Position numbers and translations under genes: made by a program
In this document: piece by piece, positions 1 through 64,000 of the stretch
How positions within the stretch are numbered: position 1 is the first letter of the stretch
Layout of the letters: every line of letters starts with the position of its first letter
Assembly (NCBI GenBank): GCA_964057225.1
Contig: OZ059895.1
Coordinates: 18,848,001-18,912,000, forward strand
Source: Auanema rhodensis
Lineage: Eukaryota > Animalia > Nematoda
Length of the DNA stretch: 64,000 nucleotides
Direction of reading: 5' to 3'
Notes under the pieces: model-generated
What the model saw: the letters and a program-made list of their open reading frames with translations, nothing else
Databases searched by the model: none
Told to the model about the DNA's origin: nothing

Positions 1-1028
1 CATTTATTATCCATGAATATCGTAGATGACACTCTTATTTTATTTTATTTTTTGGTTAACAAGATATCCTGTTATGTACGATGTGATTTACGAATAGATA
101 TATCTTCTTCAAGAATTTTGTTCTAGTCTCCAATCTGCAGAAGATGCGGAGCCAATTGATAAAGTTGAGGGTTGAATCGGATTGGAGCGACGCAGTATGA
201 GGAAAGGTATCAATAGTTCAACGATTTACTCGTTGATTTTGTAACGTTGTGATGTCTAATCAAGCTTTCTTCCTATGTTTTTTGATTTTTGAATTTTTAC
301 TTTTCCTTAAAAACAAATGGTTAAGAACAGCAGAAGCGGATGATCATCATATAATTTGTATATTTCAATTTGCATTATTATGAATTAAATTTTTAAAATG
401 TCTATATTGTACTCTAAATTTACACTCTTCAATAACACGATAAACAATAACATGTTTTATGCATGATCAGTCGGCAAACGAAATCCAAATAAGGGACAGC
501 CTGGATCTGGCTAGAACACATATTTCATAAAAAAATTTGAAGGAGCTCTGCCGTCACGTGTCAGAAGCTGTCATAAGCGTGTTGATTTAAAAATCAGTGA
601 TTCACATGATGATGGCCGTGATCGATAATGAGATGATACAGTAAATTCACATGAACAGATGGAATTGTTATGAAATAAAAACATTATTATTTATCTTATT
701 ACCAGATATTGTTTTAGTAAATGCAGAAGAAAATGTTCGAATTTTCACTTGACATAAATGTGGAAGAGTGCTTACGCACGGGTAAAGAAAGTGGTTGATA
801 GTTGGGTGGTGGCATCGTACAGAGTGTGTCTTTGAGTGGAAAATTAAAGAAAAACAATAATGTATATAATGATGGAAAACTGGTTGATCTAGGGTTAGAT
901 AAAGTATTAACTTTTCCGATTAAATTGATAATTAACTAAGATGACAACCGTCTTCTGGGCGACAAGCAGGCAGAAAAGCAGACGGAGTTGTTATAAAAGT
1001 TTTTCGTAGTAGTTGATTAAGAATGGGT

Positions 1029-1578
1029 TTAGTATTCTAAGCTATCATACAGATCATAACCAAAAGATGATCGTTTTCCAAATCTCATCCATTTAGCATC
1101 AGGTGAACGCTTTCCAAACCTGAAATATGCTATTTTTAATTTTTATTGAATACTATTATGGATATAGCTTATTAAAATATTATTAACTATAATATCAATT
1201 TCGTTTTAAATGAAATATGTTGGGGGAAAATATTTTTCTTTTCTGACAAGTATCGGTCAGATTTCAGTTCTAATGCCATTCTTAGTTTGATCTTTTTTTT
1301 TTGAAGAGAGTAAAATAAGGACGGTCAGCCTACCTCATCCACTTAGCGTTTGGAGATCTCTTTCCAAAACGCATCCATTTAGCATTCGGGGATCGTTTGT
1401 CCAAATCATTCTGAAGTATCATATCAAATTATTTATTTCATTTTTTGATCTTTTTTTTCTATGACTCAATTAAACATAACATGCTGCTTACCTCGGTAAG
1501 AGTGACATCATCGTCTTGAGCTGATACAACGTAGGCCAAAAGAGAGCACAGTAAAGCAATAACGGCGAACCGATTCAT
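1029..1578 (-). CDS. flp-22: FMRFamide-like neuropeptide precursor FLP-22
   Basis: 3 exons (1578-1492, 1410-1334, 1119-1029). Signal peptide [20 protein letters not shown], then KR-flanked [10 protein letters not shown] x2 and [10 protein letters not shown]; KWMRFamide is the FLP-22 signature. Confidence 0.95.
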
Positions 1579-2504
1579 ACTGAACTGAAATGATGAAAAG
1601 TTTTTTTTAAAAAAAGAAATTGATAAACAAGAGAAATAAGAAGAAACATAGACATATATTTCTATATAAGAAAAACTAAAAACATAAATGAAAAAAAAAA
1701 TGTTTAAGATAATGAAGAAAAAGCCCATGAAGACTATAAACCTTAATTTAATCAGAAAAAAAGAAATTTTGTGAGAATTAATCGATGTAATAATCACAGG
1801 AAGATTAGTCATGTATGTGTTTAGGTTAGAGTAAGCTCATGGGCTGTGCAATTTTCACGGTCAATCGAAAATTTCAGAATTTGGTTTTTGAGAATAAAAA
1901 TTTGATTTTTTGAGAAATTTCTCAAAAAAAATTAATTAAAAGAATAATTAAAACAGAAAAGGCCAGAACTTCAAAGATGAAAAGTAATTGACATTGGCAA
2001 CATTTTGGGAGTTGTTTTTCAAGATAGAGGGTCAAAGCATGAGTATACAAAGCCGAGGTAGAGGAAGTAAAACACGAAGAGCACTAGTAGTATAAGAGTC
2101 TATAGAACTTGGTCAACAAGATAATGAAAGAAATGATAATGATGATGTTGATGATTAAAAAAAGAAAAAGCAGTTATCTATCTGTCTATGTGGGGTAGAG
2201 GAAAAAGGTTTGAAGAATAGATGGATCATCAATAATGTCATCACTTCTTATAGCAATCAGACTAATAGTAACTCTAGTAGGGGAAGTAGTAGTAGCAGTA
2301 GTAGAGAGTCTTAGCGATGATGTAACACAACTGGTCACCGTAATCGTTTTCATCTCACCATCAAATTATCTTCGTGAAAACGTTAGGCGTTTAAGCCAAT
2401 CAGTTGTAGTTCCAATTTGATTTTTAAACAAAGGAAATCTGTTTTTTTTTTAATCTTGGAACATACATACATATATAGACAATCTAGTGAAAGAGAGAGA
2501 AAGG

Positions 2505-2537
<33 letters not shown>

Positions 2538-5500
2538 TTATTTGTATGTAGGTTCACAACAGTTTTACATTGAAATACCTTGGATAATTTCAAATAAATT
2601 ACATTTAAATCTTTTTTTTTGTTGCCGTTTCATTACAAATTATTTTTCTTTCAATTCGTTGTATTTTAAAAAATAATTGAATGTATGACTTCAAGTTTCA
2701 ACGGTAAAATTTTCCATACAAAAAATCATTTTAAAGAATATTGTCTGCTTGGACATAGGCTTTAAAATCAAATATTTTACAAGAGAAACAGAAATAGATA
2801 GTAGAAGAGTGGGAGAGAGAGAAAAGGCTTAGCTAATTAATAATTTTATTTCTTTCATCTGAGAAAAAAAGGAAGTTTTGTTTTGAAGTATTATATTTTC
2901 ATCGTTAAACTATTTAATATCTTCAGAATTCAGAATAAGATTTGCAAATTAAAATGACAGATAATTAGAAAATAATTAGTACGAAAGAGACGAAGTACCT
3001 CGATGAAGCTGATAAGCTATCGAATTCTCTTTGGCACCAATTACTTGGCTTACGTGTAGAGACTAGCAAAACAGTGCAGATTATTACAAGTTACAACGAA
3101 ATTTTAAAAGGACCACCACTTATACTATGAATGGTGATTCGATAGTATTCGCTAGAGCGTTGACAAGTCTTGAAAGCAACTACAATTTCTTATATCTGAG
3201 GGAGTTAAATAGAAAAGAATGAGGAAAGCAAATACAATTATTCAGGATGAACGATATTCAGAGAATCATAAGTCAATGAAAGAAAAAAATGGAGAAATCC
3301 TTCTTTTTTTCACCGAAAAAAGGCTCTGTTGACAATTTAAATGTCATAATAAGATTTGGAGAGTAAGTACGCAGCTAAGAGAGCAAAAAGAGAAACAGAG
3401 AAAGAGAGAGAGAGAAAGATATTGGAAGGAGATGTGAGATTGAAAGGGCGTGTGATAGTGAGGAGGAAAATAACAAGAATAAAGGAACTGATAGTAGCAT
3501 GAAATCCTTCTACAACGTTGAATAAGAGAAAAAAATCAAAAATAAATTCATAGAAACTAGGAAAAGGATTTCCCTCTTCTCGTAACCTTGTTTTCTCTTT
3601 TCTGATTTAACCTCTTGTTCTTGTTCTTGTCCTCCAACTCCACTTCTTACCTCTCCTTCTCTTCACATTCCTTAACTAACTTTTCTAGTTATCTTTCTAT
3701 CACTTTTCCTACCATAATTTCATTTGGTTTTCAATTGAATCTGTTTTCAAATAATATTTTGAATTGTAATATTGAAACCATTTAAAATTAAAAATTTTGG
3801 AAGAAAAAGGGAAATGTTTTTTTCAAAACGAATACCTATAACAGAATAGGATTTGAACATCCTGATGGGCACGAGCATAACATTTGTGTTTCTAGGTAGT
3901 TATGAAGGTGAAGCTCAAAATAATGAAATAGATGAGCTAAGTTCATTCAATTTTGGATTTTGTATTAAAATTTACTTTTATTTTGATAATTGATATAAGA
4001 TAAAACGGATATTTGATATGAAGTAATAATAAGAACTAATAATTCAGCTTAAACTGATGCTTGATCAAGAGTAACCAGGAGCGAAGGCGAGAGAATGAAC
4101 AGAAAGAAGATGAGAACGATGACGGGATACAGACAATATTGACTCTGCTATTACTCATTTTATGAAAATTAGAGAATCCGTATCTAGCTCATGCCAAGCA
4201 CGAGTAAAAATTGAGTAAAGACGAACGATGATAACTACTTAGTTATGCAGAATGGTTGTGGGTGGTAGAAAACCAGAGAATTGAGAAATAAAAATATAAA
4301 ATGGGTCTTTGTGGCATTTTTCAAATCAAATTTCAAACACCAATGATTCTTATGGACCATAAGATTCATCCTTACCTGCTATTGAAAGCATATTACCTTT
4401 ATTTATAAATGGAGTGAAGAATATGAAAGTATAAAATTGTTTTTTGATCTATAAGAGTATAGAAGTTAAAAGAACAAAAAGAGGGAGAGAGAGACATCGA
4501 AAGAAGAAGAGAACAGGTGTTCAGAGTTTAGAAAAGAGACGATTATGATACTTATGTATATGAAAAGGGATGGCAAAAAAGCTGAGAGTTCTATTAGCCA
4601 ATTTCCATACAGCCAAACACATAATCAGCTTGAAGAATGGCTGTCCAATCATTCGGACACGAATAGTCAATGATGGCTTGAAGATGAACAAGGAAAAGAA
4701 GTAGAAAAGGACGAATAGGCCTGTCGTTCATCGTCATCGTCGTCTGTGTCAATGCTCTTAATGAGACACAAACAGCTCCATTACAGCTTTAGTGAAGAGC
4801 ATGAATAAGAGGAAACGACCGTGGGCTATACCATAGGTCATCTGTCTTATAAGATGTGAAAGATGGAGGGAAATACCTCTTCCTTTCTTTCTTCTTCACT
4901 GTCGTCATCGTCCTCATTGTCGTTGTCGTCATCCACAGGCAGCTGCATGTTCGGACCTGCGCTGCAACGGAGACAATGCCAATGAAACTGAGATACATGG
5001 TTACACCTACATACATCTAGCTCGTGCTTGAATCTAGCATGTGCAGCTAACTCTGACATTCTAAAAAAAAGCAAAAAAAAAGAGTTAAAAACAAATCATG
5101 ACATCATCAGATACATCATTAACGTCACTTCAAGAAAATTCGATGAAGTACAGCATAAGTATATGTATGTAGTATACTTGATGTCATCGGTAATATATAC
5201 AGATGCATGTAAGAATGTATCTGACTTTCATCAACTTTATTTACGTTCTGGTCAGCATGTCCGACATGGCAGTCAGACGTATGTCATCGAGAGATCAGAA
5301 TGAAATGGGAAACAGAAAATATTTTCTTTTCCATAAACCTTCATATGAGAAGAGAGCAAAAATTGGTGCGCTGTGGGAGAAATACTTGTCTCAACTGAAA
5401 CAAAGCATGCTCGAACCTGAGCACCCAGAATTGTTGTGTACTGGATAATATACGATAAACAACTCACAAACAATAGTTGAAAATAATATATGTATATTAT

Positions 5501-8500
5501 ATATTATATACTATATATATATAGTTATATACTTTATAGTATATAGTATATAGTATATTTATATTTATATATATGTGTGTATAATACACATATTTATCTG
5601 TTTTCCCTCCTGACTAAGCTGTACAATATGAATTCCTGTCTAGCAATTGAGGGTAAGATGCGTGAAAGAAGGAAGAAAATGTGGAAATGATAGCACAAAT
5701 TGGAAAATCATGTGCACTGCATCATCGGATATTTGACTCTCGCTCTCTCTCTCTCATTGTCTCTCTCTATCTCTTTATCTCTATATTTGTCTCTTTCTAT
5801 CTCATTTTTTCGTTCTCGAAATAGCTTGTAAGAAACATTTAAAAGGCCAAAATGTATTAGCACAATGGATAATTTCAACTAGGAATAGGACCGTATATTG
5901 GTCTTGAGAGGAAGAATGAAGAAATAACTTAACTACAATTGACTATTCTCTTGTATGGAATAGATAGAATAAGATGAATATTTCCCGAATAATGCAATGA
6001 AAGAGGGTTTAGAATAGATTTTTTATGGTTTTTTGAGTCCTGAATAAGGAGAAAAGATGAAAAAAATCAAAATAAAGGCTAAAAATCACAGGAATGAACT
6101 GGTGATAAATCGTGAATAAATTAAGAAAAACATTTTTTTTTGGCTGAGACATTGATATTCATGGAAAAATAAGATTAAACTACACAATATATATATAATA
6201 TATTTTGTATTTTTATGTTGAAAAATGCTTGGATTGAGCTTAGAATCTTTTTTTATATATTTTTCTATATGTATGGCTATACATAAAATAGTTTTTTTGA
6301 CAAAAAAAACTATAGGAAAAGTAGATAATGAAAATATCTCATACAATGCTCACAATAACTATTCATTCTTACTCTCCAATACTCAGAAAAGTTAAAATCG
6401 TTCTTCGAAGGGGTGCTTGCTTCACAAATGCTACAGAGCACCGTTGATGACTCTGACTGCCATCGTGAGGGGGGAGGAAAGGGAGAAGGAAATGTATATG
6501 GATGTAAAGTGCTGATGACTACGTAAATGCTTGAGAAGGTTAAGCATCGAACAAGAGCAATTGGAGGTGGTGGGAAGAGAAAGATCCAGTCTTCAATGTG
6601 AAGGGCTAAGATGTATGAAGCTGATCCTTTTGGATTTGAAACGGTTAGTCTCTTATGGTCTTTTCCTTAAAATTTGTTTTCTTCTACATTGCAGATGAAG
6701 CTGTAAGTGAACATACCAAACAAATTGATGTAATCTGATTAATGGGGCACACATCATAAAGATAAATGCTGAAACCAGGCTTTAGAATTGCTATTAAAAC
6801 TTAAGAATTTTGCTTTTGGAATATGAAAGACGGGAAAAATTGCTTCTATATAGGGAGATTTATATCAAAATAAAAAAATTAAAATGAAAATGAGAATAAT
6901 AGAAAATTAAAAATTAATAAGATGAGAGACTATAATAAGAAAAATAGATTTAAAGGGAAATGAGTCGAAAGAAAAGAGATTCTGAGATTTTAGGAGTATC
7001 TTAAGATCAAAGACTAACAGGCATAACAAGTTCGAAAATGAAGCTGTCGTAAGCTGAGCATATCCGAACTAGCATGTATGCGTGTATGGTTGAATAACTC
7101 ACAGACTATCTGGAGCTCCTACACAACATTGTCTGACAGGTCAGCAGAAAACTGAACGCAGCCAAAAGAAATGACAAACTGGAAAAAAATGGCAACAAGG
7201 AGAGACATGGAGATAGGTATATACATAGGTGTATGTAGTAGACAAAATGACTGCTTTTGGAAGGAGGTAAAGGGGTGGGAGGGAATTGGAGCAGAGAAAG
7301 AGTAGGAGACGGAGCAGTTGCACTGAACGCAACTGCAATTGTGACAAAACCAAAACTGACGGTGAAATTTTGGTTTAAAAAGCTTTAGCTTCGTCATCAC
7401 GTCATCAAGTTGTATCAAGTAGGCGGTACATATCTCCGCCCACTTTTAGCTCATTTTGCTTTATACAAATAGTAATAATGGCTGGATAGAAGGACCATTA
7501 TCCTTTTAATATAAAGAATAGGAAAATAACATCAGTACTATATGGTAGTTGAAGACTCAACGACATACTCAACTAGAGCATGAAAATGAGGATAATGTGT
7601 TATCGGAATGTTTTTTCGTCTTGGTCTCATCCTCTGCCAAGTACTGCCCTTAGAATAAAAGCTGTAACCGGATAAGAAATAATTGTTGTTGTATTGTATA
7701 AGAATTTTTCAGAACTTTCTCCATTATCAGGGAATTTAGCCTATTAATATTTTATTTTTTAAGAAATAAATGAATCGTACAAGAGGAAAATGTTCAATAT
7801 TTTCAAGCTGACCATTAGTCATGTCATATTGCAATATTCAGTTACTGCCCCCCCCCCCTCCTCCCTCCCTCGCTTCCTCCCCCACACACACAAAAATGAG
7901 ATGTAATTCTTCCTTATTTGAAATTTCTTGTAAATAAATGAGTAGGAGGCAGAAATATATATAAAGAGAAAGAGTGAGCAAGAAGGGAAACCAATTCTGA
8001 TTATGATGAGCACTGCAGAGGAAATACTGAATAGAATTTGAGAAACAATGAAGAAATTCACAGCTTTCTACAGTTTCTTTTAAAAGTTTTCTCCATTTTG
8101 AAGCATAATACTATTTTTCCCGCTCTTAATGAGCTGTCAACGAGGTCTCCTTTCAAAGAGATATCTCACCGTCAAGTTTTCGTCTGAATTTTTTTTTATT
8201 TTCGAAATGTTTCGCTTCGAAAAGTTTTGAACAAAATTAGAGTAAAAGGTGACAAGCATTTTTACAAATCTGAAAAACAAGGATTGGTATAGGTTAAAGA
8301 TGTCAAAAATAGATAGAAATGAAGATAAATGTTAAAAGAGTAAGAGCCAAACATTGGAAGAGAGAGAAAGAGAGAAAGAGAGAGTGAGAGAGTGAGAGAG
8401 GGAAAAAAATTTCTCAGACTTAAGAGAGAGAGATTAGCGCTCAACAAGTGAAAATACAAATTAAACTTTTAAAAGGAAAACAAATAAATTTGAAAAGAAT

Positions 8501-10319
8501 TATGATGCAATTATTTTATTCTATTTTATCGGAAGCGTTTCAGTTGAAACAAATATATTTAAGTTTAACTTCCAAGTTTAAAGGTGGAATACGCATATTT
8601 GAAACTTAAATTTTTAATTTATACAATATGAATATTAACGTCTGTATTCCAGTGGCATAAAGATGTTGACATGATTCACAAAGTTTTGAATCTACATTCT
8701 CAAGATTTCATGCTTAGCTACATTCCAAACTGACCGTAATCGGCACTTCAGGATATTTTTTTTGAATTAGCTTGATTACATTCAAGTTCTACAAAAATAG
8801 TAAACGTTCGATTTAAGCGGAAAAAAAGGACAGAAAATGCTGTTCATGCTGTTTCAACAACGACAAATTTAGCAGAATGGTGAGCAATGATTTTACAATT
8901 CTTTTTTTTTCCTGTGAGCTTTTATTGCATATATTAACAACAAAATTAGGAAACAACTAAAGAAACGAATAGAATAAATTATATTTTTTTTGTTCTCACG
9001 ACAATGCCCCCGCATTGTTAGCTCAACAAGGTAATCAAGGTTCGAAAGCTATACGTGATGGGAAGAAGTAACATCATCTATCCCCTTGACAACTGAACTT
9101 GTTTTAAATGCTACATTGCTCAAGTTTATCTTCAATTTATGCTAATTAAGCTTTTGAAAAGTTAGAAATAGTCAGGTTTGCATTCAATACTGTTATTAGA
9201 CTTTGTTATTGAACTTTTGTCTTGAGGCAGCCAAAAAAAAAAGAAAATTGCAACAATATCTCCTAATTGATGGCGCAGTTTTCAAAGAAAAATCTTTTTT
9301 TCTTCTTCTTTATTTTTTTCTGCTCACATGAATCACTTGAAAAAGCAATTTTACACTACTTAACATCTCATTCCATGCTTATTCACTCAGCAGATCATCA
9401 TCAGTGTTAAGACTATCGTCATCTGAATAAATTTGTCAATTTCTTCTCATATAAAGCTATTCGTACCAGACAGACAAGTGTATACAAGAGCTAACTTAAG
9501 AGAGAATGTGAATGTATTTGAAGAAAACCTAAAAGAGGATCATGAAGAGCTTTACCAAATAAACGTTGCATTTCAAAATTATAAAACACAAAATTACCGT
9601 AATCAAGCTTCAAATTCTCATTTTGGCTTCTCAAGTGTAACTTTGATGACAAAAAGCTTGATGACTATGAGTACATGATATGAAGAAAATATACCCAAGC
9701 TTTAAGATATACATGACTTAGTAGCAGGGCAAAGAAGAAAAAAATCGGAGCTATTTTCTCATTTTATTTGTCCCAAAAAGGCCAAAAAACTTTGCGAAAA
9801 TTTGAGTGAAAGTGTAGAAAAAGGAGAAACGCGTTTGAATTCTTCCACAATAGCGTCAGCATGAATATTCAGCCGCCTGTTTGATCACACAAACAGCTAA
9901 AAGTCATTGAGCCCATCAGATCTCCTATATTTGCAGAAAAGGTTTCCAAAAAAAGAAGTTGAAGAAAACCCCATTAAAATCTATTTTAAGAATTTATAAT
10001 CAAACATTGTTCAATTATTAGAATAATTATTTTATAATATTCAGATATATAAAGGTAGATAGATATTTAGCTTTTACTACATCTTAACCTATCATCATCC
10101 AGCATCATCAGATTATTTTCTGAATTGATTATATGAATATCAGTAGTATTACTCACAGTTATACATCCATTCTTTGACATTTTTCTTCTATAAGAAGGTA
10201 AAAATGCGATTAATAATCTGAAAAAACCAAAGTTAATGTGTTTCAAAGGTTAATGAACTGTGAATGTGAGTGAGCTTGATACAGATAGAGAAAGTCTAAG
10301 GTGGATATATAGAGAAGAA

Positions 10320-10324
<5 letters not shown>

Positions 10325-10392
<68 letters not shown>
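10325..10392. repeat. (GA)n microsatellite
   Basis: Uninterrupted AG dinucleotide run of ~68 bp. Confidence 0.95.
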
Positions 10393-10396
<4 letters not shown>

Positions 10397-11759
10397 AGAG
10401 AAGTTCAGTTAATGAAAAGTGTCAATACGAGCAAAGAAAATGAAGAAGATTATTTTTCAATTTGGAATACATATTTCCCACATCAATCGTCTGAAACCAT
10501 TTTGAACTTAATTATTGTGCTATGCATTTGTTAGTTTCAAATTTACCTTAAGACGGCTAATAAATATCAAAATGTTTCTCTTGTCGTGTGTCGTTGATGC
10601 TTCTCTCTGACACTCTCTTTCTTGATGTCACATCCTGTGAAGTTCTTACTTGCTTCCGTTGAAGCTTTTTACCAGCTCTGAGAACTTGAAATTACAAGTT
10701 ATTGTCCGGAAAAAGTCTGAGCAAAACATGATCCAATTGTTGTTGAGCGAGAATAGAAAACATTAAATAGTGAGAGATTTTCTGATTTTTTTCTGCTCAA
10801 ATTCATAATGAGCATGATATATGAGTAGGAAAAATTAATTTTTTTGAAAATCACTCGGGGTTAAAGATAAGAACGATATATTTCATAGTTATGCATTACA
10901 AACTATGAATAATTAAAGTTTTTTGCGTCATTCTCATGCTCATCTACTTCTATGAGCTGTAGCCACGTACCACACATGCACACATATACTTCTATATGCT
11001 TCATCAAGCATTCTGTAAGCTTTATGACAGCTTTCTTCGACCTTAACACTATGATCTGAACCGAACCGTCCAAGCTTAAAGCATTCAAAGAAAAGAAAAA
11101 AGTGAGTTCTAAACAACAGGTAACAAGTGACAGAAATGTTTATAAATGAAAAAGAAAGAGATACTTTGTAACAAAGCAATTTACAACATTTTGATTTTTG
11201 ATGAATTTCTGAAACAATCTTGTGTGAAGCTACAAGATATGAAATGAGGTGCAATCATAAATTTAAACATGTTTATTCACAGCGACAGAAAAAAAAAGAA
11301 AGATAAAAAGCAGAAAAATACAAGAAAAATTTTGTTTTTCACAATAAGGATTCTCAGAATTAGACCAAAACTTTCCAGTTTTTGATTATTTATTTCAAAA
11401 TATAAGATGAAGAGCTATAGATAGAATATGACAAAAGTAGTCTGAGAATAGATGTGAATAATCATAAAATGAATTTTTAAAAAAACATGAATTTAAAGAA
11501 TAAGAATTTATCATAAAAAACTAAAAATATATATATAAATCTCAAGTATATACATATATATGATAGTAATAAAGGTTGTTTTTAAGAGAAAAAATCTAAA
11601 AAAATACCTATTACACGTGTTTTGAATGAAGAAATAGCTAAAAAGTTGTGGGAATGGTATCCGAATTGAATGAAGCTTAAAGGCCAGTAAGCTTAAGATC
11701 GAATGAGCATTAGATAGAGAGAGGGTGAGAACGGAAAACGAGATAGTGGTGTGTATGTT

Positions 11760-11772
<13 letters not shown>

Positions 11773-11811
<39 letters not shown>
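11773..11811. repeat. (GA)n microsatellite
   Basis: AG run preceded by AAAG units. Confidence 0.9.
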
Positions 11812-11814
<3 letters not shown>

Positions 11815-13172
11815 AGGAGAGAAAATGAAAAAGTAAATTGTTTGAGAAAAAAAAATATTATTATTGCGTAAGTCAACAGTTTGTAATTGAAAGCGAAAAG
11901 ATGAACAAAAATGTTGAAAAATTTTAAAGCAATTAAAACATAAAGTAAATATAAATATAATTTTATATATTTGTTATTAGAATATACATATAATAATATA
12001 TAATATTATATAAAAATAAATGTATACTCATCGTATTTATAACAATTTGTGAAAGAATTGGATTAAAAGCATATTTGAAAAAAAAAAAGAAAAAAGAAAC
12101 ATATAACTTATAGATATTGTATTATATATTGTTGTAAAGTTGAAAAAGATATTTTCACATATATTTTTGATATAATTGAAAAAGAAAAATGAATGTTTCT
12201 GTCAGAATATGTGTGGGAGATTAAGAAAAAGACAAGGAGTACGTAAATGAGAAAGTTTAGATTTCAAGAAAAAGATTATAACAATAATAAAATAAAAGTA
12301 TCAAAACATATTTTAATAAAAATATAAATAATATTGAAAATGATATATATAAATACATATATATCATATAACGATCTATGACATTTACAAGGACAATGAC
12401 AGCAATCAAATCATATTGGACATCATCTTCGGAAAAAAGCGGAAATTCTAGTAAATACAACAAAGAAATCAAGATAATATCAAGTATGTGAGCAATATTC
12501 ATGCATTCATTAGGTATTTTTAAAGGAAAAAAATAATTAAAATTACAAATATTCATGAATATGACGTAAGGTTTAGTATAGACAAATACTAAAAACAGCT
12601 GACTTAGACGAGATAACAAGGAAACATTTTCATAAAAAAGGTCACGTAACAAATTAGAAAGTTTTAAATATTTAAAGATAAAAAGAGAAATTTAAAAGAA
12701 AGGGAGAGAGAGAATCAGAACAGGCTATACAATAATGGTACAGTATTTTAATTTTATATACAAGGAACTTGGAAGCCTATGATTATCATATGAGACTGAT
12801 GAAGTATAAGATCTACGCAAATTGTCAAATTTAGCAACACTGAAACTTCAATTTGCAAAGCTGAGTCGAGACACCGCTTGTTTTTCAATTGAAGCACTGA
12901 CAAAAAAAGGAAAATGAAATAGATAGAGAGAAGGATCGGTACAAAGAGAGAATTAGAAAATAAAAAGAAAATGAGAAGATAAAATAGAAGACCAGCACGA
13001 TTTTTTTCTTTTTGTCATGCTACTACAAATGACGGAAAAAAGCAAGAAAACAGCAAATTAATCATTTTTTATACAAAAAAGAAAAGAATATCATGAATTG
13101 CTTTCATGTATCATATAAGCATTATCCTTATACTCACAATACCAGTTCCGAAGTTTATGGATGAATGCTAAG

Positions 13173-13218
13173 ATGCTTATGCTCATGCTTATGTCCAAGC
13201 TTATGTCCATGCTTATGA
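13173..13218. repeat. Short ~12-bp tandem repeat (ATGCTTATGTCC-like)
   Basis: atgcttatgctc/atgcttatgtcc/aagcttatgtcc/atgcttatg. Confidence 0.75.
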
Positions 13219-14542
13219 TTTGCTTGTCTTTTCTCCAATTCTTTAATGAATGTGAAAGATGAGAAGGTGGATTGTTACCTCGTAATCTATATGTGTTAAC
13301 CACTAGTTGGATCATTTAAATGGATCAACCTTTTTCGAACTATTAACCGATTGATTTCAAAGATAAAAATAAGTTCAAATAATGAATGTCAAATGTAAAT
13401 TAGTGTTCATACATATCCAGAAAACATGCAATTTGGAGGGAAAGAGGGAAACATGAAGAGTAAGAGGGAGAGAGAGAGAGAGGGAAAATTTAGAGAGAAA
13501 GAGGGTTTGCAACAAGAGAGCAAACCAATATATCTTCATCCAAAAATAGCAACTTCATTAGGATATGTATGTTTGGTAAAGCTGGTCATTCAACATAATA
13601 ACGAGCACTAAAGTATGCACAATATTTTTTAAAATATATATATTTACAAAATAATGATAGTAAATATAAGATTATAATAAAGTTTTTCTATGATTCATTG
13701 AAAATTATTTATTTGTTTCAATTCTTTCAAGTATTGTGATTAAAAATAGGAATGTTCTTCACAAATAGATTCTTTGAACAACATGTTGATCTTCAATAAT
13801 CATATAAAATTTTATTTTAATTTATATTTTGTTAATTTATATTTATATATAGCTTAATATTGAATGAGACATTTAAGACAGACCAATATGTCTTATAGCT
13901 ATATCCATATACATATACATAATATATTAAAAAGTTTCAAAATATTATTAAAATTTAGTTAATTTATATCGAAATAGATAATTATAAGTTTTATTATTAT
14001 ATGGAATAATTCTTTTATCTATGAAAATTTAAAAAAAGAAGATATAAAAGAAAATATCTTTCTGTTTTTTGGTTTCCAAAACAACTTGGCTTCTTCATTA
14101 TTCCTCATTTGACAATTTTTTTCTTTTTTTTTTGTTATTTTTATTTATTTTTTTCATGTTCCATACTGAATAATTTGAAAAGGATGAGGGATGTAGAATA
14201 TTATATGAGATTGTGAGAGAGCTTGATTGAAATTAAAGAAAAAAATGTTGTTTGTTATATAAGTTGTTGCGCAACAATGCTCATATTTCCTGAACTAGTA
14301 TAACCTTATATGTATAAGGTTATATATTCTAGTTATGGTATAACATATATGGTTTATGAGATAGTATATGGTATTGTTTATATTATTATCTTCAACGAAG
14401 TATAAGCTATCTTATTCAATATAAAGTTGTTATATAACACATATCTAATATACTATATGAATAGTAAAAGAATATATATATTTTACTTCCGGAAATTTAC
14501 AAAGTTTCTAGTATGTTCTGAGAATATATCCATAGTTATAGG

Positions 14543-14548
<6 letters not shown>

Positions 14549-14595
<47 letters not shown>
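14549..14595. repeat. (GA)n microsatellite
   Basis: Uninterrupted AG run. Confidence 0.95.
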
Positions 14596-14600
<5 letters not shown>

Positions 14601-15132
14601 GTCTCTAACATGTATAGATCCTACCGTCATCATTCATAACTAATGATGTCATGGCACTGAGATTGAAATACAGATTTAACGAACAGAGATTATGGTTCTA
14701 GGCTTTTGCATTCTATAACAAACAAATAAAAATTAATGTTTTTTGAAGTTTTACTGTAATACATATACATCTTATACTATGAATATTCCAGAATATGGAG
14801 TATTGAATGGATGAAAGTAGTTACATACATACATACATGGATGGATATCTATATAGAAAAAACAATCAAAATAGAAATTATTTCAATATGTTCAATGAAT
14901 ATATAAATATAATATTATTAAAATATAAATAAATTAAAAATTATATAGAAAAGAACGAAGGGTTTTCACAACTTAGTAGATGAGATACATATGTAAATGG
15001 AGTAATATTATAGAAAATGAATAAAAATCTGTAAAATTCATCATAATCTGCTTAAAAATGAGAATAGTTTCAAGATAAATAAATAGTTTTAATTATATAA
15101 GATGCTGATCATATCATATAATTAATTATAAC

Positions 15133-15752
15133 TTATTGATGCCAATATGCTTGATGTTGAGAAAGAACATGTTGTTGCTGATGATGATGCTGGTGAGTTT
15201 GATACGAATGGCAAAGATATGCTGAAGGTTGATAAGCCATATAGTTTTGGAAATTTTGATGTCCGTTCGATGAATCAATGCTTGGAATTGAAACATTATC
15301 CGAAGAAGTTGATCGAGACAATGGAGGAGTTGAACTAGATGAACGGTTCTCTTCCTCTTCCAACTCAACAATGCGGGCAGAGTATGAATTACGAACCTGA
15401 ATATAAGCGAAAATAGAAAAAATTATAAGAAATATAACTGTACCTGAATTTCTCTTAAAGCTACAGTAGCAAAATCATCATGAAGACCTCCACTTAGTAC
15501 GGAATTAAGATGCTCGATGTATCGGAGAGCAAGACGTAAGGTTTTAATTTTAGGAAGACGATTACCTTTGGGAACACATGATGGTAATTGACTAAAAACA
15601 ATAAAAATTAAAAATAAATAAATAAATGAAATAATAAATTACTTTTGAAGACAATCAAATGCTCTGTTAATATCTAAATTTCTTCTCTTTTCCTTCTCAG
15701 TTGATCGTTGTCTTTTCTTTTCTTGACCAATCACCTTATTCGACTTAACCAT
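15133..15752 (-). CDS. bHLH transcription factor, paralogue A (group A; Mesp/Sage/Hand-like helix 2), ~173 aa
   Basis: Exons 15752-15643, 15591-15444, 15396-15133. KKRQRSTEKEKRRNLDINRAFDCLQNQLP...RLPKIKTLRLALRYIEHL, followed by a Ser-rich and His/Gln-rich tail ending AYWHQ*. Confidence 0.9.
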
Positions 15753-16674
15753 TATAATCTGAAAAATAGATAATTTTAATAATTTTATTAAAATAGTTAC
15801 TAAACAATGTTAGGTGAGAGAACTATACTAAAATGGACTTGTGAAGTCTGATTGAAACATCAGCTGTTCCGCCTTTTACTGTATCTCCACCCCCCTTAGC
15901 TCCGCCCCTTTCTTAAGCTACAGGCAAACTTTGGCTGTAATCTAGAAAATTCAAGTTTTTGAAGTTTTTTTTCAATGATATATACACATTTAGAATAATT
16001 ATTATATTTATAAAAGGAATATAACTTAGAAAAACTAAGATTACCATTGTTTATGAATCAAAGTTTAAAACAATTTCAGTTTCAAATGATATTGCCATTA
16101 AACTTAGTGTAAAACTTGAAATTGATTGAACTATTCAAAAAATTAATAATTTTTGAATTACATTGATATTATCAATTTTCAAATAATTGAATTCGTTTTT
16201 TGTTAAAGTATTCATGATTGTTCACATCTGTTCGGTACAATGTTAGTATGTGGATGAGTGCTAATAGCAATCCAACTTATCGGCTTTCTTGTGAATAAGA
16301 GCCTATTACACGTGGAAGTAACCATAAACGAATATAAGCCGAAATTGCCTCAAGAAACTTGAAATCAATATACAAGATTGTAAATAAGTTTCGGTTAATG
16401 TTTTGATCTTATTTGAACCTAAACTTGTGTGGATGTTTCTTTAATTTTTGGAATAAAAAGTGAGAATTCAGTGAATGCAACCGACTGGCAGACGAATGTC
16501 AGATCAAAATGAAAATTTAAAAATGATACAGAGAAGTGTGAAGACGTATTGTATTCAAGAGAAATGAAAATGAACCAATTTAGCGGTTGTGATAAAGAAC
16601 AGCAGAAGCCGTAGTCAGCTGTTGATCCTTACGTAACGTAAAGAAGAAAAAACCGTCGCATTTTCACCTTTGTC
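15508..16674 (-). repeat. Left arm of 1167-bp inverted repeat
   Basis: Reverse complement of 17422-18588; the only mismatch I found by eye is 16493/17603. Confidence 0.95.
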
Positions 16675-17421
16675 CTTAATATTGTCGGTTAATCAGAGAA
16701 AAAGTAAACAGAAGGTATAGTGAAATAACTATATAAGATTGAAGTTTTAGTGAAAAGATACCGATTTGATTAATCCGTTCGTTTCTCTTTCGTTTTGATG
16801 ATGACGTCATAACATATACATATCTTAAGTATGAGTTTATTTACTTTATTTGTTAATAATAATAACAATATAATTGGATTACCTTTTAAGTATCTTTTTG
16901 ATAATGTTTGCCAAAACAATTACAATAAAAATTTAAAAATATTGAATATAAATTTTATTATAAAAACTGTACTAGAATTTCAAAGTACTGAAAAATTGAA
17001 GACATATTGTAAATCATATGATTAGATAAATAAATAAATAAATAATTTTAAAAAAAAATATATATATGAAGTTATAAATATAATATTATTTAATATATTA
17101 GATAATTATTTTGTAAAATATATTGTATTACCGTATAATATACATATATGAACATGATTTATGAGTTCACTATTCCTATTACCGCTATGTAGTAATGGTA
17201 CGGTGTAAAACCTACCAGGCGTTAAAGTTAGGTTAATACATGGTCACCAGATGTATACTTCATATATTTATAAGATTCTTTTTCTTTATAAGTAAGTACA
17301 ATAATCTTTAATATAAAAGATTCTTAACATTCAAAAGATTAATCATGTAAGAAAAGAATATTTTCAAGTATGTCACATAGCTCTTTATTTTACGTTAATA
17401 GACTAAACTATTAATTTTTGC

Positions 17422-18588
17422 GACAAAGGTGAAAATGCGACGGTTTTTTCTTCTTTACGTTACGTAAGGATCAACAGCTGACTACGGCTTCTGCTGTTCT
17501 TTATCACAACCGCTAAATTGGTTCATTTTCATTTCTCTTGAATACAATACGTCTTCACACTTCTCTGTATCATTTTTAAATTTTCATTTTGATCTGACAT
17601 TCATCTGCCAGTCGGTTGCATTCACTGAATTCTCACTTTTTATTCCAAAAATTAAAGAAACATCCACACAAGTTTAGGTTCAAATAAGATCAAAACATTA
17701 ACCGAAACTTATTTACAATCTTGTATATTGATTTCAAGTTTCTTGAGGCAATTTCGGCTTATATTCGTTTATGGTTACTTCCACGTGTAATAGGCTCTTA
17801 TTCACAAGAAAGCCGATAAGTTGGATTGCTATTAGCACTCATCCACATACTAACATTGTACCGAACAGATGTGAACAATCATGAATACTTTAACAAAAAA
17901 CGAATTCAATTATTTGAAAATTGATAATATCAATGTAATTCAAAAATTATTAATTTTTTGAATAGTTCAATCAATTTCAAGTTTTACACTAAGTTTAATG
18001 GCAATATCATTTGAAACTGAAATTGTTTTAAACTTTGATTCATAAACAATGGTAATCTTAGTTTTTCTAAGTTATATTCCTTTTATAAATATAATAATTA
18101 TTCTAAATGTGTATATATCATTGAAAAAAAACTTCAAAAACTTGAATTTTCTAGATTACAGCCAAAGTTTGCCTGTAGCTTAAGAAAGGGGCGGAGCTAA
18201 GGGGGGTGGAGATACAGTAAAAGGCGGAACAGCTGATGTTTCAATCAGACTTCACAAGTCCATTTTAGTATAGTTCTCTCACCTAACATTGTTTAGTAAC
18301 TATTTTAATAAAATTATTAAAATTATCTATTTTTCAGATTATAATGGTTAAGTCGAATAAGGTGATTGGTCAAGAAAAGAAAAGACAACGATCAACTGAG
18401 AAGGAAAAGAGAAGAAATTTAGATATTAACAGAGCATTTGATTGTCTTCAAAAGTAATTTATTATTTCATTTATTTATTTATTTTTAATTTTTATTGTTT
18501 TTAGTCAATTACCATCATGTGTTCCCAAAGGTAATCGTCTTCCTAAAATTAAAACCTTACGTCTTGCTCTCCGATACATCGAGCATCT
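17422..18588 (+). repeat. Right arm of 1167-bp inverted repeat
   Basis: Mirror of 15508-16674 (coordinates sum to 34096); unique 747-bp spacer 16675-17421. Confidence 0.95.
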
Positions 18589-18852
18589 GAACTCAATCCT
18601 TAATGGTGATCACATTATCCCTTCATCAATGGAGAATCCTAGACCATTGTCGATAGAAGACTTTGCTTCTGTTGCATTACGAGAAATTCAGGTACCAGCT
18701 GAGCACATAATCAAAGACTATTTTCTTATATTCAGATTCGTAATACTTATACAGCACGTATAGCCGAAGTAGAAGATGAGCAGTCCAGCCCCTCATATGA
18801 CAGCCATGCACTGTTTACAGAGTTTTATCATTCTCATTTTTGGCCACAATAA
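18344..18852 (+). CDS. bHLH transcription factor, paralogue B, ~137 aa
   Basis: Exons 18344-18453, 18505-18691, 18736-18852. Same bHLH as paralogue A, then NSILNGDHIIPSSMENPRPLSIEDFASVALREIQ/IRNTYTARIAEVEDE...HFWPQ*. Confidence 0.9.
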
Positions 18853-19783
18853 TAATTGAATAGATATAATTTTAAAATACTATATACTGGATTAATTTGT
18901 ATATAATGTAGATAATTATTTATTTTTCATCGTTATTCTATTCATTGAAATTTTTTTTATTTGTTGCTCAAAACGTAGGAAAAAATCTTAAAGTTTCAAG
19001 ATAAATATTATATCATATATTAACTCTTATAAATAGTAAATCAAATGTATTATGCCTTGAATAGGTAAACATTTAGACGACGTCTACTGCCACATGACCA
19101 TACTACATAAGCTGACAGCGATGATTAAAAAAAGAAACCTCGAAATCTGATTTGAAGCATGGTCTCTTTACAAGAAAATATACAGAAAAAAAACTTTCCA
19201 TATTATTTCATCTTTGTTTTTTATTCAATAGAGAAACTTAAATAATTAAATGGTGTTTAATAGAATTTTAACAAAGTTCTGAACTTTCTGCTTTGATAAA
19301 TAGATTTCCAAAAACAAAGTTGAGTTCATTGGTCAGTTTATTATTCTAATTCCAAATTTATTCTTATAGTAATAGTATACTTACATATTACTTATGAATA
19401 TAGCTTACATTATAAGTACTTCCTCAAATATTATAAACAAAGCTAAGCACCAGATATCCATAAACCATATATGGTTTTGTGTATAATTTCTAAAATAGAA
19501 CAGATACTTCTACAGTACATTATAATTTTCCTGTTTAGGTTTTGTTTAAACCAAGCAAAATTAGTAAGAGATTTCGCAGCTTACATCAGAAAACCTAGGT
19601 GCACTAATTCATATACAGTATAACTCCACGCGGGACCAATAAACCGAACGCGTCGCTTCCCGCATTTATTGGCATGCGTCCTTACTTTATTTTCGAATGC
19701 TTCAATTTTTTATTCAAGTGTTTGTATTCAAGTTCAGCTTCTAAATAAGTATATTAGTTCTCAACTATTCTTAGATTACTAAA

Positions 19784-21683
19784 ATGTCTGTTCAAAGTCA
19801 TGGAAAAAAGCGGATAGCTTATTATTATGATAGTAAGTTTGTTAAGTTCTTTATTTTTATTTTTCGAAAATGTTTGACACGGTGTGTTTTCTAATTGGAA
19901 AAAATTTAAGGCGATGTGGGTAATTATTACTATGGGCAGGGTCATCCCATGAAGCCTCACCGTATACGCATGACACATAACCTTCTTTTAAATTATGGAC
20001 TATATCGTAAAATGGAAGTTTATGTAAGCATGAAATATAGGAGGAAAATTTAACTTTTTATTCGTAGAGGCCAACACCTGCAACATTTGAGGAAATGACC
20101 AAATATCACTCTGATGATTACATGATGTTTTTGAAAAATATTAGACCCGACAATATTTCTGATTACAATAAGCAAATGCAACGGTTTAATGTCGGGGAGG
20201 TAAGTATTAATTTTTTATTAATTTTGAAATTTTTAAAAATTAGGATTGTCCGGTTTTCGATGGAGTTTTTGAATTTTGTCAGTTGTCGTGTGGAGGATCT
20301 TTAGGTATATAATTATATATATATTCATTGATTAAAATATACTTCAGCCGCTGCTGCTAAACTTAACAGGAAACAAGCTGATATTTGCATAAATTGGATG
20401 GGAGGACTCCATCATGCGAAGAAAAGCGAAGCTAGTGGTTTCTGCTACAGTAACGATATTGTACTGGCTATTCTGGAGTTATTAAAGCATCATGAGGTAC
20501 CTTTGCATTTACCGTTTGATTTTAATTTGTATTATTTAGCGTGTTTTATATGTCGACATTGACATTCATCATGGCGACGGAGTCGAAGAAGCATTCTATA
20601 CAACTGATCGAGTAATGACCGTCTCTTTCCATAAATATGGAGAATACTTCCCCGGAACTGGCGATTTGAAGGTGTGAAATAATAAATGAATATATGTTTA
20701 ATTCCTGTGCTGTAGGATATTGGTGCTGGCCGAGGTAAGCACTACTCCCTAAACTTCCCTCTTCGCGATGGAATAGATGATGATGCGTATGAGGTTCTAG
20801 ATCTTGACATTTTATTTTATTATATTGAAAATTTAGAGAATATTTGCTCCTGTTATGCAGAAGGTAATGGAATCTTTCCAGCCAGCAGCGATAGTACTGC
20901 AATGCGGAGCTGATTCTTTGTCTGGTGATCGTCTAGGCTGCTTTAATTTGACTCTCAAAGGTACGGAAATTTTTGAATAATTTATTTTATTTTTTCTTAG
21001 GTCATGGAAAATGTGTATCCTTCCTTAAAAAATTTGGTGTGCCCGTTATGCTAGTAGGTGGTGGTGGTTATACTATCAGAAATGTTTCAAGATGCTGGAC
21101 ATACGAAACATCGGTAGCTCTTGATACCGAAATTTCAAACGGTATCATTGTTATTTTGTAATCTTTTTTTATTGTTATTTTTAGATCTTCCTTATAACGA
21201 TTATTACGAGTACTTTGGTCCCGATTTTAAACTTCATATATCCTCTTCTAATATGACTAATCAAAATACAAACGATTATCTTGAGAAAACAATGGTTAGG
21301 CTTTATGAAAATCTCCGTGAACTACCTCATGCGCCCTCTGTTCAAATGCAACCCATCCCAGATGATGCTTTACCTTTACCTGACAAGTCTTTACTTGAAG
21401 ATCACACTAACCCTGACGTACGTTTATTTAAGAAATTGAACTTTATTATAGTATTGTATAGGTACGGAACCCATCCGCTATTGATGATCAATCCGTTGAA
21501 CATGACGGCGAGTTCTATGATGGAGGAGGCGATGGAGGCCGTGATAATCAAGTACTTTGAATATAACTTATAAGTTTTAGCTAAACATATTTACAGTGTC
21601 ACAAACGACCGGCTACCAGTCCGCCGCCAGACCAAGACCCTATGAAAAAAACAAAAACGGAGGGCGAAGAAATGCAAGAATAA
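19784..21683 (+). CDS. hda-3: Class I histone deacetylase (HDAC1/2; hda-1/hda-3 type)
   Basis: [76 protein letters not shown]. Symbol chosen from recalled synteny; hda-1 vs hda-3 is not resolved by sequence. Confidence 0.9.
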
Positions 21684-22079
21684 TCTGCATGCTTACAACT
21701 CTACAAACTATTTTTTCCAACTTATGTTCATACATTTCATGAAGCTGTCTAATTCAGGGTGTTCTCTAAGATACTGAGAGCGCAATTTAAAAGTTGTCAT
21801 GAGATGTATGATCATTAATCGGATATGTAACTATAAATAAGTATAATTTATTGATACTCTTTAGAAATATTTTCAATACACTAACAAATACTTGTATAAC
21901 TGATCTTCATAATTACGGTACATCTGTTTCATTTTTAAGTACGTTGTCTGTTTGATAATTTGTTCATAATTCGTATGACTATACCGTTTTTTTCTTCGTT
22001 TATTTTTAAGCTCGAGTGCGTTTAATCGCTTAATATTTATTGATTTCAATTTAACTTAACATTTATTGATTTGTTCAGT

Positions 22080-22670
<591 letters not shown>

Positions 22671-22810
22671 ATTATCAACTCGTTACGTTATGATGATCTT
22701 CATTAATTTCGGACCCATTTATTTATTGTCCACGTTCTATTGTTATACTAAATAAATCTTGTTTCGAAGAGTTTACTGTACAGAAAATGAAATCGACACA
22801 TGCAAAACAG

Positions 22811-23537
22811 TTAACGGCAGTATTTTTGAATATATTCGCGAGCACGGTGATTAAAAGCTTCTTTGTTAGCTGCATATTGCTGAGCAGCCTGCATGTTCAA
22901 AGCGTCGTCAAAATCAATCAAATCGGTAAAAAGAGAAGATAGTCCATGTATAACCTAAAATTTGAAAACAATATCGGATTTTTTTGTGAGTAAAAACCTC
23001 TGTCAAATTTCTAGTCGGCCTCCAACCAAACTGATCAAGAGAGTTCTCTCTGAGAATTGATAAACAGATAGCCCCATCTTCATTAATGTTTGGATGCCAA
23101 ACTCTAGTTAGGCACTTAACAACGGGAGGCTTAAACAATGAAAAAAATAGAGAAACGATTAGAAAGCATTTTGATATACCACATTATTATACTCTGGTGG
23201 TACGGAGATAGAAAATTTGAAAACTCCGCCTCTGAAATTTCAATGTCAAACGATATAAATCAATAACAAACCGATAAATGCCTTCAGGGGGATAAATAGT
23301 TAACAACATTTCATGTTGCTGTGAGGGACTAGGAAAGGTTAATTCACACATTCTTTGGCTTGCAAGATTTCTTTCAAGATCTTTCAATTCTGTAAAAATA
23401 ACAATGAGAAGCTTCCGATTACTTCAAGCATGCGTGGGGATACCTTGTGATAGTAGTTTAGTTCGGATGGCAATACGTGTCTCCATATATTTTTTATTTT
23501 CATCAACACCTTGGATTCGCTTTTGAAGATTCAACAT
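22811..23537 (-). CDS. ubc-12: NEDD8-conjugating E2 enzyme
   Basis: [10 protein letters not shown]...[40 protein letters not shown]; ends QKYCR*. Confidence 0.93.
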
Positions 23538-24208
23538 TTTCCACCAGGGAACAGAAAAACTGCGATCAGAAAAGGCTAAATTAAAAAATGCATCTTCATT
23601 AATTTGCGATGACACCGAAAAAAACCAGGTTATTAACAATTACAATCTATAAAAATTAATGGTTTAACCTCGGTTGTATCAATCCTGTTAAAACAAGTTA
23701 AAAAAAAAGAAATCATTTAACAATTACGGAGAGCTGTCCAATAAAAATTACTTGCTATGCGCCAAAAACAAGATTGGCGCCCGATTTTAAGGCGTATTCC
23801 ACGTTCGTTTTAAATTTGCTTTTTTAAGAAGGAACACTTTGCTACCAATGGGCAAATTTAACTTAGAAATTCATTCTTATCTTTCCTCCTTTGGAAATAC
23901 AATGGTGAAGTAGTCCTCTTTGTAAGGTTAGATTAGCGTTGTGTGGTATTGCTGGCAGTTTTTGGCATTCATAAAAATCGTTAACTCTTCACTGCTTACT
24001 CGGGTTGTTTATCTTAAGTGTTTGGTGTTCTATACTTTTGTTTGTGTATCAAAAATGGAATATCTTTGCTTACCTCCACTATCTGTTATCTTATCAAAAT
24101 TCTTCGCGTACACAATTTCCTGCTGTGCCAAACTGCAAAGCATGCAATAGTTTCTCGTTCTCAAATCATTTGCTCATTCTATTTTATTTTAGACTTCGCT
24201 CCGACAAG

Positions 24209-24600
24209 ATGACCCTCTCTGTAAGCTCTTCCTATTTTTTTTTTCTGACTATTTCTTAATTTTTAGTTTGATGATGCTGCCGTTAAGGTCAAGAACCTTA
24301 AGACTTCTCCTAGCAACGATGAGCTGTTAGAGCTTTATGCTTTCTTCAAGCAGGTATTTCAAAATTCAAATTTTTTTTTCATTCTGGCATAGGGAACAGT
24401 AGGAGACAACACCACCGACAAACCTGGTATGTTCGACTTGAAAGGAAAAGCCAAGTGGAGTGCATGGGATGGAAAAAAGGGTACATATTGTTGTTTTTTG
24501 AATTTACTATTCAATCTCTTAAGGAACCAGCCAAGATGATGCTAAGACTGCCTACATCGCCCTTGTTGAACAGCTTGTAACCAAGTACGGAACTAACTGA
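24209..24600 (+). CDS. acbp-1: Acyl-CoA-binding protein
   Basis: [58 protein letters not shown]...KYGTN*; 4 exons. Confidence 0.95.
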
Positions 24601-24810
24601 ACAATTCCCGATATTCAAAAATAATTGTTTATACGTTTTCCATTATGAAACTAGATTTTTCAAGAATAAAGAATTTTTATATTAACAATCTAAAAACAAA
24701 GCAGGCAACAGTGAAACAAAATAATAAATTAAGGATTTGAATCCCGCTTAAGAGCGTTCAAACTACCGTTCTTCAGAGATAGAAAGACGACACGTATAAA
24801 TATTTTCGAC

Positions 24811-26987
24811 CTATGCACGCTTTTTTAGCGTTGCAACAGTACCTTCAATCATACGTTGAGATAATGACACGATCTGGTAAAACACAGCTAAATAGGTGAG
24901 AATTCCGCCTGCTACAAATAGCTCAAAAATAGCGGGCTTGACCTTCTCAGCTAAAACACGATCAGACACAGATCCCCAAATGGTTACATCTTGAATGGTA
25001 GCATCTTGTGTGTTTGCCTAAATGTTAATGTAAAAGGTGATATCTTCTGTAGAAGGAAATCATACATTGGAATAAGCCTGAGCGGCAGAGAGAATATTGG
25101 CAGCAACAGCTTTGGTGATATCTGCATCCGAGAATGGTCTTGGCCGAGAAGCGAACTAAAGTACATGATATAATTATAGCTAGAACTGTAACATACCAAT
25201 CTAACAAAATGAGCAATACGTTGTTTATCAATTGAATCTTTAGCAAGAATAGATGTATCTACTTTAACTCGAGAATCAGTGACTCCAGCTTCAGGGGTAG
25301 CAATAATAAGTCCGAGAACAGCTTCAGCTATACGTCTGCACAGAAGAACGGAATATAAATAATATCTGCAAAAAAATTCTCATACCTAACATTGGATTCT
25401 AAATGATCAATAGATATTTGGGAAGGCGTATCAAGAAGGGAACGTCTAGAGAAATCGTCGGAGGAAGAAAGGCGAGAAAGAGTAACGGCAGGAAGTCGTT
25501 TGATGTTGAATCTATAAATCAAACACTAAAAAAAAGATATATGAAAATAAACCTTTCATGTTCCCAGCTCAAATGAGGAGCATTCAGGTTGATTTTTTTA
25601 GTGATAAGTTCAACATTCTGTGATGGAGACACAGCTCGAAGGCGTTTCAATATTTGAGTAGCCACTGCTCCCTCAGCAGGCTAAAAATATCGAAATATTT
25701 GAAAACCTATGTGAAAATGATTACCTGTTTAGACGCATGCATGTAGAGAGGTCCAGCCCCACCTACTGATTCAAGACAAATAGCAAGTTGAAGTTTTTCA
25801 TTAGCTAAGGAAGAAAACAAAAATTAGAAAAAAGATTACAAATTTACCGCTAATATTATTAATGAACCCATCAATGAGTGCTCGAGTTCCTTGGTAGTTA
25901 TACTTACCAGCGGCAGTCCAAGCGAATATCTGAATATTTAGCAATATATAAGAAAAAACGAATATTAAAAAAATACCAAGTTATAAGGAGGGCGAGTTGA
26001 TGCATTCTCGTAAAATTTGCTAAATATGGCAAGAAGTTCTAAAAGAGCAACAATACCACTCCCATTTGAATCTGATCCAACACCAGCTCCCTAATGGATT
26101 ATATATTTTTGTGAATAAATCGCTTTTAAAACATACAGGGAACACGGCATGACTATCATAATGAGCAACAAAAGCAATGGTTGGTGCACCAGTTTCCGAA
26201 CTGCGCAACTGTCCAATGATATTTTTACCGGGATTAGTAATAGGATTACCAGTTGGATTACTGGTTGTAGTGAACTAGAAATATACCAAAATAGAATTAC
26301 ACTAGTGCAACAGAATTCGTACCTGGAATGTGTTACCCGAAATGCTATGAAGTAATTGCTGAGTAGCCGTAGCTGTTTTCGCTCCAGAATCTACAACATC
26401 ACTCAAAATACCGAGGGCATCGTCACTAGTTGTAGTAACATAAACAGCTACATCGGTTTTTAAAAGAGCCAATTTTTGCTCCATATCAACGAAAAGCTAA
26501 AAATCAAAATGTTCAGTAGCAACAAAATTTAAATTTTACTGATCGATCATTTGCGGAAAGTGCATCAATATCTGCAGGAATTAAAATGAGAAGTCCGCCA
26601 ACGGTAGCGCTCAATATTTCACTCAAATCTCTAGTAGCTGCGTCACGCCAAGAAACAACAACACACCTATAAAAAACTGAATATAAAAAAAAATCCAAGA
26701 AGAACTCTACTTTCTCAAAGCTGCCGAATCTAAATGAGCAGCTTCATATTGAATTTTTGCAGATTTACTTCCATAAAGGTTTCCATTAATTTCATATTGT
26801 TGCATACGGTGTGCTTTGAATTCAATTTCTACAGCTTCACTGATTTGAGCAGCGCCAGAAGCCTTAAATCATACAGAAAAAAAATAACACTTATGAAGTT
26901 GAATGAACGTACAAAACATAATGACATCAAAATTGTTATGTAAATCAAGTAGAACGGATTCCGTATTGCTTCAAGTACTTCCTCCAT
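24811..26987 (-). CDS. nra-2: Nicalin (ER membrane protein, M28-like fold)
   Basis: MEEVLEAIRNPFYLIY..., EFKAHRMQQYEINGNLYG, APTIAFVAHYDSH, GSDSNGSGIVALLELL, C-terminal TM segment. Confidence 0.9.
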
Positions 26988-27275
26988 CTAAAATAAGTTC
27001 ATTTGCATATTATTTCAAGCTTAATAACCAAAACATTAACAATAATAAGATATTCATTATATATAGTATGGTAATAGTAAAGAACTTGTTGTAGTATGGA
27101 ATTATTCTATTTAAATTCTATAGTTTTCCATGCAAGACCATTTAACAAGAAATCCACACGAGACCACCCTTTAAGGCGGCAAAAATTGGCAAACATTCAA
27201 ATGCGAAGAGCACGTCCTCATTTGTTGTTCTTAAAAAACTATGACCTTGCTATGTGTTAGATTATTTTTTATTAA

Positions 27276-29077
<1,802 letters not shown>

Positions 29078-29281
29078 ATTAATTGATACTGATTTCTTAC
29101 CCTGTGTATTAACGGTTATTACTTGCATCTCATCATTGTATGTTATTGTATTTCGCATCTTTGCTCGGTCTAATTTGAAATTTGATAATGAAAAGTTTTC
29201 TAAGTTTTTTTATCAGATGTTATAAATCATTGAAATACTTAGGAATTAGTTACACTTTTTTTTATAAAAACTAAAGCTTAG

Positions 29282-30160
29282 ATGAATCGTTGTTTATCTA
29301 CTCGGAGTGTTGATCTTCTTAGACAATCTGCAAAAAAGTTATCAGCATCTGCTCACGAAGCATCTTGTACTGTTGAATCTACTAGTACTCATATTAATAT
29401 TTCTCGGTATATGATAGTAATCCTTATCTTAATCACAGTTTCTTTAGTTTGAAGCCTCGTCACAGAGTGATTATCAATGGTGGTGTTCCCCCTGTTGAGT
29501 TTGATTGGGAAAAAAGTCGTGCAGCTGAACGCGAACGTTTTGGACAATATGGCTTAAAAAGCAATGTAGATATAGGAAAATTATGGCCGTCGGTGGAGGT
29601 TTTCTGGAACGGCTGCAGCTTAACGCGTACATCATTGATTTTTAGGAAGTCGAAGAGCAATATGCGCTAGGCTTGTTCCGAGAATATAATGATGTTGTTA
29701 ACGAATTGAAGATGCTGACGACCGAAAAAGAAAAAAAAAGAGTTCAACGGTTTCTAGCATTCTCTTTTTTTTGGTAATGAATGTCAAACTTATAGATTGG
29801 CGGAGCTTGAAAAGAAAGAAGCAAAATATCCTGATCTTTTAGCTAAATATAAAGCCAGCTTAATCAAAGCTGAAAAGGAGAAGGATGAAAAAGAACTAGT
29901 TTTAGAAAGAAGAATAAGGTAATCTCTCAAGTATTTATTTTTAATCCAATAATGATTTAAGAGAAATCCAAGAATACTTTGGTTATTGGATGGATCCAAA
30001 AGATCCTCGTTTTGAGGTTATGCTGCAACAAAAGGAAGCTGAAGAAAAGAAGGTTAGTTTATTCATATATATTCTTTTCTGAGCTTTGTATTCTATTTAG
30101 GCTGAGAAAATGGCTAAGAGGTTAGAATTGCAAAAGAAGAAAATTGCTGAAATTGTTTAG
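29282..30160 (+). CDS. Mitochondrial ribosomal protein mL64 / CRIF1 (GADD45GIP1)-like
   Basis: Basic N-terminal leader; RERFGQYGLKSNVDIGKLWPSVEE; EIQEYFGYWMDPKDPRFEVMLQQKEAEEKK. Confidence 0.85.
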
Positions 30161-30314
30161 TTGTTGCAAAATATATTAGCTGTTGATAGATGAAATTATT
30201 TTTATAAATTTTTTTCACATTCGTTGTTGTTCCTTCATTATCTTGTATATTTCAATTTTCACTTACTTTGATCTGTGTTGATAAAGTTCCATTATTCTTT
30301 TATTTCGTTATAGA

Positions 30315-32459
<2,145 letters not shown>

Positions 32460-32462
32460 AAC

Positions 32463-32480
32463 ATATATATATATATATAT

Positions 32481-32543
<63 letters not shown>
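32463..32543. repeat. Compound (TA)n(GA)n microsatellite
   Basis: Begins a few bases after the ate-1 stop codon. Confidence 0.95.
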
Positions 32544-32546
<3 letters not shown>

Positions 32547-33283
32547 TAAGAGAGACCAACCAATATGTATGTTTGCTACAGATTAAAAAAGTTTTGTATG
32601 TTAGCCTTCCTCTAATAGATTAGATTTTTCAAAATTCTACTAAAAATAATTTTCAATACTCTCAATACCATACGGAGCCTCTCATTGTTCTGTTTCGGAC
32701 ATTGAATACGGACTGCGGCCAATATTTGCTTTTCTCCTACCATTTTCGAGGCTGGTTAGCTGGCCTTTCTTGCTTCAAAGGTGTATAATAGAAGAACTTA
32801 TAATGTATTTAAACCAAAACGTTTATTATGGATATTAGCTGATTTACTTAAATCTTTTTTATGTTTTAAATGTGTGCAATTTTGTAAAATAAATATTGTG
32901 TAATTCTTTATATTTAAACTGTCTTCTTTCCTTCCGTATGCTGTATGCTATATGTATGCTGTATGCTGTATGCAGTCTTTCACAATGTTCGTTATCTGAT
33001 TTCTGTTGCCCATAATTGTGTGGAATCAATCATCAGTGTATACCTATTGTGGTACGCGCTTAGGCGAGCTGGCCACTAATTATTTGCGGGTTCGACTAAT
33101 ATCCATCTACGTATATATTGATTGACAACAACAAATACGACACTTCAGCATTCTGCATTTTGATTTTAAAAAGATATAGACTCACAATTATTTCAATGAA
33201 ATATACGTTATAGAAGAAATTTACTTACTTATAAAAAAATTTTTTATCTGCATGTTTTGCTTAACTATTCATGTTCAATACGC

Positions 33284-33291
33284 TGACGTGT
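33284..33291 (+). promoter_or_regulatory. UPRE/XBP-1-like site TGACGTGT
   Basis: ~120 bp upstream of the ile-1 (ERGIC-53) ATG; short motif, supported only by context. Confidence 0.35.
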
Positions 33292-33410
33292 CCAGTTTTA
33301 AGTCGGCGTGATTTTTGTCTTATCGTAGTTTTTTATTCGTCTAGTTTAATTATTTACTTATTGTATTTGTTATAACTTTGATGTTAACTATAAATTGAAT
33401 TATTTTAGCT

Positions 33411-35453
33411 ATGCGGCTCGCAACTATCATTTTATCATTAGTAGTGCTAGCTGCATCTCAAAATAGCCCAGTTTTCAAGAGATTCGAATATAAACATTCA
33501 TTCCGATCACCAAATCTTGCTCAAAGAGATGGATCTATTCCCTTCTGGCTTGTAAAACAACTTATTATTGCAAAAAAAATTATAAATATAACTCTAGGTA
33601 ACTGGAGATGCGATTGCCTCTGGAGAGCAACTTCGTTTGGCTCCATCCATGAGAAGTAGGAAGGGTATTACTTGGAACAAGCGACCAATGACCGAGAGTG
33701 AAAACTTCCAGGTTAGTATTTTGATACCTTATACAAACAAATTTTTCATTTGTTATTAAACTTAAAAGCAGTTTCTTTACACCTGTATATCTATTAGATT
33801 GATGTAAGCCTCAAAATTACTGGTCAAGGTCGTATTGGTGCCGATGGTATGGCTATTTGGTAAGTGCATAACGTTTAGTTTTGTGTTGCATCTTTCCGTT
33901 TTCCAGGTACACAGCTCAAATGGGAACTCTTGGACCTGTATTCGGAGCCAACGATTTCTGGAGCGGTATGGGATTATTCCTTGACTCTTTCGATAATGAC
34001 GGCCAAAAGAACAATCCTCAAGTTGCGGTTATGATGAACGATGGAACCCGCTCATACGATCATCACACAGATGGAGCTCAACAAATTCTCAATAGTACGT
34101 TTTTTGTTTTCATTATATGGAAGAGGAGATAATTCTCTGTTTTTTCAGGCTGTCAACGTGATTTCCGTAACAAACCCTACCCTGTTCGTGTTAGAATCGA
34201 ATATTTGAAGAATATTCTCACTGTTCATGTTGACGATGGCATGCAACAAGTTCCACGTTACGAACTTTGCATGAGGTTTGAAATTCAGTTTTTGAAATTC
34301 CTTATTCTGATCACCCAGAGTTGAAAATGTTTATCTTCCACCCAATGGTTACTTCGGAGTTTCTGCCGCTACTGGAGGATTGGCCGGTAATTGGTTTTCA
34401 AGAAAATTATGCTATTTCAACTATTTTTATCAGATGATCATGACATTCTTGATTTCTCTGTGTCTTCTCTCTTCACTGAACAACAGAAGCCAGTTTCTGC
34501 CTCTCAGCTTCCTCATGATGAACGCCAAAAGTATGATGCTGAATTTGAACGCCAGAAGAAGGATTTCGAGGATGAACGTCAAAAGTTGGATATTCTTAAT
34601 ATGTTCTTAAAGTTTATTTTAACTGTGTAGGTTCAAAGAACAACACCCTGAGAAGGTTAAGGATGATGATGAATTCGATGATCCAAACAAATATTACGAA
34701 GATGCTACTGCTAGAGAACTTCGTCTTATTTACGAGAGTCAAACCGCTATTCATCAAGTTCTCTTTCATATTCTAAAGTTATTTATGAATCTTTCATTCT
34801 AAGGTTATGCAACAAATGGATCAACGACTGAGTCAAATTCAACAAACTCAACTAAGTGGAGCAGCTCCACAACAAGGACAAGGTTAGTATATACATTTAT
34901 AGTATTATTTAAGATATAAAATTCTAGTTCCACCTGCTGCTGGAGTAGCTGGATTCCAACAACATGAAAAGAACGAAGTTATGCAATCTCTTAGAGATAT
35001 ATCTACTTCTATTAGAGATATGAAGCAATATGTTAATGAGATATTTACTAAAACTTATAATATGGAACAGAAGCTTGGCCAGGTTTGAAGATCTGTTCAA
35101 ACAATTTTCAAATATTGAATTTTAAGGGCGGCGGAGGACAGGGAGTCCCTATCGACACAGGCATGTCTCAGAAGGTTGATAGTTTAATTAATGAAATCAG
35201 AACTATCAGAGCCAACCAAGTTCCGGTATGCCATTGTAAAAACGTTTTGAAATTATTTTCGATATATTCAGGCTGCTGCTGGTGCTAACTGTCCAAATAT
35301 TAGCTGCGTTTCTTCTAGCCTATTCCTCACGATCATATTCATTCAAGCTTTGATAATTGTCACTGTAGTCTTCATCAGGTAAAATGAAATCTCGTATTTG
35401 TTAATAATCTCGTAAATTTCAGAAGTAAACCAGACAAAGCCAAATTCTACTAG
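33411..35453 (+). CDS. ile-1: ERGIC-53/LMAN1 L-type lectin cargo receptor
   Basis: Signal peptide; RFEYKHSFRSPNLAQRDGSIPFW, GRIGADGMAIW, FLDSFDND, GYFGVSAATGGLADDHD; TM segment and cytoplasmic KAKFY* tail. Confidence 0.95.
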
Positions 35454-35700
35454 GAAATGCATTAATGCTATTTATTGACTTAAAAACTACTTCCTGTTCC
35501 TAACAATGTTTCATTTGCATATCATCTAAGAAATTAATTGTGGGCTACCTGCGTTGTTTCAAAATTGGGTATGGTATAAGGCTTAGAGTGTTGTGATTTT
35601 TCATGTTGTTTTTTTTCAAGGTGCGAAGTATAGTAAATTATTGTTAACTAAAATTATTTATTGCTAGATTATCTTAGAAAATATTCTAAAAAGAAACATA

Positions 35701-37196
35701 TTATTTCACCCGTCCAACTAAGGCATCTAAGCTTTCGTGCAGTACATTTGTCACAGGCTTTAGTTGTTCATCAACTCTTTTAAAATTATCAATAATCTGA
35801 AAAAAAATATTTGTTAGTAGTGGCGATGATTCTGTCCAAGATACATTCTCTGCAAATTTGGATTCAAATATGCGAAATTCTTTGTCAAGTTGCAGTGTGT
35901 TGAGAATTTCTTTTAGCTTAGAAATGCTTTTGTCGTCCGATTTGCCAAAAGCATCCTGCAAGAAAAACTGTGAAAATCGGAAACAGAAAGAAAAAGAAAA
36001 TTCAAATGACGTACCGTCCATTCTTTTAAAAGCTCTTTGTGATTTTGTAACTTCTGAACTGCTCGTACAGTCAACCACGTGCATTTTCCGTCTTTTAAAT
36101 CTGTTCCTATTTTACCCGTAACTACAGGATCACCATATACATCAATAAAATCATCCTAAATGGAAAATCATCAGCTTATTTGCTTTAAAATTTCGACACA
36201 CACCTGAGCTTGGAACAGAAAGCCGATCATATAACATAATTTTCGTGCATCATTGAATCCATTGTTGACATCAGCTAACTAAATATGTATCCAATGATAA
36301 GCAAAACAAGAAAATACAGAACTAATAAAGCCACTTCAACGGGAAGGAAATATGAGTAATGCGATGTTTTGAATTGAACCAATTTTTCATATCTGAAAGC
36401 CGATTGATATTAAGCCTTAAAAATAGGAGAAAAGACCTCTCCCAAGTAAATGAGGCCATGCGGTGTTGAGTATCACTATCCATAAACTGTCCTAATACTG
36501 TGTTTCTTTGCGACTGAAGAAAATATAACACTGATGTTGCCATATAAAGAAACAACATACTCTGTTAAATGCATCCAATATTTTCTGTAAGTTAGGATGT
36601 GTAGGAATAACGTCACGAATAATTTCTTCAACGAAACTTTCGAGTAACAGAGCATCATTTATAGCCCCAAATCCTATATTTGGCTGAAAATTAAAAAAAA
36701 ACAATAATAGAAGAGAAACAGAAGACAACTAAAGCATTGCAGGTTCTGCAAATACCAAACATACAGTTTTATACCAGCAAGGTTTTCCTCGTCGAGTTTC
36801 TGATTCATCCATAATATCATCCAAAATAAGATAAGATGATTGAACCTTTAATAAATCTATGACAAAATATTACTTTTGATTCAATCTTCACCATTTCCAT
36901 TGTCGCAACAACTTGAGCAACTCTATCAATCTCATCAGGAGTAGAAAAAGGTTTTATAGCTTGAAACGTTTGAAGAGATAAAGAAGGTCGAGCATATTTA
37001 CCCCCAATCACTGTTTTATTAAAAACCTAGAATTCAATTAAAATAGAAAAGTTATTAGATAACTTATTACTACCATTTTTGACCTATACAAAACAATATC
37101 ATGTTCCATAGAATCAGCTGAGAATCTAGAGGAAGTTAAACTAACAAATCTCTGTCTTACTACTTTTAAAGCATTTTCTATCACAACTTTTCGCAT
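35701..37196 (-). CDS. fdps-1: Farnesyl diphosphate synthase family isoprenyl diphosphate synthase
   Basis: GGKYAR, first Asp-rich motif [60 protein letters not shown]. Confidence 0.92.
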
Positions 37197-37347
37197 CTGA
37201 GACAGGTGTATGTTTAAAGTTGTTTCATTTAGATCTAGATATATTTATAGCTGGAACTCATACCAAGTAAGATCGAGGGGAAAAGAACATAGTTTATTTA
37301 TAATGAGCAAAGTTTATAGCATATACAGTAAAAATTGAATTAATAAA

Positions 37348-39032
37348 TTAATCTTCCCATTCATCATCATCGCCCTCGCTGCTCTGGGAATCATCTTCAT
37401 TTCCTAGAACATGTTCCATTCTTCTTTTAAGAATAGCAGCTACGTCATTTTGTTCCGTGGCCACTCGTTCTGCTTCTTCTTCTTCTGCTCGACGAACTTT
37501 TTTCAGTTCGAACCCTTTTCTAATTTGAGATAACAAATCACCCCTAGGATCTGCTTCTCTTTGCTCCTCTTTCTTATTTTCCTCGCTCTAAAATAAATCA
37601 ATAAGCACATATTTAAATACAAAAAAATTACGAGAACAGAAGATACAGCAAAGGTAGCAGCATTTGAAGATGGAAGAACCAGGGGAGGTGGAGGAGGTGG
37701 AGGAGGTGGTGGAGGAGGTACCTGATATGTTTAATAATAAAATATAAACCTTAAAGAAAAAACATACCATTTGATTATCACTTGGAACAAACTGAATATT
37801 ATTCTGAGGAGGAGCTGGAATTTGCTGAACAATAGAAGTGTGCATAAGTGGTGGGGGTGGAGGTGGCAAATCATCATCGTCGTCAATAGATAACAAAGAC
37901 AAATCAGGAGGTGGTAAATCTCTCTGAAGAAAAAAATGTACTTAGTATGAATGCCTGCATATTAAAAGACCTTAATAGTTGTAGAACAGGGAGGAGGTTT
38001 GTTATCCATAGGTGGAGCATGCACACTCATACCGGGTGGAGGAAGAAGGGAAGAATTCGCTTGGAACTGAACGTAAACAGAACATAGACATGGTTACAAG
38101 GGGAATAATGTATACCTGTTGATATTGATTCTGCGGCCTTTTTAACTGAAGACCTATAGCTTGTGGAGCTTGATATTCCTCTGGGAAAGATAAAGCACCG
38201 ACTGGATTTCGAATGGAAGAAGTATATCTATAATAAACTTATTCTTGTTCAAAGAGGATGTATTTCAGACCTGTTAGTCGAGGGGCGAGCAAAATCTTGT
38301 TGCTGTTCATTAACTGCTCGTCGTTTCTTCTTCGGACTTTTATTACCATCTGTAGGAGATTTCACACGTTTTTTGGTGTCAACATCCTAGAAATAAAAAA
38401 ATAATAACAAAAGCATTGTAAAAAAATAAGAAACCTTAAGCATTTCTTTCCTCCACAATTTGAAGAAAAATGAAGGATCAGTATAAAATGATAATCCATT
38501 AATACTAGGATCATCCCTAACAAAAATGCAATTTTGAACATATAGAACATTCAATACTACCTATAAGGATTTAAAGCATCTAGATTCGGTGGACGATCAC
38601 ACTTTGTATACGCATCTGTTAAAGAAATTGGTAAAGTACTACGATCTAACGTATGCTGATCAACAAGCATTGAACTTTTGAATGCTTTTCTCATCTGAAC
38701 CTCCCCGAGAGTGGCTGAAATAAAATCAAATATAATCAAGAAATTAGAAAAACACAAATACTTTGTTCGTTATTTGAATCCAATTGAGAAACTTTGCTGC
38801 GTACTCGTTCAATACGTTGTTCCAGAACATTAGATTTGTGCTCAAGCTTCATGGCATCAAGATAAATTTCTCCAAAAATATGTTCAGCATGCTTGCTTAG
38901 TGAACTTAATTGTCGAATAAGATTGGCTAGGGTTCCGTTAGCAACACACTGTAGCTCATCGTGCTGAAGACCATAAGGAATTCTGCCTCGACTTACATTA
39001 ACAGGTGATACGGCTCTTTTCACCAGTGGCAT
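37348..39032 (-). CDS. wve-1: WAVE/SCAR actin nucleation-promoting factor
   Basis: MPLVKRAVSPVNVSR, ELQCVANGTLANLIRQLSSLSKHAEHIFGE, poly-Pro tracts, WH2 DLLSQIRKGFELKKV, acidic tail DDDEWED*. Confidence 0.96.
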
Positions 39033-39496
39033 TACCTGAAGAATACTGATAAAAATTAACTTCAGTTCATAAAGCAATAAAGAGAAAATGTAAAGAGCAT
39101 CAAATTTGCATTTGTCTATTCTTCAAACTAGTGCGGTTAACCTGAATATAAAAACAAGGTCATAACTTCGAGAGAACTTATAAAACCAGTTTATAACCTT
39201 TTGAAAAAAACACAATTTTAAAACGTATTCAACCTGGCATACACTATTCTATTATTATCATCATTATTAATAGCTAGATTTAAGTATAACTTTATGATAA
39301 AAGCATGATTCACTATGAATAAGCTTTAAAGTTGATGTTGAAGGACTGTATTTTTAGCATTAGGTCTTATGTATATTAAATTTATGTGTTAACACTGGTT
39401 CTTCAACTGTATTTAGAGAATATGATATATACAAAAGATATGGAATCGATTTGGCATTCTATTATACAATTAAAAAATTCCACTGAAAAATCACAT

Positions 39497-39524
39497 ATTA
39501 TATATATATATATATATATATATA
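39497..39524. repeat. (TA)n microsatellite
   Basis: TA run upstream of wve-1. Confidence 0.85.
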
Positions 39525-39739
39525 ACTGTTTTCTTCAGTAATGCCTGATAAATTCAATTTTTACTTAATTTTAAAATTCTATAACATCCAAAATAGTCAT
39601 CAAGATTAAATATATAGTTATAATTATTTCATATGCATGCTATTGGGTAGCGGATAGAATTTCAAATAAAACATTTATAAACACACTACATTGCGAATTA
39701 TTTGACCTATTGCAGTCGATTCAAATGGCAAATAGAAAC

Positions 39740-39850
39740 TCTAGAGCGGTGCGAGCGGTCGACGGAATTCAGGCGCCTTCTGCACGAGACCTAGCACGTC
39801 CGGACATACCCTCGACGCGTGTCACAAGTCAGAATCCTACCCGAGAAGCA
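39740..39850. promoter_or_regulatory. GC/CpG-rich patch, probable bidirectional promoter (wve-1 and the rbm-3-like gene)
   Basis: Locally GC-rich island in AT-rich DNA between divergent start codons. Confidence 0.45.
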
Positions 39851-39872
39851 AATTTTCTCTTCGTCTGTTAAA

Positions 39873-40609
39873 ATGGAAGCTCCACAACCACAACAATCTC
39901 AACGTTTTGCTGTTTATGGTTAGTGAAGTTTTTGTTGATAATATCGGTGTTCTCATTGGTCTCGCCTTCGAAAACTGTCCGATATTACAGGATTGTCTGC
40001 TCTATATGGCTAAGTATGAGAGTTAAAATGCTACGAGTAGCCCATGACAGGATGGAATAAAGGACTGATGTCTGAAGGAGCCGGTGGCACAAACGGTATT
40101 AACTTAACTGAGTGATGTCACTTGAATCAAAAAAATTGTGCCATTTTTGTTGTCCCACCATTAATCCAGGGATTTGTAGACAATTCCTTGTTGTAGCTTT
40201 CAGTTAGGTTAGGTTAGGTTAGGGGAAATGTTTCTAAGGCCTTCTAACTGCCTTCTCAGTTTGAGCTACTCTGGTTGTGGTTTTTCTAATTGTTCCTTAG
40301 GGCTGTTTCATCACGTTAATATATATTTTCAGTTGGAAATATTCCATATCAAACTAATCCCGAAGAAATTGCTATGTTCTTCGGTCAGGCCGGTCTTGTT
40401 TCTAACGTAAGGTATGTTATCGTTATCTTTGTTACATTTTTGCTATTTTGATTATTTATAGAATCATCTATGATCGCGATAACGGACGTTCCAAGGGATT
40501 CGGATTCTGTGAATTTGCCGAAGAAGCAGGAGCTAAGTATGCTGTTGATCACCTTAATGGTCAGGATTTCCACGGCCGTTCCATTCGTGTTAATTGGGCT
40601 AATAAGTAA
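39873..40609 (+). CDS. Single-RRM RNA-binding protein (rbm-3.1/3.2, R06C1.4 family), ~90 aa
   Basis: Exons 39873-39918, 40333-40411, 40462-40609; RNP2 VYVGNI, RNP1 KGFGFCEF, ends LNGQDFHGRSIRVNWANK*. Not visible in the ORF track. Confidence 0.9.
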
Positions 40610-40772
40610 ATATGCACGCATCTGTTAATCTGTAAACAAAGCAATTAATAAAAAATCTCTCCTTTTAACTGTTTAATTTCGCAATGGTAATAACCTGCAA
40701 TAATGTTGGGAGCAGCCACCTAAGAAACAAATCTTTCTTTAGTTGTTCGCTTTGAAGAGATTTATTCTAGCA

Positions 40773-42207
40773 ATGCCCAAAAGATCAGCTAAATCACCGG
40801 TTGGATTTGCTCGTTTTTGGCTTCGAAAGTTGTTTTCTAGGCTCGGCTAGCACCTATTTTTTCTAAGAAATCAAAGTCTGAAGTAGACGACGGAAGAGAG
40901 AATGATACAAAGATTACTGAAAAAGAAGAGATAGCTTCACCCGAAAAAATAGTTGATATTGTTACAAAAGATAAGAACAACATCTTGCCGGTTACTTTTG
41001 CCAAATTGCTTATATAACTATCATAAGTTTGGTTCAGGCTGCTCCTATTTTCCCGAAGGAAAAAACTGAGAAATCGGAATTGGAAGATGCGGAGAAAACC
41101 GACGCAGATAACGCTAGCGAAGAAGAAGTAACGAAGTCAAAGAGTGTTTCTGAAACTGACAAGAAAGAGAGACAGTGGACATTTCTGAGTTGGAACGTGG
41201 CTGGATTACGTGCGATTGCAAAGGTGAAGTTCACGTTCGCTTTGATATGTCTTTTTATATTTCAGAAGAACAGCCACAAAGAATTCAATAAAGAAAAGGC
41301 TGATATCTTATTTTTTTCTGAAATTAAATGTAAGGAATGGCCTGTAGATCTAGAGAGTGATTTCAAGGTTTGTGATTTCATGAAACTAAGATATTTTTCA
41401 TTTTTTAAAGAGTTATCATAAGACATTAGTAGTTTCATCCGAGAAGAATGGTGGATATGCTGGAGTTGCTCTTCTAAGTAAAATGAAACCTTTAAAGGTC
41501 TTTTATAAATATTTTCATATAATATCAATCTTATGTTAAGGTGTGGAAAGGAATAAGTGATTCTGAATTTGATAAAGAAGGTCGTATGGTTATTGCCGAA
41601 TATCCCAATTTTTATTTTATTGGATGTTATGTTCCAAACAGTGGCAGAGGTCTTGTTAATCTACCAAAGAGAGAACAGTGGGAAACCCTATTTCTCAGTA
41701 AAATTAAAGAACTTGATGAGAAAAAGCCTGTAATATATGCTGGTGACTTAAATGTTGCTCATAATGAAATTGGTAACCTATATTATTATTTTGTACTTCA
41801 TTGTGTTGTATTTAGATCTTGCAAATCCTGCATCAAATAGAAACAAAACACCAGGCTTTACTGATCAAGAAAGAGAATGGTTCTCTAATTTACTCAATGC
41901 TGGATTCAAAGTTACTTATTTAACTTTTTTGTTTGAAATTTGGAAAAGTTTTAGGATAGTTATCGTGAGCTCCACCCCGACGGCAAAGATTATTCCTTCT
42001 GGAGTTACATGGGAGGTGCTCGTTCTCGCAACATTGGCTGGAGATTAGATTATTATGTGGTTAGTAACAGAATTATGGAAAAGGTATGTGTTTCAATTTC
42101 AATTTCATGATCTCATCTCAAGTTTCTTTCAGATTTCGAAAAGTGAAATCCAAACCGATGTCATGGGTAGTGATCATGCTCCTGTATATTTAAGTATCAC
42201 TATCTAA
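40773..42207 (+). CDS. exo-3: AP endonuclease (ExoIII/APE1 family)
   Basis: SWNVAGLRA, GGYAGVALLSK, EGRMVIAEY, YVPNSG, GDLNVAHNEIDL, GWRLDYYVVS, MGSDHAPV. Confidence 0.95.
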
Positions 42208-42299
42208 GCTGTGTCATATACGTTGATTGAGATCTCATTTTTGTTGCTGTACATTGTGAACAATTTGCATAGTAAATCAATGGTCCTCGACAATTTTTC

Positions 42300-43150
42300 T
42301 TATTCGCGTAACCTGGCAAGCATTCTCTCTACATCGTCCTCAGCTGACGTTGATCCTGGTGCCATGTTATCATTCACTTTTGGCAAGTTATAAAGCTGAA
42401 AGAATAAGACAAGTAATATCGATGACATTTGATATTCACTACCTTCTCATTCACTTCAATTCCAATTTCATCCAATACTTGAGAGACAATTCTGTTCTGT
42501 TCTTCCTCATCACCCGGCTCATCAAACATGCTTTCTAATGTGCTATTAATCATCTAAAACTTTATATTAAAAATGTAATACAATAATAGTACTACTTCTT
42601 CACTCATATCCATCTTATCTTTGGCCATTTGAAATTCTTTCATATTTTTAGCCATTGCCGGTAATGGGTTTAGTTTATCAACAGCTTGCATAGTTTTCGC
42701 TGTACTTGCCATGACACCAGCCATACGATTCATGCTGTACATGTTTCTTTGAATATAAAAGGGTTATCATATCATATGAGGTAGAGTTCTCACTTGTTTT
42801 GAAGTTCAACTCCTGTAAGATTAGCACTCATTTGGACACTCTTAGTACGTTGATTACGCATGTTGACTAATTGCTTAGCAAGCTTCGCACATACTTCTTT
42901 TTGACCTTGTTTGGCATACATTTTAATTTGAGCTTCCTAATCATTAAACAAAGGGTGTTCCATAGAAGAATGAGTAAAAGTTACCAATTCTTTTTCTCGT
43001 CGTTCCATTTGTCTTCGATCGCTTTCTAGTTCTCGATTAGCTTTACGAACAATTCGGGTATTCGCACGCATTTCCTCTTAATTCATAAAAAGTATTACTG
43101 AAAAAAATAAAAAACATACCCTTTGGATCTGGCTTATTAAACCAATTCAT
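42300..43150 (-). CDS. ESCRT-III subunit, CHMP2B-like
   Basis: Snf7 fold: RELESDRRQMERREKELEAQIK..AKLAKQLVNMR; MAGVMASTAKTM; C-terminal MIM1-like DVERMLARLRE*. Confidence 0.88.
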
Positions 43151-43583
43151 TTTGTAAAATATGTACAAGATATGAAGATAGAAAAAGTGACTGGATGACT
43201 GTCTTTATACACAAGAAACAGATGTGTGATGAGTCAGCAGTTGTTATATAAAATGCTTTTGTTATTCTCCGCCCCTTTGTTGAAACTGTGCGCTCTTTGC
43301 ATACGATTCTTCCATGGTCTTTGATTCCAGCATTAGCAAATAATCTGATGGTTTGATAACTGATATTAATTTGGAACCTATGAATGGTGTCTATAAACTA
43401 TGGTTTTTAACTAAGTTTTTGGGCATTGGTGTTTTTCCTCTTCAAAGCAAAACAGAAAACATGTAATTGTATTCACTTCGATTCAATATTGAGGTTTTAT
43501 GATTTATTGTGAAAACAAATAATCAACAGACAACATTCGTTAACAAACTGTTTGACAGCGAACTTCGATTTATATAATACAGC

Positions 43584-46500
43584 CTAGTTTTTAATGAATA
43601 ATAATTGTTTCATACAATTCTTCGTTCTCTGCAATTTTTGTCATCTTTCCTTTTCGAGGTGAGGCATTAGAATCCCATTTACGAAGTAAATCGCTATCGA
43701 TAGAAAGAGACAAAGTCTCATACGCTTGTCCAGGCAGTAATCCCAATGGACAACCCAAAAGGAAATCCTTTTCTGCCTTTCGAACAAGGTCGTCATCTTG
43801 TGTTACATCTAAAATAATAAATAAAAAATCTGCTTCATTGAATTATATTGAAAAACACCTTTCTTGATTAATTTTTGTAAATCTTCAACGGTTCTAACAC
43901 TCATGGAGTCATTCAATTCGAGTACCGACGTATTTAAACTAATATTCAGTATACGGCTTACTTGCTGTCTCCTTTTATCAGAAATACTTGGGAGTTTGCT
44001 CATTACTCTAGACAATAAAATTTAACTTCTTATTTAAAATAAGCTAATACTTTTGAATTAAACCATATTCAAAATATTCAGGACAAGCTACCATTTTGTA
44101 TAAAATAGTTGACCACACAGATTCCGTAAATGAGTCCACATCAGCTAGAAATAAAATACAAAACTTCATTCGTATTATGGTTATCTTACGTTGAGCATTA
44201 GCTTCAATAATTAGAGCTACCCAAGCAGCACTTTGATAATCAATTATTGGTTCGGAATTTCTCAGATGAGAGAGTAACTAGAAAAGTTTTTTTCATTACG
44301 TAATATAATTGAATGTACCATTATAGCAGCTTCTCCGAGAATATTGATATCATCCATATAATCGAAGATAGGCTCCCAGACCTTCTGCAAGCTGAAAGGC
44401 ACAGTCCAACCTGGAAATCAAGAAGTAAGTAAGGGAAGCAAGAAGTAGCATACGCACCAGGCCCAGTAGGAACAGGAATTCCTGCACATTCAAATTGAAT
44501 TGGTGACAATATCATAAAGTTTTCAGATAAGAAAACACGCAAAAAAGAACTACAAAAAATTGATTAAAATATTAAAAGAAATGAAAATATACTATGGTTC
44601 ATATTTAATAATTCTACGCAGGTTAGCCAATGGAAGTGGAATTGAAGTTTCAATAACTGCATTGGCACCTTTCTGAAAGAGAGTATAACTCTTAAATATT
44701 CAAATAGTTAGTGCTTACTGAAGTCTTCCAAGCCGTATAATTATAAATTGATTCCTGAATACGTTTCGATCTTTCATTTTCAAATTCTTCGTCAAGATCC
44801 TTATTAGCTCTCTCTGCAATACCTGCCAGACGAATGGCTTCATCAGCTGACTTGGTCCAAAAGTTGTCCTGAAACAAGAAGAATACTTCAAAAAAAAAAA
44901 AAAAAACACACCCAAAGCCATTTATAAGCAAAAGCATGAGCATTTCTCAAAGTATCAAGTCTAGGAAAATTAGCGTGTGAAGCATTATGACGAACTTCAA
45001 CAACCCAATGAGGAATTCCAGCCTGAAAAAAAAAACGAAAAACATGTTAAAACATTCAGGATGCATACCGCTTCCACAGAGTTAACAATTGATTTTGATC
45101 GGAATGAGGTTTGGTTAATTTCGTTGACATAATTAATAAATCTTAAAAAATACAAATAATTGACATGCAGAGAAGGACTGGAAATCGACTACAATATAGT
45201 ATTTTTAATGCTAAGGAAATGTTATTTAATGCTTCTTCTTATATTTTTCCCACGGATTAATGATTGCTGGCCATAACTAATTGGTTAATAGCTAAACCAT
45301 GTAGAGAATTCAGAGGGTCTCGTATGAAAATCCTCGAGTCTAGCTAAAAGTATTGGCTCAAGCAACAGAAGACAATGAGAGAGATTGAGATAAATAGTGG
45401 GAATAAGAGAGGACAATGGCTCGCAGCAAGTTACTTGTTTTCCACAACAACTAACTATAACAACAATAGAAAGTTAGAAGCTTCAGTCCTTTTATCAACA
45501 AAGTCAAAGGCTAAAGAAATTAGTTTTAAATACTCACTGCTTTAAGTACTACTTTCTTCTTTTTTTTACACGAAAAACTATAATTGTCGGTTTGTATTAT
45601 TTGTCTAAAGCCACTGGTTGACACCTCTACTAGCAAAAATCGTGTTATTTCCAGATGATTTAACTAGTATCTCAGTTTATACTTCCGTTCTTACCTGAAT
45701 CTAACTTTCAAACATACATTTTTCTTTTTAAATCAACATATCCTGATTTGTTTTTCGTGAGCTGTCTTCAAAGTTCTTATGAATTAAGCTTTATCCTTCA
45801 AATTATTGATGTCATTTGACTAATTAAAGCTCGTAAAGCTTCGTCTTTTATGGTTGTGAGGGGACGGAGTAGAACAAACCTCAGTAATCTGTGTGTATGT
45901 GTGTATGTTCGATGTCGATTCATACAGCTCATCGTTACTTTCAGTCAGCGTATCCATAGCCCAGTGCACTAACTTGGCAATCACAATGTTGTATAGAGTT
46001 TTGAGATAAAAATGCAAAAGAAATTGTCGTTTGCTCACAGCATTCAGTTTATTCTTCCTTCTGTCCTAACGTTATTCGGTGAAAAGGAAACGTCACAAAG
46101 GATAAATAGTAATATGGATCTTACAGCCTATGTTTCACTCACAATCCTCATATACAGAGTACATTTACGTATTTTCAAGTACAAGTGTGGAACATCTTAT
46201 CTTATTCCACTCACCATCGCCTAATATTAAAGTCAAATCACTCCTCAATAGAGAAAGCTCCGGCGATTCTATTAGCGGCAGTTAATCGGTAGTCAGTCCT
46301 CTTTCTTATTCGTCGTCTTCCTCCTACTCTTCCTTCGTTCCCACCCTCTCTTTTCCTCTCGGCTAAGGTACCTCCACCCTCCTTACATCCTATTTCTTGA
46401 AACCCTCAAACTCTTCCATACGTTTTTCTCTTTTTCCTTTCAAGTTTAGCCGTGTTTCACCAGGCGTATTACGTCATATCTTTGATTTTCTCTAACTGCA

Positions 46501-48447
46501 TCGGTTCAAAAATAGTTATATTTCAGATTAGATATATAGGCACGTAATGGCTACGACATGAAGAATTTTCTTAATTTTGGATATTGGAGTCTAGTAACTC
46601 TTCTATTATTATGTTTAACTAATATAGGTTTGTATTTTTGTTTTTACCCAAACTCTCAATATCTCTAAACTTCAATCTATACTATGATTTTGCAAACAAT
46701 AGTCTTTCTTTCTGAAATTTCCAAACACTCATTTTATGTGAATAGAAAGAATCAGTTATCTGGTTGGTTGGCTGCTCTAAAAACAAACAAGAAATAAACT
46801 TAGCAAATTGATACAACTTGACCGCCTTGCAACTTAAAATCCAATTTTAGCTGTAAGGATATTATAGAGATGAACATATCAAATCTTTCCAATGTTTTGA
46901 AATCTTCGATATGTTAATGGAATTTTCGAAATATTATCTTTGTCCTTACGCTCTATCATCATCGTTTCTGCCACTTCACATCTTGAGCTAATAATCGAAG
47001 TAGTAATGCACATATTTACATGCAAATTCAATCAAACTGCCAATTCTCAAAGAAAGATTGAAGCTTTTCTCTCTCTTCTTCTTGAAATCCATGTACCTCT
47101 CGTATTCTCATTCTCTTTCATAGTCTCTCATCTCATAATTTTCTTCCTCCTTTCCATATTTATGGTCATCAAGTACTAATGCAGAAATCATCAATCTACA
47201 TAAATTTATGAAAATTTCAACTTTAAATTCAAATTCCAACCTAATTTTGGAAATAAATCTAGAAACTTTTCAATTTTATCTGCATTCAGCATCCGCTATA
47301 ATATGTTACGACTGTCATTCGGATCAAGGAACATGTAATGAAGGAGAATGTGAAGGAATAGTTTGTATAAAGATGGAAACATCCAATAAGGATAACGGTA
47401 GTGCTCAAAACACAAAAGAAACCTAATTTAATGTTTTTGGAATTTAGAGCGAAAAACCATCCAAAAAGGATGTGGGGATGAACATGAAGAAGTCTCTTGC
47501 CAACAGTCTGGATTTGGAAGTAAATGGATGTCAAGATGCGTTTGTGATCGACCTTTTTGCAACGGAGATCAAGTACTAGTCATCAATTCTTTCACATTAA
47601 TCATCTTGAGAAACTTTCAGGCCTTAGTAGAAGCAGGATTAGAGCCGTCGGCAGCTCCACCTCCACCTGGCCATTTCACTCAATTTGCCCTTCTGGTCGC
47701 TATACTTGCATTTGTAGGAGCAAGTTGTTCTTTGATTGTTATAGCCACTATTTGTGTTCAATTCTGTTAAAAAGAAGCCAAATAAGAGTTTCAAGGACTA
47801 AAATTCCATTTTGATCAAAGCGTACCCTATTTAGTTTGTGAATGCTTCATAAGATAAGAATTTACTAGTTCTTGTAATACGACAATCACCAATCAATCCA
47901 CTCATTCTTCCTGCTCCTCCATCTCAATGCCGGTATAATATATGTATATTCAATATTTTTTAAATGTATTATACAATCCTGACTAGAATATGTATATTCC
48001 CTTCCTTGCACTTTAGTTCTGTTTAATTGCCTTTCGAAAACGAAAGAAATATTGAAGAAAACTAACCGAATAATTGACGAACAGTGTAACATTTGGATAA
48101 TTTCAATTCCAACATAATTTTCATCCTTTGCTAATTTTCTTTCTTCAATTTCAACAAATAAAACTTGATATGAGCACATGATAGCTATAGGCGTATTAGA
48201 TCCCATTCTAAAACAAAAATAATATTTCATTTTCACTTATAATGAAACCTGCTTCTCCACATGGCCATCATATCTCGACATCGTTCTAAATCTTCAATCT
48301 TATCGCTTCGAAACATAGTACGGACCAAATTCCATTCCACTCTGAAGAACAACAGAGGTAACATGGTTCTTTTTCGAAAAAAAGGAAGAAAATATTAACA
48401 GACCCCGTGTATGGTACATGGTAGCCGGACTGTAAACCCGGAAGCAT
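43584..48447 (-). CDS. LAS1-like pre-rRNA endoribonuclease (HEPN)
   Basis: 5' exons at 48447-48067 (HVPYTGVEW...AMWRSRMGSNTPIAI...SSIIR) splice across a 2925-nt intron to FINYVNE...GIPHWVVEVRHNASH (RxxxxH motif); C-terminal CPLGLLPGQ. Confidence 0.85.
46558..47770 (+). CDS. Cys-rich three-finger (Ly6/uPAR/activin-receptor-like) membrane protein nested in the LAS1 intron
   Basis: Signal peptide exon 46558-46627; IICYDCHSDQGTCNEGECEGIVC...KGC...C...CVCDRPFCN; hydrophobic C-terminus. Confidence 0.8.
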
Positions 48448-48632
48448 TATCTTAATAGATAACTATTAAAAATTTAATTGTAACATTTTGATTGAAGTAA
48501 AATTTTACGATGATCAACGTTTAAAAATTGTTTTTGATGAAAATCTTATTATATATTTATGAAACATGACACCAAATATGAACAAATAAACCAATAATTA
48601 CAAAAATGGCAACATAAAATCGAATCAAACAC

Positions 48633-50058
48633 TTAATTATGAATGTGAGGCTGAACCTGCTTGAAATAGCTGTATGGGTTACGTACTGTAGCAATTAAAC
48701 CATTTTTATTTACAATTTCTGAAGTCCTTCCATATCTGAAGTAAAGTATTCAGAATCTCCTTCTTAAAAAATTTCAAACCTCAAAGGTTCTCCAGTTAAG
48801 TCGAGCATAGCTCCTCCTAAAGCACGTAAAACAGCATCTCCAGCACAAGTATCCCATTTTTTGATAGCTGTTTGGTGAACATAAATTTCTTCAAAGAATT
48901 GTTTCAAATATATTTGTTAAAAATGCAAAATACCAGAAGTTCCATTAACTACTCTTAAAGTTTTATATCCACTTCCTCCAGCGGGCTCTACAGTATAAGT
49001 ATTCCCGAAAGATTCGCTAGCTAAGGATTCTACTGCTCCAGCATGAGATCTAAATATCCAAAGCATTAATCAAAACTCAGACAGACAAATTTACCTGGAA
49101 ACGACAATTTTTTTACTGATATCATCTGCATTTGGCACTAAGATCTTCTGTCCATTAGAAGACATTACACCCCAATCTTTTACGCCGAAAACTATAAAAA
49201 AAGATATTAAGGAAGTCAAATTTCAAACTGTCAAATACTTGTCTCGTTGTAGAAAGGCCTATAAATGGCACCAAATACTGGTTCATCACCAACAGCGACA
49301 CAAACCATCACTGTCACATACTCAACTAGGTTTTCTGAAAATGAAATTCAGAGAGTATCTTATAAGATGTATAACCTGTGAACTCTTGAGTAGCATCAAG
49401 AGGATCAACATATACTTGCATATCATTTAATGGAATTCTTCTATAAATTAAAGGAAAGTAGAAAAGGAAGGCGACTTAGCAAGCTTACTTGCTTGGCATT
49501 TGATCCAAAATATCTCTCACACTCAACCATAATGAATAAGTATCTGAACGATAAGAATAAGCTTCTTTTTCAGTGATACTTGTATCTTTTTCTTCAGTGA
49601 TTATCTGTAAATAAATAAAAGGTATGATGAAAATAAGCATAAATAGCATCTACATTAAGGTGAGGAAAACGTTGTAAAACATCCAGAATCAGATAATTTG
49701 AAACTAAGTCAGCTTTAGTTAGCAGCTCTGCTTTTCCTTCATCGGTTAAACCCTTTTGAGCAATGTTCAAAGCTGAAAAATAAGATTTTAGAATAGATAA
49801 AGCTGAGAACTTTACTATTTTCTTCATGAATTTTCTTGACAGCATGTCCTCCCATCTCAACAGCAAGTACAGCATAACTAGAACAAAGAATTATGAAAAT
49901 AATAAAATAGAGAGGAAATACCTAATAACATCTTTTAAGTTTACATCGATTTCAGGGAAATCATTTCCAGATTTGAAAAAAATGAGATAGGCTAAATATA
50001 GGAAACCTAATCCAATCAAACAAGAAAATGTATTTCTTGGCTGAAGCCTAACCTGCAT
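48633..50058 (-). CDS. Golgi PAP phosphatase / IMPAD1 (inositol monophosphatase family)
   Basis: N-terminal TM anchor; KGLTDEGKAELLTKADLVSN, YVDPLDATQEF, VSRSHAG, PAGGSGYK, IKKWDTCAGDAVLRALGG. Confidence 0.9.
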
Positions 50059-50608
50059 ATTTTTCCGTTCCTAAAAGTAAAAACGTGATAACAAAAATGA
50101 TGAAGTTGTTCATATTTGTTTTGATAAGCTCATTGGAAATAATTCAAAAATATTTTGCAACCTACCATACTGACAGCTACGGAAAGAATAGAAACATGAA
50201 AGAAAATCACCCTATATGCATCCCACCACTATGAACTCTCGTTTTCACTTTTTCTATACCTGATACAAAAGTAGATCCGGATAATGAAAGCGATTATATC
50301 GCGAAATCTCGTTCACCGATATTCATCTGAAAGCGCGCTCCTCTCAACAACACAAATGAACTTAATAAGCTTATCTAAATTTCCTTGTTAACACAAACTT
50401 TAAAAATGCTGATGTATAACGGGTTTAAAACCCAATGAGTAAAAAAAACTAGCATATTGAAAGTAAATTTAATAATTTTCGATGCAAAACGAAATATACA
50501 AATATTAATCGCATCTTAAATTAAGTAGCATAAAAAAAACATGTAAAACTTGGAATGGTAACATAGAGATCAGGTTATGGCATTATGGTTTGATTCTTAG
50601 AAGATTAA

Positions 50609-53600
50609 TTATGGGTCTTTATATGACGGTGGAGCATTCTTCTTTCGACTACTCTAAAATAATTGAACTAAGTTTAAAAAAAAAAAACACGAATACCACT
50701 CGGACGTTCTGAGATCTAGGCTCGGCTATTGATATTCTTTGCGTATTACGACGAACCTAGAATAAAAGTTCAGTTATATTTGAGATGTGAATTATTACCC
50801 GAGGTGGTGGAGGTGGTGGGTCTTGTGTTGGTTCAGGAATAATAATTTTCTTATTATGTTCATGAGTTAAACTTTGCAAACGCGGTTCTGCCTGAACCGT
50901 TGATCTTTTTGCTTCAGGAGGAACATGTTGTCCATTTGAATCTATATCTAAAGTTCGTTTCATCTGTCGGCGAGTAGGAGGAGGAGGAGGAGGAGGAGGA
51001 AGCAATAACTCTTAAAACATATTTATATTAAAAATTTTTATCATTACATACCTTTCTCCTTATTATCATTGGCTATCTGTCGTTTATTCGTCAAAACAAT
51101 GCTGGTACTTGCACGTGAACTATCTGATTCTTCTATGTGAATCTCTTCTATACTAGATTCGTCCAGATGTCTAATTTCTATAAATAATTTGTATAAATGT
51201 ATCGAGTAAAGGGGCTATGAAAACCTGATTCAATAGTAACTATAGACTCTGTCTCAGGAATAGTAGTGATTTTATTAGTTGCAACCTTAGATATCTTGGG
51301 AGTATTGTGGTTAGATGAAGGAGTGGGAAAGCATTTGCGCATCGCTTCCCGAGTAGTATGACCATTACACGGTGTAGAAGTAAGCTGTACGGGATCTATT
51401 ATGACACATGCATCTAAAAGTTCCACAGTCCTGTTTGAGATAGTACGCGTAACTAAAACTTTTAATAAACTTTGAGATAACTGAAAAACAACAACAAACC
51501 TTTTTCATTGTTTGAACGTTCTGATGTTTCAAAACGCACTACTCTGTTGCCATTAGATTTATCAATTGAAGAAAGATTTTTATGTGTTTCATGTTGATTT
51601 CTCTGTTGGCTTGACTCCTTTTGATTATTGGAGCTTTGGTTTTTAGCATTCAATAACTGATTAGTGGATGCAATGAGATTTTCAGGAACGTTACGAGCCC
51701 CTGTAGTTGTTTTAGACTGCGAATTCACAGAATTGTTCTATAAATGAAATTCAATGATGTTTCCAAAATAGCAGTGTTACCGTAACTCGTGGATTGACAT
51801 TCTCAGGAGTTTTTCTTCGATTGAATAAAATCCATTCGTATAAAGGAAGCTAAAATAATAAGTTGAAGAGAAGCCTCAATAATAATAGATAATTTAAAAA
51901 TTGAATCGCGTGGGAATCATAACTATATAACTTACTTTAATTGGACATATTGGACGTGGCTCTGCCATTTGTAATCTTGGCCACTAAACATGCTAAGATT
52001 AGAAAAGTAGGAAGAATTTGTAGCCTTACTGTAATTTCACAATTATCCGAATCATTCTCTTTTTGACGGGGACAATTAATTGTATTTCTTTTCGACGATA
52101 CAGTAGGGTTCTGAGATTGTACCTTATTCAAGTGACGTGCTGGAGAGATTCTCTGTTTTGTTCGTTGAGATTCATTTTCTAATACTGTTACCGATTGTCT
52201 ATCCGGTATAGAAACACTCTATAACATTAGGTAAAGAAAAATATTTCAAACTTGAAGGAACAAAAACTAGGCAAAAAGTATACAAGCATCAAAGTAAATT
52301 TTGGGAGAAAAATTTTACCTGGGGTGTTTCTCTAGATGGCAGATCAATACGGTTAGCACATTCATCTCTAAGATTTTCTTTCTGCAATCCAGAAAATTAA
52401 GTAAAAATAGTTGTATAATCTAGATACATTAAACCACGAAGAAGTAAACTGAATTAAAGGATTTGTTTCGATGGTCATGTTAAAAGAGTCGGTAGTTTCA
52501 TTAAGCATCTGAAATAAGACATAATGTGAAACGAATAATAAAACTTACATTTTGGGGACTCATTGGTGATAATTGGTCATCAGTTAAACCAGTGGCAAAG
52601 CAATCAAGTTCAAAAGAATCTATAACAAAAGGTAAAACAAACAAAAGCCTTTAAAAGCTTACCCGATGAGAAAAGAAATTCCTGAAGAGATCTGATACAT
52701 CTCCTAAAATGGTTTAGTCAGTAATGATTTATGGTGTATTAAACAAACGCTTCAATTTCATTGTATTCAATTGTTTCTGGAGAGACGAAATATATTCCCC
52801 GGTTAAATTTTGATCCACCTTCATGAAGAGTACAATTAAAAGTATTGGGTGTAGAGGAAGCCAAATGAATATTAACTACACGTATAATATCTCCTGGCTA
52901 GAATGAAAACAGGTGAAACAATAAGAGAAACAGCATACGGTACCATTAGACTCCTAGCATATCGAGCAAAATTTCCATAAACCAACAAGTCCACATAATA
53001 ATTTCGTGGAACAACTGAATATATGCTCTTTGGAGTTAATCTCTCTTTGGAATCTCGATAACTGAGAGAAAATAATTTCTCAACAAGCCTAAATAATCGA
53101 ACTAATTAGCCTCTTCGACCCATAATTAAATTACGTATGCTCAAATCCATCCCAAACTCTAATTACAATTGTATTTCTTTCTGAGTTATGAACCTCAATA
53201 ACCTAAAAAGAATATTCTAATTTCAAGTTCACAATAATTTCGAGACTTGAAAAAATGAATCAAAATATCCATATACTGCTTTATCCATGTTACGTAAAGT
53301 TCTCAAAGTGTCTCTTGACATGAACTCAATTTTCAATGCATTTTTAGTATGCTAAAATGAAGAATAATTTTTGAAATTTTAAAAATTACAAACTTGAATT
53401 TGTCCTCGACTCCGCTGTTTTTTAATAATTTTATTCAGATCAATACCTGAATATATATATGTGAGTCTTACACATTGTAAAAGTTTATACCTTCTTCAAA
53501 ACTTTTTTGAAATTCTATGCCATGATTCACAAATAAATTGATGACACGCTCTTGTTTGAAAAAATCTGTTTTGCATATAAATATGAAATTGAACGAAGGA

Positions 53601-53892
53601 AGACATACCTATCCAAAGTGATTCAGTTGAAGCTAAGATATGAGAAATATTTTCGCAGAACGTTTTTCCATTAATAATGCCTCTCCTGAATTTCTTGAAG
53701 AGAAAACAAATTTCGACTTATACAATCTTAACTTACATTTATGTTCTCTACAATGCTATTCCTATATTTATGTAGATTTGTCTTGTAACCATTTTTTAAT
53801 ACTCTAATTATATAAATAATTCTAAAACATTATCAAATTTTTATAGTTGAAACTAATATAACTTACGCGTGAATTTCCCCAGTAGAATCCAT
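50609..53892 (-). CDS. POT1-family telomeric ssDNA-binding OB-fold protein with long low-complexity C-terminus
   Basis: YFDSFFQV..IRVWDG..VDLLVYG..GDIIRVVNIH..LHEGGSKFNRGI (about 53350-52750) matches the POT1 second OB fold; multi-exon frame continues into S/T/N- and Pro-rich sequence. Termini less certain. Confidence 0.7.
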
Positions 53893-55103
53893 ATGTACAA
53901 CTATTTGAAGAAGCTTCTTTAACAAAGCTAGAAAATGCTAATTCAAATTTTCCGTAACAAGCTCAAGACTACGTACATGCATATCTGTTTTTGGCAACAC
54001 GTCTCAAAAATAAAAAATATGTTATTGCCGAAAAAATCTTCGTAACAAAGATTAATTTATCTCGAAACAAGTTAGATTATTATTATTTTTTAACTACTTA
54101 TTAAATAAAGCAATTGTATGCTTCTCAATAACAAGCTCGTTGTTATGGGGGGACAAGTGAAATTCTTGGAGTTGTGTTTACCTAAACTAAGAACACCATG
54201 TATGAAGAATTTTATCTTTGTATTGTCTTATATTTTTAGTAATAACCTAAGTTTACTACTAAATTAACTAATTCGTGAAACAGAGGAAATTATTCATTTA
54301 GCTCGAAGGGGGCTGCTGAAGATCTAAGACATGCAAGTTTTATTCAGTCTTATTCCAATTAAATTATTTCTAATTGTGAATGAAAAAGAGTAGAAACTAA
54401 AACATTGTTCAAACAAAAAAAATTATCCTGGAAGAGCAAACTTTCGGCCAAACAACAAAATTTGAAAGATTTGAAAATTATTGACTAAAATGAAAAGACT
54501 GATGTAAATAAGGTGAAATTGTTAACTAAAATTATATTAAACACATTTTTGGTCTTTTTTCATATTCATAAGTGATAAAGTAAGAAGTTCGTATTGCCTC
54601 GAAAGCTGTTTGCTTCTATGTAGTTTACGGATGACTGATATATTTTAATAATTATATGAGAAAAATATTATAAATAATTACAGAAATGACTTTATTTAAC
54701 AAAGAGTTAGAATAAGAAGGTGAAATATAGCTGTTATTATGTATCGTTTTTTATTTTGTGTCCATTATTACACTAGGTTGTAGGAAACGTTCCCAAATAA
54801 TCACTTTCTTTAATAGGTGTTTCAACAACATTTTGCTTATATGTTTTTTAGTATATAATACTATAAGATTTCGAAAAATGATAAAGTATATAGGTTTGTA
54901 AAAGAATAATATTATTAAAAGTAATAAAACTAAGAAAAAATAATCTCCATGTGTTTATTGTTGTTTTACTCAAGCAGGTACATAAAGCAGAATATATAAT
55001 GACAGAGGAAATAAGTGTTAATTATAAATTAGCTTCGAATACAGATGACTGCAAGTTTCCGAAAAGTTGACAAAAGAATGATAACTTCCCAAAAGGAATA
55101 CAG

Positions 55104-55349
55104 TTAGAGAACTGAACACTTGCTCTTCTCGGCCCAAGGGTTTACTTTCTTATCGATTGGATTAACCAGAGGATCCTCTTGGTTTTCGGTATACCGACGT
55201 AAACTGCAACATAATAAATACATAATTACAAGAATTAAACAAAAAATAAATAAAACTTACTCGGCAGCACTTTGACTAATAGGGGTTCTCTCAATATTGA
55301 GTTGATTACGAAGAGAATCGACACTACGTTGCATATCAGATTTATCCAT
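55104..55349 (-). CDS. gpc-2: Heterotrimeric G-protein gamma subunit
   Basis: MDKSDMQRSVDSLRNQLNIERTPISQSAAE/LRRYTENQEDPLVNPIDKKVNPWAEKSKCSVL* (CaaX); 2 coding exons. Confidence 0.96.
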
Positions 55350-57282
55350 TATAAAGACTAAAAAATATAATTAATAGCAATATAAATACGAATATTAAAA
55401 GAAAATTGTAAATAAAACATAAAATAAAAAGATAGCTCTAGCATAAAAATAAATCAATGGCATAGCAATAAATCACGTATTTTCCAGTTGTAACCATTAA
55501 TAAATATAAATATAAAAAATATATGTACATGAATTATTATTAAACAAAAGTAACATAATTTGAGAAATATAGAGGAGGGAGCTCAGCGCAATGGAGGTTG
55601 TGGGGAAGCAATTTGGATGTGGTGCTGTGGCGCCGATCGATATGTCTTTCGCTCAGCCATGGGTTATAGGACGCTCATTGAATAGACATAGAAGCAGACA
55701 AGACAGCACTACATGGCAAGAAACGCAGACATCATCAAGAAAAATTCTGAGGAAGATTAAATAGGAAATTAAATTGAATTTAGTTGGTGTAAATGAAGAG
55801 GAAATTAGTAAGAAATGATAGAACGAATACATTGATTTTACGTTCACCTGACGCACATGCGTATGTTTATAGAGAAACTACAAAATAATCAATATCGTCT
55901 CTAGATTTGTTTTTTTGTGAAAAGAAAACGACTGAAAAAAACTTCAAATTAGAATATAAAAGGTGATTATTTGGTTATATTTCAATGGGAATTAATATAC
56001 TTAGCTTTCTGTTTCTGAGGGATGCGTACTTTTAGGCAAATGTTGAAGCCGGCGGAATTCAAAAGCCATGTGGCTTGCAAAGACTAGTCCCTGCCTTTTC
56101 AGCACCATATGGACTATAGACGCTAGCTCAAATCCTAGATCAATACGCTTGAAGGCATACATGTATCGAAAAGGAAAAAGAGATGGCAGGGGACATTTGT
56201 GAGAAAGAAGAGACGTTAAGCAGCAAGTGAAGAGTTTGGGAGAGGAGAGAGCGAAACAAGACGACGGAGGGAGGAGCAGGAGGGAGAATGGCAGTGAATA
56301 TGACACAAAGAGTGGCAGAGAAAGAGAGAGTGTAAGAGAAGAATATATGTGAATAAGAAGGATTGAAACGGAAAAGAGAAAAAGTATAGCTGGAGGGAAT
56401 AGAGGAAGAGTAGAAGATGAGAGAAACTATGTAAAGCATCAGAAGGGAAGCACAAAAAGAAACATAGAATAGAAGACACTGGCATAACATTATTCCAATT
56501 TACATTTTTACCTCAATTACTAATTCTATCTATAACTCTGTTTACTAAGTATCTTTGATGAAAAACTGAAAATATTGAGATATTGCTATAAGTATTTCGC
56601 GTTTCTTCTGTTTTCATTCATTCTACCTTGTTATGCATCTCCGATATTCTATCTCTTAAACTTTTTTTTGTTCAAATACTAATTTTGTTCATCGAGTTGA
56701 ATTGAACATTATTGAATATAACTTTATAAAGTAATTCCTTTAAGTAAATTCAAAATTTCGATAAATAAATAGTAATATAAGAGTTCAAGACGTGCGTTAG
56801 CTCTTTAGCTCTGTGTAATATAGGCTAATGGAACTACTATTGATTTCCAGCACTCCCTCTCCCAACCTTACGAATTGTTTCATCTTCTATGGCTTACAAA
56901 CAATATTTTTTATATTTTCATATAAACCATAAATATACTTGAATTTCTTTCTCAAATCATTTGAGTTAAACGTATTGTTTTTCTCATAAAACTTCTCTAA
57001 TCACATACCGAGCATTTATTTACTTCCGTATTAAACTGCATCCTGATAAAATATTTTAAAATATCCAATTAAATAAGCTTGATTTCAATCATATTCGCTT
57101 AGTAACCAGCCTTGGGAGTAAAATACTCTCTCATATATGTAGAATAATCAATATAATGCCATATTTCACTCTGGTTTCGAGGAGGTTATAGCTCAGTTTT
57201 CCAATATCCTTAAAAATTCTATATCGCTGTTTCCTCATTCTTTAAGAAGTTAAATGATTTTAAAATCATTTCAGCTGATCCA

Positions 57283-59739
57283 ATGACGTCCAATCAAGGA
57301 TTAGCTTCAGGTCCATCCTTGATCGGGGGTGCGGGTGATTCAACCACAGAAATGCAAGTAATCATCGATGAAATGCGTAGGAATTAACTTTAAAGGAAAA
57401 AAATTATATTTTGTTATAGGGCTACAAGACTTTGATTCTATCCGTTTTGCTACTTATAGAGCTGCATGTAAATTACGATTTATTCAAAAAAAAACTAACG
57501 GTATCGCTATTTAATTATTTAAATAATTATTTATATTATCTAGTTCATCTGGTAGATATATGGAATATGATAGAATCCTTTCGAGAAAATGGACTTAATG
57601 CTTTGCCTGTGCATTCATTAGTGAGTTTTTCAATTGCCAAGCATGACCAAAATGCAAATTTTAGGTTAAAACTTCCCGCTTGGAATTGTTATTAACATCA
57701 ATTTTTCATAATTTAAACAAACGATTAATTTCTTCTCAACATATTGATACTGATAAAACCATTTCTATGCTATTAAGTTTCCTTTTAGGCGCCTATGACA
57801 AGTATGTTAATAATTTGAAAAAAGAAAATCTGACTGTTTTACAGACAACAAACTGGCAGATTGACAGTGTTCTCTATAAAAATAGCCTTGGCTACTTTAT
57901 GTGCTGGAAAATTAGTTGACAAACTTCGATGTAATCATCTTATTGTATATTTTATAATTTACATATTTCTTCCGTTTTAAGATATGTTTTCACAAATATC
58001 CGATTCTTCTGGCTTTATGGATTATACACGTTTCACAGATTTTCTTCAACAAGTATTGGCTCTAACAACAGCGGTTTTTGAAGCTCCAACTTTTGGGTTT
58101 TCAGAAACTGCAGTTACCCAATGTTTTCATAAGGTTAGTGTAGGGACTTTTTCCGTAATAAATTATGTTTAAGGATGAAAAAGTTACTTTAAATATGTTT
58201 TTGGATGTGTTTCTGTCTGATCCGTGTCCACCATGTATTATGTGGTTACCTTTATTGCATAGAATGGCAGCTGTAGAACATGTCTACCACCCTGTTGTAT
58301 GTGATGCTTGTCAAGTGAGTATTTACATCGTAATGTATTGTAAGAGTTTATTTTTGGACAACTAACTTTTTTGAAAAAAAACAACCTTCTTTGATGTCAA
58401 TTTTTTTTCAGTTTTTAGTTTTAAACCAATATATAGCAATTTTTTTCCAATGAATGGCTTTTCGAATATTTAAAGAGTTTCATTCTATTTTTATCGTATT
58501 TCAGGCTAGATCATTCACAGGTTTTCGTTACAAATGCCAACGTTGTGCCAACTATCAGTTATGTCAAAACTGTTTTTGGAGGGGGCGTACAAGCCAAAAT
58601 CATTCAAATGAGCATGAAATGAAAGAATATAGCAGCTATGTAAGCCATATGTGCACGATAGGTTTTCTAATTTTATTCATGTCAGAAATCTCCAACTAAG
58701 CAACTTGCTCATTCGATTCATAAATCATTGCAATGCGTGCCATCCACTCAGCAAAAAGCTCATCAACTATTCAATGATCGTATACAAAGACCATTAGAAT
58801 TACAGAATATCGTTCCAGCTACACCAACAACATTAAGGTTATTGTAGAAATCTTAGGCACAATTAATTACTATTTATTTCAGGAGACATCCACCTGATCA
58901 GCAATGCGAATGGCAGCAATCGCCTATACTCTTGCCAGGCCAAATTGCTTATGGAGGAATAATGGATGACGAGCACAAACTTATTGCTAGATATTCTGCG
59001 AAACTTAGTGGACGAGCTGACGTAAATGCAGTTAGACTACTGAATTCTCAAAAAACGTATTTTAGTATCCACTGGGAGCACTTAACGGTAACGACATTAA
59101 TGCCCCCTTAGATGAGCGCCAACTAATTGCACAATTAGAAGAAGAGAATACTGATATGATGAGAGAAATAGCTAGATTAGAAAGCCAAGTATATTGCTTT
59201 TAATTCCAAATATCTAATTACATATTACTTCAGACTCAGGGTGATGATTCTCAATTAAATGGCTTAAGAGATAGAAAATCACATTTGGAAGAAAAAATGT
59301 TCATTATGCAACAAAAAAGAAGAGATCTAATGATGCAGTTAGAGCAATTGATGACACAACTTAATGTAGTTCGTCATTCCAACAATATGCTTATACCCAT
59401 CTTATCTTAGAATCCTAACGTGGGGAGTGGATACCCTTCTGTTTCTACTGGCCATATACCTATGGATGCTCTATCCGGAGTAGGGAACAAAGTGTCCTCA
59501 GCTTTCAGAGCTGGTAGTTTACCTGCTGCGAGCAATCTTCAAGTAACAAATTTCCTCTTAATAAAACAAGTCATAAATTGTATTTTAAGGGAGATCTCTT
59601 ACTCGCAGCTGATCAAATCACCACAAACATGAGTGACTTTGTCAAAGAACTAGATCAAGGTTAGAATTGATTTGTAAAGAGAATTTAGAAAATCATAACT
59701 GAAAAAAACATTTCCCAATTGTCGTTATTTTCAGACTAG
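57283..59739 (+). CDS. dyb-1: Dystrobrevin
   Basis: [42 protein letters not shown] finger [36 protein letters not shown], coiled coils; an upstream exon is possible. Confidence 0.95.
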
Positions 59740-60509
59740 TTCGGAAATTTACGTATGACAAAAAGAACTTTTTGTACAAGCTCAAGTTTTATGTACCATT
59801 TATTTAAATTTACGGGTTACTGTTTTCTTAATTAATTCATAATTATTGTAAGAGATTTATAATAATAACTATGTAACAATGTATTGTACTTTTCAAGTTG
59901 ACAAATCATAAACATTTCACTTAATAAGTAAATTTTTTTATAAAAAAATTTTTTATGAACGTAAATAAAACTCTGTTAATGAATTCAATATGGTAATGAA
60001 ACATTATAACAAAACTATAGAGAAGAAAAAAAAGAATGTAAACCGAGACAAACACGCCAATGGGAAAATTGTAATAAAATCAAAGCAATAATTTGAATTT
60101 CGCAATTGATATGTTAACGAGCTTTACCGCCTAACTTATACCGTAAGTTTCTTTTAACGGTAGTAAATCAATAATAAAATAATCGATAAAAATTAAAAAT
60201 TCTCAAACTCATTTCGAATTATTTTGTCATTACTAGCAGGCTTTAAATTTTTCTCTCTAAATATTGTTAAAACATTGTATTCAGTTATTGTATACTAGTT
60301 ATTGTATATTGAGTGTCGTGACGTCATTTTTGGAAAAAAATTGCTTAAGTTTCTAATTCTCACAAAAAATTAATATATTGCTCAATACAGTTTCGCAATA
60401 GGACTATACTTAGATTGGCGCCATTTCCTTTTTTATCACGAATTACGAATATTGCTCAAACTTGAAACTTACTTTCATTTTTTTTTGAATTATTTTTTTT
60501 AGATTCTTT

Positions 60510-62253
60510 ATGGATATTAACGATTGGCAATTTGAGTAAGTATTATTGCTTTAATGCATACTTCTCTTGAATATTCTGAATTTTTAACTCAATTTCCAGG
60601 CGTTTGTCTAGAAGCTCAGTAAAACGATTACGTGAAGATGGCATGGACCTTAAGCTCATATCTATTGGCAATAAGTCCAAGCAAATTGAATCCGAAAAGC
60701 TTTTGCATATTGAAAAAAAACCTGCAATTAGTACCTATAGTGAAACTAACTCTAAAAGAGTATCTTTTGCTCTTCAGAGCACGGGTAGACGAGGGTAAGT
60801 TCTAGTAATTTCAATTTCTTATCAAACTTGTCACTTATTCCAGCAGGCCAAAAAACAATGATGTGCTATATAACAGGTTTAGCTAGTATCTTTACTTTCA
60901 TTATTTAGTTTTATTACTTCAGAATGATTAAAAATAAAAATATGCCAAGATACATGAAGAATGATGTTTTGGACTATAGTCCCAGAAGAACATCATTTAA
61001 ATCTCCGACAACATCATTTAAATCCCCAACAACATCATCTTTACAATCCATAGTCCGGACAAAAATACCGAACAGAGGGCTAACCAGAGCTCCCACCCAG
61101 GATCCAACCAAAGTTTCGATCAAAACTGGAGTGAAGATTTCGAATAAAGCTTCTATGACGACTGCGAAGAAAGCTCCTCTTCAAAATAATTCTGATGCTC
61201 AAGTTCCTACGAAAGCTTCCCGCATTTCAACTAAAGTTCCGAACCGTCTAGCTACCAAATTGTCTGATAAAATTCCAAATAAGGAAACTATGAAACAACC
61301 AGTAGACTTAGTTATTCAAAAACACATTTAACTGTTTATTTAAGGTGGAAGAAAATGATTATGATCGTGAAAGAGCTTTTCTATTGGAATTTTGTCGCAT
61401 TAACAATCCAGATGTTATTAAAAAACTGGCTGCATTTGCTCGTTCTATCGCGAATGCGGTAAATTTATATCCATATGTTAAATCAATTTATTCTACTCTT
61501 TTCAGAACTTATCTTTTGACAGGAAATATTTTCACGTACAAAGTACTGCTGATGATGATTGTGAATTCGATGATGATGCGCATGCTCAAGTTCCTGGTCA
61601 ATTCGGCCAAGATGTCATCATCGAAGAACCAGAATCAGATAGTGATAGCGGTATTTTTAAAATTTTATAGATGAATTTTTTAAATTTTTTCTTAGATCCC
61701 GAGATTATATATAGTAGTAATCCACTAAACCCAGTTTTTAACACAGTTATTCCAACTGAAATTGTCCGTAGGTTTATATATATAGTTTATTTAGTATAAC
61801 ATGTTTTTATACATAGAAAACCTCCTCGAGTTGTGCAAATTGGTCAAACTTGCAAAACAACAGTGAGTTATCTTAAAGATACTGTACCAAATACGGCTGA
61901 TGTGCCGAACGTTCCTGTAGTTCGATTAGATAGAGTAATACTCCATTTATTAGTTTATTGCAAATAGTTTTTCTTAAGATTGTAAGTAGAGTAGTGGATG
62001 TCGGCGATGGTCGGCGTATAGAACAGATGGTTTGTAGGTCTGTTGCATATGATTAATTTGGTGTCTTAAGGTACCAAAAACGGCAGCAGAGCATATTGAT
62101 CCTACCACTTTAACCCCAGAGCAAATTGGGATACTCCTACAACAAGGCTATTACAATATTAATTTAAATTTAAATACATACAATTTTTTAGGATTTGTTT
62201 TGGAATCGATGAATCCAGTTCGGCTTAATGCTATTTTACGCGGCGAGATGTAG
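60510..62253 (+). CDS. Uncharacterised multi-exon protein, basic S/T/P-rich N-half, acidic middle
   Basis: About 10 exons splice in frame with regular ~45-nt introns; contains KRVSF and TSFKSPT repeats; no family recognised. Confidence 0.7.
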
Positions 62254-62493
62254 ATGTAGATGATGTGTTTATTTTGTAAATAATATATGAGATTTGTTCA
62301 TTTTATTTTGATTTGTAGCTGTACCAAGAAGTGCTGAAGATATGCCAAAATACAGAATTTCAATATTTTATAATGAATTTATTGCGTGTTAGTGTACAAA
62401 TCTTAATTATTTACACCAGTATTATTATAACAAAATAATAACGATGGTTTACATCGTATACACGTATGAAAAACAATGAGATCAATGGTGAAA

Positions 62494-64000
62494 TTAATTC
62501 TTCCTAGATCGTTTCAAGTCAATTGAAGAGCTAGAGTTAGGATTCTTCCGTTTACGTGCCTGAAATGAACCATACAAAATTTGTCTCCCATCAAAGTGAA
62601 CTCACAATAACGGGATTTGCAGCGGTAGATACATCAATGTATGAGCAAATACGTCTAAAAGAAGTAGGAGCACCCTCCTCTCCATTAACAACACTTTCTT
62701 CGAGACCACCCTCCGGAACGTTGGATATCCTCATTCGCGGTTCAATTTCCAATGTCTTAATATTTCAATGTAACCTTTAATATACAAACGGTAACTCACA
62801 GTTCCACTATCTTGCATTATTGTTCGAATTGTCTCAAGTTCAAATTCGGCTGTTTGAAGTGTAGCTTTTAATTCTTGAAGTAGCATAACTTGAGAGCGGA
62901 AATCGTTGTATATTTGAACAATAGCTTCGGAACCCATGGGATTCATTTCTAAATAATAAAAGTATATTAGTTCTTAAACATAACCAAAAAAAGACTTACC
63001 CATTTTACATTTTTCCAGAACAACCTCAATATTCTTAATTTTTCTTTGACCAATATTAGTTGGTAGCTTCATTTCTTGACTTCTGAAATGAGCCCCTGCT
63101 GACTTGAACTCGGGATAACGTATAGCAGATACAGAGATGTCAACCTAAGAAACCCACAATAAAATGAAGAAAAGTGATTAAAATATCTTACAGGATTGAA
63201 ATTAAATGTGGAAGTGCCAGAGACAGGCCCAGCTTTTTGTCGGAACTGTGATTTTTTCTTGCCTAAAGCAGGAGACATACCGCCACTGAAAACGAAGCAT
63301 TATAATTTTATCAAGAACCTATGTTTAGAACCTCAACGAAGGGCTGCATGGAGCTTCAGACATATTAATCAACTTTTGAAGATCTTGTGCCTTTCTCTCT
63401 CTTTCTTTCTTTCGGGCTTCAATGTTTTTAAGTTGTTTTACAAGTTCTTCTTCTTCTTCAATCTTAAACAAAGAAACATCATCTAGTATTTAATTATTGA
63501 AAATACCTCTTCCTTAGTTCTGTCCCATTGCTTGTTAAGCTGCTCCTTTCTTCTTCGTTCGTGCTCAGCATCATAACATATAGGCTCAGTTGTAACATCC
63601 TAAAAAATATTTTCAGCGAATATTTGTTCAATAACGGTACCTTAAGCATAGCTAACTCATGAACAATTGAATAAAAACGATCCTTCATATCTTCCATTGA
63701 TCTGGTTGTGCCAAATTTTGTTTTATTATAGCGATCGTGCACTATTACCCAACTGAAATAGAAACAAGTTAACTATTTTCAACAAAATTTATACCGTATA
63801 TCAAATCGCCGACACACTTCAAATAAATAATCAGTTTCTTCTCTTGACCATTTTGGCGATTTCAAATGTTTTTCATACTCTTGATCACTATATTTTGGAA
63901 TACTAATTTCCTGAAGTATAAATAATATTTCTAACACAGCTTCAAACATGACATACCTTATTAAATTTTGCAAACGGGTAAGGTTGTGGATTTTCAAGTC
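62494..64000 (-). CDS. ekl-4: DMAP1/Swc4 (NuA4/SWR1 subunit), 5'-truncated by the window edge
   Basis: YPFAKFNK, SANT domain WSREETDYLFEVCRRFDIRWVIVHDRY, RSMEDMKDRFY, YDAEHERRRKEQL, LRSQEMKLP. Confidence 0.92.

What the first reader, a model, noticed from the sequence alone, without database searches (positions are those of the whole stretch)
15133..18852. Palindromic bHLH gene pair: identical promoters and DNA-binding domains, old diverged C-termini
Seen: arms 15508-16674 and 17422-18588 are both 1167 bp with one mismatch found. They cover ~920 bp of upstream DNA, exon 1, intron 1 and exon 2 up to the end of helix 2 (..YIEHL). Beyond that the genes are clearly homologous but heavily diverged: a 13-aa indel, DFATVALREIQ vs DFASVALREIQ, VRNSYSARI vs IRNTYTARI, the same intron position, and both ending W-x-Q*. 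Inference: an old inverted duplication with recent arm-to-arm gene conversion. This would keep regulation and DNA binding/dimerisation identical while effector tails differ, giving two co-regulated variants without alternative splicing. A simple recent duplication cannot give this mosaic.
Basis: partly seen in the sequence, partly recalled or inferred. Interest (0 to 1): 0.8.

Follow-up and report, generated by a model that had tools for sequence, protein, structure and literature searches.

The report
Half-homogenised mirror pair of Hand genes
Two head-to-head copies of this roundworm's Hand (hnd-1) developmental gene share a promoter and DNA-binding half that differ by one letter, while their tails diverged long ago; this is a clean but ordinary case of one gene copy overwriting part of its neighbour (gene conversion).

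Summary
Arms 15508-16674 and 17422-18588 are 1167 bp each, with one mismatch (16493/17603), sharp edges and a 747-bp spacer with no arm-to-arm match. They are the only long repeat in the window and occur only twice in the 181-Mb genome, which is probably Auanema rhodense.

The arms carry 922 bp of upstream DNA, exon 1, intron 1 and the first 84 nt of exon 2 of two divergent three-exon genes (left 173 aa, right 137 aa). These are the genome's only Hand/HND-1-type bHLH genes.

Past the outer edge, synonymous sites are saturated (pS 0.82) while pN is 0.18. Both frames, splice sites and the terminal W-x-Q are intact.

Best reading: an old inverted duplication whose 5' 1.17 kb was recently homogenised by interparalog gene conversion. 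The tract runs from the inner end of the duplicated segment to a point 27 nt before a 39-nt indel.

Two additions:
- Only the left gene keeps a further 270 nt or more of distal promoter shared with Auanema sp. JU1783.
- The copies show complementary losses. Left lacks the RPL motif, which all compared nematode HND-1 sequences keep; right lacks the Ser/Pro-rich mid-tail.

The functional idea of co-regulated tail variants is untested. This kind of event is well known in nematodes, so interest is modest.

The parts
15133..15752 (-). Left hnd-1-like gene, 173 aa by the exon model. Exon 1 15752-15643, intron 1 15642-15592, exon 2 15591-15444, intron 2 15443-15397, exon 3 with stop 15396-15133.
   Evidence: Frame translations and GT..AG sites. 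Pfam HLH on exon 2, 24.1 bits. Exon 3 aligns along its length with the tail of the Haemonchus orthologue, E 3e-4.
18344..18852 (+). Right hnd-1-like gene, 137 aa. Exon 1 18344-18453, intron 1 18454-18504, exon 2 18505-18691, intron 2 18692-18735, exon 3 with stop 18736-18852.
   Evidence: Pfam HLH on exon 2, 23.6 bits. Exon 2 is 94% identical to annotated protein P0001, whose exon junctions agree.
15508..16674 (.). Left arm of the near-perfect inverted repeat: 5' part of exon 2, intron 1, exon 1 and 922 bp upstream.
   Evidence: Mirror comparison, 1166/1167 matches. Only two genomic copies.
17422..18588 (.). Right arm of the near-perfect inverted repeat.
16675..17421 (.). Spacer of 747 bp with no arm-to-arm homology, GC 0.22.
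   Evidence: Ungapped and gapped comparisons. No Rfam match and no convincing ORF. GC.
16701..16944 (-). Distal promoter of the left gene only. It is collinear with upstream DNA of the JU1783 orthologue and includes TGACGTCA at 16802-16809.
   Evidence: Local alignment score 84 against shuffles 42 +/- 6 (0/300). The right flank gives z -0.1. Six collinear exact 9-12-mers.
16493..16493 (.). The single arm-to-arm mismatch, partner 17603. In gene orientation it reads CGTCTG on the left and CATCTG on the right.
18614..18652 (+). About 39 nt (13 codons, IIPSSMENPRPLS) present on the right and absent on the left. It starts about 27 nt beyond the outer arm edge, and its exact placement depends on the alignment. 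It contains the RPL motif kept by all compared nematode HND-1 proteins.
18331..18337 (+). TTTTCAG, an acceptor-like site 6 nt before the ATG (mirror copy 15759-15765). It is a likely trans-splice site, inferred from nematode consensus.
   Evidence: Sequence. TTTTTCAG is conserved at the same distance in JU1783.

Best explanation
The locus holds two head-to-head paralogues of the nematode Hand-type bHLH gene hnd-1, made by an old inverted duplication.

One or more interparalog (arm-to-arm) gene conversion events have since overwritten 1167 bp of one copy with the other. The last event was very recent. The overwritten stretch is the proximal 922 bp of promoter, exon 1, intron 1 and the part of exon 2 that completes the bHLH domain.

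The inner edge of the tract is the end of the duplicated segment. The right copy has no ancestral promoter beyond it. The outer edge lies at the last codons of helix 2, 27 nt before a 39-nt indel and saturated divergence. I infer that this heterology stops heteroduplex extension.

As a result, both proteins have the same DNA-binding and dimerisation domain and the same proximal cis-regulatory DNA. Their post-bHLH regions have evolved separately under purifying selection and have lost different ancestral modules.

Shown: the anatomy, the divergence step, family membership, the copy number, and the promoter asymmetry. Inferred: conversion as the mechanism, the indel as the barrier, and any functional consequence.
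For: - The arms have 1 mismatch in 1167 bp with sharp edges.
- The converted coding part has 0/189 differences. The unconverted part has pS 0.82 and pN 0.18 between the copies, and intron 2 has diverged.
- The junction keeps the reading frame, and the tails are homologous with the same intron position.
- There are only two copies of the arm and of the gene in the genome.
- The right tail and JU1783 P0001 share derived states against the left copy and the outgroups. These are NTY vs NSY and the short tail. dN is 0.07 for right-JU, 0.20 for right-left and 0.29 for left-JU. The left tail is collinear with the long strongylid tail. This suggests the duplication predates a species split that is itself saturated at synonymous sites, yet the 5' halves are identical within this genome.
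- The ancestral promoter continues past the arm only on the left.
- Genome size (180.9 Mb) matches the PacBio HiFi and Hi-C germline assembly of the inbred A. rhodense line APS4 described in bioRxiv 10.64898/2026.08.27.747507. This makes a mis-assembled 3-kb structure unlikely.
- Conversion between adjacent inverted paralogues, with tracts up to about 3 kb, is documented in C. elegans (PMC3966223).
Against: - No reads, no second isolate and no close sister genome could be examined, so the arms' identity rests on one assembly.
- The ((right, JU1783), left) grouping rests on one amino-acid site, one length character and dN asymmetry. A post-speciation duplication with a fast-evolving left copy is not excluded.
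- No left-type gene was found in the JU1783 proteome.
- The conversion direction cannot be inferred.
- A tract running exactly to the end of homology is easier to explain by repeated events than by a single one.
- There is no sign of GC-biased conversion in GC3.
Confidence: 0.82

Rival explanations
1. Long-standing concerted evolution with a selectively held boundary. Conversion has kept the promoter and bHLH halves identical continuously since the duplication, while selection for distinct tails (and the indel barrier) has kept conversion out of the 3' halves. The pair would then act as two co-regulated Hand isoforms with different cofactor surfaces.
For: The tract fills the entire homologous region up to the duplication breakpoint and stops at the domain edge. 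Both tails are under purifying selection, with intact ORFs and the terminal W-x-Q. The module losses are complementary: RPL is lost on the left and the mid-tail on the right.
Against: One genome cannot separate one recent event from many. In JU1783 the contig runs unbroken from the promoter into the tail, and no left-type protein is annotated there, so there is no sign of the same palindrome. There are no expression data, and no GC3 shift in the tract.
Confidence: 0.25
2. The mosaic is real but functionally empty. The left copy, which lacks the conserved RPL motif, is a redundant or decaying duplicate, and the recent conversion is a neutral accident of proximity and inverted orientation.
For: Nearly all amino-acid change sits on the left branch (three-taxon branch lengths about 0.21 left and 0 right). 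The left copy has lost a motif kept by every nematode HND-1 sequence compared, from Plectus to Caenorhabditis. Neutral conversion between close inverted paralogues is common in C. elegans.
Against: Synonymous sites are saturated, yet pN is only 0.18-0.24. The 87-codon exon 3 is open, both introns keep GT..AG, and the C-terminal Y-W-H-Q and the long tail collinear with strongylid orthologues are retained. That is not neutral decay over that time span.
Confidence: 0.15
3. Assembly or polishing artefact. Two moderately similar arms were homogenised, or a fold-back chimera was built into the contig.
For: Near-perfect palindromes are a known artefact class, and only one assembly was seen.
Against: The structure has a 747-bp unique spacer, asymmetric outer flanks and frame-exact junctions into two different homologous tails. 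A fold-back chimera would be symmetric and spacerless. The step from 100% to random-level identity cannot be produced by polishing. The probable source assembly is HiFi at about 236x in gene-rich regions, from an inbred line.
Confidence: 0.03
4. Young whole-gene inverted duplication followed by very fast divergence of the 3' halves only.
For: The tails are partly low-complexity (Ser-, His- and Gln-rich) and could change length quickly.
Against: Divergence starts abruptly at third codon positions of well-conserved residues (CTG/CTT, AAC/AAT, TCA/TCC ...) and reaches saturation within 30 nt of the edge. Mutation cannot be that local.
Confidence: 0.01

Closest known systems
C. elegans hsp-16 inverted-repeat modules and other adjacent inverted paralogues that undergo interlocus gene conversion (reviewed in PMC3966223; genome-wide tracts 12-2,958 bp, mean 117 bp)
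   Same: Closely spaced head-to-head paralogues in a rhabditid nematode. They have near-identical arms around a few hundred bp of unique spacer. Identity extends through introns and upstream DNA.
   Different: Here the tract covers only the 5' half of the gene and ends inside an exon at a domain boundary. The 3' halves are saturated at synonymous sites. At 1167 bp the tract is at the long end of the reported range.
C. elegans hlh-17 / hlh-32 (bHLHe22/23 paralogues; PMC11703107)
   Same: Nematode-specific bHLH duplicates whose bHLH-encoding sequences are identical while the rest differs. They are co-expressed and act redundantly.
   Different: Those genes lie within 150 kb of each other and are not described as a palindrome. 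Promoter identity and gene conversion are not reported in that paper. They belong to a different bHLH subfamily.
C. elegans hnd-1 / vertebrate HAND1-HAND2
   Same: The same bHLH subfamily by profile search. The protein is short, with the bHLH near the N-terminus, and the terminal W-P-Q aligns with the start of the HAND C-terminal WPQHVWALELK motif. In C. elegans hnd-1 acts in mesoderm and in somatic gonad precursor fate (PMC9635636).
   Different: The strongylid proteomes searched give one full-length hit per species. Here there are two, with complementary losses in the post-bHLH region. Their function in Auanema is untested.
Arm-to-arm gene conversion in sex-chromosome palindromes (PMC3403216)
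   Same: Inverted arms kept more than 99.9% identical around a unique spacer by intrachromosomal conversion.
   Different: Those arms are 10 kb to Mb long and hold whole genes. This one is 1.2 kb, probably autosomal (not checked), and partial with respect to the gene.

Membership tests
bHLH transcription factors (Pfam PF00010) | HLH domain above the Pfam gathering score | tested here: met
   The domain is split by intron 1. The exon 2 pieces alone score 23.6 and 24.1 bits (cut-off 20.7) for profile positions 23-52. Exon 1 covers positions 1-23 at 13.5 bits. The annotated orthologue P0001 scores 49.6 bits over positions 1-52.
Hand / HND-1 subfamily of group A bHLH | The closest named relatives in a profile search are HND-1/HAND rather than other group A members | tested here: met
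   The profile of the orthologue alignment (A3) finds CRE-HND-1 of C. remanei (E 5e-24). Outside nematodes most named hits are HAND1/HAND2-like proteins, apart from one Fer3-named isoform and some uncharacterised proteins (E 3e-12 to 1e-7).
Hand / HND-1 subfamily of group A bHLH | Conserved HAND C-terminal motif (G-W-P-Q-H-V-W-A-L-E-L-K) | tested here: inconclusive
   Only the first residues are present. The right copy ends FWPQ*, the left YWHQ*, strongylids end YFWSSHP* and Heterorhabditis ends SFWQQ*. MAFFT places them on the WPQ of HAND. The stretch is too short for statistics.
Hand / HND-1 subfamily of group A bHLH | Phylogenetic placement inside the Hand clade against Twist, MyoD, TAL and others | not tested
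   No tree was built. Among solved structures MyoD and Myf5 score best (E 2e-7), then Twist1 and NeuroD1, and no HAND chain was among the ten matches.
Interlocus (ectopic) gene conversion between paralogues | A tract of identity far longer than the flanking divergence allows | tested here: met
   1166/1167 identity, against about 65% identity in coding DNA and random-level identity in non-coding DNA immediately outside.
Interlocus (ectopic) gene conversion between paralogues | Phylogenetic incongruence: paralogues group by species inside the tract and by orthology outside it | tested here: inconclusive
   Inside the tract, left equals right, and both are 27% different from JU1783 in coding DNA. 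Outside it, the right copy groups with JU1783 on one site, one length character and dN. Only one outgroup locus is available and no left-type orthologue was found.
Interlocus (ectopic) gene conversion between paralogues | Identifiable donor and recipient | not testable with these tools
   Both arms are identical. The promoter asymmetry marks the right copy as the truncated duplicate but does not give the direction of the last event.

The most novel reading that the evidence does not exclude
The boundary is not an accident. For a long time, possibly since before the split from Auanema sp. JU1783, conversion has held the promoter and bHLH domain of the two Hand genes identical. Meanwhile the tails evolved apart and divided the ancestral post-bHLH modules between them: the RPL motif is kept on the right and the Ser/Pro-rich tail on the left. 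That would be a genomic equivalent of alternative 3' exons, with a conversion barrier placed at a domain edge.
Probability: 0.2. Interest if true: 0.55.

Novelty: new member of a known kind. Interest (0 to 1): 0.35.

Why it matters
The locus is a very clean natural example of partial gene conversion in a developmental transcription factor. A one-base-sharp step from identity to synonymous saturation falls at the end of the DNA-binding domain, next to an indel that probably acts as the barrier. For people who work on Auanema it flags three things. The single hnd-1 of C. elegans is represented here by two genes that short reads and RNAi or CRISPR reagents aimed at the 5' half cannot tell apart. 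Only 3' exons distinguish the two. The copies have lost different conserved modules, which makes them a convenient natural dissection of the Hand post-bHLH region. It does not reveal a new mechanism.

Tried and rejected
- Residual palindrome in the spacer or beyond the stop codons: sensitive blastn and global alignment found none.
- ncRNA, tRNA-like or extra coding content in the arms or spacer that could explain the conservation: no Rfam match at E<=1, and only short AT-rich ORFs.
- Transposon or dispersed repeat: the arm occurs only twice in 181 Mb.
- Further hnd-1 copies elsewhere in the genome: none.
- An inverted hnd-1 pair as an ancient nematode feature: in C. auriculariae the second, partial copy lies in tandem 5 kb upstream. 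In C. nigoni and C. sp. 36 there is no neighbouring copy within 10 kb.
- GC-biased conversion signature: GC3 is 0.25 in the tract against 0.30 and 0.22 in the tails, so no signal.
- The single mismatch as a conserved regulatory site: the CATCTG/CGTCTG position is not conserved in JU1783.
- Fly-type Inr+DPE reading of the conserved CAGTCGGTT block, a lead from earlier notes: on checking the bases by eye, in neither orientation did I find a box at +28. This was left open.
- The bacterial promoter/terminator scan is irrelevant for a eukaryote and is ignored.
- A left-type orthologue in the JU1783 proteome: not found by two word searches. This is weak negative evidence only.
- Steps left out: the large HMMER representative search, structure prediction and complex prediction were not run, because the family was already settled. 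Exons were searched one by one by reference, and the annotated orthologue P0001 served as the full-length proxy. One search used a stop-free reference holding exon 2 with its intronic flanks and scored exon 2 only. In one search, codon counts were summed over exon pieces read from the window file.
Full report
**1. Observation**

The repeat finder on 13-21 kb reports a single long inverted pair, 15485-16683 / 17413-18611. A base-by-base mirror comparison about the axis (i + j = 34096) shows that the near-perfect part is 15508-16674 against 17422-18588. That is 1167 bp with one mismatch, at 16493/17603. Per 25-nt bin, identity falls from 25/25 to about 10/25 at both edges.

Gapped alignment finds no residual homology in the 747-bp spacer (16675-17421) or beyond the stop codons. 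The arm sequence occurs only at these two places in the 180.9-Mb, 112-contig assembly; the window is C3:18,848,001-18,912,000. It is the only repeat of 150 nt or more in the window.

**2. Genes**

Translation and splice-site inspection give two divergent three-exon genes.

| | Right gene (+), 137 aa | Left gene (-), 173 aa |
|---|---|---|
| Exon 1 | 18344-18453 | 15752-15643 |
| Intron 1 | 18454-18504 | 15642-15592 |
| Exon 2 | 18505-18691 | 15591-15444 |
| Intron 2 | 18692-18735 | 15443-15397 |
| Exon 3 with stop | 18736-18852 | 15396-15133 |

A TTTTCAG acceptor 6 nt before each ATG looks like a trans-splice site. This is an inference from the nematode consensus. The annotated protein P0001 of Auanema sp. 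JU1783 (141 aa) confirms both exon junctions and is 94% identical to the right exon 2.

P0001 served as the full-length proxy. One search used a stop-free reference that holds exon 2 with its intronic flanks, and only exon 2 was scored.

**3. Family**

Pfam HLH is split by intron 1. Exon 1 covers profile positions 1-23 at 13.5 bits. Exon 2 covers positions 23-52 at 23.6 and 24.1 bits, against a cut-off of 20.7. P0001 scores 49.6 bits.

A profile of seven orthologues (A3) finds:
- one full-length orthologue in each strongylid species, plus Heterorhabditis, Diploscapter, ascarids, filariae and Plectus
- 'CRE-HND-1' of C. remanei
- outside nematodes, mostly HAND1/HAND2-like proteins among the named hits

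The terminal FWPQ* (right) and YWHQ* (left) align with the WPQ that opens the HAND C-terminal motif. The stretch is too short to be more than suggestive.

Among solved structures MyoD and Myf5 score best, and I built no tree. I therefore file the genes as Hand/HND-1-type on the profile evidence. C. elegans hnd-1 is the Hand orthologue and acts in the fate of somatic gonad precursors (PMC9635636; PMC11703107). These two genes are the only members in this genome.

**4. The divergence step**

Nei-Gojobori counts were summed over exon pieces read from the window file.
- In the 63 codons inside the arms, left and right show 0 differences.
- In the 38 alignable codons just outside, pS is 0.82 (saturated) and pN is 0.18.

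The change is abrupt. The first codons after ...YIEH already differ at third positions (CTG/CTT, AAC/AAT, TCA/TCC). Intron 2 is diverged and differs in length, 44 against 47 nt.

A young duplication cannot produce this, and mutation cannot be that local. A junction that keeps the frame between two homologous but diverged halves requires homologous exchange. Hence gene conversion, in the broad sense of non-reciprocal homologous copying.

One mismatch in 1167 bp corresponds to roughly 1.4-2.1 x 10^5 generations since the last homogenisation, with a 95% range of about 4 x 10^3 to 1.2 x 10^6. This assumes a C. elegans-like mutation rate of 2-3 x 10^-9 per site per generation. That rate is my assumption and has not been measured in Auanema.

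**5. How old is the duplication?**

The window's species and JU1783 are themselves saturated at synonymous sites (pS 0.92; GC3 0.25 against 0.52). Amino-acid evidence therefore has to decide.
- dN is 0.07 for right-JU1783, 0.20 for right-left and 0.29 for left-JU1783.
- Right and JU1783 share N-T-Y where the left copy and all outgroups have N-S-Y.
- Right and JU1783 both have a short tail (38 and 42 codons in exon 3).
- The left tail (87 codons) is collinear with the long Ser/Pro-rich tail of strongylid orthologues (E 3e-4 against Haemonchus).

This favours ((right, JU1783), left), meaning a duplication older than that species split. It rests on few characters, and I put it at about 65%. No left-type protein is annotated in JU1783. 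The JU1783 contig is only 1877 bp, so its neighbourhood is unknown.

**6. What sets the edges?**

*Inner edge.* Upstream DNA of the JU1783 gene aligns in gene orientation with the left inner flank 16701-16944, which lies beyond the arm. The score is 84 against 42 +/- 6 in 300 shuffles, none of which reached it. Six collinear exact 9-12-mers include ATGACGTCA. The right inner flank gives z = -0.1. The ancestral promoter therefore runs on past the arm only on the left, and the right arm ends at a true breakpoint (17421/17422). The simplest reading is that this breakpoint is the end of the duplicated segment and that conversion has filled the homology right up to it.

*Outer edge.* It lies 27 nt before a 39-nt indel and saturated divergence. 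I infer that this heterology blocks extension. That would also explain why the edge coincides with the end of helix 2, which is the last stretch kept similar by purifying selection.

**7. State of the two copies**

Both have open frames, GT..AG introns and the terminal W-x-Q. With saturated pS, a pN of 0.18-0.24 means purifying selection over most of their history.

They have lost different ancestral modules. The left copy lacks the 13 residues that carry the RPL motif, which every nematode HND-1 sequence compared keeps, from Plectus to Caenorhabditis. The right copy, like JU1783, lacks the Ser/Pro-rich mid-tail. Nearly all amino-acid change sits on the left branch.

**8. Promoter content**

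Neutral sites between the two species are saturated, yet the arms still share collinear blocks with JU1783. Distances are upstream of the ATG.

| Block | Distance |
|---|---|
| CAGTCGGTT | 735 |
| TCTTGAGGCA | 603 |
| AAGTTTGC | 179 |
| AGATACAGTA | 134 |
| AAGGCGGAAC | 123 |
| TTTTTCAG | 14 |

The MAFFT alignment also shows ACGTAAG..AACAGCTG and CACGTG E-box blocks. The arms therefore carry real cis-regulatory candidates in duplicate. The distal left-only blocks sit in the shared 2.6-kb intergenic region and could act on both genes. This is an inference.

**9. Artefact?**

Earlier notes of this scan also call the genome Auanema. I did not verify the identity directly.

A fold-back chimera would have no spacer and would be symmetric. 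Polishing cannot create a step from 100% to random identity. I put the artefact reading at about 3%.

**10. Comparison with the known**

Interlocus conversion between adjacent paralogues, including head-to-head pairs such as the hsp-16 modules, is well documented in C. elegans, with tracts of 12-2,958 bp (PMC3966223). C. elegans hlh-17 and hlh-32 have identical bHLH-encoding sequences, are co-expressed and act redundantly (PMC11703107). Another agent of this scan judged a whole-gene inverted duplicate elsewhere in this genome to be ordinary.

What is particular here is the partial tract ending at a domain edge, the very old tails, the complementary module loss, and the gene concerned: hnd-1 gives one full-length hit per species in the strongylid proteomes searched. 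In the Caenorhabditis species checked, extra copies are not inverted neighbours.

**11. Verdict**

The evolutionary reading is supported. The functional reading is plausible but untested, and 'identical promoters' holds only for the proximal 922 bp. This is a new member of a known kind, of modest interest.

Noticed in passing
window 16701-16944 (minus strand orientation): Distal upstream blocks of the left gene are shared with the JU1783 orthologue despite saturated neutral divergence. They include a perfect TGACGTCA (CRE-type palindrome) at 16802-16809. The right gene has no counterpart.
   Followed up: yes
window 16493 / 17603: The only mismatch between the arms turns CGTCTG (left, gene orientation) into CATCTG (right). 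From memory, both are E-box variants reported for Hand-type dimers. The site is not conserved in JU1783, so this is probably a coincidence.
   Followed up: partly
window 17609-17618 and mirror 16478-16487: CAGTCGGTT(G), about 735 nt upstream of each ATG, is conserved in JU1783. It contains the CGGTTG box that earlier notes of this scan describe as part of a genome-wide promoter-like bipartite element. An ACGTC lies 59 nt upstream of it. Its orientation and role here are unresolved.
   Followed up: partly
L001 (Auanema sp. JU1783 contig, 1877 bp) vs window: The JU1783 orthologue has GC3 of about 0.52, against about 0.25 in this genome, and pS of 0.92. The two 'Auanema' genomes are far apart in sequence and in base composition.
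   Followed up: partly
L004 3616-5203 and 10001-13109 (Caenorhabditis auriculariae): A second, partial hnd-1-like gene (154 aa, no HLH hit on record) lies in tandem about 5 kb upstream of the full hnd-1-like gene. Several other Caenorhabditis species also give two to four hits. hnd-1 may have duplicated repeatedly in rhabditids.
   Followed up: partly
window 14549-14599: A (GA)n microsatellite of about 50 nt lies in the intergenic DNA 3' of the left gene.
   Followed up: no
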